A stretch of DNA of 64,000 bases from Octopus sinensis (taxonomy: Eukaryota). Within the stretch, counting starts at the first letter, position 1. Every line of letters begins with the position of its first letter. The stretch is taken from positions 106,702,001 to 106,766,000 of the forward strand of contig NC_043000.1 in the NCBI RefSeq assembly GCF_006345805.1. Reading direction: 5' to 3'. Both the position numbers and the translations under genes were made by a program. Positions 1 through 64,000 of this stretch are shown one piece after another. Under the pieces are notes generated by a model. That model did no database searches. It was given only the letters and a program-made list of their open reading frames with translations, and was not told where the DNA came from.

Positions 1-189
1 ATAAATCAACAAACAAATTATTGCTGATGTATCTACCAAACTGATAATTTTTTCATTAGGTGCATGCAAAACAGTGAAAATATAAACAATAACATATCTA
101 TCCATTCTTAATATGTTCTGGCAGAGTTGAATGTGACTATACTGATTTCTAGTGTATTTTGCTATCAGAGAATGTCTCTTCCCTTATTT

Positions 190-356
190 TGAAATAATTA
201 TGCATTGTTTTATCGCTTTGAGATTTTGATGATGTCATTGTTTATTTGTACAATGACATTGTAGAATAGGAATGAGAGGCTAGATCTGGTCAGTTTCATC
301 ATAAAACAGGTACAATATTTGGGCCAGACGTGATTGTTTAAATGCTAAAGGGTTAA
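190..356 (-). mobile_element. piggyBac-type (TTAA) MITE, partial copy
   Basis: Ends CTAAAGGG|TTAA at 345-356. The reverse complement aligns along ~165 bp with the complete copy at 41677-41896. Confidence 0.7.
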
Positions 357-794
357 TAAACCTGTTTTAATTATGAGCAATGAAAATATTAGACTGTCTA
401 ATTATCTAATATTTAGATTGTGATATTAATTAGATATAATTTAGGAAATCATATTTAGATAGCTTACATAATGTAGTTATTAAATATTAAATTATCTGTC
501 ATTACTAGCATGTATTTTATCTATCCCTCTCTTTAACAAAGTATCTTATGCAAGATGTCAGAATTATTTTCTCCTTTGCAGGCTATTATCTAATTCCACT
601 TTGATAATTTTTTTTTTATATTTGATCTATGTTAATGCAGGCTACTACTAGTTTCCTTGGATTCTACTGTTTTCTTTTCACACTTATGTTACCATATTTC
701 TGTTGAAATATATTATTTCAATTAAGTTTTAAAATAATGAAGCATTTAGTAAAATAACTTTTGTCATTATTAAGCTAATATTTGGAACAAATTA

Positions 795-831
795 TACACA
801 CACATACACACACACATACACACACACACAT

Positions 832-908
<77 letters not shown>

Positions 909-913
909 TATAT
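795..913. repeat. (CA)n-(TA)n compound microsatellite
   Basis: Direct inspection. It is representative of dozens of similar tracts across the window. Confidence 0.95.
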
Positions 914-916
914 GGT

Positions 917-1220
917 GGAGGTGCAATGGCCCAGTGGTTAGCGCAGTGGACTCACAGTCGGAGGATTATGGTTTCGATTTCCAGACTAGACGTTGTGTGT
1001 ATTTATTGAGCGAAAACACCAACAAGCTCCACGAGGCTCTGGCAGGGGGTGGTGGTGACCCCTGTTGTACTCTTTCACCACAACTTTCTCTCACTCTCTC
1101 TTCCTGTTTCTTGAGTAACGCTGCGATGGACTGACGTCCTGTCCAGCTGGGGGGGAACACATACGCCACAGAAACCAGGAAACTGGGCCCATGAGCCTGG
1201 CTAGGCTTGAAAAGGGTGAC
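917..1220 (+). mobile_element. tRNA-derived SINE family C, tail type 1 (CTGCGATGGACTG..CCTGTCCAG, V-domain-like)
   Basis: tRNA-like head with A box (TGGCCCAGTGG) and B box (GTTTCGATTTC). Homologous to 20350-20634. Many CpG>TpG/CpA changes. Confidence 0.85.
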
Positions 1221-1371
1221 GTTTTTATCGTTTTATATATATATATGGAGAGGGAGAGAGAGAAAGAGAAAGAGTACCTATTGCAATAGAATCTTAAAGC
1301 AGCAGAAACATTTTTTATATGAATATACCATCTAGGTTTCATCATTGTTGCTACTGTTGTTAATTTGTCTG

Positions 1372-1672
1372 CATCGTTTTAAGTCTGATTTCCATGTTGG
1401 ATGGGTTGTCACAGTTAGACAATTCTTACTTGGAATTTGCTGCCCATTTAGGTGAGTCATATGTCTATGCCATTTTTGGCTTGCTTTTATATGGCTAAGT
1501 GCCCTTCCTTTCATCAACCACTTTACGAAGTATACAAGGTGCATTTTATGGTGCCAGCACTAGAGAGGTGGTCATGTCCTCAACAAGTTTAAAAAGACTT
1601 CTCAACCTCACTTTTTCTCCACCCTCCTATGAACCACACTCAAATGGTTGAGTGCATTTTATCATGGCACCA
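1372..1672 (-). mobile_element. degenerate family D retroposon
   Basis: Reverse complement resembles the 3' part of 5867-6341 (GTGGTTG..GGAAGGGC..CAACCCATCCAACATGGAAA). Confidence 0.5.
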
Positions 1673-1793
1673 GTTTTAATACCTAGAGTTTTAATTTAAA
1701 AAAGAAAACTAAAACAAAAAAGAAAACGACAAAAAAACTAGTAATAAATGTATGGTGAGGAAAGAGACTAACAATGGTGAATGTGATTTTCAT

Positions 1794-2161
1794 AGCTTAC
1801 AAACCACATGGTTCCAGGTTCAGTCCCACTGCGTGGCACCTTGGTAAAGTGTCTTCTGCTAAAGCCCCGGGCCGACCAAAAGCCTTGTGAGTGGATTTGG
1901 TAGATGGAAACTGAAAGAAGCCTGTCGTATATATGTGTATATATATATGTTTGTGTGTCTGTGTTTGTCCCCCCAACATCGCTTGACAACCAATGCTGGT
2001 GTGTTCACGTACCCGCAACTTAGCGGTTCGGTAAAAGAGACCGATAGAATAAGTACTAGGTTTACAAAGAATAAGTCCTGGGGTCAATTTGCTTGACTAA
2101 AGACAGTGCTCCAGCATGGCCACAGTCAAATGAATGAAACGAGTAAGAGAGTAAAAGAGTA
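1794..2161 (+). mobile_element. SINE family A (tRNA head + CORE-like GGCACCTTGGGCAAGTG + internal microsatellite)
   Basis: B box GGTTCAGTCCC, CORE-like block and (GTAAAAGA)n tail. More than 12 homologues in the window. Confidence 0.9.
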
Positions 2162-2806
2162 TGGGAGACAATTTTGGACGTGTTTTGGTTTATTCTGACC
2201 TGATCAGTGAAGCGTTGCCTTCAATTGTGTTTGCTGCAGTATTGATGAAAGAATGAATCAATAAATATACACACAAGATTATACATTTTTTGATGTAGTA
2301 AAAAATAGAATTGTTTTAAATATATAATTCAAAGGCATCGTCTTCAATGTTGTGTATGCTATTGACAGTGATTTTATTGAGATAAAAGATAGTATTGATA
2401 ACCATAACATGATTTGAATTTAAAATAAAGATGGTCGGAACTAAATTCTGTAATATATTTCATCCTGTGCTCAACCATTTCTGTCAACACAGCATCTGTA
2501 CAATTACTTAACTGCTAGAAATGGTACCTAAATCTTCAAATCATATCCTACTTTCTTTAAAAGTGGTGGTATTCCTTGGATAATGTAGTTCTAGATACAC
2601 TATCTTTGGAAATAAAACTGGATGATTAGTGTTTGAAACTGTTTTGATCATAGATCTGTTGGATGAGAGCTGAACTGGGAAAGAAGAACAAAAACAATAT
2701 ACTGCCCTACGCTGCCCTGAGCAATTTAAAAGTACAAGAAATGTGGTGCATTACTGTTCTTGAGAAGACCCACCCACCACAGCAGAACTGAGATCCAAAA
2801 AACTAA

Positions 2807-3148
2807 GGCGCTGTGTAAAAAGCATTGGTGTGGGTGTTGGTGTCATGTAAAATACACTAGTGATGGTGGCGTGTGAAAAGCACTGGTGATAGTGCCACAT
2901 AAAAAGCACTGGCAATAGTGCCATTTAGAAAGCACTGGTGATGGTGCCACATAAAAAGCACTGGTGATGGTGCCATGTAAAAGGCACTCAGTCCACTCTG
3001 TGGAGTGGTTGGCAATAGGAAGGGTATCCAGCCATGGAAACCAAGCCAAAATAGACTATGGAACCTGGTGTAGTCCTTGGCTTTCTCAATTCTTGTCAAT
3101 GCTAGCATGGAAAATGGACGCTAAATGTTATTGATGATGATGATGATG
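2807..3148 (+). mobile_element. family D retroposon with internal ~24-bp tandem repeats and (GAT)n tail
   Basis: Tandem GTGCCACATAAAAAGCACTGGTGATG units; 3' end AGCATGGAAAATGGACG..(GAT)n shared with 5867-6341. Confidence 0.75.
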
Positions 3149-3687
3149 TTCTTTTTGCTATATTAGATTTAAAGAATAGTTACTTGTAAGCACTTTATAG
3201 CTGTTATAGAAAACTTGGGTAAAAAGAAAAAAAAAAACAATATGTAAGAAATTTATGTTAAGGTTTTAAAGCTGTCCTAGGAAATATGAAAGAAAACTTT
3301 ATGTTAAGAGAGTTTTAATAAGTGTTATATTAAATATGCAAATCATTAAATTAAGTTGGTGATACTATCTGGTTGAATTTGCCTGAATTTACCTAACTTA
3401 ATCATGCAAGTCATCTTGATCTTACATAGCATTTGGGAGGTGAGCAGGACAACATTTTGGGTCCATCCTGAGATGGTTGATAAAAGCTTTTACTTTGTTA
3501 TAGACAGGCCCTGTGTAGCATAATTGGTTACCACATTCATTTGAGAAGCAATAGATATCTGGTTAAAATTCTGTTAATGCCCATTGCTCTCTTCTCTGTT
3601 ACAAAGTGGTTCTTATCCTATCTAATATCAAATATATTTTATGTTATTACATCGCTGTACTTTGAAGATTCAGTATTTTATACAGCT

Positions 3688-4145
3688 AAGATGGTGAGCT
3701 GTCAGAATTGTTAAGATGCTGGCCAAAATGCTGCTAAGCATTTTGTCCATCTTTATGTTCTGAGTTCAAATTCTGCCAAAGCTGACTTTGCCTTTCGTTC
3801 TATCAGGGTTGATAAAATAAGTACCTATTTCTTTACTACCCACAAGGGGCTAAACACAGAGAGGACAAACAAGGACAGACAAATGGATTAAGTCGATTAT
3901 ATCGACTCCAGTGCGTAACTGGTCCTTAATTTATCGACCCGAAAGGATGAAAGGCAAAGTCGACCTTGGCGGAATTTGAACTCAGAACGTAGTGGCAGAC
4001 GAAATACGGCTACGCATTTCGCCTGGCATGCTAACGTTTCTGCCAGCTCGCCGCCTTTAATAAAATAAGTACCAGTTGAGCACTAAGGTCAATGCAATCT
4101 TCTTACCCCCTCCCCCGAAATTGCTGGCGTTGTGCCAAAATTTGA
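3688..4145 (+). mobile_element. old SINE family B copy, interrupted by a younger inverted copy
   Basis: Head and body at 3688-3825; resumes at 4060-4145. Confidence 0.8.
3826..4059 (-). mobile_element. young full-length SINE family B
   Basis: GGCGGCGAGCTGGCAGAAACGTTAG head and GAGTTCAAATTCC B box. Flanked by the direct repeat ATAAAATAAGTACC (3812-3825 / 4060-4073). Confidence 0.9.
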
Positions 4146-4195
4146 ATTCAGTATTTTTTTCAGCTAATCAAATATTCTTCATCTTTTCTTTACAG

Positions 4196-4256
4196 ATTGA
4201 CTTCTAAGAAAGTAACCTATTCACTCCATGTTCGTAAAATTGGGGACACCTCATGA
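4196..4256 (+). CDS. candidate terminal coding exon (..LTSKKVTYSLHVRKIGDTS*) of an unidentified gene entering from the left
   Basis: Strong acceptor TTCTTCATCTTTTCTTTACAG. Followed by ~800 bp of repeat-free, AT-rich, 3'UTR-like sequence in a CpG-depleted zone. Reading frame is ambiguous (IDF* is an alternative). Confidence 0.3.
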
Positions 4257-5515
4257 CAATGAAGATGATTCTTGTCAATTTTCAAAGTATGATATATTCT
4301 TGACTGCTGCATTACATTCACATTGTTGTGTAAATATCGCTGATTAACTTCCATGAAATTTGAGTGCATTCATTTTCTTTTTTTTAACTGGTATTAATGC
4401 ACATTTTTACCAAATTCTTCCTTCTGATGGTGATTTGTGTACTGTTCTAAAACATAATTCAGTGTTTCTGAACTTCTTTACGGAACTATTCATTTTCACT
4501 TTTTTTTGCATACAAGATGAGGGTTTTATTGTTCACTATCACTGTATTATCATTTTCCTATTGTTTACTAAAGATAATGAAATGTAAAGGAAATTTATTA
4601 TGGAAATTAAATTACTTAAAGATTTTTATATTAATCAAGATTATTTGAAGATTTGTTAATGAACAGTATTAACAGAAAAATAACTTCCTGCTGAATGATA
4701 TTGCTTGAAGGTTTTTCTACAGACAAATTACAGATTACAGATTTGTTGATAAATAACAAAGGAAAATGATATTTAAAAGAGTTGAAATGTGTTTGTGAGC
4801 AATATTTATATCCTTTGATCTTGTTACTAAACAAAACTAACTTAAGAATTGTTTGACATGATCTTTGAATGTTTTGTCAATGAACCAAATCAGCCAAAAC
4901 CATTATCTTCAGATTTGTTGTTATATAACACTAACCAGAGATGTCTGGTGAATGATATTAAATTCATTGAAATTCATTTCTTGGTTTTAATTATTTTATC
5001 AAAAAAATCTCAAAAAGTTAAACATGAAACTTTCTGAGCTGTTTCATTATCCCTTTCTTGTTGTAATTGCCTTTTATATATTTAGTTGATATCCTCCTCC
5101 TCCTCCCCCAGCCTCTGCCCCAGCCTCCTCCTCCTCCCCTGCACCTCCTCCTCATCACTATAACCACCACCACCACCATCATAACTTAACATCCATCTAC
5201 CATGCTGAATTGTTTGTTTGCCATTAGAAAACACTTCCTCTCATTATATGATGTGTATTCATAACACACATGATCCACTGGTTCACCTATGTAAGAAGGG
5301 GACTTTGAGATATTGCAACTTACTCGACCCTATTGTGTATCTCCTCAGTTGAAGGTACCCGACTGGACTTACAACTCTCACAAGAGCATTAGCTCTTATT
5401 TATAGGAATCAGCAAGCAAATTATTTGCTGATGTATGCAGATGTCTGTCAAACAGATAAGAATTCATGTGATGCATGCAGAACTGAGAGATTTAAACATT
5501 AACATATCCTAATAA

Positions 5516-5627
5516 CAAACATGAATATCTGATCATTATTGTTTTATGCCACCTACAAAACATAGCCTAAAGGAAGGAGCTGTTCTCCAGGGGCCAAAAA
5601 ACAACAGTGATCAGATTTTCATGTTTG
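5516..5627. repeat. imperfect inverted repeat, ~30-bp arms
   Basis: CAAACATGAATATCTGATCATTATTGTTTT ... AAAACAACAGTGATCAGATTTTCATGTTTG. Confidence 0.8.
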
Positions 5628-5866
5628 AATCTGCCAGAACATATTAAAAATAAATAGATGTGTTGTATGTATAGATGTGTTGAAGATAACTATGGACAAC
5701 TGCCTCAAAACCTCCAGCTTTTATATCCAGATTACAAATTTACACTTATATCAATAATAATTGAAGCACTTGGGTCTGTAAGTAAATGCTTGACTGTCAG
5801 TCTGGATAAGCTTGGATCTTAAGAAAAAGAAATCAACCAACTGATTTGCACATTACAAACACAAAT

Positions 5867-6341
5867 CAAATTCGATGACAGCACCGCATGACTGGCATCC
5901 ATGCTAGAGAATCACTTAGAGCACCATCCAAGCATGATCGTTGCCAGTGCCGGTGGCACATAAAAAGCACCATTCGAGCGTGATCGTTACCATCGTCGCC
6001 TTACTGGCACTTGTGCTGGTGTTACATGAAAAACAACATTCGAGCGAGGGCGTTGCCAGTGCCACTGGACTAGCTCCTGTGCAGGTGACACGTAAAAACA
6101 CCATTTGAGCGTAGCCGTTGCCAGTACCGCCTGATTGGCCCTCGTGCATGTGGCACGTAAAAGCATCCACTACACTCTCGGAGTGGTTGGCGTTAGGAAG
6201 GGCGTCCAGCTGTAGAAACTCTGCCAGATCAGATTGGAGCCTGGTGCAGCCATCTGGCTCACCAGTCCCCAGTCAAACCATCCAACCCATGCCAGCATGG
6301 AAAGCGGACGTTAAACGATGATGATGATGATGATAATGATG
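5867..6341 (+). mobile_element. family D retroposon (RTE-like 3' end, (GAT)n tail)
   Basis: Internal tandem GGCACGTAAAAAGCACC repeats; GTGGTTGGCGTTAGGAAGGGC..CAGC; GCATGGAAAGCGGACGTTAAAC(GAT)n. Confidence 0.8.
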
Positions 6342-6607
6342 AAATACAATCTGTAAGTGGAACAGTAAAACTATGCAAGGCTTTTCTTCGGTTTAAAATG
6401 TAACATAGTTTTCGTTATCTACATTCCAAAGATGGAGGTTTGTATCTTCGTTAGAAACCAGCTCCTTCTTCAGAGGAAGAATTTGAATAATTAAAATCAG
6501 AAGAGACATACATTCATATGTATAATGTATTCACACATATACGGTCTGCATATGATATATGTATATGTGTATATATCATATATACTATAAACATCTCTCT
6601 CTCTCTC

Positions 6608-6684
<77 letters not shown>

Positions 6685-6818
6685 ATGTATATGTATATAT
6701 ATGTATGTATGCATATGTATATATATATATACACACACACACACATATATATATATACATTTATCTGTCTATCTATCTATCTCTCCCCTTCACTCTTTAT
6801 ATATATGTATGTGTGTGT

Positions 6819-6866
<48 letters not shown>

Positions 6867-7489
6867 GAAGGCGGACGTTAAACGATATACACATATCTAT
6901 CCTTATCGTTTAATTTTCTGAATTTTATACACTCACACACACGCACGCACGCGCACACACTGAAATTGTGAGGGCCTACATTCACAATTGATTTATCTTG
7001 AATTTCTAAAGATTGACTACTTATTCAATTCTGGTGAGTCTTGAACCCACATCTGGAGTCATGACAGGCATTATGTCATAGGATCAAACTTCTAAAATGG
7101 GTAAAGAAGTTTGAAAGATTGCTTTGGTCCAATGTTAGAATACCTGTCATATCTACTAGAGATCTGAGTTGGAGTTCCACGGGTAACCTTTGACTTTTTA
7201 TTTCCAAAATGGTTTTCAACACAATTTTTACTTGCTGTTATAGCTTTGTGTGCTTTGAGATCCACTGTTCCAAAAAAAAAGGAAGTATTTCATGTTCTTT
7301 TGAAAGTTTATGAATTCTTATGACGTCAATAATGTGTATGCATTTCGGTATGTGAACTCGAATCAGCAAATATTAAAATAACGTGCACATCATTTTTAAC
7401 ACTCTCGTGTACACACAAACGTGGATTGGCACTTGCTAAACGACATATTTTTGGGTGTTATATCTTTTTCAATGTTACATTTTTTTTTC

Positions 7490-8130
7490 GCTGCTGGTTA
7501 CTGAGGAGGCGTTATTATGCCGAAACCAGAATATGGCAGTTTGCGGACTCATTTGGAGCATGTGTTTAACGCACTAAATCTCTTAGGAGAAGTTGTCTGA
7601 AACAAAATCCAATAGTAAATGCCATTCTTTGTATGTACAAAGACGTAATTTAAATTATGTGCATTGCTAGGTGTTTTAACACCCGGCGCTCTGAGAGAGT
7701 ATTCTCCATCACGCCAATTCGCAGCTTACTAGCATATACACGAAAAAATATGCGTTAAATATATGTGGTTGTCAATGTTTATTACACTATCGCTACTTCT
7801 ATTTCATATTTGAATTTATTCTTACGTATGCATTGTCCAGGCATACCAGCGCATAATTTTCACACTATATGCATATGTCATGAACTGACGATATGATTTA
7901 TCACCGATCTGTTCGGGTATGTGATGTTGATAAGCCACAAAATGGCAAAATATTGATGTCCATCACTACTAGATGGGATCTGGGGCGAGTTATCTCGCCT
8001 GTCCATGACTTACAGGTGCTTTCACACCCGGTGCTTAGAGAGAGAGAGAGAGAGAGTATTCTCCACCACGCCAAATCGCAGCCTACCAGATAATTCACAT
8101 ATGCGTAAAGTATATGCGGTTGATAATGTG
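7490..8130 (+). mobile_element. decayed tandem element with ~110-bp direct repeats and hammerhead-like motifs
   Basis: Direct repeat 7669-7780 / 8014-8130. CTGAGGA-GGCGT/ATGCC-GAAAC at 7501, and a weaker CTGACGA motif at 7885. Confidence 0.45.
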
Positions 8131-8817
8131 TGTGGCACAGTGAATAAGCAAAACTTCAGATACTGGGCCGAGAACAACCCTCGTGAGTTGCATGAACGCC
8201 CTTTGCATTGTCCTCGGGTGACTGTATGGTGTGCTGTGGAAGAATTCGGTATGTAGGGTCTGTACTTCTTCGAAGAAGACAACGTTACAGTGACTGTGAA
8301 CTCTGATTGATATTGTGAGATGCTAGAGACTTTTCTCAGACCAAAATTGAATATGCTCCACGATATGGACAATGTTTGGTTTCAACAGGATGGAGTAACA
8401 GCCTACACTTCTCGACGTGCGATGGGGATTTTGAGGAATATGTTCCCTGGTCATTTGATCTCATTGCGTGGTGACATCGGTTGGCCCGCCCGTTCACCTG
8501 ATTTAAATCCGTGCGATTTTTTTCTCTGGGGATACCTCAAGTCAAAGGTATACATTAATCGCCCTCGATCTATTGAACAACTTAAAGATGCAATTCGTCA
8601 AGAAATTACTGCCATTCCACATGAAATGATCCGCCGAGTTATTGACAACTATCGTGAACGCCTTCGACAGTGTGTGGACAATAATGGATCCCATTTGACT
8701 GATTTAATTTTTAAAACGTAATGAAACAAAATGGCATTATATGTACTTTTTTGTTTCTTTACTTCATTTGCCTTTTATTTAACCTACAAATGTGTCAGAT
8801 CATTTTGCCTGACCCTG
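8130..8817 (+). mobile_element. Tc1/mariner DD41D (rosa/Visitor-type) transposon, 3' half, pseudogenised
   Basis: VNKQNFRYW..VTVWC..WFQQDG..WPARSPDLNPCDFFLWGYLKSKVY, with 41 residues between the 2nd and 3rd Asp. Two in-frame stops. Right end ACCCTG|TA at 8812-8819. Confidence 0.92.
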
Positions 8818-8857
8818 TATATGAAACAGTATCGGCGCAAAGCAGTCTTTGATATAA

Positions 8858-9189
8858 GCGAACTTTATGTTAGTTAAAATGTTTTTGTGACATAGTTCAA
8901 CTTCTTAAGGCAAATACACTGCAGTTATCGCGGAGGAAAAATATCTCCCTGATGATAAAAGGTGTAAAAACATTATATCAGTCCAGTGTTGCTCTCTGTC
9001 GAATTCCCAGACGCTGCGTTTCTAGCTATTTAGCCATTTGTATTTCCCATCGATAACGGCTAAAGATCTAGAAAGGCAGCGTCTGAGAATACAACAGGGA
9101 GAAACGCTGGACAGCTTATACTAAAGGAGATAATTTTTCCCTTTAGAAGCTGAAATATATCACAAACGTATCTTAACTCACCTAAAGTT

Positions 9190-9192
<3 letters not shown>
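8858..9192. repeat. 335-bp fold-back (palindromic) element abutting (TA)n
   Basis: Outer arms GCGAACTTTA..TAAAGTTCGC. Inner arms GTCCAGTGTT..CAGACGCTGCGTTTCTAG / CTAGAAAGGCAGCGTCTG..AACGCTGGAC. Confidence 0.85.
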
Positions 9193-9221
<29 letters not shown>

Positions 9222-9226
<5 letters not shown>

Positions 9227-9435
9227 ATAATAAATATTAGGGAATAAATCCAAATTTACAGGGAAAAAATCAGATTTAGGATTAAATCCAATTTTATAGT
9301 AAAATATTATATAATATTAATTCGAGACAAAACCACTATTTTGCAAAACAAACAAGGAAAGACTTAATCAATACATAAAAATTTTAATATAAAGTAAATA
9401 AACCGCCACTACAATTGTTTCATGTCTTCAAGCAG
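9222..9435 (-). mobile_element. short pLTR-like element ending in (TA)n with a truncated hammerhead remnant
   Basis: Minus strand TTGAAGA-CAT-GAAACAATTGTA-GTGGC at 9404-9435: palindromic stem III present, stem II lost. Confidence 0.4.
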
Positions 9436-9936
9436 TTTGGATGATGTGGCTGTGATCGTATTCGGTTAGGCATATGTGAATGAAAATTAAGTTCAGACCT
9501 GTACATGGTAGCTATACCTGGTAGAAATAGCAGGCAAATCTCCCTCGAAACACCCTACTGTCTTAATCCGACAATTCTGCCTATTATGTAGTTTGAATGA
9601 GAAACTTTAACTAAAGATTATGATTATTAACCCCACAAAGAGGTGAGAGAAGAGAGTGAAGCTTTTGGCTGACTGTTATCCTGTACTTGTCTTGTTGCTA
9701 GCGAAATAGTATATGACAACTGTGTGAGCAACTGGTTGTTTTAATGCCGGAACAAACGGGAATTCCATTAGAAAAGTTTTAATCGATTTTCTCAATAAGT
9801 ATGGATGCTAGGAAAAAATACAAACCGCATTCCAATCTATGCACCCGTCTCCACATGTGTGCCATATTTCAGGCGAATCTACCCAGCCATTTGGCTATGA
9901 ACCTCAAGACAAGAAAGAATACAACGATCGCCCATG

Positions 9937-9979
<43 letters not shown>

Positions 9980-10060
9980 AGATAACATATGTTTCGACCA
10001 AAGACTTGTCTAACTTAATAGCACCACCTGACAGAATAAACACACACACACACATATATA

Positions 10061-10463
<403 letters not shown>

Positions 10464-11257
10464 GTATATAAATTTAAAGATAGACATTAAGTACATATAA
10501 AATTAAAAATACACTTTAAGTACAGGACATCACCAGCGAGAGAAAAGTACGTAAACACACGAGATAAGTACAGGATAAATGCAAAAAATACACATTAAAT
10601 ACAGGACATCACCAACGAGTGAAAAATGTAGGATAAAATATCAAAGGAAATCTAACTCCTCCTCAGTTGTTGACTAGTTATTATTACCTGTTTCCAGCTT
10701 TCAACGACAAGACAGGAAAACTTCATAAGATATCAGTATCCAGAAATGTTTAAAATATAAAATTTATGAAGAGCTAGGGTTTCGAACGAACAAGCGACAC
10801 CAGAATGAACGTACAGAGTAAACAATCGACGAAGACAGGTATTAAGGGCCGTTAGGCCAAGACGAATTGTCATGGGTAACGCCTGGGAGAAATTTTGAAA
10901 GGATATAGGATAAATAGAAGAGAAAAATAGTAGGAGAGAAAAAATACTTGAAGAGAAAAAATATCGAGAAGCGAGAGAAATTACGTCCAGCTGACTAGAC
11001 GTCTCATCCAAAAAAGACAGAGAGACGGGAAAAATGGCTGGTAGTCAGGTGTGATCAACAAGCGGGGGGGGGATAAGAGAGAGGAGAAGAGAAAGAAACG
11101 AAGGGAGTGAGGAAAAGGGAGAAGCAAAGAAAGATGACAGGTGACAGCAAAGAAGGAGGGGAAGAAAAAGAAATATAAAGGATTATCGAGGGATAGAGAG
11201 AAACAAATAAGAGGCAGGGAACAGAGTGTAGAGTCACAGGCTAAAGAAGCAATAGCG

Positions 11258-11578
11258 ATCATAGGATGGCGGTTTCGATTCCCAGACCCTGCGTTGTGAG
11301 TGTTTATTGAGCGAAAACACCTAAAGCTCCACGAGGCTCCGGCAGGAGGTGGTGGCGAACCCTGCTGTACTCTTTCACCACAACTTTCACTCTTTCTTCC
11401 TTCTGTTGTACCTGTATTTCAATGGGACATCCTTGTCACGCTGAATCTCCCCGAGAACTACGTTAAGGGTACACGTGGCTGTGGAGTGCTCAGCCACTTG
11501 CACGTTAATTTCACGAGCAGGCTGTTCTGTTGATCGGTTGAACTGGAACCCTCGTCGTCGTAACCAACGGAGTGCCAC
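11258..11578 (+). mobile_element. SINE family C, tail type 2, 5'-truncated
   Basis: Homologous to 57318-57705; ends CGTCGTAACCAACGGAGTGCCAC. Confidence 0.85.
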
Positions 11579-11984
11579 GATTCTCTCGCACTGCTTTCTA
11601 CTATCATTTTCCCTTTCTTTTATCGATCTTTTTTCATCCCCCAACTTTCACCTTCAAAGACGTCACGCGTACTCGTTCTCTTTCTTTTTATGCTTACATT
11701 AGTATAAACTTGGAAATAGATAAACCTGTACTGAAAAACACATCAAATTCTCTACTGTTATTTACAAAGATACATGAAATTAAATTTTTGGATGATTGAT
11801 CTTGTATTATACGTAGAGAAAAAATGTTTTACTGCGTTATAGATGCAAACAAAACGGATGCACATATATTTTTCTTCTAACATTGCAGATTGTTTGTTCA
11901 ATATCATTTTCCATAATACGTGTATTAGTTCAACATACATCTACAGATGCAATACTTGGATACATCGTCAGTGTTGTATTTTGG

Positions 11985-12037
11985 GGTTGCTGGTTGTTGT
12001 TTCGGGTCTTACAAAATATACCTTCATTCAGGCAACC
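11985..12037 (-). ncRNA. degenerate type I hammerhead-like motif
   Basis: GGTTGC-CTGAATGA-AGGT..ACCC-GAAAC..-GCAACC. Perfect 6-bp stem I, but stem III and the cleavage triplet are not intact. Confidence 0.4.
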
Positions 12038-12909
12038 TTACCTAGGTTGGTCCAGCCTAGGTTTGAGACAAGGCGGAATTTTTTCTGGCTTCATTGTTCA
12101 CAACCTCCTCTTTTCAATTAGAATTATTTACACGCTTTCTCAACTGACTCTTTGTTGCTCTTGAGGGATCTTCTGTTCATAATGTCCAGCTTCGGCCGGC
12201 TTACCTTCATCCGACTGTTTAGACATTCACCTCCACCTCCACACGCACGTCATAAATTTATATTTATTGTGAAATGCTTTTAGTTTTGAAATTAAGTCTA
12301 TCTAGTTAGGCTGGAGTTTTCATTTTGGAATGGAGCGGTAAATTCCAGAACGCATTTAAAATTAATTTTCACCGAATATTACGAAACGAAACATAATAAA
12401 TTACATAATAATCATTAATATTTTATTATCCCAAATTGCTTTCTTTTGGTGAGGATGTGGTTCTTTATTAGAAATATTACAGCTAATTTTAAAGACTCTT
12501 ATGTCCCATAACTGAAACTATTTTTTAAAATCTTCTTTTATTGAGAATATCACTAATGAATTTAATGACTCATGTTTTAAACGTTGAATAATCATTCGAC
12601 GTTTTTAAGGTAAAAGTAATTTATGGAATGGAATTCTTACGTGTCACAAATACCTCCGTCAAATAAAATAATTTAGTTTGTTTGTGTGTGTTTGTGTGTG
12701 TGTGTGTTTTGTGTATGTAGATACATATATTAGAATATGTATATATATATATATATATATAATATGTGTATATGTATATAAGTACTCATGTTTACACACA
12801 CACCATCACACACTAATGTGTGTGTGTGTGTGTGTGTCGGTGTGGGATCCGGGATTACGATTGCGGAGGCGCAAAATGGAGATAAAATGCAATTAGTGGG
12901 ATAATTGCC

Positions 12910-13170
<261 letters not shown>

Positions 13171-13555
13171 TACACATATACGTCTATGTATGTTTATATT
13201 TAAGTATTGTTTTGTGAATACAAACACGCACACACATAAACAGTTACGCAAATTAGTCATTAAATTCATCAGCGCTATTGACAATAAAAGAAGATAAATA
13301 AATAGTTTCAATTGCGAAACATAAGTGTCATTAAAATTAGCAGCAATATTCTTAATAAAACTTCTCACCCTTCACAAAAATAGGAAAACAATTAGAGAAT
13401 ACAAAATGTCATTTATGCCTAGAAACCAAATGCATTATTATATAATTTATAGCATGTTCGTTTCCTTATATTGAGTTCAAATTAAATTTAAATATGCTTC
13501 AGAATTTACCGCTCCATTGAAAAGTTAAATCCAGAGAATTTTAATCTACATGTGA

Positions 13556-13592
<37 letters not shown>

Positions 13593-13605
13593 CACTCACA
13601 TGTAG

Positions 13606-13699
<94 letters not shown>

Positions 13700-13913
13700 C
13701 TAAGTGGTGCTGAAAAGATCTTGGCTTCAGGTAAAAGAAAATACAGGTGGATCAGTTAACTATGATTTTATTCAACATATTCCCCTCTCAGATTCACACA
13801 CTTATTGCAGCGGTCCTTCTGTTTTCCTAAACACTGTGAAAGAACTCTGAAGGTTGGGCCTCTAACCAAACCTTTTGCGACACCCTTAAAGCCAGGAATT
13901 TACACTAGCCCTC

Positions 13914-13914
<1 letters not shown>
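13700..13914 (-). mobile_element. mariner-derived MITE
   Basis: Degenerate TIRs GTGCTGAAAAGATCTTGGCTT / AAGCCAGGAATTT..CCCTCG in TA context. Interior reads ..RCNKCVNLRGEYVE* on the minus strand (mariner C-terminus). Confidence 0.75.
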
Positions 13915-13953
<39 letters not shown>

Positions 13954-13976
13954 TATATATATATTATATATATATA

Positions 13977-14009
<33 letters not shown>

Positions 14010-14194
14010 CATAACCAGTATAACCAGTATAACCAGCCGAAATTGCAAAGATAATCTGGAACTCGACTGAGGATAGAAAACGCCGAATGATCCGTCCTTG
14101 TTTTCCTTGTATTGTCTGTCTGGATATTTTGTTTTCCCTTTTTTTGTTTCACCTAATTGTCTGGATGTTTTGTGTTCTTATCCCATTTTTGTAT

Positions 14195-14229
<35 letters not shown>

Positions 14230-14231
<2 letters not shown>

Positions 14232-14395
14232 CTTTCTACCATAAATACCAGGCCTTGGTATCTACTATTTTATCGACCTTGCAAAGATAAAAGGCAAAGT
14301 CGACCTTGGCGGAAGTTTAACTCAGAACGGAAAGCCAAAAGAAATGCTGCTAAGCATTTTGCGCAGAATGCTAATTGATTCAGCCAGCTCACCGC

Positions 14396-14397
<2 letters not shown>
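14230..14397 (-). mobile_element. degenerate SINE family B
   Basis: AAAGGCAAAGTCGACCTTGGCGGAA..AACTCAGAAC. Confidence 0.75.
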
Positions 14398-14437
<40 letters not shown>

Positions 14438-14579
14438 TGTGTGCGTACGCGCTCGCGCGCGTGAATATATATATATATACAATTATGTATGTATGTATGT
14501 ATGTATGTATGTATGTATGTATGTATGTATGTATGTATGTATGTATAGATGGATGGATGGATGGATGGATGGATGGATA

Positions 14580-15151
14580 ATGTAATTGCTGAATTATTCC
14601 GCGCCGGTAAAAGCGCTGGGCAGATTGTTAAAGCCACAAATTATGCCAAATCTACTGTCTTTAGAGTTGTAGTGAAATTGAAGTCAGGATGTTCAGAGAA
14701 AGCGTCACAGTCCTTGTAGTGACCGACAACGCACACCTCGCTTCTAACAGGACTTGAAAGATTTAGTGAGTCGAACCCATCAAAATCGATGACGAAGTCG
14801 GCTCAAGATCTAGGAAACAATAAAATGACCGTTCCTAGGGCTGTGAGACAAAATATGAGATCGTACGTGAGAAGACACCGTAACATCCTAACTACAACTG
14901 TGTGTCTTCACTGAAGGCTTTGATCAAGCGAAGTAAAATGAAAAAAAAAAGAAATACTTAAGACATGCGCATCATTTCATAAACGGATTGAACTGACAAA
15001 GAGATCAAATGGTGGTAACATTGAACTGAAGTAGGTACTAAACACTCCACAATAGTTGGCATAAATATAAAATTTGCAGTGTTTGAGTTTCCGAGTTATA
15101 CCAATTATAATAAAAATAATTAAATGGTCTCAATTTACCTGTTACACCCTG
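14580..15151 (+). mobile_element. internally deleted Tc1/mariner (maT-like) transposon
   Basis: HTH region IAELFRAGKSAGQIVKATNYAKSTVFRVV; C-terminal GGNIE; right end ACACCCTG. Confidence 0.65.
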
Positions 15152-15195
15152 TGTGTATGTGTGTATGTATGTATGTATGTATGTATGTATGTATG

Positions 15196-15940
15196 TATTG
15201 TCAATAATAATAAGGGTAAAATTAATTAATTAATTAGTAATTAATGATTTTATCAAGCAGTGTTCAGTATGTAAAAGGACCTTTTACGGTAAATTTAAAC
15301 ATTACTTTATATAATTAGGGTTCAGCAAAAAAATTTGCTTTACCACACACCGAACTTTTAGAAATGCAGCCAAAGAATTTAGCTATTTCCTCTACTATAA
15401 GAAGAGTCTCCCAGACAATGTATACTCAAAAACAATTCACGTAGGCATAGAGGGAAAAATAACGAAAGTTCACTCGAAAATAGATTACTTGTGAACGCGT
15501 TTCTGGGTTAGTTAGATATAAAGATGCTAGAAATATATCCCTATTCCAACATTCCTGTCATCAGCACAAGATTTCATTAAATTTAAATTTGAGAGCACTA
15601 AAAATCGAACATACCCATCAGATTTGAGTAACCTCAGACGGACCATCCTCGACATCCAGTACTAACGAATTCAAAACGTACGAATGAGGCTTTGCATCCT
15701 CCCCTGTCCACCCACGTGAGTTATAGAGCAACAAATTCCTACAGAAGGATCTGTAGTTTATTATCAGGGAGAGAATTATATTGTCAATAATAATAAGGGT
15801 AAAATTAATTAATTAATTAGTAATTAATAATTTTACCAAGCAGTGTTCAGTATGTAAAAGGACCATTTACGGTAAATTTAAACATTACTTTATATAATTA
15901 GGTTCAGCAAAAAAAATTAGTTTACCACACACCGAACTTT
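15196..15940 (-). mobile_element. hammerhead-containing non-coding element: 583-bp monomer plus 162-bp partial tandem repeat (pLTR/retrozyme-like)
   Basis: 15196-15358 is repeated at 15779-15940. (TATG)n on both sides; hammerhead at 15488-15570. Confidence 0.8.
15488..15570 (-). ncRNA. type I hammerhead ribozyme with palindromic minimal stem III
   Basis: CTTGTG-CTGATGA-[long stem II]-GAAACGCGT-T-CACAAG. 6-bp perfect stem I and GUU triplet; two mismatches at the base of stem II. Confidence 0.8.
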
Positions 15941-16000
15941 ATGTATGTATGTATGTATGTATGTATGTATGTATATATATATATATATATATTATATATT

Positions 16001-16057
<57 letters not shown>

Positions 16058-16059
<2 letters not shown>

Positions 16060-16200
16060 ATTTTTTTCTCCTTGTTTTTCTCTGTGGAAGAGCGTAGGCT
16101 CGAAATGTAAAAGACTTTTTCAATTCCCGAGCGTTATACTAATGTATTTGTTTGTTTTCTACACCACCTGTTTTCGTCTTTTGCTTTTTTCGTGAATTCT

Positions 16201-16204
<4 letters not shown>
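16058..16204 (+). mobile_element. short (TA)n-embedded element with a variant hammerhead-like motif
   Basis: CTGTGGA-A-GAGCGTAGGCTC-GAAATGTA-AAAGA at 16082-16114; homologous to 40914-41090. Confidence 0.6.
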
Positions 16205-16246
<42 letters not shown>

Positions 16247-16261
16247 TATATATATAATATA

Positions 16262-16297
<36 letters not shown>

Positions 16298-16310
16298 TGT
16301 ATGTATGTAT

Positions 16311-16524
16311 GTCTTTGTGTCTGTGCTTATCTCCCTACCACCGCTTGGCAACCGATATTGGTGAGTTTACGTCCCCGTATCTTAGCAGTTTGGCAAAAGT
16401 ACCGATAGAATAAAGGCTAGGCTAAAAAAGTCCTGAGATTGATTTGTTCGACTAAGTTCCTTCAAGGCAGCACTCTAGCATGGCCGCAATCAAATTACTG
16501 AAGCAAGTAAAAGAATTAAAGAAA
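16311..16524 (+). mobile_element. SINE family A, 3' half
   Basis: Homology to 1955-2161. Confidence 0.8.
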
Positions 16525-17435
16525 ATACCTTTCAGATGGTGTAGATGACGACTGTTTCTGAATTTAATGTTAAAAGAAAAAAGTTAGAATCGGGGGTGAA
16601 ATTATTCACGCATCTCAACTTTGTTTCCTCATCTTTTGATTATATAGATTACAATTATGTCGAAAAAATGACTTCGAGACCCTGCTATTTCTAGCAAATT
16701 AAACGACCAGGTAGAGGAAAAACACATTTTACAAAAAGCTGATGAGAAGAAGAAACTTCAAAGTTGATATTTTTGTTAAAATATGACGGGTAATTTTGGA
16801 AGTATTCTTTTAGGTAATAAAAATATGGGTAATAGAAAATATGGCCAACATAAAATAATTGTAATATAACTTTTATTATCAAACTTTTTGGTGGTAATAT
16901 AAAATAATGTGATTAATGATAATTTTCAATAGAAAATATTTATTACCTTAAAATTAAACAAAACAAATTTCTCATTTGTATAACTCCTCCCATAACTATT
17001 CTATCACTGACTCCTCCTCCGCCTCCTCCCCAGCCTCCTCCACCTCCTGCACTACCTCCTCCTCCCCTCATCCTCATCCTCCTTTATGATTTTTTTTCTG
17101 TGTGTGTGAGTGTGTGTGCGTTCCCTTTCTGCCATCACTCCTACTTATGTGTACTCACCCTACAACTCTTAACATTCTCTCTAGCTCTCTTTTACTCTCT
17201 CTCTCTCCCACTTTCTCTACACGAAGAAAACAACCAGTCAACCAACCAGCCAACCAGCCAATATTTATATCAACTATAATTATATAGAGCTAAGCTTGTC
17301 GTATCTTAAGGATGAATTACCAGAAAAACAATGGTTGAACTTTAAAATAATTCTCTTTTCAAATCTAATAATTTTTACAATCATATTTGAAAAAAGAAAT
17401 TAAAATTGTCGTGAAAACTAAAAAGCAAAAGGTTA

Positions 17436-17638
17436 CTCATAACTTTTATAATTTTTTTACGAAGTAATTTCTGATAATAGACATCAGGACAGGATCAAAT
17501 AATTAAAATTTTATTCACAATTAATCGCAGTATCTTCTTATAACTTTTATGTTTTTACGAAGTAATTTCTGATATTAGACATAAGGACAGGATCAAATAA
17601 TCTAAATTTTATTCACAATTAATCTCAATGTCTTCTTA
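17436..17638. repeat. ~100-bp tandem duplication
   Basis: ATAACTTTTAT..TTTACGAAGTAATTTCTGATA..GGACAGGATCAAATAAT..ATTCACAATTAATC occurs twice. Confidence 0.9.
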
Positions 17639-17639
17639 A

Positions 17640-19421
17640 TTTCATAAAGGATTTTGAAAATTTTCATCAAAATTTTTGATAAATTTCATTAAAATTTTCA
17701 AAAATTTTCAATAAAATTTTCAAAAAATGTGGATGAAAATTTGGATGAAAATTTTCAAAAAACTTTCAAAAATTTTTATGAAAATTTTCAAAAAACTTTT
17801 CAAAAGTTTTGATGAGAATTATCAAAAACCTCTTCAAAAATTTTGATGAAATTTTCAAAAAATCAATAGAATTTTCATGAAAATAGATTTTTAAAATTTT
17901 GATGAAAATTTTGATTAAAATTTTCAAAAGATTTTCAAAAATTTTGATGAAAATTTTCAAAAATTTTGATGTAAATTTTCAAAATACTTTTCAAAAATTT
18001 TGATGAATATTATCAAAACCTCTTCTCAAAATTTGATGAAAATGTTAAAAAAACTTTCAAAAATTTTTATGAAAATTTTCAAAAAACTTTTCAAAAGTTT
18101 TGATGAAAATTATCAAAAACCTCTTCAAAAATTTTGATGAAATTTTCAAAAAATCTTCAAAAATTTTTATGAAAATTTCCAAAATCTTTCCAAAATCAAA
18201 AATTTTGATGAAAATTTTCAAAAAACTTTTCAAACATTTTGATTAAAATTTTCAAAAAACTTTTCAAAAATTTTGATGTAAATTTTCAAAACACTTTTCA
18301 AAAATTTTGATGAAAATTATCGAAAGCCTCTTCACAAAATTTAAAAAAAACTTTCAAAAATTTTGATGAAAATTTTCACAAATCCTGATTAGAATTTTCA
18401 AAAAACTTTTCGAACATTTTCATGAAAATTTTCAAAAAACCCTTCCAAAATTTTGATGAAAACTTTCAAAAAAACTTTCAAAAATTTTTATGAAAATTTT
18501 CAAAAAGTTTTAATGAGAATTATCAAAAACCTCTTCAAAACTTTTGATGAAATTTTCAAAAAATCTTCAAAAATTTTTATGAAAATTTCCAAAATCTTTC
18601 CAAAATCAAAAATTTTGATGAAAATTTTCAAAAAACTTTTCAAACATTTTGATTAAAATTTTCAAAAGACCTTTTCAAAATTTTGATGAAACTTTCAAAA
18701 CAACTTTTTTTCAGAAATTTTGTTGAAAATTTCCCAAAAACTTTCCAAAATTTTCATGAGAATTTACAAAAATTTTGACAAAAATTTTCAAAAAACTTTT
18801 TTTTTGATGAAAATATTCAAAAAAGTATACAAAATTTTGATGAAAATTTGCAAAAAGCTTTCAAAAATTTTGATTAATATTTTCAAAAAACTTGTCAATA
18901 TTCTTGATGAACATTTTCCAAATAACTTTCAGAAGTTTTTATGAAAAATTTCAAAAACCTTTCCAAAATTTTGATGAAAATTTTCAAAATAGATTTTTAA
19001 AATTTTGATGAAAATTTTGAGAAAAATTTTCAGAACTTTTGATTAAAATTTTCAAAAGATTTTCAAAAATTTTGGTGAAAATTTTCAAAAATTTTGATGT
19101 AAATTTTCAAAATACTTTTCAAAAATTTTGATGAAGAGGCTTTGAAATTTTTGAAGAGGCTTTTGAAACTTTTCATCGAAACTTTTGCAAAGTTTTTTGA
19201 AAATTTTCATCAAAATTTTTGAAAAGTTTTCTGAAAACTTTTATGATAATTTTTGAAAAGTTTTCTGAAAATTTTCATGAAAATTTTTGAAAAGTTTTTC
19301 GAATGTTTCCTTCAAAAGTTTTGAAAATTTTCATCAAAATATTTGAAAATTTTTTGAAAGATTTTATCAAAATTTTTGAAAAGTTTTTATAAAATTTCAT
19401 CAAAATTTTTGAAAATTTTTG
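17640..19421. repeat. AT-rich satellite array (~21-33-bp unit AAAATTTTGATGAAAATTTTCAAAAAACTTTTC) with orientation switches
   Basis: Short reverse block at ~17650-17725, forward block ~17730-19135, reverse block 19136-19421. Higher-order blocks are repeated (18180/18590; 17880/18987). Confidence 0.92.
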
Positions 19422-19589
19422 TAGCGTTTATATCTAACTAGTATTAACATTGAATCGAACAGACATGTAATGAATCAAATCAGATTTCGAATACACATAC
19501 ACACACACACTCACACACACGCACACACACTCGCATTTGATGTGACCTCATCGTTACAATAAAAATATTTTTGTTCCCCTCTGTTATCA

Positions 19590-20148
19590 TTTTATCGTTT
19601 ACTTGTTTTAGTCAATGGACTGTAGCCATGCTGAGGTACCGCCTTGAATGGTTTTAGTCGAACAAATCTACCCTAGTTGTCAAAAGTTTTGGGGCAAACA
19701 TAAACACAAAGACACACACATGCACACATCTATATATATACATACATATGCGACACATATAATTCAAAGACACATACAAACGCACACACACACACGCACA
19801 CATACACACACATATATAAGGCAAATAAGACAAGGTAGGAAATGCTAAAATAATTTTCAGGCTTTGCGATCTTTTCAACTTAAAGTAAAGTATGAAAAAC
19901 GATTAAATTGTGGAAAAATGAAATGAAATGTTTAAAAAAAATATTTCCATAGTTTTCAAATGCGAGGGACATTTTCCTTTTTTATAAACGATTAACTTCC
20001 ACAGTTTCCGTCCACCAACTCCACTCACAAGGCTATGGTCGACCTGGGGTAATAGTAGGAGACGCTTGCCACGGTGCCACGCAGTGAAACTGAACTCGAA
20101 ACTATGTAGTTGGGGAGCAAACGTCTTACCACACAGCCATGTCCGCGT
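19590..20148 (-). mobile_element. fragmented SINE family A
   Basis: 3' end at 19590-19710; 5' part at 20000-20148. Confidence 0.7.
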
Positions 20149-20349
20149 CTATAAAAAGCTTTTTTGTATAAATGTTCTTTTTTTAAATTAGAGGGTGGAT
20201 GAATTTGAGAAAATGAGAAAAAGTCACAAAAGTCGAGATAAATATTCATGGACAATACAGAAAAAATTTCTCTGGGGATCGGGAGCTTCCACGTCGCTCC
20301 TATCTTGGCCTTTTATTGTCCATGCAATTAGTATACAAATTACTTACAA

Positions 20350-20634
20350 TTTTCAAGCCTAGCCAGGCTCATGGGCCCGGTTTGCCGGTTTCTGTGGCGT
20401 ATGTGTTCCCCCCAGCTGAACGGGACGCCAGTCCATTGCAATTTTACTCAAGAAACAGGAAAAGAGAGTGATAGAAAGTTGTGGCGAAAGTGTACAACAG
20501 GGGTCACCACCACCCCCTGCCGGAGCCTCGTGGAGCTTTCAGGTTTTTTCGCTCAATAAACACACAACGCCCGGTCTGGGAATCGAAACCGCTATCCTCC
20601 GACTGCGAGTCCGCTGCCCTAACCACTGGGCCAT
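20350..20634 (-). mobile_element. SINE family C, tail type 1
   Basis: Reverse complement of the 917-1220 type, with CpGs largely intact. Confidence 0.88.
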
Positions 20635-20845
20635 CTAAAGATGTTCTATAATACATATGTTCCATATGTCCTACAATACACGTTCTACCATACAATAAAA
20701 TAAAACTTTCTCAACGGAACTATAATGTTCGGTCTCGCAACCAAGAATAATGTTAATATTCAAATTTGTCTATCTCGTTTACTTTAGCCACTAATATCAG
20801 TGAGTTTATAAGTAATATGTTCCTTGTTAGGCTGAGAAGATACAT

Positions 20846-20886
20846 AGTTGCTGGTGACGATCCATCGAGAATCGAAACATACTGCT
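20846..20886 (+). ncRNA. degenerate hammerhead-like motif
   Basis: AGTTG-CTGGTGA-CGATCC..GAATC-GAAACATA-CTGCT, with several mismatches; adjacent to a PLE remnant. Confidence 0.3.
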
Positions 20887-21079
20887 CTTCCGACTTTTCT
20901 GTCCACGCATACACGAAACAGAGAAATTACCTACAAGGACCGTAACAGTGTTGGTTAAAAGCATCCTCTAGATATCTTCTATTTACATGATAGGCATGAA
21001 ACGAAACTGTTAAATGCGAGTAATTTAATATTCAATAGAAATACACACACACGCATTAAAAAAAATGTTTTAGAAAGAA

Positions 21080-21630
21080 CTCTTGATAGTCTCAATATTA
21101 TTGATTTTATAAAATAAATCTTATAAAGTAACAGAATAACAAATCTTTTGAAAGGAGGTTTTTGCATTGTGTAAGGGCTTTCATAGTTTACAGTTTTTCA
21201 AACACACATGAGATAGTGTAATCTGTGTAGAGGAAGTTGTTTTTTGTAGTGGTGTTCAAGGTTAGTTTCGGATTAAAAATTCTAAAAATGTATTGTTCTT
21301 CTGTCATTCGTACTTGATCCGTTCCATCCCTTGTTTTGAAAAAACGAAAAGAATAAAGGAATAAAGGAAACATTTCTAAGAAATGAATGTTCGATTTGTT
21401 GCTTGTGTATTCTAACCCGATATATTAATTTTGATCCCGTCTACGTGATATAATTCCCATTCAGTGAACACTGCTACTAAAAACAACTTCCTCTATACAG
21501 ATTATCTCTTAACGCGTGTATGAAAAGCTTTAAACAGCAAAAGCGCGCGTATACAATACAATGGCTTCCTTCCAAAAGGTTTGTGTCATTCTCTCTTTTA
21601 AGTTGTTTTAAATACAATTAATAATTTTAA
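21080..21630 (-). mobile_element. Penelope-like element 3' remnant (GIY-YIG end) with inverted pLTR
   Basis: Minus strand NYIT*TGSKLIYRVRIHKQQI and RMTEEQYIFRIFNPKL. 21465-21630 is a diverged inverted copy of 21085-21260. Confidence 0.75.
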
Positions 21631-22705
21631 AGAAAATGCTTTATATATATATATATATATATAATATATATATATATATATACATACATATATGTGTGTG
21701 TGTGTTTTTGTGTGAATGTGTGAGTGTGTATGTATGCATATATGTATATGTATATATGCATATATGCATATATGCATGTTACTGTATTTTTGTATATACC
21801 ATTGTACGTAAAACTCAACTTCTTTATGTCTGAAGATAATGAACAGTATCGAATATTCTCTGATTATTTTATAATGCTATATCAAATAATTATGAACACT
21901 GCCGAGGTGTCTCACTTTTTCGAGGAGCGTTCTTGTAACAAGGTTACACTTGATTTCATATCACGTGTAATTTTGAGAGAGTCCGCTCCAGAAATGTATT
22001 ATTCCGGCATTTTATTAATAACTACGGATAAATTTATTTCGTTTGCTGTCATGTGGTGGTGTGAAATACATTTTTGATTAGATATTGTCTCATTGAAATT
22101 TCGGATTCCAGAGATTTTCACAGTCTAGCAGTTATCATAATGAACAATGCCATTATTATAAATCAACGTTACTGTATTAAATGGATTAATCTGAAGAAGC
22201 TTTTGTTATATTAATTGTCTACTTTGAATATCTTAGACTTTTGGAACCAGATGGGAAAGATGAAAAATAGTTTTATTTCTATCAAATTGGAGGGAATAGC
22301 AGCCGATTACTATAAAGATATAGAATGATCTGAAATTTCAAAAGTGGAAATTGAAGATGCCATTACCTATTCGAGTGCAAATAATTCAATAGCATATGAA
22401 TTTACAAAATACATTCAGTTCTGTTTGACAAATATTGAAATATCGTAATCTTTCCATATTATTTAAAGATCTTTTTTGCGAACAACTTAGGCAGAGAAGT
22501 CACTCGAGAGGCAGTTTTACCATAGCTTTGCTTTGCTTTATAAAGCTGTAAAACCCCTGGATTTATGTCAGTGTTTCCTAAACTAGCTTGTCGTGGTATC
22601 TCTATGCAATAATAGCAGTCGATATATACGTTGGTTGGTTGATTCTCTTCTGTTACACTTTACAGAGAGAGAAAGAGAAAAAAACACCGAGAGAAAGAGA
22701 AAGAA

Positions 22706-22743
<38 letters not shown>

Positions 22744-23391
22744 GGAGAGAGAGAGAGTAAAACATAGATAGAAAATTAACATAAGAGTAGCTGTATTAGT
22801 ACATTTACAAGGTTTGGTGAGAGAAATAGAGAGAGAGAGAGACAAAAAGAGAGGGGGGTGAGAGAAAGAGAGATAGGGAGAGAGAAAAGTGAGAGAGAGA
22901 GGAAGAAAGAGGGAGAGAGAAAGAAAGAGGGAGAGAGAAAGAAAGAGAGAGAGAAAAAGAGAGAGAGGCGTAACTATACAGTTTGGTGCTCCACCACCTG
23001 TTTTGATTCTTATAACTTTCTGAAAGATACACATTTTTTAATGAAATTTTGCAGTGATACGTTGTGTACAGAATCGATTGCAATTATTTTAATAAAATTT
23101 AGAAAAATACTAGTATATTTATTGAGAATGTACAAAGGATAAATTTGCTTTTTCATTTAATTTTATTTTAAGGTAATGGATAATTTTCTTTTGAAAATCA
23201 GTTTTCATTTTATCATTTTGTATAATCATCAAACAATTTAATAAAAATCAAATTCTAATTATTGTATGTATGTCATATTTTCTGATATTGTCCATAGTGG
23301 TCAAAGTATACTTCCAGAGTTACCGACATATGACAAATAAATACTTTAGTCTCTGTATAGTTTTCCCAAAATAATAGAAACCATGTCTATA

Positions 23392-23847
23392 CAGAGTGTT
23401 CCAGAATTAACTATCTATTTCAATGAAATCGGGCAAATTAAAAAAAAAGCTAACAGAATTCTATGTTTATTATTCAACTATGACACCAAAACAAATAGAT
23501 TTATAAATCTTACGCCAAAACTATATTGAAAATTTTTAACATGCGGCAAATTTCAAATCTATCCCGAAGCATTTCAGGAGCTATCTCCTGCATTACTAAC
23601 TGAATGTGGGGTAGAGGTAAAGAAAATGATTGCAGCCAAATTGAGAAAAAGCTGTCATGAACAGATAAGCGGGATCCAGCAGGAATTAAAATAAAATTAT
23701 TAAAAAATCATAAGAATTATAAAATTATAAGCAAAATAAAAAAAATTATACACTTTTAAAATATATTAAGCATGATAAACATAAATAAAAATGATTTTAA
23801 AAAAAATTGTCCAATTTTACTGAAATAGTTAATTCTGGGACACCCTG
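23392..23847. mobile_element. Tc1/mariner-type MITE
   Basis: TA|CAGAGTGTTCCAGAATTAACTAT ... ATAGTTAATTCTGGGACACCCTG|TA: TIRs extend to ~45 bp, with TA target duplication. Confidence 0.85.
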
Positions 23848-24139
23848 TATTTTACTGACAACTATCACTAAATAGATGTTAAATAGAACAAAAAGGTGTT
23901 AAATGGAACAAAAATTACTTTAGAGAATTCACTAGAAATCATAATATAGTTTAAATATATGGATACTATTTTCATAAAATATTTTTTTTTACGAAATTGT
24001 ATAAAATATCACTTTGTCTCATGAAACTCCGAAACTTTTCCCCCGACTCACTTTGAGAATCTCCGCTTTATAAGATGCTACTTGTGTAATCCAAGTGAAA
24101 GAGTTTACTATTAGTACTGTAGAGAATCGTTTGCACTCC

Positions 24140-24340
24140 GAATCGTTAGCACTCCGGGTGAAAATGCTTAGCAGCATTTCCTCTGTCTTTACGTTCTGAG
24201 TTCAAATTCCACCGAGGTTGACTTTGCTTTTCATCCTTTCGGGGTCGATGAATTAAGTACCAACCAAAAGTTAGGGGTCAATATGATCATATATCCCCTT
24301 CCCCACACATTCCAGGTCTTGTGCCTATAGCAGAAAGAAT
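24140..24340 (+). mobile_element. SINE family B
   Basis: GAATCGTTAGCAC..GAGTTCAAATTCCACCGAGGTTGACTTTGC. Confidence 0.8.
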
Positions 24341-24460
24341 TGTACTGTAGAAAATCTTTTTAAAAGAATAGAAAACATTTTGCGGTGCACCAGCGATGCG
24401 AAATGGATTTACTGAAATATCTTATAGAGTTAATTCGTCTATCAAACAACTATTTGTATG

Positions 24461-25025
24461 TTTTTTCTACTCTAGGAATAAGGCTCGAAATTTTGAGGGA
24501 GGAAGCCAGTCGATTAGATCTTAATTTATCGACTCTGAAAGGATGAAAGGCAAAGTCGACCCCGGCGGAATTTGAACTCAGAACGTAGCGGCAGACGAAA
24601 TACCTATTTCTTTAGTACCTACAAGGGGCCAAACACAGAGAGGACAAACAAGGACAGACAAACGGATTAAGTCGATTATATCGACCCCAGTGCGTAACTG
24701 GTACTTTTTTAATCGACCCCGAAAGGATGAAAGGCAAAATCGACATCGGCGAAATTTGAACTCAGAACGTAACGGCAGACGAAATACCTATTTCTATTTC
24801 TTTACAACCCAGAAGGGGCTAAACACAGAGAGGACAAACAAGGACAGACAAACGGATTAAGTCGATTATATCGACCACAGTGTGTGACTGGTACTTAATT
24901 TATCGATCCCGAAAGGATGAAAGGCAAAGTCGACCTCGGCGGAATTTGAACTCAGAACGCAGCAGCGGACGAAATACCACAAAGCATTTTGCCCGGCGTG
25001 CTAACGCTTCTGCCAGCTCGTCGCC
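24461..25025 (-). mobile_element. SINE family B trimer (one head, three bodies)
   Basis: Units joined at GAAATACCTATTTC (24597, 24781). Confidence 0.9.
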
Positions 25026-25613
25026 TTACAACGATTAGTATGTTGCTATAACAATAGGCGTCCTATAGAGGTACAGTGCAACTAATAAGCTCACACAAGC
25101 AATATCTTTGATTACAGCCATGCACCCAGACAGTATCGATACTATTACAGCCAAAGATAGCCTGGACGAAGGTTGCAGCTTTGCAGTGGTGACACTCTTG
25201 ATGCTACACAGCTAGGCAGCCCTTGCAGCCAGCATCCATATAGTGTACAAACCTGTTATAACTATGACAGACAGAACTCAGCAGTGACACACATACATCT
25301 AGACATCCAGCAGCCTTACTGAGTTTCCGAAATATACCGCCGCTCACAGAACATAGGACACATGTTGCTACACTGCGAACACAAAATTTGTTATTTTCTA
25401 GCTTATCTTAATCGAAAGGTTAGTCATATCATCTATGTATGTAGACTCTATACAAACAGGTCCATATGACAATATAATTGCATGTTCATACGGTCAATAT
25501 GCACTCTCGTGTACGCGTACTTATATACTTGCGTTTACACACTCATATACTTGCACACACAGACACACACACTTACACACACACGCCCTTGTATCTACTC
25601 GTGAATATATGTA

Positions 25614-26001
25614 TACTCTTTTACTTGTTTCAGTCATTTGACTGCGGCCATGCTGGAGCACCGCGTTTAGTCGAGCAAATCAACCCCAGGACTTATTCTT
25701 TGTAAGCCCAGTACTTATTCTATCGGTCACCGCTAAGTGACGGCGACGTAAACACACCAGCATCGGTTGTCAAGCAATGCTAGGGGGACAAACACAGACA
25801 TACAAACATACACACACATATATATATATAAATATATACGACGGGCTTCTTTCAGTTTCCGTCTACCAAATCCACTCACAAGGCTTTGGTCGGCCCGAGG
25901 CTATAGTAGAAGACACTTGCCCAAGATGCCACGCAGTGGGATTGAACCCGGAACCATGTGGTTGGTAAGCAACCTACTTACCACACAGCCACTCCTGCGC
26001 C
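25614..26001 (-). mobile_element. SINE family A, near full length
   Basis: Head GGCGCAGGAGTGGCTGTGTGGTAAG through to the tail. Confidence 0.92.
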
Positions 26002-26035
26002 TGTATATATGTATATATCCACCATCCACCACCAA

Positions 26036-26142
26036 TGACCGACCAGACCATCAGATGTTGCTACACATCACTGGTCACAATGCGCTTCGCATTGTTTTAG
26101 CCTTTAAATGACGCCACCCCGCTGGCTAAGCGAGCAGGCCAA
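26036..26142 (-). mobile_element. SINE family E 3' fragment
   Basis: TGACCGACCAGACCATCAGATGTTGCTAC..GCTAAGCGAGCAGGCCAA; also at 43176-43291 and 54772-54890. Confidence 0.7.
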
Positions 26143-26154
26143 TGTATATATATA

Positions 26155-28420
26155 AAAGTTAAATAAAAAATATATCAAGATAGTATAAGATACAGTGATG
26201 CAAAGTGTAAGATACAGTGATGCAAACTGATGCAAAGTGATGAATAATCGTATTCTATAGAAAATATATATAAATATTTTCTTAAAAAGAATTATTTAAG
26301 ATTGATAAAAAGGAATTTGGTCATGTGTTTTCATGAGAAACTCTTTCATCCCTAGTGTTAATCAGATTTTCATTCATTCTCATTATGCTATAGCTTTCTT
26401 CCAAACATAACCTACAAATTTTATTATTATATCTGTAAGAGGGGGGAAGAAGATAGGATTTTCCAAGAAATTGAGGAATCAGTATTGTTTCTTTTGAGGT
26501 ACCAAATTTGTTTTTAGATAGACCTGTGCTATTCTCTTTTCTAGGGTCCCTAAAAGAAGATCTATACGCGATTTAATAGAATTTTCCGTGCAATCCACGT
26601 ATATATATTTAGAGGAGCCCTGAGTAATAATAGTTGCTTGGTATACAACTTCTTTCAGTTTGCAATATTTATCTACTTCACAGGCATTTGAGCCTCTACA
26701 ATTACAATTTAAATTATTGGGTGGTACTATGGAGTTATGTCTATATTTATTATATATAGACATGGAGTTCTGGTTATTATCATAATAGTAGTTGTTAATT
26801 ATAGGATTATTGGAGGTACTAGGTACATTTAACGAATTTTGTTTTATTATAGAATAGATCCAGTTCCTTTTTGTTAAAAGAAGAGATTATCCTAAAGAGA
26901 TTTGGAGAGACTGAAAATCTGAATCTAATTTTTTTATTATTAAATATTTTTGTATATTTGGAGTTTTTAAACTTTTTATCTATTATCATTCTAATGGATC
27001 AAATGAAGTTAGATTTTAGATGTTTGGCAAAAGGTATTATGATCCAAGTAGTGTTATTGCTGTTTTCTTTATTGGAATGATGGGTTGTGTTTGGGGGTGG
27101 GGGGTCAGCTATTCTCACACAAGATATTGGTTTCGTTTTAGCTATTCTATTTCCATCTACATTAATTTGAGATTTATGGTTATGTGTATTATTGAAGGGA
27201 TTAGGGGAGTTTAGATTATTTTCATTTTTTCTGCTAATTGGTTTAATTTTCCTGTTTTTATCTATAACTAAGGAGTTTTGGTGTTTGTTGTCAGTATTCA
27301 TGGGTTTATTAATATTAGTATTAGTGTAGTTAGTAAGGTGGGGAATTGCTAAAAATTATATTATTTTCTTCCTTTAGTAAAGTTATGGCTATGGTGCTCG
27401 TATTGACTAAGTTTATTAGTATGTTTATTGTAGTTGTAATTTTCGTGTTTTGTGCTAAGGTTATGTCGATGACTATTATTGAGAGTTTTTTTTATATGCT
27501 TATGGGGTGTACTAATTCATTAGGTGACTTAGGTCCACTAATATTATCTACGTTATTCATTTCAAGATAAAGCTTGGTATTATTAGTATTGATGCTGTCG
27601 TTTTTATTGTACTTAATTTGTTAAATATTTCTTCATTAGAGGATAATAGATTAATTCTTCTCTCTATGTTGGCCAGGTTTTCTATAATGTTACAAGCTTG
27701 GTTACTTTGAGCGTTTATGTATGTGATATTGTTGTTGGGTTTATGGTAAGGCTGATGGGAGGAAGTATTAATATTGAAGTTAACGTCCTGGAAGCTCACA
27801 GATTTGTTATTTTTATCAATAGCAATGGATAATCCTTGTTTTTTTATAAAATCGTGTAGTATCTTTTGTAAAGTTTAAGTTTTCTGTTGGAGGTATTTCT
27901 AACTAAGAATAGAGCGTCGTCCCAGTAAAGACCACCTTCCAATTCAGGAAATTCTTCTTTAAGTTTGTGTAGTAGGTAAATCCCGACTAAATCGGTTACC
28001 TCTGCGGAGTCTTGTGCACCCATAGTTACATCGAAACAGTCTTGTGTATCTTTCTTGGTCCTTTATTTACCATCATGAAATATTATAGTCTTCCTAACTT
28101 CAAGTATGATTTTTATTTCTTTCATTGATAATTTAGTCCTATTCTTGGCGAAGATAAGTGATTTATTTAGTAAGATGGGGTTAATGGATTGGTAGTAGTT
28201 GTCTATGACCTGTTGGATGAATTTGCATCTTTTCTTATCTTGAAGATTAGTGAACCAGTTGACTACATCTAGTGTTTTAGACCACAGGCGGAGTTTTATT
28301 TTGGATTTCAATAATTTTAGGTATTTGTCTATGATAATTTTGCTAAGTTTTCCGATGTCAAATTTGCAAGGGCAGGTGAGCTTTACCTTTGGATCAGTAT
28401 GAAAGTTAGGGTTGTAAAAA
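26155..28420 (-). mobile_element. Penelope-like retroelement, Neptune-type, 5'-truncated and pseudogenised (RT + GIY-YIG)
   Basis: RT motifs FIQQVIDNYYQSI, FDVTMGAQDSAEVTDLVGIYLL and GGLYWDDAL. Thumb PYHKPNNNITYINAQSN. Endonuclease CNCRGSNAC..C..VVYQA..YIYVDCTE and ISWKIL..CRLCLEE. The 3' end abuts (TA)n. Confidence 0.92.
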
Positions 28421-28699
28421 TTTTGTTTCTAAAAAATTTGTTTCTACTTCTTGCGCTGAAAAGTACAGTGATACATAATTAATTTAATTCAATTTCATTA
28501 ATTTAATTATTTCTATTCAACCATGAATTTGCATGATTTTTATACCGCTGTACGAAACGATCGTCTGCATGAATTAACATTCTCTTGTATATTTTAACAT
28601 CTCTTCTCCATTTTTAACAAAAACGTTGAGTTTTATGGGATTCCTTTCCATAAATTCACAACATACCGTATATATATACGTCTACATAACAGCTTACTA

Positions 28700-29720
28700 A
28701 CAACTCTGTCTGTGTGTATGTAAACTGCGGGTATTGGAGCATGACTACCTTCTACGTATATTTTCTATTTAGTACTGGGGATGTTTTATTTATGAGGACG
28801 TACTCCTGTATTTGTCTGAGTGTTGGGTCCTTCGGGGCTTGGATAAAATGCAGATGTCAAGTTGATCAAGTGTGCTTCCATGTAGGTCTTTGGCATGATG
28901 CTCGAGTATGGAGGACTGTTTTTTGTCGTCATATTGTTTCAAATGTCCAATGCTTCTAAATGTCTCGCCTATGTATATCTTGTTCTTATCTTTACAAGTC
29001 CCTCTATGGACCTTATGCTGTAGACTACATTTCTAGTCCTAAAGTTAATGCCAGCGTTAATCTTACATACCATGCAGTTCTCATTGGTGCATGTGGTATT
29101 CTCAAAAGGGCACGTCCTACATAGTTGTGATCTAATGGAGCTCCCTGACTTTTCAAAGATATTAATGTTGAGTTTGGACTCTTTCAAGAGCCTTCCTAAA
29201 TCTTCAGGCTAGTTCTCCATGGGCTGTGGCCTCTATAAATACTTCTTGATATTCGTCGGCTTTGTACCACGTGTTCACCTTGTTTGCTTTGTCACAAACT
29301 CTTTGTATCCTATTCCAGTCTTTACTTCTATATCTAAGGCAGGTATCACTAGTTTCGTTACATATAATGCTATCTAACTTCTTTCTAGCTCCCCTGTATA
29401 CCCGGAATCTATCTTTCTGGATATATCCAGAGAATTGCATGTGGTGCATGAGGTTCTGTACATGTTTCTTTGTTTCATAGGGTTTGCATAATGGGGACAC
29501 ATTATCTTAAGTCTGCTATCAGTATGTTGATTGTCATGTTGTGTGACAAAGCTGAATTCTTGTGAACAACATATTTAGACGCTCTGGGTTTCATGTAATA
29601 GGAGTGGAGGTAGCTGTACTCTGTTGTTCATAGTCTCTAACCAATTTCCGTATCAAGGACAGGGAGTCTAGTGGGGTAATGGGATAATTGAAATCTTTGA
29701 ACTCCTGCAATTTCAGTCGC
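28700..29720 (-). mobile_element. Penelope-like retroelement remnant, probably Naiad-type (thumb + Cys linker + GIY-YIG)
   Basis: LPVLDT..YYMKPRASKYVVHKNSAL; MQFSGY..RYRSKDW..WY; CPF..CTNENCMVC..VVYSI; YIGETFRS..LRQIQEYVLINKTSPVLNRK. Clade assignment is from recalled motifs. Confidence 0.85.
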
Positions 29721-29849
29721 TCCGGATTGACTTTCACTATTAACTATGTCAGATGTGTAAGTTGATCTAAAATTTAACACATATTTAAAAAGCCTTCAAC
29801 ACTTCGAATACTCACTGATTCTAGCTTAGGAATTTCTCTGCATGTATCA

Positions 29850-31650
29850 ACCACATGCTGCTTCACTCGGAATCGCCTCTTTGAATATTGGTAATTAATT
29901 AAAGATGAAATTAATAAACTGAAATTAATAAATTATACTTTCAAAGTCGTCATGGCATTTATAAGTTGATGAAGCCAACAGAAGTGTTGACAAAAACAGT
30001 GAACTGCTAAGCATCTACCATTAACAAATACACAAAGCTAGCTGTATTTTTTGTTCTACATATTAATGATGTTTTGATCTAAATCCTCATTTCAGTACTG
30101 ATGACCATCGGTCGGTACATTATCAAGTGCACTTATCTCTCTGGAAGCAACATTTTGCATTTTATGAGACAAATAGTTATTCCAGTTTACACTATTGCCG
30201 CTTGGAGTTACAAATTGAATACTAACTTTTAAGGTAAGATCTGAAACCTAAACAAATAAGTAGTAGACTACGTTGGGAGATATTTTTGTAGCAAGGTAAG
30301 GAGAGAAACTGTTAAAAACTTTAAAAGAAGCTGCTCATTATTTTGATGATGCAGTGATATGTGGAGAAAATAAAATGATTCATTATGAAAATTTGAAAGC
30401 TTTCCTTAAATATACCCATGATGTAGGATTGTTATTCAACTCTAAATACGTGAACTCAGCATGGCAGTGTCAGTGTTCTAAGGTCACATTTTAGAGAAAC
30501 TAAGATGCTACCAGACCCTCAGAGATTGATGCTACTATAATGAGTTACCTGTTTTTGGAAATTCCAAGGAATTTGAGCGATTTATTGGATTAATTGTGTT
30601 GTATTCAAAATGGGATAAAACTGCAGCATCCTAGTTTGTAGCTAAAGAATACCAACTTATATAATTGTCAGCTGAATGACTTGAAGTAATTAAGAAATGG
30701 AAAGATAGTGCTTCAGTGGCTTCGTTATTTGTTTCAACGTTCAGTTAATTTCATTCGAAACAGATGCATCTCTATTATTAATAGGTTCTATTCTAATGCA
30801 AAATGGGCAACCAATTTGCTTCTATTCACATAAATTGAATAACATTGAAAAGAAATGACCGTCTGTAGAATTAGTCCCTTTGCAATAAGTTGAAAAAAAA
30901 AAGGAATTACAGATCAATAAGAAATAAATTTCGTTGGAGATTACTGATTTCACAGCTCTGAATACGAAATACATTAGTGTATTAGAATTCGGTCGCATAA
31001 GCTTTAAGTATAATTTATGCAGTTGCTACAGATAATGAATATATGTCAAATTATGAGCAGATTAATATAACAATGGAAATTCATCAATAGATAGGACGCC
31101 CTGGCTTAGATAGACAAGAGAAATTGTTTGAAAAGATTCAATTATAATGACTCATTAAGAAGCATGTTATGGATAAAATTAGTTTATGTAATTTCAGTGC
31201 AAAGTTAAAACCTCGGATCATAAAAATAACAAGGAACAATTTATGCAATAAACAAAAGCAAAAACAAAAATAAAACCACGGTAGGACCAGGACAATGACC
31301 AATTAATACAACTCTTGTGTTTTGACACAGTACTCAATTGTTTTATAGTTATACTTTTGTTTTAGCCTTAAGAAAAGGAATTTTTCAATCTGTTATTAAA
31401 TGCCTCTCCCCATTATTCATTGTGGCTTTCAATTTGAAAGAACTAAATTCTAGAAATTTTTAATAAGACGGAATATTAAAAAAAACTTGAACAACTCATA
31501 ACAGTCCTTCATCAAACGGATAAAGTGAACAACACAAGTGGAGTGACATAAAAAAAACCTACTCAGTTGTTTCTAATGGAGCAAAAAAAGGTGTGGTGGA
31601 AATCAAACAATGGTGCGAAGAATTCTCATGTGTTTTAATGAATATTAGAT
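29850..31650 (+). mobile_element. highly decayed Ty3/gypsy pol (RT, RNase H, integrase fragment)
   Basis: LPLGVTN (~30195); YFDDAVICGENKMIHYENLKAFL (~30340); ETDASLLLIGSILMQNGQPICFYSHKL (~30757); YSPSSNG*SE (~31500). Order is RT-RH-INT. Confidence 0.8.
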
Positions 31651-31946
31651 TATTACCTTCCAGATTTTTTTTTAATGTTTAATTTTACTCATACTTCAAC
31701 ACTGGAGAAACAAGAAGATTTTAATGTTAATTCTCCGACTTTGACTGACTGCATTCTGATCGAGTGGTCCTTGAAAATCAATGCATCTATAAAAATCAAA
31801 CAAAAAGCAAAACAGATTATCCACAAACAAAAATGATTTTTTAATTGAAAAGATGTTAGGGAAACATTGTCTTATCACCACGTCTTGATTTTATTTGCAT
31901 CAGGGTCAGGGATGACAGATATGGTCCCAACTATTTGTCCAGATCT

Positions 31947-32469
31947 CTTGAATCGCTGTTGCTTGTTCGTCATCGGAGAATACCTCCTTCCGTTAAATGC
32001 TGTTCTATGCGCACACCTTGATAACGTTGATTAAAACTGTAAACCTTTGCTCATACCTTTCTTTCTCGAGCAAATACCTATACAACAGAGATGATAATAG
32101 CAATGATGCATCTGCTCATTCTTAAGCGGTTCTGGCAGATTCGGACGTGAATGTCTGATCGTTGTTTTTCAACAGAGAATAACTCTCTTTAGACAATGCT
32201 TGTTCATAACACACGTGATTCACTGTGTAAAATTATTTCAAGACACCGTAGTGTTTTGACCTCGTTGTGTGTCTCCACAGTCAAAATTATCCCACCGGAC
32301 CGATGAAGCTAACAAGAACACGAGGCCTTGTTCATAGGAATTAGCATCTAAATTGTTTGCTGATGAGTGATGATGTCTGCCAAACGGATAACAATTTATG
32401 GTGTGCACATAGAACAGCATTTAACGGAAGAAGGTATTCTCCGATGACGAACAAACAACAGCGATCAAG
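31947..32469. repeat. inverted repeat with ~75-bp arms enclosing ~370 bp (MITE or fold-back element)
   Basis: ATCGCTGTTGCTTGTTCGTCATCGGAGAATACCTCCTTCCGTTAAATGCTGTTCTATGCGCACACC and its reverse complement at 32400-32469. Confidence 0.85.
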
Positions 32470-33358
32470 TATTCCCTTTGAAATCTACCAGAATGTTTTG
32501 AGAATGAATAGATATATTATTTAGTTTCTCACTGTTCTGCGAGCACTCCGTGAATACTAATGATGTTATAGTTCTGGAAAGAGTCGACGGTGAGGTCATG
32601 CCAAATCGCCATGCAAGCAACAGTTACAAAAGACCAAAAACACCAAGAAAATGTCTGTTTATTTGAATTATTGTATGAATAATACTAAACAATGACTGCA
32701 TTTTTTCTGTATTTTGTGTGACTAACTACAATGTTTTTGAGTTACTTCTGAATAATTAGTGTGTAGATATTACTTCTAAACGCTCTTTAATTTCGGTGCG
32801 GTGAGTGTATATTGAATATTCTATAATTATATACTTTTACACGAAATAATTAGTAACGTTGCGGTGGTGGCTTACTATTCCAGAGTACATAGAAACAGCA
32901 GAGTGATATCAAATCACGTGTTATTTTGAGAGAATTCGGTGCACATCCGTTATTGATCCAGCCAAATCGCTGCGTTATTAATAAATATGCATGAAATGAC
33001 TATGTGTCGACAACGTCTGGCATGAAATACATCTCTGATAATGTATCGTCTCTTAAATTTCGGGCGACAACAATAAGTTAAGTATTGAATCGATAAAGAT
33101 CGTTAGAATAAGTACTAAACTGAAATAACCACAGGATCGATGTGATCAACTAAAGCCGACTCAACATAACTGCTGGTGGATGACATAAACCAATACGAAA
33201 GAATAAAAGACAGGTGTATGTGTGTGCGCGCGCGCATATGTGTTTGAGTGTTTGTGTGCTTATACCTATCTCTCTATAAGTACGTATGTATGTATGTATG
33301 TATAGTTATACACGCACGTATGTGTGTATATATATATATATACAAACACACACACGCA

Positions 33359-33509
33359 CATAATAAATGCATAAATAAACTCAGACACAGAAGGTCGCCA
33401 AATCCTCATCAACTTAAGATGCGAAATTGCGTTGATCTTTTGGCTGATAACTGATAAGGATTTGGCGACATTCTGTGTCTGTTTTCCGTTTGTTTGTGCA
33501 TATATTATG
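33359..33509. repeat. hairpin element
   Basis: CAGACACAGAAGGTCGCCAAATCCTCATCA / TGATAAGGATTTGGCGACATTCTGTGTCTG plus outer arms. Confidence 0.85.
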
Positions 33510-33568
33510 GGTTTTAACTTATTGAATGGAATGCCACGTTCTGTCGCTTATTTATTTTCAGTAAGTGC

Positions 33569-33601
<33 letters not shown>

Positions 33602-33611
<10 letters not shown>

Positions 33612-33812
33612 TAACAATGAGGGTCTTTGCAACAAGTTGCTAGACCACCTACCGAAAGTATTAGAAATTCGGTATGTGGTCTAGCAACTTGTTGCAAAGA
33701 CCCTCATTGTTATAATTATATAAACTTTTACCGAATATGGTCCTTTTCCATACCGAAATACTACTTGGTGAAATTTGTTGATTTTATTAAATTAATCATA
33801 TTTCACTCTTTA

Positions 33813-33815
<3 letters not shown>
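33602..33815 (+). mobile_element. near-perfect 55-bp hairpin fused to the terminal segment of the 15.2-kb element family, inside (TA)n
   Basis: Arms 33602-33656 / 33668-33722 with one mismatch. 33723-33812 resembles the reverse complement of 15205-15300. Confidence 0.85.
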
Positions 33816-33880
<65 letters not shown>

Positions 33881-34021
33881 CACACACGCACATATATATA
33901 CACATACATATATATATAAATATATACATACATGGATACATACACACACATACATACATACATACATACATACATACATACATAATACATACATACATAC
34001 ATACATATATATATATATATA

Positions 34022-34159
34022 TTCTTTATTTGTAAATTAAGGCTACCATTAGTTTCACCTTTCTCCATATGATCGACCTGAAAATTGTTAAGATACCTGG
34101 ATATTCTCCTACTTTTCTGAACATGAAACCAATGGTAGCCTTAATTCACAAATAAAGAA
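34022..34159. repeat. hairpin element with ~36-bp arms next to (TA)n
   Basis: TTCTTTATTTGTAAATTAAGGCTACCATTAGTTTCA / TGAAACCAATGGTAGCCTTAATTCACAAATAAAGAA. Confidence 0.85.
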
Positions 34160-34229
34160 ATTATTTATTTACTAATGCGGTGTTGAGCATTCATTCTAAC
34201 GCTCTACATTTACGTATATATATATATAC

Positions 34230-35250
34230 ATACTTGGAGAAATCAAAAGTTATCAGCACTTTCGCAAAAACTATTTAAAGTTGGCCACACAGTCCTGGCG
34301 TGCTAAAAGTAGTACTCTTGAAACTACATAACTGAAGTTCGATCATGGTCGTTTTAGTTTTCTTTTTTTGTGTTACAGACTAAACATGGCTGCACAGCTT
34401 TAGGTAAATATCACCTCTATTTTCAAGCCCCAACATGGATCTAACGCTGACGATGAAAAGGCCTGCCGTTTTCATCGCCTTAGCCACCAATGACAGAATT
34501 TCTGAGACTGCAATGTTATTAAATGTCGCTAGGTCCTTCGGGTTTAAGATAAAAACGAGCTCCTGGCCTCTGGCAGAAATGTATCTTTCATGATAAAAAA
34601 AAAAGCATTCTCGACAGTCACTACATTGTCGAAGTTCAGGGCACCATGAACGAGAATACCGGCAAGTCAGTGAGGGTCATTGACGAGCCAATGATTATTT
34701 GTGTGATGCAGAAGACATTAGGTACAAACATTGAGATATGAGAAGAGGACAGTTCAACAGTAAGGTCTGGGAGAACTATGTGATCTGGTCGAAACACTTT
34801 CGGAACAAACTCAAGCACTTTGAGGAGCTTGATATGAGCTTGATATGCTCAGATTATTCTCAAACGAGAAGAACTTTATCCAAAGTTAAAAAGTAAGCAA
34901 GATTAATGACAGAAAGTACTGCGTCAGTCTCACTGAAGTTCCACTGTTATGTCCACCAAGTTACCATCGTCTGAGATGGTCTTAGGGGCCAGGAGCAATA
35001 AGAGCTATGTCACGCCTTCTCAGTTTTTCCCGTGAAGTCTTAGGGTCAATGCGGCGGCCTACATCGAGACAATAAAAAAGGTGGTCAAGCCCTGAATCGA
35101 GAGAGTTGCTCGGGTGAGGCTGTACGTGTTCCAACAAGACTCCGCACCCCTTCACACACCCTGCACGACCCAGGAGAGGATAACCGAAAAATTTCATGGT
35201 CCTGTTATCCCTAACATTTGACCTACGAGCTCTCCTGGTTTAGTCCTCCA
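34230..35250 (+). mobile_element. decayed Tc1/mariner DD37D (maT)-like transposon
   Basis: FSNEKNF; VMSTKLPSSEMVLG..RVNAAAYIETIKKVVKP*I..YVFQQDSAPLH..*PTSSPGL. Confidence 0.85.
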
Positions 35251-35606
35251 GGAGCGTGTATTATGCGCCGGTTTAGCTGTATTAGATAATAAACAATCAC
35301 GCACGCAAGCAAGCATACAAGCAAGCAATCACAGAGTTTTAGTATATATATATACACACTCAAACACCAAAATACTTATTGAACTCACACTTATATACTA
35401 TATGTATACATTCAAGTGCGTCTATATACATACAATGACACCCACATATGCGTACAGGTTTGTACATATAGGCTGAAGAAAGAGGTAGAGAGGACAATTT
35501 TGTGAATGATCGCACTCAAGAATATACGCATCCTCTACCCCTGTACACGCACACACACACACAACTTCGCGCGCACTCATATAAAGCATACATACTAGAA
35601 GCTACA

Positions 35607-35781
35607 TACTCTTTTACTTGTTTCAGTCATTAGTCGAGCAAATCGACTCCAGGACTCTTATTCTTTGTAAGCCTAGTACTTATTCTATCGGTCTCTTTTG
35701 CCGAACCGCTAGGTTACGGGGACCTAAACACACCAGCATCGGTTGTCAAGCTATGTTGGGAGGACAAACACAGACACAAAC

Positions 35782-35824
<43 letters not shown>

Positions 35825-35968
35825 TATATACGACGGACTTCTTTCAGTTTTCGTCTACCAAATCCACTCACAAGGGTTTGGTAGAAGACACTTGGCCAAG
35901 GTGCCACGCAGTGGGACTGAAACCGGAACTATGTGGTTGGTAAGCAAGCTACTTACCACTCCTACGCC
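35607..35968 (-). mobile_element. SINE family A
   Basis: Homology to 25614-26001. Confidence 0.9.
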
Positions 35969-36408
35969 TACAAAAAAGTTTCTCAAAATTTCCCTATTCT
36001 ACTAGACCAGGAGAGAGTTTTCAGAACTTATAAGACAATAAAAAAATCTAATATAGCAATTTTGCGAATACGTATTAGAATATCATTGTGTTACCAAAGT
36101 TTAGTTACTTTGTGTAATTTCTTAATGAAGTCATTAAAAGTTAGTGATTTGTGAGAGCATTAATATGTGAAAGTGAGAAAGTTAGTTGTAAACATAAAAT
36201 CAGCTTTTATATTCAATTTATTTCTAAATGTGCTTTTGTTATTGAAATGTTGGGAAAAAAGTTTTCACATAAATATTTCGTTAGAAATCGTATTAACACT
36301 TAAAATTTTTGCACACTGCATGAAGATGCAATCCAGTAGTTTGGCAAACTTACTCTTTGAAATTTCGGCTTTTAGGGAAAACCCGATTTCATATATACTT
36401 CCTCTCTC

Positions 36409-36455
<47 letters not shown>

Positions 36456-36531
36456 CTAGCCAAACTCTACTTAAGTTTCGCAAGTCTCGAATGAGTTTCT
36501 AACCAAACGATGTTTTTTTTTTAAATTTCAG

Positions 36532-36753
36532 CCGGAAAGGATTGTTATTGCTTTATACGTATCAGAAAAGTGTTGCAAAATTGAATCTTTTGTGTGTTAA
36601 CGTAGAACAGTTTTGCTTTCAAAACACTCCACATCACTTTGAGCTGCCTGGTTACATCGGAGTTTTAGAAGACACTTAAATGCATTAATTTTGTTTTGGA
36701 CTTTCAAAGATAGTATAATGGCATTCTGCAGTCAAACACTGACCCTCTTTCAA
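36532..36753 (+). other. candidate spliced exon (possible ATG at 36718, MAFCSQTLTLFQ, phase 0)
   Basis: Acceptor T10-AAATTTCAG and donor CAA|GTAAGT in unique sequence; no recognisable homology. Confidence 0.35.
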
Positions 36754-37330
36754 GTAAGTGAATATATAAAAAAGTTACTGATTTTTTTTTATACTCAACA
36801 CCATCTTTAACTTTTCTGGAAGTTCAAAGTGAATTTTAGGTAGAAATAAGATAATTTCTTCACTCAAATTTTAAAAACTGTGCTCACACTTTTTCGTGTG
36901 GATGACCAATGCACTTCAGCGTGGAGCAATAAAGTTCCATACAGACTCTCCATGTTATTACATTATAAACTGAAGATTTAATTTCAGATCTTAAGGGATA
37001 AGTTTCACTGCTAATGCTTGGCAATCAAAAGTTTGGTATTTATTCTATCGGTGTCTTGGTCGGTCCAGAGCTTACGTAAACGCTTATCTAAGGTACTGCA
37101 CACCGGAACTGAACCCAAAATCATGCAGTTGTAAAGCGAACTTCTTAATCGCACAATCATGTCTGCCTCAAACGCACTTCAAAATGAATTAAGATTTAGA
37201 AAAAAAAATCGCACGAACAAATAGAAAATTTACTCTAATCTGAACATAAATATCAATGAGTCTCTCTCTATCACCCTCTCTTTTTCACTTATTCCTTCAT
37301 TCTCTCTCTCTCTCTCCATCTCTTTCTCAC

Positions 37331-37395
<65 letters not shown>

Positions 37396-37899
37396 CAGAC
37401 AGACAAACAGAGCGAGAGAGAGCGAAAGCGTACTGTTTCGTGATGGTGAGATCAACAAAAAAGGCACTCCACCTGGTGAGAGACATGAACTTTACTTAAT
37501 AAACACAATATATGTTTTTATGAGCTACTATGAATTTCATTTGATGAAAACAGCTCAAACAGCATTTTAAAACATGTCTGGTGCCTTCATGCAAACCTCA
37601 GGCAGTGCTCACATGAAATAACAAGATGATAGGACGAGAGAAAAAACGAGAAATGGCGAGAAGGGAGTAGATATTAAAAATGGAAGGTTGAAAAATCGGA
37701 AAACGAAAAAGAAAACGGAAAAAGCAAAAGGGGGTTAATTAGAGCTATGTCCGCAAAGTTATGAGGCTGAAAGGATAGTGGCTTAGAGTCTGCGGTACAG
37801 ATGCTCAATCCAGAGAGGGTGGTACTTTCCAATTCGCCAACAGGTACTTAACGATATATTTACAACCGCTTAAAATTTCAGATCTGGAATTCAGTAGTG

Positions 37900-38500
37900 C
37901 GGTAAGTGTTCTTAGATCTGAAAAGGATCTGTGTTCTTTCAGCTACGCATAGCTTACATTTTTTTTATCCGTTGACAAATGGTGTAAACTATTAAACTAT
38001 TTTCTACTTTATTGTATGTGGTGTGGCGTTAGACTTCAAACTCTATATGTGGCTAACAGACAAAGTGGTTGGCATAACGATTTTTGAAGTCACCTTCCCG
38101 TCGTCCAGTGTAGCTCTTCTTTTCGGTTATGTTATCATCTAGCGTTGCTGTAACTCTTGGCTCATATATGACGGATTTAATCATGCATCCCTAGTCGAAT
38201 GGACAGGTTCCTGGGTTTCGACAGTTACAACTGGACGTATGCTCTTGGTGGTGTTTGGCAGAATGATGCTCTTCGTATTGGTACAGCAGCTATATGATAA
38301 TTTAACTGAGCGCCTGTTGAATATGTTTCTGTATCTGTGATTTTCTGGAAAACGTTTGTCTAAGAGAGACAGGAATCTTTTACTTATTTTGGGTTTAACA
38401 TTAAGGGAAAAAGGGGGTGGGGCGAATCAAATTATTCTCCTAGGTCTATTTTTATTATTCGTATTATTATTAGGTCTAGTTTTATTATTCGTATTATTAT
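37900..38500 (-). mobile_element. second Neptune-type PLE remnant (linker + GIY-YIG)
   Basis: PFSLNVKPKISKRFLSLLDKRFPENHRYRNIFNRRSVKLSYSC..CNCRNPGTCPFD*GC..VIYE..YTGRREGDFKNRYANH. Confidence 0.88.
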
Positions 38501-38505
38501 GTATA

Positions 38506-38884
38506 TTCTTTTCTACTCTAGGTACAAGGCCCGAAACTTTTGGAGAGGGAGCCAGTCGATTAGATCGACCCCTGTACGCAACTGGTACTTAATTTATCGA
38601 CCCCGAAAGGATGAAAGGCAAAGTCGACCTCGGCGGAATTTGAACCCAGAACGTAACGACAGACGAAATACCTATTTCTTTACTACCCACAAGGGGCTAA
38701 ACACAGAGTGGACAAACAGGTAAGTCGATTACATCGACCCCAGTGCATAACTGGTACTTAATTTATCGACCCCGAAAGGATGAAAGGCAAAGTCGACCTC
38801 GGCAGAATTTGAACTCAGAACGTAACGGCAGACGAAATACCGTTAAGCGTTTCGCCCGGCGTGCTAACGTTTCTGCCAGCTCGC
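38506..38884 (-). mobile_element. SINE family B dimer
   Basis: Junction GAAATACCTATTTC at 38665. Confidence 0.9.
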
Positions 38885-39932
38885 AGGCTTAGAGAAGTTA
38901 TATATTAATTCATTCTCAAAGCCACTATTAACATAGTAGGGGATTACCATCTCGGAAATGTTTTTAGAGGTAGAGAGGTTAAATAATCTGTTACTAATGC
39001 TAGTTATCAGGATTTTAAATAAAAATGGAGGCTGTGTATTTTTCGCTTGAATTAAAAACTAAACTCTAGCAATCGTAAGAATGCAATAATTTCCTGCTTT
39101 GCATAAGTTTTAATTTTAAATTCTGTCTAGATTAGGAATTGTAAGTGGAATTAGCATTACAGCAAAAAAAAAAAAGAAAAAAAAAACCAAGAATGAAAAT
39201 GAATTTTCTAGAGATAATACTGTGTCTACAGACGTACTGTTGAATTGTAAGTTGGATAAGAAAACTGTATAATGACATTTCTTATACAGTTTCCTATATC
39301 ATATAATGTCTCTACAAAAAAAAAAAAAAAATCAGATCACACTGAAAATGTCTCGTTATTTTAATTACAAGGTATCCATTTGAACATTCAGTTAAGGCTT
39401 AAAATGAGAATTTCCGCTCACGTTACATTTTCTTTCTCTGTAGGACGGGCATCAGACTAGATATTTACATTCCCAAACCATTTTCTACCTAGGATTGATT
39501 TCAAAATATATAATTACGCACATTACAAACAATTTTATAATTTGAAACGTTTTATAGGAAGGCTTAGTTCGAACAGAAGTTTAATTTTCCAGGTTAGAGG
39601 AACAGTTAGACAGGCAGAAACCATATGGTTATATGTTATTCGTAGAGGTCGCCAAATGTAACAACGTAATTGGTTTTTGGTATGAAATTGATTCGGTATT
39701 TGAAAATAAGTTTGGTGGCAGCTGCTTTTGAAGGTTGGCTAGTTTCGAAAAGGCCGAGATTGGCAGTATAGATGATAATTTTAGGAAACTTAAAATAAAT
39801 TAGTAATTGATTTGCATTCATTATAACTTTTAGTTAACCGTTAAAAGGTTTATCAGAACTAGTACGAATTGAAATAAATGAATTTGTTAAAGAATCTCTT
39901 GTAATAAGTTTGCTACTGAGAAAGAGAGTGAG

Positions 39933-39973
<41 letters not shown>

Positions 39974-40066
39974 GATTAATTCTCTGAAAGTTGCTAATGG
40001 GAAAAGTGTCTAAAAGCGATAGGTTACCTCTCAAACAACTGCCGAATGAAGACAATAAGGCAGATA

Positions 40067-40248
40067 TTCTTTTCTACTCTAGGAACAAGTCCCAGTACGC
40101 AACTGGTACTTAATTTATCGATTCCGGAAGGATGAAAGGCAAAGTCAACCTCGGCAGAATTTGAACTCAGAACGTAAAGACAGACGAAATACCTATTTCT
40201 TTACTACCCACAAGGGCTAAACTCAGAGAGAACAAACAAGGACAGACA
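40067..40248 (-). mobile_element. SINE family B partial dimer
   Basis: Junction at 40186. Confidence 0.85.
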
Positions 40249-40259
40249 TGTGTGTGTAT

Positions 40260-40365
40260 GTATATATATATATACATATATATAAATATATATTATATAT
40301 ATATATATTATATTATATATATATATATATATTATATATATATATATATATTATATATATATAAT

Positions 40366-40416
<51 letters not shown>

Positions 40417-40487
40417 AATATTATATATATATATAATATATATATATATATAAATATATAATATATATATATATATATAAAATATAT

Positions 40488-40539
<52 letters not shown>

Positions 40540-40542
40540 AAT

Positions 40543-40573
<31 letters not shown>

Positions 40574-40576
40574 AAT

Positions 40577-40607
<31 letters not shown>

Positions 40608-40760
40608 AATATATATATATATAAATATATATATATATAAATATATCTATATATATAAGTATATCTATATATATAAATATATATATATATATATAAATAA
40701 TATATATATAAATATATCTATATATATAAATATATATATATATAATATATATATATAAAT

Positions 40761-40794
<34 letters not shown>

Positions 40795-40809
40795 TATATA
40801 TATAATATA

Positions 40810-40876
<67 letters not shown>

Positions 40877-40913
40877 CACACACACATGTATACATACATA
40901 CATATATATATAT
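40260..40913. repeat. ~650-bp degenerate (TA)n / (TATATATAAA)n tract
   Basis: Direct inspection. Confidence 0.95.
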
Positions 40914-41090
40914 AGTTGAAATTTAGAGAAAAACAAAGGACGAAGACAGGTGTATAAACAACAAACAGGTGTATTAGTTTGATGCTCGAGAAGGTGAGTA
41001 AGTCTTTTAAGTTTCGAGCCTACGCTCTTCAACAGAAAGGAACTCGAGGAAATAAACAGAGAGAGAATAAAAAAAACTTTTAGAGTTAGC
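40914..41090 (-). mobile_element. short (TA)n-anchored element with a variant hammerhead-like motif
   Basis: Minus strand CCTTT-CTGTTGA-A-GAGCGTAGGCTC-GAAACTTA-AAAGA at 41003-41040; homologous to 16058-16204. Confidence 0.65.
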
Positions 41091-41131
41091 AGTCAATATG
41101 TGCGCGTGTGTGCGTGTACGCGCGCGCGCGT

Positions 41132-41286
41132 GGAGGCGCAATGATCCAGTGGTTAGGACAGCGGATTCGCGGTCGTAGGTCGCAGTTTCGATTCCCAGAC
41201 TGGGCGTTGTGAGTGTTTATTGAGCGAAAACACCTAAAGCTCACGAGGCTCCGGCATGGGGGAATGGCGAACCCTGGTGTACTCTT
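41132..41286 (+). mobile_element. SINE family C, 3'-truncated
   Basis: tRNA head and body as in 57318. Confidence 0.85.
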
Positions 41287-41427
41287 GTATGTATATACAT
41301 ATGTATATACATGTGTCCGGTAACTTTAATCAAGCAACATTTGTAATGTACAAAATTGAATTACAGAAAGAAAGAAACTTCTTAAAATAAATAATTTAAA
41401 AAATAGATTCAACTAAAAAATTGTAAA

Positions 41428-41567
41428 TGGCTGTGTCGTAAAAGAATTCACTTCGCAACCATATGGTTTCAAGTTCAGTCCCACTGTGCGACACTTTGGA
41501 CAAGTTTCTTTCTCACTACTGTCCTAGACCGACCAAAGCCTTGTGAGAGGATTTGACTGACGGAAAT
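41428..41567 (+). mobile_element. SINE family A 5' part
   Basis: GTTCAGTCCCACTGTGCGACACTTTGGACAAG..CCGACCAAAGCCTTGTGAG. Confidence 0.75.
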
Positions 41568-41676
41568 AGTGAAATAGTGTGCTCGCGCGCACACACACAC
41601 ACCCGACCCTTGTGATGGAGACTATGATGAGTAGTACTTTTGTATAGCAGAAGAATTATTTAGTCAACATGTTTAA

Positions 41677-41896
41677 CCCTTTAGTGTTTAAACCGGCCAT
41701 ACCAGGCCAAAATTGTCTTCCTGTTATATGCTCAAACCAGCCAGCTCTGACCTCTCACACCTACCCTACAAAGTCATTCTAAAAATAAACAGGGACATCA
41801 TCAAAATCTCAGAGTTACAAGATGCTGTACAATTAATTTAAAACAATGTGATTAAACGGGCTTTACATTTGACAGGGTAATCTGAATGCTAAAGGG
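41677..41896 (+). mobile_element. complete piggyBac-type MITE (220 bp)
   Basis: TTAA|CCCTTTAG ... CTAAAGGG|TTAA; second copy at 190-356. Confidence 0.85.
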
Positions 41897-43667
41897 TTAA
41901 TTGGAATGACCTAAATCATTTAATATAAAAGCTATGCCCTCTTTTGTATTACTTTCTATATAATCCACGAATTTAGTGCACATGGTCTGTTAAAAATTAG
42001 AAAGAACTTTGGTTACTACTTTCACTTACTAGTTCAGTAAATCTAACTTAATGTAATGATTCAAAGAAGAAATACACTGAACTTGCTGCCAAATGTATAT
42101 TTCTCACTCGTAGAAGGACTTCGGCGATGCAAGCCAACGAAACACTCTTCAGTTTTACTGGGCTGTCACTGCTTACAATGGTAAAATATATTATACATAC
42201 GAACACTCCTTATTTATTCATCGAGTAATTAGAGTTTTGACTACAAATAAAGCACGGTGAAAAGATACGAACTGCCGACATGACGGCTGGTTGTCGAGCG
42301 TCCAATCGACTTGGATAAACGTACACTAAAAATTGATCTTTAACATTGGTTTTCTGTAGTGTTAAAGGATTCAGATAACACTGAATCTAATCGACTTTCC
42401 TAACGCTAGTCCATTGATTCAAGTAATTTTGTTTTGGTTGCTGCTTATTTTATTTCATTTTAGTAAATATCTGCAAGTAAATGCCAGCTAAACAGATCAT
42501 AAAAACAAAACAGAAAAAAAATAAATGTCAGAATTTCAACATAACAAATTAAGAATATAACGAGAATTACGATATACAGATTACTACTAAATTTCAACAT
42601 AGTTCTTTTAATGAGAATAATGCCACTGTTTTTTGATGTTTATCAAATATTTGGTGTCAAATTGGAATTAGAAATCTTCAAGGGAATCTTACAAGTGATC
42701 ATTAATCAATTTTGGGAGAATTTGTTTTTAAATTCCTACTTTTTTTTAATTGTTCTGAGGAATGATTGTTTACAAAGACAAGCGTGTCTGAAGATGCAAA
42801 TCAATTGTAATTTTTTTTTAAGTAGCTGCATAGTAACTTTCTGAAAGAAGGATTTCAGGCTGCCGACTTGAAAATGCGTGTAGCGACTCGTCATGTTAAT
42901 AATGAATACTGTCTAGTCACCAGGGTGCAGAAAAGCGTACGTGGTGGAAAGACTTTAATCTGCAGTAGCCCAGTTCGCTTAGCTGTAAATAGGTACACTT
43001 AAGCTGTAGTCGATCTGTTTACTTAGTCGTAAACAGGTTACAAATTGCAGTAACCCGGTTTACCTAGGTACTGAAAAGAAAAGTTCAGAAGTACAGCTTA
43101 CGATAAACGGCGATGACATCGTATAATTTACGAGTGTTGCGTATTTTCTGTGTGTGTACGTGTACGTATGTGATCATATGATCACGTGACCGACCAGGCT
43201 ATCAGATGTTGCTACAAATCGCTGGTCACAATGCGCTTCGCATTGTTTTAGCCTTCAAATGATGCCACCCCGCTGGCTAAGCGAGTAGGTCGTATACGTA
43301 TGTATGCCTGCTTATGTATAATATATATATATGTATATTTATATACTTTGTGGAGGTATGTTTTTTTAGTTTTATATAATAATTTTTTGATATCTCTTAT
43401 TATTCATCCAGTAGTTTAGATTTGATAAAAGGTGATTGGCAAAAGTTATGAAATAAAACTCAGTACAAAATGTTAATTCTGTATATGAAGCTAAGATGCA
43501 ATCGGACGGAATCTTAGCTGACGATTACGAATTCAAATACTACTTGGTACTGGAAAAAAGATCTTAAGGTATGGAATAGAAAGATAAATACTGTGTCTTA
43601 TGCAACACTTTGATAGCACACCGTGATCTTTTAATTTATGGACAAAACCATTTTGTTTTATTAATAG

Positions 43668-44056
43668 ACACTTGGGCAAGTGCCATCTGCTATAGCCTCG
43701 GGCCGACCAAAACCTTGTGAATTGATTTGGTTGACGGAAACTGAAAGAAGCCCGTCGTGTGTGTGTATATATACATATATATATGTGTGTGTGTCTTTAT
43801 GTCTGTGTTTGTCCTCAACTACCGCTTGACAACCAGTGACAATTTGTAATCATGAACAATAAATATTTAGATAAGACAGAATGAATGTTCAACGGTTAAA
43901 TGTTCGTTAAACTTTAACGTTTGGCATCTTTTATCTTTCACTTGTTTCAGTTATTTGACCACAGCCATGCTGGGGCACCGTTCTGAAGTGTTTAGTCGAA
44001 CAAATCGATCCCGGAACTTATTCTTTGTAAGCCTTGTACTTATTATATCGGTCTCT
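43668..44056. mobile_element. two SINE family A fragments (43668-43836 +, 43930-44056 -)
   Basis: Homology to family A. Confidence 0.8.
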
Positions 44057-44621
44057 TATTTCTTTATTGCCCACAAGGGGCTAAACATAGAAGGTACAAA
44101 CAAGGACAGACAAAGAGATTAAATCTATTACATCGACCCCAGTGCGTAACTGGTACTTAATTTATCGACCCCGAAAGGATGAAAGGCAAAGTCGACCTCG
44201 GCGGAATGTGAACTCAGAACGTAGCGGCAGACGAAATACCTATTTCTTTACTACCCACAGGGGGCTAAACACAGAGGACAAACAAGGACAGACAAACGAT
44301 TAAGTCGATATATCGACCCAGTGCGCAAATGTTGTCTTATTTTATATCGACCCCGAAAGGATGAAAGGCAAAGTCGGCCTCGGCAGAATTTGAACTCAGA
44401 ACGTAGCGGCAGACGAAATACCGTAAGCATAACGTTAGCACGCCGGGCGAAATGCTTTCCGGTATTTCTGAGTTCAAATTCCGCAGAGGTCGACTTTGCC
44501 TTTCGGTGTCGATTAAATAAGTACTAGTTACGCACTGGGGTCGATGTACTCGACTTAATTCCTTTGTCTGTCCTTGTTTGTCTCCTCTATGTTTAGCCCC
44601 TTGTGGGCAATAAAGAAATAA
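44057..44621. mobile_element. SINE family B dimer (-) joined head-to-head with a (+) copy
   Basis: Outer ends CTTATTTCTTTATTGCCCACAAGGGG / CCCCTTGTGGGCAATAAAGAAATAAG; orientation switch at ~44430. Confidence 0.88.
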
Positions 44622-44639
44622 GAAATTGAGAAAGACTCT

Positions 44640-45035
44640 GGATTGGTTGAATCGTTAGTGCACTGGAAAAAAGGGTCTCGTGCTAGTTCTCTCGGTTCTT
44701 TACGACCTGAGCTGAAATCCCGCTGTTATAAACTTTGCCTTTTCCTCTTTCAGGGCCGATAAAATAGAGCACGGGCCAAGTACTGGTGTCGAAATTATCG
44801 ACTGATCATTTTCTCCTCAAAATTGCTGACCTCGTGTCTGAATCAAAAGCCATTATCTTTAAGTAAATAAAGATAGTGAGTTTGTAAAATCGTTATGAGA
44901 TTATTAGTTTCCTCTCTTTACATACAGAGTTGAAATCCAGCCGAGGTCAGCTTTGCATTTCATCTTTTCGGGTCGATGAAATAAAGTGCCAGTGAATTTC
45001 TCCTCCTACAAACTTCCAGAATTTGTGCCAATTAT
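44640..45035 (+). mobile_element. two old SINE family B copies
   Basis: Degenerate GAATCGTTAG..CTTTGCCTTT..GATAAAATA motifs. Confidence 0.6.
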
Positions 45036-45360
45036 TATTTATATTTTATGGAAGACTTAATTTATAAGTGAGACAAAAATATTTAACAAAAACTCGATCT
45101 GCGAGGTAACAGGCAAACTTCAGTGGTTTGTCAAAACGTGAACCCTTCTTGAAAATTGTTGATTAATAACAATGGTAGAGTTAATTAGTCGCCTGTTTTG
45201 AGACTACTATCTCGTGCTTTGCGTACCTTTAAAGGAACCTGCGCTGTTGCTAGTATTCGGGGCAGATTTCCAGTTAAGGATACCTTCTTCCCACACCTCA
45301 CGAAGCCTTGTAAAGAGTCATGGGCACAGTCATCTTTATCATTTTTCCCGCTTTTAAAAA

Positions 45361-45830
<470 letters not shown>

Positions 45831-46705
45831 AGAGTAAAATATAGAACGTTTCACGAACTTGCGTGTCTGTCTTGCGCAGGGGCCTAGGATAAAATAATAA
45901 TAATAATAATAATAATAACTTCAGTTAATTAAGAAATATCAACGGTTGACCACGTCAAGCATCGTAACCTGCACTTACCTACATGTTCTTCATGCAAACG
46001 GGATTCTTGAGTTAATTTCCAAAGCCGTATAGTTTATATAGCCAACTTGTTTCTATGAATCATTCTTGAAAATGTTGAGTAATAATTTCCGTTTGGTCAT
46101 CTCATGACGTGTGTAATTTCTATTGTAAATATTAATCAACTACTCCACTCATTATTGGTCACTTGTTAATCGTTATCAATAGCTGCTGGGTATTCTCTTT
46201 CGACCTTTCCATTATTAAAGGAAAACATTAGTTAATTCAAGGAAGAATTCCTGTCACTTGCGACGTCTCTGAATTGGAATAAATAATACCTGCTGGTATT
46301 ATTCGCGAATGTTCTATTAATCTGTTATTTTTCTTGGCTTGTTTTCAAAAACGTCTTCTCGGAAATAATGATTAAATGTTTTCCTAGTCGTCGATGATAG
46401 CGTAAACATAAACGAGAATAGGAAAACTTTTCGTTTCGAATATATCGACCTTTAATATTTACAATTGATTTGAAAGAATGATCGGTCAATGCCTGCGCGC
46501 ACACAGACACACACATATACACACACATACACACACAAATACACACACAAATACACACACATACACACACACGTACTCAAACAAAGATATATACACCCAC
46601 ACACATCACCAGCGCCATGACCACTACCACACTCATAAATATAAGTATGTATGCATATATATAAATATGCGTGTGAATTCCTGTGTGTATGTGTGTGTGT
46701 GTGTA

Positions 46706-46741
<36 letters not shown>

Positions 46742-47288
46742 ATGTACAAGTTTAGCACTTGGAAATTTATCCATCTATATCCTGCAAGCATAAATCAACC
46801 ATTGTGAACATCTACGAATTGCAACATCTGTGAAAGTGTGTAAGATCAAATATATATTTGGTGTGTATTAAATGTGTGTGTGTGTGTATATTATATATAT
46901 ATATATGTATGTATGTATAGGTGTATGTGTGTGTGATGTACGTGTGTGTGTTTTCGTAAATATTGTCAATAACAGAAATAGGAACCATATGTTACAATGC
47001 CAAATAGGTTAAACTAATTATTGAACAGAGGAAAAACAAAAAATACTTCCATACATCAATCAAGTGTGTTGTCAAACAATTACGCTTTTAAGCATCTAAA
47101 AAAAAAAGCATCTAAAAAAAAAACGGTGAGAATATGTCTGTATTTTAATATAACTAAGACGGTGAATGTTTTCTGTTGTACTCCCACAAAGGTAATCAAT
47201 TTTGAAGCACACTTGACAGCTGCGAAGATACATAATCATCATTAAAAAAAAATACTGAAGAAATTAATCATATTTAATCAACTATTTA

Positions 47289-47505
47289 TACTCTTTACTC
47301 GTTTACTCTTTTACTTGTTTCAGTCATTTGACTGTGGCTGTGCTGGAGCACCGCCTTTTAGTCGAGCAAATCGAACCCAGGACTTATTCTTTGTAAGCCT
47401 AGTACTTATTCTATCGGTCTCTTTTGCCGAACCGCTAAGTTACGGGGACGTAAGCACACCAGCATCGGTTGTCGAGCGATGTTGGGGGACAAGCACAAAC
47501 ACACA

Positions 47506-47557
<52 letters not shown>

Positions 47558-47750
47558 ACACATATATATATATATACATACATATGTACGACGGGCTTCT
47601 TTCAGTTTCCGTCTACCAAATCCACTCACAAGGCTTTGGTCGGCCCGAGGTTATAGTAGAAGACACTTTCCCAAGGTGCCACACAGTGGGATTGAACCCG
47701 GAACCATGTGGTTCGTAAGCAAGTTACTTACACATAGCTACTCCTACGCC
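47289..47750 (-). mobile_element. SINE family A, full length
   Basis: Head to tail intact. Confidence 0.92.
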
Positions 47751-48207
47751 TATTTGTAACATAGTTTTTTACCATTGACAGAAAAGTACAAATGATAGTA
47801 GAGATGTACGTAGTTAAAATACATCTATAAATGACCTTCAGAAAGCCAGCTGCTCGTTCAATTCTAGCTACTTATACTAGTGATGAATCGACCAATACCT
47901 TGTGAATAGCCTTAGCAGATGGAAGCTGCAGAAGCACATAGCACTTGTATATGTATGACCCATGACTTAGCCAATAGAGGAGCAAGGGGAGCGTCCGTTT
48001 CTTACCTGAGTGTGTAGAACAAAATGCTTTGTGGCGTTTCTTTCAGATCTTTACAACCTGAGTCGAAATTCCACCGAGGTCAATTTTGCTCTTTCAAGCA
48101 TTCGAGGAAGATGATATATACTACCTTTCTAGGACTGGGGTCGATGATATCGACTGCTCAGTCTCTCCTCAGAATTGTTGATTTTGTTCCTAAATTAAAA
48201 ACAAAAC

Positions 48208-48740
48208 TTATTATTTTGGTTGGCTCAGGTTCGGTTCTATTCCTGGTAGGAAATATGCGGATAGCGGGTTACTACCTGTAACTTTAGGTATCCACGTTTT
48301 CAGCAAGCTTTCAAATGCTTAGAACCCTCCTGGTAATCCTGGTTGTCCCTAAGAGACAACTTTTCTGTAGGAGCTCTACCGGGCATTCTATTTCAATCTC
48401 CTTCAGCCATTTGCCTATATCATGGCTTACTGTTCCCAACGCACCAATTATTATTGACACGACCTTTAATGTTCGCATGCTCCAAATTCTTCCTATTTCA
48501 AATTTTATTGCAAGAAATGGGGAATTGAAGCTGAAAACACACGGTACAATCATCGAGTCGAACGAGTACTGGAGTCGGAGAAATGTAAAATTTTGTGGGA
48601 CTTTCCTGTTTAAACGGACAAGAAATTAGAAAATAATGGACTAGAACATAACTATTTATATAAGGATAAGTGAAACTGCTTACTTATCAAACCATCATGC
48701 CCGTTTGATTCCAAGATCGTAAAGAAAAAGGAAGAAAAAC
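48208..48740 (-). mobile_element. Dong/R4-clade LINE 3' end (restriction-like endonuclease domain) with 5' inversion
   Basis: Minus 48507->48311: KFEIGRIW..VVSIIIGALGTV..LQKSCLLGTTRITRRVLSI*. Plus 48509->48740: CKKWGIE..YNH..VLESEKCKILWDFPV*TD..CPFDSKIVKKKEEK. (TAA)n on both sides. Confidence 0.88.
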
Positions 48741-48914
48741 AAAAACAAAAAAAACCAATTATTATTATTATTATTATTATTATATTATTATTATTATTAT
48801 TATTATTATCATTATTATTATTATGATAACGAAATAATAATGGTTATTGTTGCGTTGTTCCTATTTTGTCAATGTGTGCCATCGTGAGCTCCGCAGGAAT
48901 TGCATTTAGCAAGC

Positions 48915-49231
48915 CACGTTATTTTATCGATCTCCTTTGGCGAAATACCAAGTTATTTTATCGATCTCCTTTGGCGAACCACTGTTATTTTATTGATATT
49001 CTTTGGCAAACCGCTTAGTTATTTTATCGATCACGTTTGGCGAACCGCTAAGTTATTTTATCGATCTTCTTTGGCGAACTGTCTAGTTATTTTATCAATC
49101 ACGTTTGCCGAAGCGTTATTTTAAAATAAATTAGCGGTTCGCCAAACGGGACCGATTAAATAACTTAGCGGTTCGCCAAAGGAGATCGATAAAATAACTT
49201 AGCGGGTCGCCAAACGTGATTGTGAAAATAA
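48915..49231. repeat. fold-back minisatellite of ~34-bp SINE-A-derived units (6 forward + 3 inverted)
   Basis: Unit GTTATTTTATCGATCTCCTTTGGCGAACCGCTAA; flanked by CATTTAGCAAGC at 48903-48914 and 49232-49243. Confidence 0.88.
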
Positions 49232-49779
49232 CATTTAGCAAGCGGGATTAAAATCGAAAAATTTTTAATTCCTGTGAAAGGAGAAAAGCAACAACGACGA
49301 CTACTATTCCAACTTCTATTGCAAAATATCAATATTTATTTGATTTTCCGCATTGTGTTTCTCCAGGAAAAACGATTATATTTTGTTAAGAAAATCATTT
49401 ATCCATTCGTAAATCAACAAAATGGTGTCTTCAACAGGTACGAATCCTAAAACTTGAATTCCGGCTAACCCATTTCTTGCGACAAAATATGAACAAGAAT
49501 GTTTTGTACCAATAATAAACATAATATAAAAGACAATGTAATGATTCTTTACTTTCAATAACATCATTGGAAACAGTTTTGGCGACCTAACAACAGCAAC
49601 AGACATTTTGACAAGTAATTATTTTGTAAATGAAAGTAGATTTGTAGCCATTGCTTGCAATAAAGAAGATGTGGACTATATGGGAAATTTGGAAAAAGAT
49701 GACAGCAGCATGTCATATACGACTATCTCCTTGACCGAGGGAAAAGGAGTAAGGTGCAAAATGACATGCTTCTACTTCA

Positions 49780-51477
49780 CAAAGATAAGTGGAGGTGAGC
49801 TTTCTGTATGACCTCAAAAGACTAAATAAAGGCAATCCTGGCCGCTGTGTCAGCTAATGTTGTGACAATCGGCCACGGTAAAGCATACGGCGGTACCTTC
49901 CTGTTCTTCAAGACTGGACGATGCGATGAGTCAAGTAGAGATAACGTAATACATCCACACCGCAGTGCATAGGTCAGTGCAATACAAGGGTGGCAGTCTG
50001 TGGTATTGGAAATACTTCGTTTTCACTCTTGTATACGATGTGAATCAAAGGTAAAAACAGAAGAGATAAGAAACGATACGTAGTCGGAAGTGATAAGCAT
50101 AGACTTGAAAGTCCTTGAGATTTCTAAAAGCCATAACATCATTTCGGAGCTGTGCCCAATCATGGACGCAGAAATTAAAGAAATGAAATCAGCGGTGCAT
50201 AACAAAGCTCAACTCTTATATTTGTGGCTGCAAGCGTTACTTGAAGACTTTCTCCTCAAGAAGTTAGAAAGAGCACTAGAGAGAAAAAGATGGTAAGTAG
50301 ATCCTGGAAGCTATAACGGTCGTCGTTCGAAAGCTTCGGAATGACAAAGGAAATTGTTTTTTTCATTATCCCAGAATCGGACGAAGCCAACCCTTTTTCG
50401 AAAAACTACCATCCACCCAAGTGGATAGGGAGAAGATGGAGGCTGGAAAAGTCTGGCAGATTGTCGTGAGAGGAGAAAGAATGAAAAGAAATAAAAAAAC
50501 TAATCTAACTAGAAGAAATCTATCGCACGTATACGTTCGAAAGGCTAAATAAATAATGTCCTAACCGAAGTATAGACTAATTCACTGGAAATTGACCGTA
50601 ACAAGACATTCAGCTGTGTCTATTTGTTCTTTACGGCTGGGGAAGAGACGAAGGGTCAAGAAGAGGTAATGCGATACCCTACCTCAGCATATGGACCAGC
50701 GCAATGCAAAGGTAACATTCAGGAGCACTGGAAAGGATCTTTACTAATAGCTCGTTGTCATCTCACAAAAGAATAGGGAAAGATGGAGTCTGGAGAAATT
50801 TGGTAAATCTTCCAAAGAATAAAAAGGAATAAAAAAGAGTGAACCTTACTGCAAGACATCGAAAACATTGGAATATAAATCAACGACTCTGAATAATTTA
50901 GCATCCTGGAAGAGGGATCAAAGTTACTAAATGTTGAGCTTGCCCCTGCGGAATCGCTTTATTTTACTGCTACCCTCAAGAATAGCCACAAACTGCTAAA
51001 CCTAATATTTCAACGAGAGATTTTCCCAGATTTTCCGACCCCGCCAACAAATATGTTGATTGGGTGAGAAATGGTTTGCAAGTACTAGAATATCAATGAA
51101 GACCACGAGGGGTTAGGATTCGAGGCTTAAATTAACCCAAGAAATGCTTGAGTGCGTTTAGACACACCCGTAACGAGTGACAGGCGGCGTGGTTTGTATC
51201 AGACTGTATGTAGGTTTTGCAATTTGCGTTTCATGTTTTTATATTATATGTTGTTTTAATTGTTGTGTGTGTTTTTACATAATCACATATTTGTTCTCTG
51301 TTTAATTTATATCAAATCGCCTATATTCTCCCTAAATCACATTCTTATCTCTCCACTAAGTTTTTTGTTCAACTTTATCTTTTCTATCCCAACAAGTTTT
51401 CTCAAATTATACCTGAAACTTCCGTTCAGAGAAAATTCCTGTGATAAAGGACTACTACTACTACTACTACTACTACT
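49780..51477 (+). mobile_element. possible decayed LINE (ORF1-like region with zinc-knuckle remnant; pyrimidine-rich 3'UTR and (CTA)n tail)
   Basis: ..YICGCKRYLKTFSP (~50217) resembles a CX2CX4HX4C knuckle; ends GATAAAGGA(CTA)n. No RT motifs seen. Confidence 0.35.
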
Positions 51478-51638
51478 TTTTATCGTCAGGATTGTTCTCA
51501 TCATTAAGGGCGTGATTTTAACTAGTTCAAATACCTTGGCTCACAAAATTAAGTATGCTGGCGTTCATTTCCCTACTTAGTTTTTATACAACGCACGTTC
51601 CTGGATGCACTTTCATTTTCCTTAATATCATATTTAAA

Positions 51639-51850
51639 GGCGGCGAGTGGCAGAATCGTTAGCACGCTGGACAAAATGCTTAGAGGCATCTCTTCCAGCT
51701 TTACGTTCCGAGTTCAAATCCGCCGAGGTCGACTTTGCCTTTCATACCTTCAAGGTCGGCAAAATAAGTATCAGTCAGGCACTGAGGTCGATCTAAACGG
51801 CAAACCCCCACCTCCCAGAATTTCAGGCCTTGTGCCTAAGATAGAAATAA
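51639..51850 (+). mobile_element. SINE family B
   Basis: Full head and body, tail type 2. Confidence 0.85.
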
Positions 51851-52193
51851 TCTTTTTTTTTTCTCAGTGAAATAGAAAAGCAAACTTTAAGAACATCCAA
51901 AGAAGTTTAATGATAACTTCAGTCTGGAAGTAAGAAATAGGAAAACAGAAAAAAAAAGTTATTTTGGTGTATGGCAGATGAGAAGTCTTAGGTTACAAAT
52001 TTTATTTTAGCTTTAATAGCAGGAGAGTTACAGTTAAAATTATAGAAGCTTCCTTCAGAACTAAAGTGATATGTATGATGTATCATAAAATTCCACAGAA
52101 AAATACTCAACGTAATGACTGTCTAGACAAACATTTTCCATTCTTCGGAAATCGAAAAATCTTATTACAGAGATCTATCTATTACGATGTGTC

Positions 52194-52235
<42 letters not shown>

Positions 52236-52239
52236 AGAG

Positions 52240-52278
<39 letters not shown>

Positions 52279-52919
52279 AGGAAAAGAAGAAAGAAAGCGA
52301 AAGCGCGCGAGTATGTACATACGCATATATATATAGGTATGTATATGTTTATGTATATATGTTTATATATATATATATACGTATATACATACATATAAAC
52401 ATATATACATAAACATATACATACCTACATGCATATACACATACATACCCATATATATATATACACACACTTATGTATACATATGTGTATATATATGTGT
52501 GTATGAATGTGTATGTATATATGAAAGTATGCATGTATGACTGTATCGCTCTCCATATTATACATATATCAATCCATCTATATATAAATAAGGTCGTAAA
52601 AGAAAATTACTCGTCTTAATTCTATATGCTTACTTATCACAAATACATATATACAACAGATACTGGAATACACAAAGAGATATAAACATTAGCACGATAA
52701 CATTTACGATACTTATATCGTAAATATATACTTATATATATATACCGTAAATATATACTTATTTTATAATACCTTAGTTTGCTTTTAGTGTTCTCTATAA
52801 ATGTAGCATATACACTCGTATTGCTTCTGGGTATTTTGTTGTGTATATCACTATATATAGAGTTGTTAAAATATCAATTATAAGGCATTGTTTTATTTGT
52901 TCCAGTCTCCGGTGTTGGG

Positions 52920-53370
52920 AGTTCAAATCTCGATTAAGTCAAATATGTCTTTCATCCTTTTGGGGTCGATATATAAAGTAGGGCAGTGAATTGACAGAAT
53001 CGTTAGCACGCCGGGCAAAATACTTAGCGGTATTTTGTCTGCCGTTACGTTCTGAGTTCAAATTCCACCGAGGTCGACTTTGCCTTTCATTCTTTCGAGG
53101 TCGATTAAATAAGTACCAGTTACACACTGGTTCGATATAATCGACTTAATCCGTTTGTCTGTCCTTGTTCATCCCCTCTGCGTTTAGCCCCTTGGGAGTA
53201 GTAAAGAAATAGGTATTTCGTCTGCCGTTACGTTCTGAGTTCAAATTCTGCCGAGGTCGACTTTGCCTTTCATCCTTTCGGGGTCGATAAATTAAGTACC
53301 AGTTACGCACTGGGGTCGATGTAATCGACTTAATCCCTTTGACTGTCCTTGTTTGTCCCTTCTATGCTTA
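52920..53370 (+). mobile_element. SINE family B dimer preceded by an older B fragment
   Basis: Junction GAAATAGGTATTTC at 53206. Confidence 0.88.
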
Positions 53371-53433
53371 TATTATAGAAACTTCGGAAATCGAAAAATC
53401 TTATTACAGACATCTATCTATTACAATGTGTGT

Positions 53434-53479
<46 letters not shown>

Positions 53480-54063
53480 TTGCGTGTGAGTGTTTGAGAG
53501 AGTGAGAGAGAGAGAGAGAAGTAAACTCATACACACATAAATGCACACACATGAAACTTCATGGACGGCCATACAATGTCACCAACACAACTAACACAGT
53601 CAGCAGCAGCAGCGGTGCCAACGATGGCAATAACAACAACTACCACGATGGTAACACCGTGGACGAACCCCCGTACACAGAGGAATAAAAGAACTGTACC
53701 ATATTTTTTTCGGGTCTTAGGACAGCAGCAGAACACTGGAGTAAGAGGATTGGGACGAGAGGAAGGCCACGCTGCTGCTAAAAACTATGACACACACAAG
53801 CATACACACAGAGAATGATACAAACGCATGCGCACATAAGGATACACATCTTTGAAGAACAGAATGGAGTAAGTGGAGCAAGAAAACACACGAAAACGAA
53901 AAGTGTCGCTGAAGAGTTCACAGATGTGTGACGAAAGATTTCTGGACAATGGTCATGAGTTAAAATAATAAAATAAGAACAGTACTAAACGAATGAAGAA
54001 AAAATATATCGTGCGTGTGTTTATTTGGGAAAAAAGTGACTGATCCGAAATACCACAATATAT

Positions 54064-54148
<85 letters not shown>

Positions 54149-54333
54149 TATAGATAGATAGATATATATATAGATATAGATATAGATAATTAAGAGTGCT
54201 AAAAATAGCAATTAGAAGACGACTGCAACCACAAATTTTCTCTGATGCATATTAACTGAAATCGGAGTAATGAGTAGAAATTTTAAGCCCTCGTACCAAT
54301 AACGAAAAGAATCGTAAATTGAAAGCGAATCAT

Positions 54334-54392
54334 GCTCGTATCGACACGATTTCTAACTTTGTGAAAATAACACTTAGTTCTCATCAGGGAGT
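54334..54392 (-). ncRNA. type I hammerhead ribozyme candidate within a (TA)n-anchored element (~54185-54465)
   Basis: CTCC-CTGATGA-GAACTAAGTG(TTATTTT)CACAAAGTTA-GAAA-TCG(TGT)CGA-TA-CGAG. Full catalytic core and AUA triplet; single mismatches at the bases of stems I and II. Confidence 0.7.
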
Positions 54393-54467
54393 CTTACTGA
54401 TCTGAGGGTCATAGAAGACTACCCATCTCAACAATGTATGCGATTAATGTGTATCAGTGAAAACTTG

Positions 54468-54538
54468 CGGTCTGGGAATCGAAACCGCGATCCTACCGCC
54501 GCGAGTCCACTGCCCTAACCACTGGACCATGCGCCTCC
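54468..54538 (-). mobile_element. SINE family C tRNA-like head only
   Basis: Reverse complement of GGAGGCGCA.TGGTCCAGTGGTTAGGGCAG..GTTTCGATTCCCAGACCG. Confidence 0.8.
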
Positions 54539-54719
54539 ACAGGGAGCAACAGAATAACTCAAGATCTGAGGGTTTCGTACGTTGGCACGAAACTTATAGA
54601 TAAGTGTCAGCACACGAAACTCTCGGGCCTTGAGTCTTAGCTTCTGCTAAATATTAATAAGAATATACATATACTCATAATCTGAGTTCTATTTTCCTGT
54701 TTACATCACTATACCTATA

Positions 54720-54760
<41 letters not shown>

Positions 54761-54771
54761 GCACATACATA

Positions 54772-55035
54772 ACGTGATCACGTGACCAACGTGACTATCA
54801 GATGTTACAAATCGCTGATCACAATCTGCTTTGCACCGTTTTAGCCTTCGAATGACTCTTCCCTGCTGGTTAGGAGAGCAGGCCAATATTTCCCATACCT
54901 GATCGAAAGTGGGGACTGGAGAAACGTGAAATGAACTGTTTGCTGAAGAACACAACGCGCCACCCGGTCTGGAAATCGAACCCACGATTTGGAGATCACG
55001 CGTACAACTGTCAAAACAATAGTCATGCGCCTGCA
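54772..55035 (-). mobile_element. SINE family E (tRNA head + body + 3' module)
   Basis: B box GGTTCGATTTCC on the minus strand, linked to the module also seen at 26036 and 43176. Confidence 0.65.
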
Positions 55036-55786
55036 TCCCCTCTGCTCGCACGTACCAAAAACAAAGTAGTAAATAAAACACCTAGTTTTATTATTTTTAA
55101 CAACAAAATAGTTTTTCTTCTGTTATTTTGTAAACTAATATACAAAGGAGCCATGTTTGTCGAAGTTCGATGGCCGATTAAAAAACATCATAATTCAATA
55201 TTCTTAAACTTTCCGCCAATCTCAATTTTGTCAACATTTTCCGGCGTTGTTTCCTGTTGCCTGTTAGTTGAATTATTTTATATGTACAAATATTCAGTGT
55301 GTCTTATTTTTATTTTATTATTTTATGGACATTATGACGAACTGAATAATATAAGCAATTGAGTTACCTTGAATTATCTGGATTCGTGTAAAAATGTATC
55401 TAGAAGCATTGTGTAATGAGAAACTGATAAACATGGGATGCGATGGTCATATACGATGTGATGTTCATAAATATTTATGTCTACAACCAAATTGTCAAAA
55501 TTTACATCTTGTAAACTTCACTTCTAAAATATTACACATTATTATGCTTCAAGTTATTTAGATCAATTCTTTAAATATCTGTTTTACCATTTCCGTATAT
55601 AACTTACCATCGAAAATACTTTAATGTATATGCACGCGTCCACTTTTATATATATAACAATATATATCAATATATAGCGGTATACTGCACCGTCGAAATA
55701 GTTAAGCTGTGAGAGCGTTAGGCTTTAGATCTAAAGATCCTTGGTTCAATTTTGGGTCTCTGTATGGCACCTTAGTCCTATCAAAA

Positions 55787-56000
55787 GGCGGTGAGCTGGC
55801 AGAATTGTTTGCACACCAGGCAAAGTTCTTAGAGGCATTTCGTTCGTCTTTACATTCTGAGTTCAAATTCCGCTCAGGTCGACCTTGCCTTTCATCCTTT
55901 CGGGAACGATAAAATAAGTACCAGTCGAACACTAGAGTCGACGTAATCGACTTCTCTCCCTACCCCGAATTTGCTGGCCTGGTGCCAAAATTCGAAACAA
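55787..56000 (+). mobile_element. SINE family B
   Basis: GGCGGTGAGCTGGCAGAATTG..GAGTTCAAATTCC. Confidence 0.85.
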
Positions 56001-56308
56001 ATATGTAGCGGTATATATTATTGAAATAATTGTAATTGTTCTTCACAGTTATACCTTAATACATACTTACATACTTACATACATGCATAATCTTGAGAAA
56101 TTAGGCTACTCAAAACCAGAAGGGAGAAAGCTAGTTCGAAGACTACAGACCGAATCCATCACTGGAACTGTAAAAATCTGTAAAACTTTCCGAAGTTTAT
56201 CATTTTAATATATATGAGCATGTCTAGATATGCAACTATATGCATGAGAATACATATATAAAGCAAAACACAAATCTGCATACATACATACATACATACA
56301 AGCATACA

Positions 56309-56342
<34 letters not shown>

Positions 56343-56416
56343 CATACATACATACATACATACAAACATGTGAGTAGAGTATGTGCGTGAGTGTATACGT
56401 GTGTGTGTGTGTTCGT

Positions 56417-56710
56417 GAAGGCACGTTGCTTAGTGGTTAATGTATTCGGCTCAAGACCGTTAGGTCGTGAGTTTGACTTTCGAAGTTGCCTTTGTTTCGC
56501 GCTGATCCAGTTTACTGAGCTTACAAAAATGAGTTGTACCTGCAGCTTAACGAGCCAGCTTTGTCGCATTCAGTATGGCACACTGAAACGTTAAGTGTAT
56601 TCATGTCTCTAGAGCGTTCAGTCACTTGCACGTTAATTTCACGAGGTGGATGTTCCGTTCATTGAATCAACTCAACTGAGACGATTGTTGTCGTAACCTA
56701 CGGAGTGGCC
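56417..56710 (+). mobile_element. older tRNA-SINE sharing the family C type-2 tail
   Basis: Different head and body, then CACTTGCACGTTAATTTCACGAG..GTCGTAACCTACGGAGTG. Confidence 0.65.
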
Positions 56711-56712
56711 AG

Positions 56713-56749
<37 letters not shown>

Positions 56750-56751
<2 letters not shown>

Positions 56752-57157
56752 CTTTTACTTTTTTATTTGTTTTAGTCATTTGACTGCGGCCATGCTGTGG
56801 CATCGCCTTGAAAGTTTTTAGTCGAACAAATCGAATCTAGGAGTTATTTTTTAAAACCCAGTACTTATTCTACATGTCTCTTTGCCGAACCGCTAATTTA
56901 CGGGGACATAAACACACCAACGCCGGTTGTCAAGCAGTGGTGGGGACAAACACAGACAAAAAGTAACACCCACAGATATATACATATACATATACGCCGG
57001 ATTTCTTTCAGTTTCGGTATACCAAATCCACTCACAAAGCTTTGGTCGATTAGAGGCTATAATAGAAGAAACTGTCCCAAGGTGCCACGCAGTAGGACTG
57101 AACCTGGAACCATGTGGCTGGGAAACAAACTTCTTACCACACAGCCACGCCTGCACC
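56750..57157 (-). mobile_element. SINE family A
   Basis: Homology to family A. Confidence 0.9.
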
Positions 57158-57317
57158 TGTAACCTCCCCTACGGCTATAGCCACGCCTGCACCTATACGA
57201 GAAGATGGAATGAACAGGCTTTATTACAAATCATTACAATTGTTTCAACGTATCACTATCAGCTATCAATTGCTGAATGTTACATATCTTATGCGCAGTA
57301 TTGTATCAATATAATTA

Positions 57318-57705
57318 GGAGGCGCAATGGTCCAGTGGTTAGAGCAGCGGACTCGCGGTCATAGGATCGCGGTTTCGATTCCCAGACCGGGTGTTGTGAG
57401 TGTTTATTGAGCGAAAACACCTAAAAGCTCCACGAGGCTCCGGCAGGGGATGGTGGTGATCCCTGCTGTACTCTTTCGCCACAACTTTCTCTCACTCTTA
57501 CTTCCTGTTTCTGTTGTACCTGTATTTCGAGGGGCCGGCCTTGTCACTCTCTGTGTCACGCTGAATATCCCCGAGAACTACGTTAAGGGTACACGTGTTT
57601 GTGGAACGCTCAGCCACTTACACGTTAATTTCACGAGCAGGCTGTTCCATTGATTCGGATCAACCGGAACCCTCATCGTCGTAACCGACGGAGTGCTTCC
57701 ACCCA
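57318..57705 (+). mobile_element. full-length SINE family C, tail type 2, with TSD
   Basis: Intact A/B boxes; AATATAATT at 57308-57316 and 57708-57716. Confidence 0.92.
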
Positions 57706-57954
57706 TTAATATAATTCAGCAATAGTTGCATACATGCGCATCCTTTGGTTAAAGATCGAATAAATAAACGGTTTCTTTATTCTTTATTTTTTATTTCTCT
57801 TAATTTGTTTTTGTTGCTTTTTTTTTCTCATTTGTATCTCTTTGTATTTCCTTGTTCCTCTTTGTCAGAGTAATACTAAAAACAGTGTTTCAGTATGGGT
57901 ATAAAACGTGGAGAAACTAAAGATGATGTAGCAGTGCTTTGACTCTGGTCAGCG

Positions 57955-58270
57955 AGTTCAAGCACCCCTACACAACCGCAGTAATGTAAGGGTCATCCTT
58001 GATACGATTTTGCCAAACAGGTGGGTTCTACAGAGGTTCAGTAGAATACCCACTACGTTCTCAGACCTGGCACAACTAGACATTTTTTTATGGAGATAAT
58101 AAAAAGATACAGTTTACAGTATAAAACCAGCAACAGTCGATGAATTAATAGCAGCCATTGAAAGAGAATGCAAATATTGAACAAAATGTTTCTTGGTGTT
58201 TAAGATGCCGTTGTTTTGCGTATTCAGCAATGCCTGAACAAGAACTGTCATCAGTTTGAAAACAGGCATT
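57955..58270 (+). mobile_element. decayed Tc1/mariner (DD41D-like) transposase C-terminus
   Basis: APLH..VRVILDTILPNRW..EYPLRS.DLAQLDIFLW..KDTVYSIKPATVDELIAAIEREC..RIQQCLNKNCHQFE. Confidence 0.8.
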
Positions 58271-58279
58271 TATAAGAAA

Positions 58280-58656
58280 CTAGAAGTATCGCCCGGCGTT
58301 GATCGGGCTTGTTTCGACCCTTTAGAATTGGAATTTTTGAGAAGTAAAAATGTTGCATTATGTAGCTTGTTATTCTCTTTAAGTGAACATTTTTCTGGTT
58401 GAAACACACCGAAAAATGGCGACACAGCAGTCAAAAAATCGTAAAAATTAGGGATTTTCATAGAAAAAAAGCACATTTTGGTGGTATCATGGTCCGATTT
58501 GAATTTTTTTCGTCTACGGAAGGAAGAGCAAGCCTTCTTCTATCATACTCTCAATTTTGGTCAACTTGCGCCGCAGGGTCTCGGAGGAGATAGTGTTAGT
58601 TGAAGGCTACCAAAACCTACCATACACAGACAACTTCAGCTTTATATATATAGAGA
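58280..58656 (-). mobile_element. non-autonomous Helitron
   Basis: Minus strand begins A|TCTCTATATATATAAA and ends CTAG|T. Subterminal hairpin GCCCG-N8-CGGGC at 58291-58308; no TSD. Confidence 0.85.
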
Positions 58657-58751
58657 TTATATTCTGTCTGTAGATTCTATTAAATTTTGAAAATGAAATG
58701 TATTTAAATAAACGCTGACTTTATAATCATTCAATGTGTGTATGCATTTTG

Positions 58752-58875
<124 letters not shown>

Positions 58876-59062
58876 TAAAGACGCGAGCATATTGATTCAG
58901 CTACCTCACAAATAACTGGGTCTAGAATTCGGTTTTGTTATCCTTAAATTTTGAGATCGCTAATTACTTTCTATTTTGGGTTCGACTCGTCAAATCGTCA
59001 CATAAAAACTGACAATCAATATAGTCCTTCTATTACAGTCTCTTTCGAAGCATATCGATTTG

Positions 59063-59255
59063 CTACCACCACCACAACCACCACCACTACACAACCACCA
59101 TAACAACAACCACCACAACAACAACAACCACCACCACAACCAACACCACCACAACCACCATCACCACAACCACCACAACCACCACCACCACAACCACCAT
59201 CACCACAACCACCACCACCACAACCACCACTACCACAACAACAACAAAAACAGCA

Positions 59256-59292
<37 letters not shown>

Positions 59293-59318
59293 ATAATAAT
59301 AATAATAATAATAATAAT
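59063..59318. repeat. (CAC/CAA)n-(TAC)n-(TAA)n triplet microsatellite
   Basis: Direct inspection. Confidence 0.95.
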
Positions 59319-59644
59319 TTATAGTATCCAAGGGAAGAAATTTTCCTTTATATAATTGGTAGATATCGATCTAATACTTTGGCACGTTTGGTTTCAAAAT
59401 ATAAGAAATCACTCCTGAAAATGTAACAATAAAAACAAAAATCAAAAAGAAAAAAAAATGTAAACCGTCACATTTGAAGACATGTTCGATAAGTTTTACT
59501 GCTTAGTGTTGTAAGTAAAGTGAATTGTCTACAACCAGAATCACAATAGGTAAATATGTTACAAACGTGGCTATCTGGCTGAAGTATATATTTTTGTAAA
59601 ATATAACACGTAAGCTAAGCTCAAGCGTCGTTTGAAGAAATAAA

Positions 59645-59690
59645 TGTTGACGTTTCGAGAAGACTGCTCCTCATTTCTTCGAAGAAGATC
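59645..59690 (-). ncRNA. degenerate minimal hammerhead-like motif
   Basis: Minus strand TCGAAGA-AAT-GAGGAG(CAGT)CTTCTC-GAAACGTC-AACA; the 5' core and stem I are imperfect. Confidence 0.35.
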
Positions 59691-59754
59691 CCGATCGAGA
59701 TATCAAACACAGGCGCGTCTCATGTACACTAATTTATCTTATTTTATTAATGAT

Positions 59755-59975
59755 TCTTTCTATTATAGACATATTACCTGAAATTATAGATACAATACCT
59801 GAAATTTTGGAGAGGATAGAACGATTACACCAACACCTGTACTCAACTGGTGCTTATTTTATCGAGCTCGAAAGGATGAAAAGTAAGTCGACTTCGGCGG
59901 AATTTGAACTCAAATCGTAAAGACGGACGAAAATGTCGTTAAACTCTTTGCCGGCGTGCTAGCGATTCTGCAGCT
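59755..59975 (-). mobile_element. degenerate SINE family B
   Basis: AAAGGATGAAA..GTCGACTTCGGCGGAATTTGAACTCA. Confidence 0.75.
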
Positions 59976-60050
59976 TGAATAATATTAACAATATTTTATT
60001 ATTACAGTCCGTCAATGGCTTCTTTTTCTGACTCTGTTTTTCTCTCAATA

Positions 60051-60429
60051 TTCTTTTATTCGTTTATTCTTTTACTTGTTTCAGTCATGTGGCTGTGGCC
60101 ATGCTGGAGCACCGCCTTTAGTCGGGCAAATCTACCCCAGGACTTGTTCTTTGTAAGCCTAGCATTTATTCTATCGGTCTCTTTTGCCGAACCGCTAAGC
60201 ATCGGTTGTCAAGCGATGTTGGGGGGGACAAACACAGACACACATACATATATATATGCATATATACGACGAGCTTCTTTCAGTTTCCGTCTACCAAATC
60301 CACTCACAAGGCTTTGGTCGGCCCGAGGCTATAGTAGAAGACACTTGCCCAAGGTGCTACGTAGTGGGACTGAACCTGTAACCATGTGGTTCGTAAGCAA
60401 GCTACTTACCACATAGCCACTCCTACGCC
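60051..60429 (-). mobile_element. SINE family A
   Basis: Homology to family A. Confidence 0.92.
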
Positions 60430-61131
60430 TCAATATATATATATATATATAGATGTGTGTGTGTGTGTGTGTGCTAAATATAAATATACTACATACCATA
60501 TATATGTGTGTAGATGTCTATGTGTGTACGTATGTATGTACGTACATATGTATGTATGCATGTATGTATGTAAGTACGCATATATGTGTGCATAACATAC
60601 ATGCATACATGTATACACGCATACATGTATACACGCATACATGCTTGCTTACCAACATACATACATACGTACACACAGTCATCATACACATATAGACACC
60701 TGCACACATATATGTATGTATATACATATGTATATATGTATGTACGTATGTATGAATGCATGTTTGTGTGTGTACATGTATGTATGTATGTATGCATGCA
60801 TGCATGAATGTATGTATGTATGTATGTATGTATGTATGTATGTATGTATGTATGTATGTATGTATGTATGTATGTATGTATGTATGTATGTATGTATGTA
60901 TGTATCCATGCATTTATGTATATATTGAATATCTTTAACACCACTGCTTGCTCTCCACATAGTCACCTCCTCTCCAACATCCTGTCTTCGTCTACAAACA
61001 TAAATTCATTTCTTTATATCTTCCGTCTACCAGGCTAACAAATTTTTCAATTTAAAGAAACAAAGAATATGGTTTTCACACATCAAAATACTTTCATTTT
61101 CACTTTCCTCTAACTTTCGCTTTTATATGTG

Positions 61132-61201
<70 letters not shown>

Positions 61202-61759
61202 CACACAGCGCGCGCACACACAGACACACAAACACATATATATATATAAAAGATTAAAAGTTATTAAATATTTTAAAGTTATTTCGTCATTTGCACACAC
61301 ACATATACTCACATTTGAATTTCCTATGCTATACTATGACGGGAATCTATAGATTTTAGCCAACTCTCTCTGTAGACACACCTGTAAACCCGTTGTCGTT
61401 ACATACACAAAAGGGAAAAATCCTGGGCAGAAAAAGATTGGCTGTACTAGATACAAACCTACAATCCTGTCACATGATTTCTTTAGCAATGAAACCTATA
61501 TCATATATTATACATCACATACAGTCGTTCGCAAAAGTTTGGATCATTTTTTGAAAACTTAAAATTTTTATGCCCAGTATACGCTCCGACTAAATATAAC
61601 TTTGGTCATTTAATATAAAAATTCTAATTTTCAGACCTATGTTCCAAACCTTTGGCCACATACATCTATTACATATTACTTACGTGTGTGTGTGCGTGCG
61701 CGTCGCGTGTCTGAATTGTTTGTCCATTTTGCATTCAGGAACTACAAACGATCCCCCAT

Positions 61760-61815
61760 CACACACACATACACACATACATGTATGTATGTATTTATGA
61801 ATATACGCATGAATG

Positions 61816-61871
<56 letters not shown>

Positions 61872-62000
61872 TATATGTATATTATATGTGTATATATATA
61901 TGTATGTATACATATATCTATGTATGTATACATATATATATATATATACCTATATATATCTATGTATATGTATGTATACATATATATATGTATTATACAT

Positions 62001-62045
<45 letters not shown>

Positions 62046-62076
62046 ACATATGTATGTATCATATATGTATGTATAC

Positions 62077-62133
<57 letters not shown>

Positions 62134-62190
62134 GTATACATATGTATGTATCATATATATATATGTATGTATACCTATATATATATGTGT

Positions 62191-62227
<37 letters not shown>

Positions 62228-62341
62228 ACATATGTATGTATACATATATATATGTATACATATTATATGATGTATACATATATCTATATGTATGTATACA
62301 TCTATATATATGTATGTATACATATATATATGTATGTATAC

Positions 62342-62374
<33 letters not shown>

Positions 62375-62416
62375 TGTGTGTGTGTGTGTATGTGTGTGTC
62401 TGTGTGTGTGTGTGTG
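61760..62416. repeat. ~650-bp alternating purine-pyrimidine (TA/TG/CA) low-complexity tract
   Basis: Direct inspection; similar tract at 60430-60920. Confidence 0.95.
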
Positions 62417-63041
62417 AAGTATATTTGCCACCTAAACGTAGCTAACCACCAAGGGTGGATGCTACTGTAGCTTGTAACCCCAGGAGAACATCTCCAGCTG
62501 GCTATTGACACACTTTCTGTGCCCTATCAGTATTTGCAAAGGGAAGCTATCCTTCCCATCGTCAACCTGACGTGATACGCACGGACCCGGGTTTTTGGGT
62601 ATTTACCCGTCGTCAACGCACGACAATCACTGGTCTTCGATGCGAAGGGGTCCCAATGCAAATACATATATCCTGTTTCCAGTGACGAAATGTTACTGAT
62701 CTCGAAAAAGTGTAAACAAGCAATAATAAATCTCTGAACGAGGTATAAACAGTACTTATCCTATAGGCCTCTTTCGTTACAAAGATGTAAGCATACTAAC
62801 GCGGTTGTCAAGCGGTAGTAGGGGACGAACAGAGACACAATGACATACACACACACACGCACACATGCACACATACACACACACATACACAATCACAGAT
62901 TAGTTACAGGATTCATTAGAACCTAAGTAGGACGCTCGGGCTAGCCATGCACCATAACACCGAGCTGAGTGTGAGACAAAAACAACCATGAGTTGTAATA
63001 TGTTGGTGGCGTACTGCAGGTATGTATATATAATTATTTAT

Positions 63042-63104
<63 letters not shown>

Positions 63105-64000
63105 TATCATATGTAAATATATGCATATATGTACATACCTACATATGTATATATACATGCATATATAGGTACAGAACATAAAAAAAAAACGTTGAACACA
63201 ATGAGAAACGAAAAGATAAAAACAAAAACATAGAAAACGAAATTTTTTCGAACAACGAAAAACCACAGAGAAATGAGACACGAAACATAAAGAATATTCC
63301 ACGTCATCAGTTATCCCTGTTTCATCTACTCCGCAACGAAGGTAAGGACAATACGCGACTTCGTTGAAACAGTCCTACCCGCAAAGCAAATTAAATAAAA
63401 TTTGGGACTTTTTGCGGAGGGTGGAAGTGGTAACAAGAACAGGACAGTGAGAACAAGACAGTAAAAACAAACGGTGAGGGCTGTTGAGCCAAGACGATAG
63501 AAAAATTATTATGAACGCTAGGAAGACAAGCTCATGAGAGAAGACAGGTATAAGCAAGTCTTGTCTTTAGGAAGGAAATGGACAGAAAGATAGATTCCCT
63601 TTCGTCATGTGTCAGCGACGAGAGATACCAAGTCCAATATGAGCAGTAGATCCGACTCATGGTTGTCACCTCGAGGCTATAGAAGGCTCAAGGTGCTACG
63701 CAGTGGGATTGAACTCAGAAGCATGTTGTTGAATACATATACATATGTGTGTGTAAGTGTGTGTCATAACATGCATACATACATACATACATCCATACAT
63801 ACATACATACATACATACATACATACATACATACATACATACATAGTATCAACTGAGTAACACTTGAAACGCTTTAACCTATATTAATGTAAACTAGGCT
63901 GAAGTACAATTTCTTGTGGTTGAAATTATATCCAGAGTTTTGGAAATTGCTTTGTTATTTTGTGAATTGTTTTTCATTAAAGCCAAAGGTTAAACATCAA

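Follow-up and report, generated by a model that had tools for sequence, protein, structure and literature searches.

Penelope-like elements (PLEs) leave behind a recognizable set of insertion products, which the sections of the published reports drawn on here describe as partial tandems, a tail at one end, an inverted 5′-truncated arm and a bias towards (TA)n targets (PMC8557442, PMC3846280), and the tail, when mapped in vitro, is reported to be the RNA between two start sites of the reverse transcriptase (RT) (PMC11167929). A CX2-5CxxC linker is given as the mark of PLEs of the Neptune/Nematis type (PMC8557442). For other retrozymes, circles have been demonstrated (PMC7229834), and a recent preprint (Li, Clavereau and Pollet 2026, bioRxiv 10.64898/2026.07.22.740005) reports, in the part available to us, cleavage in one of nine dimers and makes the case for retrozymes as non-autonomous derivatives of PLEs; non-LTR retrozymes, understood in this way, are an already published class. 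In this work we describe an ORF-less, 583-nt hammerhead repeat from Octopus sinensis, which, judging from its sequence, is likely to belong to the non-LTR retrozymes, and which is very probably a non-autonomous PLE of that type, its RNA probably being bound in trans by a PLE enzyme. What is new is the long tail with a strict pairing of start sites, a hammerhead variant kept in three families and a young sister family. The literature that we searched on octopus hammerheads, retrozymes and non-autonomous Penelope elements contains no description of the family, although Repbase, subscription journals or preprint supplements may hold one.

The locus lies at positions 15196-15940 of the window (the whole stretch of 64,000 nucleotides that was analysed, contig NC_043000.1, positions 106,702,001 to 106,766,000). 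It is formed by a full 583-nt unit of what we call family A (15196..15778, minus strand, the RNA reading from 15778 to 15196; 34% GC, without ORF) and by a 5′-truncated upstream unit (15779..15940, minus strand, unit positions 1-163), which is the equivalent of a pLTR-like partial tandem. The stretches 15196-15340 and 15779-15923 are direct repeats spaced by 583 nt, with 92% ungapped identity, which becomes 96% over 163 nt once gaps are allowed between the 15779-15940 copy and the start of the full unit; the divergence between the two halves of the insert is 3.7%. A (TGTA)n target flank (15150..15198) adjoins one end and a (TATG)n followed by (TA)n flank (15940..16056) the other, where a target-site duplication is unreadable. 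The initial annotation had described a non-coding 583-nt unit followed by a 162-nt repeat of its own start inside (TATG)n, and this is borne out by the spacing of the direct repeat, by the microsatellite flanks and by the longest stop-free frame within 15196-15940, which has 64 codons (GC 0.34). The minus strand of the unit also folds far better than its shuffles (z -5.7), which is not the case for the plus strand (z -1.3). Elsewhere in the window there are a 1.8-kb degenerate AT-rich array with strong self-complementarity (AAAATTTTCA-type, period 11-12; 17655-19419) and tandems of 182-190-nt SINE-like units (24520-24978 and 44057-44422), which recur in many locus flanks.

A search of the genome (2.72 Gb) returned at least 76 family A matches from the best 40 of 2602 candidates scored, and exact searches returned at least 353 matches for an 18-mer at unit positions 215-232 and 82 for a 19-mer over the ribozyme (some loci being counted twice), with 0 for the backwards control of each; the repeat is therefore the dispersed, ORF-less, multi-copy family that the initial annotation had envisaged. 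Family A copies lie 2.5-7.9% from the column majority (2.6% for the copy at 15196-15940). Two sister families were also found. Family B, revealed by a neighbour in locus L095 (L095:745-1308, G000:C4:76582758; also L145-L163 and L263), has a 564-nt unit about 70% identical to A, copies that are about 2% apart, tandems reaching 4.6 units and a perfect 12-nt palindromic stem III. Family C (L164-L183) is older and more numerous, with 319 exact 19-mer matches, a hammerhead with a GUA cut and 67-74% identity to A over long stretches; it was uncovered via a motif from loose contig ends in four runs presumed to be RNA, and L127 holds a further C-like variant. In the alignment of the sister families the row C_L182, which is in reversed orientation, was disregarded. 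The consensus fold of the three families contains a long rod, which pairs the sequences flanking the ribozyme on both sides, and a common structured 3′ domain (15215..15390, minus strand: a hairpin, a multiloop and an AU-rich end hairpin), which, from this model of the fold, may be a protein-binding region. Two short motifs are also kept in A, B and C: a splice-donor-like GTATGT (window 15609-15614, minus), suggestive of a possible intron, and an E-box-like CACGTGGGT (window 15712-15720, minus), suggestive of a possible promoter.

On the minus strand, 15570..15488 reads CTTGTG-CTGATGA-54 nt-GAAA-CGCG-TT-CACAAG, and it is predicted to be a cleaving type I hammerhead (15488..15570). Its parts are a 6-bp stem I (15570-15565 with 15493-15488), the CUGAUGA core (15564-15558), the GAAA (15503-15500), a stem III formed by the palindrome ACGCGU (15500-15495) and a predicted cut after U 15494, all on the minus strand. 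The core CUGANGA, GAAA, UH and the palindromic helix III are thus all present in the family A motif. Three candidates came out of a relaxed hammerhead scan that covered the window on its two strands, and the one at 15488-15570 has the 6-bp stem I together with the palindromic stem III. In the family A alignment the CTGATGA core is kept in 29-31 of 31 copies per column, while the second pair of stem I is U-A in 31, G.U in 29 and A-U in 2 of 65; family B has a UUGAG/CUCAA stem I (23-24 of 24 per pair) and one family C copy has yet another paired hexamer, ACUAUA/UAUAGU. In A and C stem III is formed by ACGCGU, in B by AACGUUAACGUU; A and B have GUU as their cut triplet, C has GUA, and position 17 is U in 61/65 family A and 24/24 family B hammerheads. 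Over the A/B/C consensus fold 19 of 110 pairs are doubly changed, stems I and II included (9 related sequences, with few independent events). Since the motif is kept in family A and covaries in the sister families, it is more than chance, and both the minus-strand hammerhead read by the initial annotation and the conserved core and stem covariation that it looked for in a family consensus are found. The Rfam hammerhead models, which it had named as a further check, did not recover the motif, either on 14000-17000 (E<=1) or on the 121 nt of 15470-15590 (E<=10), nor did they match the family B motif (E<=10), these searches returning only chance matches to microsatellites and snoRNAs. Since Rfam misses this form of hammerhead, such elements are undercounted. 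Folded alone, the 121-nt motif has a z of +0.33, and the minimum-energy fold of the 583-nt monomer does not form the ribozyme.

Stem II (15504..15557, minus) departs from the helix of about 14 bp first described, in that a distal helix of 14-15 bp does exist, but a base of 2-3 bp and a 3x3 internal loop come before it. Next to the core C15557 stands opposite A15504 as a mismatch, followed by the AGG/CCC base (in this copy A.C, G-C, G-C) and the AAU/UAA internal loop. The loop and the N.A mismatch are kept in 25/25 family B copies, where the GGG/CCC base of family A has become AGA/UCU. The initial annotation had ascribed the imperfect base to CpG decay of CGGG/CCCG. We rejected this origin for CCCA, since CCCA is the family state (81/82 of the genome-wide exact 19-mer matches over the ribozyme), an A precedes GAAA in 68/70 family A hammerheads and the N.A mismatch recurs in all three families (A.A in 25/25 of B, C.A in 2/3 of C). 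In addition, CpG columns of the family A alignment diverge by only 6.8%, against 5.1% for the other columns. The other strand of the base is variable: behind the extra A, at the place of G10.1-C11.1, 27 of 65 copies have G-C and 37 have A.C, and CAGG is carried by 41/70 family A hammerheads, in linkage with the G.U stem I subfamily (Fisher p=0.0006). CAGG may have arisen at a CpG in source elements, and, as it tracks a subfamily marker, it was inherited from these source elements and not decayed copy by copy. These source elements kept transposing, which suggests that transposition can do without efficient cutting. Having a single ribozyme whose stem II base is 2 bp long, the copy at 15196-15940 is probably inert.

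How the family moves is indicated by the anatomy of its insertions, which we mapped for family A in 89 loci with 93 non-redundant insertions, after dropping 11 loci as assembly or overlap duplicates (the duplicated insert of L140 being counted twice, both times in the class "other"). The 125 outer 3′ ends, in the sense of the RNA, fall mostly (106/125) in two zones, namely S1 (unit positions 1-13; 49 ends) and S2/S3 (S2 at 94-103 with 33 ends, S3 at 104-118 with 24), and the segment ends of the first 100 matches are similarly distributed (S1 41/100, S2/S3 49/100). In the window, S1 corresponds to 15196..15208 (minus) and would be the RT start that gave the 3′ end of this insertion; S2/S3 (15289..15313, minus; unit positions 94-118), within the multiloop of the 3′ domain, would be a second start, used by other copies. 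The sequence between S1 and S2 (15196..15289, minus) is a PLE-type tail of 94 nt, or up to about 118 nt with S3. TA runs adjoin 79/125 outer 3′ ends, some of the remaining ones being beside TATG, GATA or GAT runs, and at every start site a UA-rich stretch matches the target. The outer 5′ ends (n=61) are scattered from unit position 49 to 583, and 27/93 insertions cross the unit junction as partial tandems.

Inverted insertions make up 32/93 of this set, and S1 is paired with S2/S3 in 17/18 of those with two defined ends (P=7e-5 against random pairing; L138 and 13 inverted inserts with an undefined end excluded). The pattern was replicated in 69 insertions from 67 new loci, where 27 are inverted and 18/19 pair S1 with S2/S3 (8 with an undefined end excluded); the second arm of one insert, L195, is only 31 nt long. 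With both sets pooled, 35/37 inverted inserts have one arm per site, so that the tail is on one arm only, and family B shows the same pattern, with ends at b562 and b465-472. This geometry (one-sided tail, inverted 5′-truncated arm, partial tandem, TA bias) is of the PLE type and supports, for an ORF-less and multi-copy unit, the non-autonomous, PLE-mobilised status proposed by the initial annotation. Some further observations concern the ends themselves. In L016 the two flanks, too, repeat each other in inverted orientation, while both arms start from S1, which may be a larger palindrome or an assembly feature. Just 5′ of S3, A and C have AACCCUAA (window 15312-15322, minus), which we take to be the reverse complement of a TTAGGG-type telomere repeat; B has GCCCUAA there, and ACCCU precedes S1, so that telomere-like motifs may mark the start sites, or be there by chance. 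Unit positions 232-242 (window 15427-15437), where 20/100 segments end, many of them at inversion joints beside the GAGTATACTC palindrome, are a hot spot of stalling or fold-back.

These products can be accommodated in a single mechanism. The structured RNA of the unit would be bound in trans by the RT and GIY-YIG endonuclease of a PLE, which would nick a (TA)n-type microsatellite on each of its strands. cDNA would be primed at two internal sites of the RNA, one strand using S1 and the opposite strand S2/S3, with short UA matches assisting. One long arm would give a direct, 5′-truncated insert; two arms joined mid-way would yield a palindrome in which a single side carries the tail, the priming on opposite strands being what we infer from the pairing; and reading beyond one unit would give a partial tandem such as that at 15196-15940. 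The hammerhead is under structural selection in the source elements but probably cuts only part of the templates. Alternatively, the unit could be a satellite or resemble a SINE, its copies being made by a LINE enzyme or at the DNA level, and its hammerhead would be vestigial or due to chance. Such a repeat would agree with the blindness of Rfam to the motif in A and B and with the local tandem expansion that does occur; against it, neither a poly(A) nor a single 3′ end is seen in the family A insertions, which have two start zones paired across inverted arms, the stems carry compensatory changes in three families and the folding is strand-specific, all of which makes this alternative highly improbable.

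Mobilisation by a PLE enzyme may also involve the full retrozyme cycle, a narrower version of the same explanation, in which tandem transcripts would be cut as dimers and ligated into a 583-nt circle that would serve as template for all inserts. To this version we would give somewhat less than an even chance. Ends were mapped on a sample of 100 matches, the first of those selected 3′ of the cut, which is predicted at unit position 298. Nine segment 5′ ends fall at 293-303, within 5 nt of the cut, for about 3.3 expected (estimated by hand from the average rate of the table; Poisson p=0.007), and this excess would fit the cycle, but a sharp pile-up at the cut was not seen in the 100 segments: 1/100 lies exactly on it, and the larger pile (20) at 232-242 means that stalling of the RT at hairpins can explain the excess. 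The cut site is read past (beyond 310) in 54/100 segments and 14/100 reach the unit junction, both of which a circle allows; with more than half of the segments running past the cut, most templates must have been uncut or re-ligated. The long rod around the ribozyme would hold the cut ends together. In tandems, common lineage markers are found in both units, with no consistent fixed difference between unit 1 and unit 2, so that either one unit was read twice (by way of a circle or a template jump) or a homogeneous array was the source. Uncut read-through transcripts with template jumps would give identical inserts, and insertion of Poseidon is reported to proceed in vitro without need of hammerhead cleavage (PMC11167929, in the sections drawn on). 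The sole long multimer, that of 4.6 units in family B, has inner units that are 99.3-99.8% alike, against about 98% for the outer arms, which, from the sequences compared, points to local expansion after insertion and does not favour a rolling-circle origin. Contigs from the four runs that we guess to be RNA listed neither piles of starts or ends nor a splice-type joint. Against the trans-mobilised PLE reading as a whole stand two observations on the ribozyme, namely that two hammerheads on the same strand are present in only 2/93 family A insertions (the insert at 15196-15940 having one hammerhead) and that the monomer's minimum-energy fold lacks the ribozyme.

Candidate partners are present in the genome, which contains intact ORFs with RT and C-terminal GIY-YIG (775-781 aa, CX4CxxC linker, copies 97-99% alike) and with an overlapping upstream frame. 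The young intact PLEs at L054:674-4374 and L053:2745-5818 have an upstream frame that overlaps the RT-EN frame, as in the frameshift type, and CCAAT and TGACGT motifs recur in their 3′ regions, L054 also showing a tentative hammerhead with a UUGAUAA core. Another autonomous PLE, L061, carries in its 3′ region a hammerhead with U.U at the place of the N.A mismatch. Other, unrelated hammerhead motifs occur in neighbouring repeats (L053:6340-6420 minus, L024:2076 onward, L148:473 and L168, one of them with a 54-nt stem II spacer), and this genome thus contains several more ribozyme repeat families.

The unit could be the pseudo-LTR end of an ORF-bearing PLE, its copies being 5′-truncated ends or solo pLTRs. 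Hammerheads, tails and inversions of this kind are reported for pLTRs (PMC4209133, PMC3846280, in the sections drawn on), and a rare parent can hide in a search that scored only the best 40 of 2602 and the best 150 of 5029 candidates. Nevertheless, segments that reach position 583 return to position 1 (28/33, with at most 1 mismatch in 10 nt, and 14/14 in the 100-match sample), and in none of the 33 and 14 unit-end segments does the unit run into coding sequence. By tblastn over 223 loci, PLE coding sequence is no more than 200 nt away from a unit at L138/L141 only, where the unit is joined directly, on the same strand, to a 5′-truncated and internally deleted PLE, 88% like L069, with a start site at the far end; we read this single chimera, which speaks for mobilisation by a PLE, as a template switch. 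Fragments of PLEs close to units in L046, L122 and L180 were discarded as nested neighbours, with microsatellite or more than 1 kb in between. Moreover, 583 nt is long against the 193-218 nt given for pLTRs (PMC3846280, in the part consulted). The initial annotation had noted that the element would be just a solo pLTR if all other copies were termini of ORF-bearing PLEs; in no copy seen here is the unit such a terminus, so that, on present evidence, the unit is not a solo pLTR, and we hold that origin to be unlikely. Three observations run against mobilisation by a PLE itself: the tail is about three times the 30-40 nt reported; the pair G10.1-C11.1, which PMC4209133 describes, in the sections drawn on, as highly conserved in PLE hammerheads, is here A.C in 37/65; and, in the small sample of 35 distinct GIY-YIG places out of 150 listed and 25 relatives of the junction PLE, none has terminal sequence in common with A, B or C, the junction chimera being a single case.

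More speculatively, and with a likelihood that we put as rather low, the families could belong to one clade, of three members or more, that parasitises PLEs by way of circular RNAs and whose conserved 3′ fold sets two RT starts at a distance of about 90-118 nt. Their hammerhead would be of a slow, undescribed subtype, with a GUU cut, an N.A mismatch by the core and a long stem II that keeps the AAU/UAA loop; the long rod would shut it so that cut RNA re-ligates, and the autonomous PLEs of the genome would have the same stem II variant. Independently of this, the locus family offers hundreds of natural insertion products from one short template, and it adds the evidence of an insertion footprint to a retrozyme-PLE link that, in the sources drawn on, rests on co-occurrence and homology. 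The young family B (about 2% apart) and intact PLE ORFs, in one genome, are suited to the published in vitro PLE assay, which could address trans-mobilisation, the spacing of the start sites and the need for cleavage. This bears on the role of the PLE hammerhead, on a circular intermediate and on what sets the tail, the questions posed by PMC4209133, PMC8557442 and PMC11167929 in the sections cited.

In comparison with the systems described so far, as represented in the sections of the sources drawn on, family A resembles the metazoan non-LTR retrozymes (Cervera and de la Pena 2020, PMC7229834; 2026 preprint) in being non-coding and low in GC, with one type I hammerhead per unit, in its dispersed and tandem copies and in its co-occurrence with PLEs, and its 583 nt are within the 51-972 bp range given in the preprint (10.64898/2026.07.22.740005). 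It differs in consisting mostly of monomers and 1.x-mers, and the insert at 15196-15940, with one ribozyme, falls outside the two-unit rule of the preprint for an active element. The published link between retrozymes and PLEs consists of shared motifs, co-occurrence and pLTR homology, whereas here it consists of the tail and the paired start sites, and a pLTR homologue did not turn up in the places examined. With the EN+ PLEs of the Neptune/Nematis type (PMC8557442, PMC3846280, PMC11167929) the family shares the partial tandem, the inverted 5′-truncated arm, the tail at one end, the (TA)n targets, the hammerhead near the 3′ end and the internal start sites, while it has no ORF and a tail of 94-118 nt (about 90 nt in family B) instead of 30-40 nt; additionally, its start sites have UA matches to the target, whereas Poseidon is reported to be primed in vitro without homology (PMC11167929).

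The hammerhead itself is like the minimal type I hammerheads of PLEs (PMC4209133, as far as the sections drawn on describe them) in its intact core, the extra nucleotide after A9, the long helix II and a palindromic helix III suited to dimers, and unlike them in a second extra base, an A before G12, which produces the N.A mismatch, in a spacer of 30-55 nt in helix II that retains the AAU/UAA loop, in the U at position 17 and in the first pair, which is here G-C, A.C or A-U. Finally, the non-autonomous Chlamys elements, such as MRC1 (PMC8557442, in the same sense), likewise lack an ORF, have pLTRs, form head-to-tail inserts and are moved by a PLE. Those of the MRC1 type resemble their autonomous partner at the 3′ end, a similarity not seen for family A in the places examined, and most Chlamys elements are described as being without canonical hammerheads, whereas family A keeps its ribozyme.
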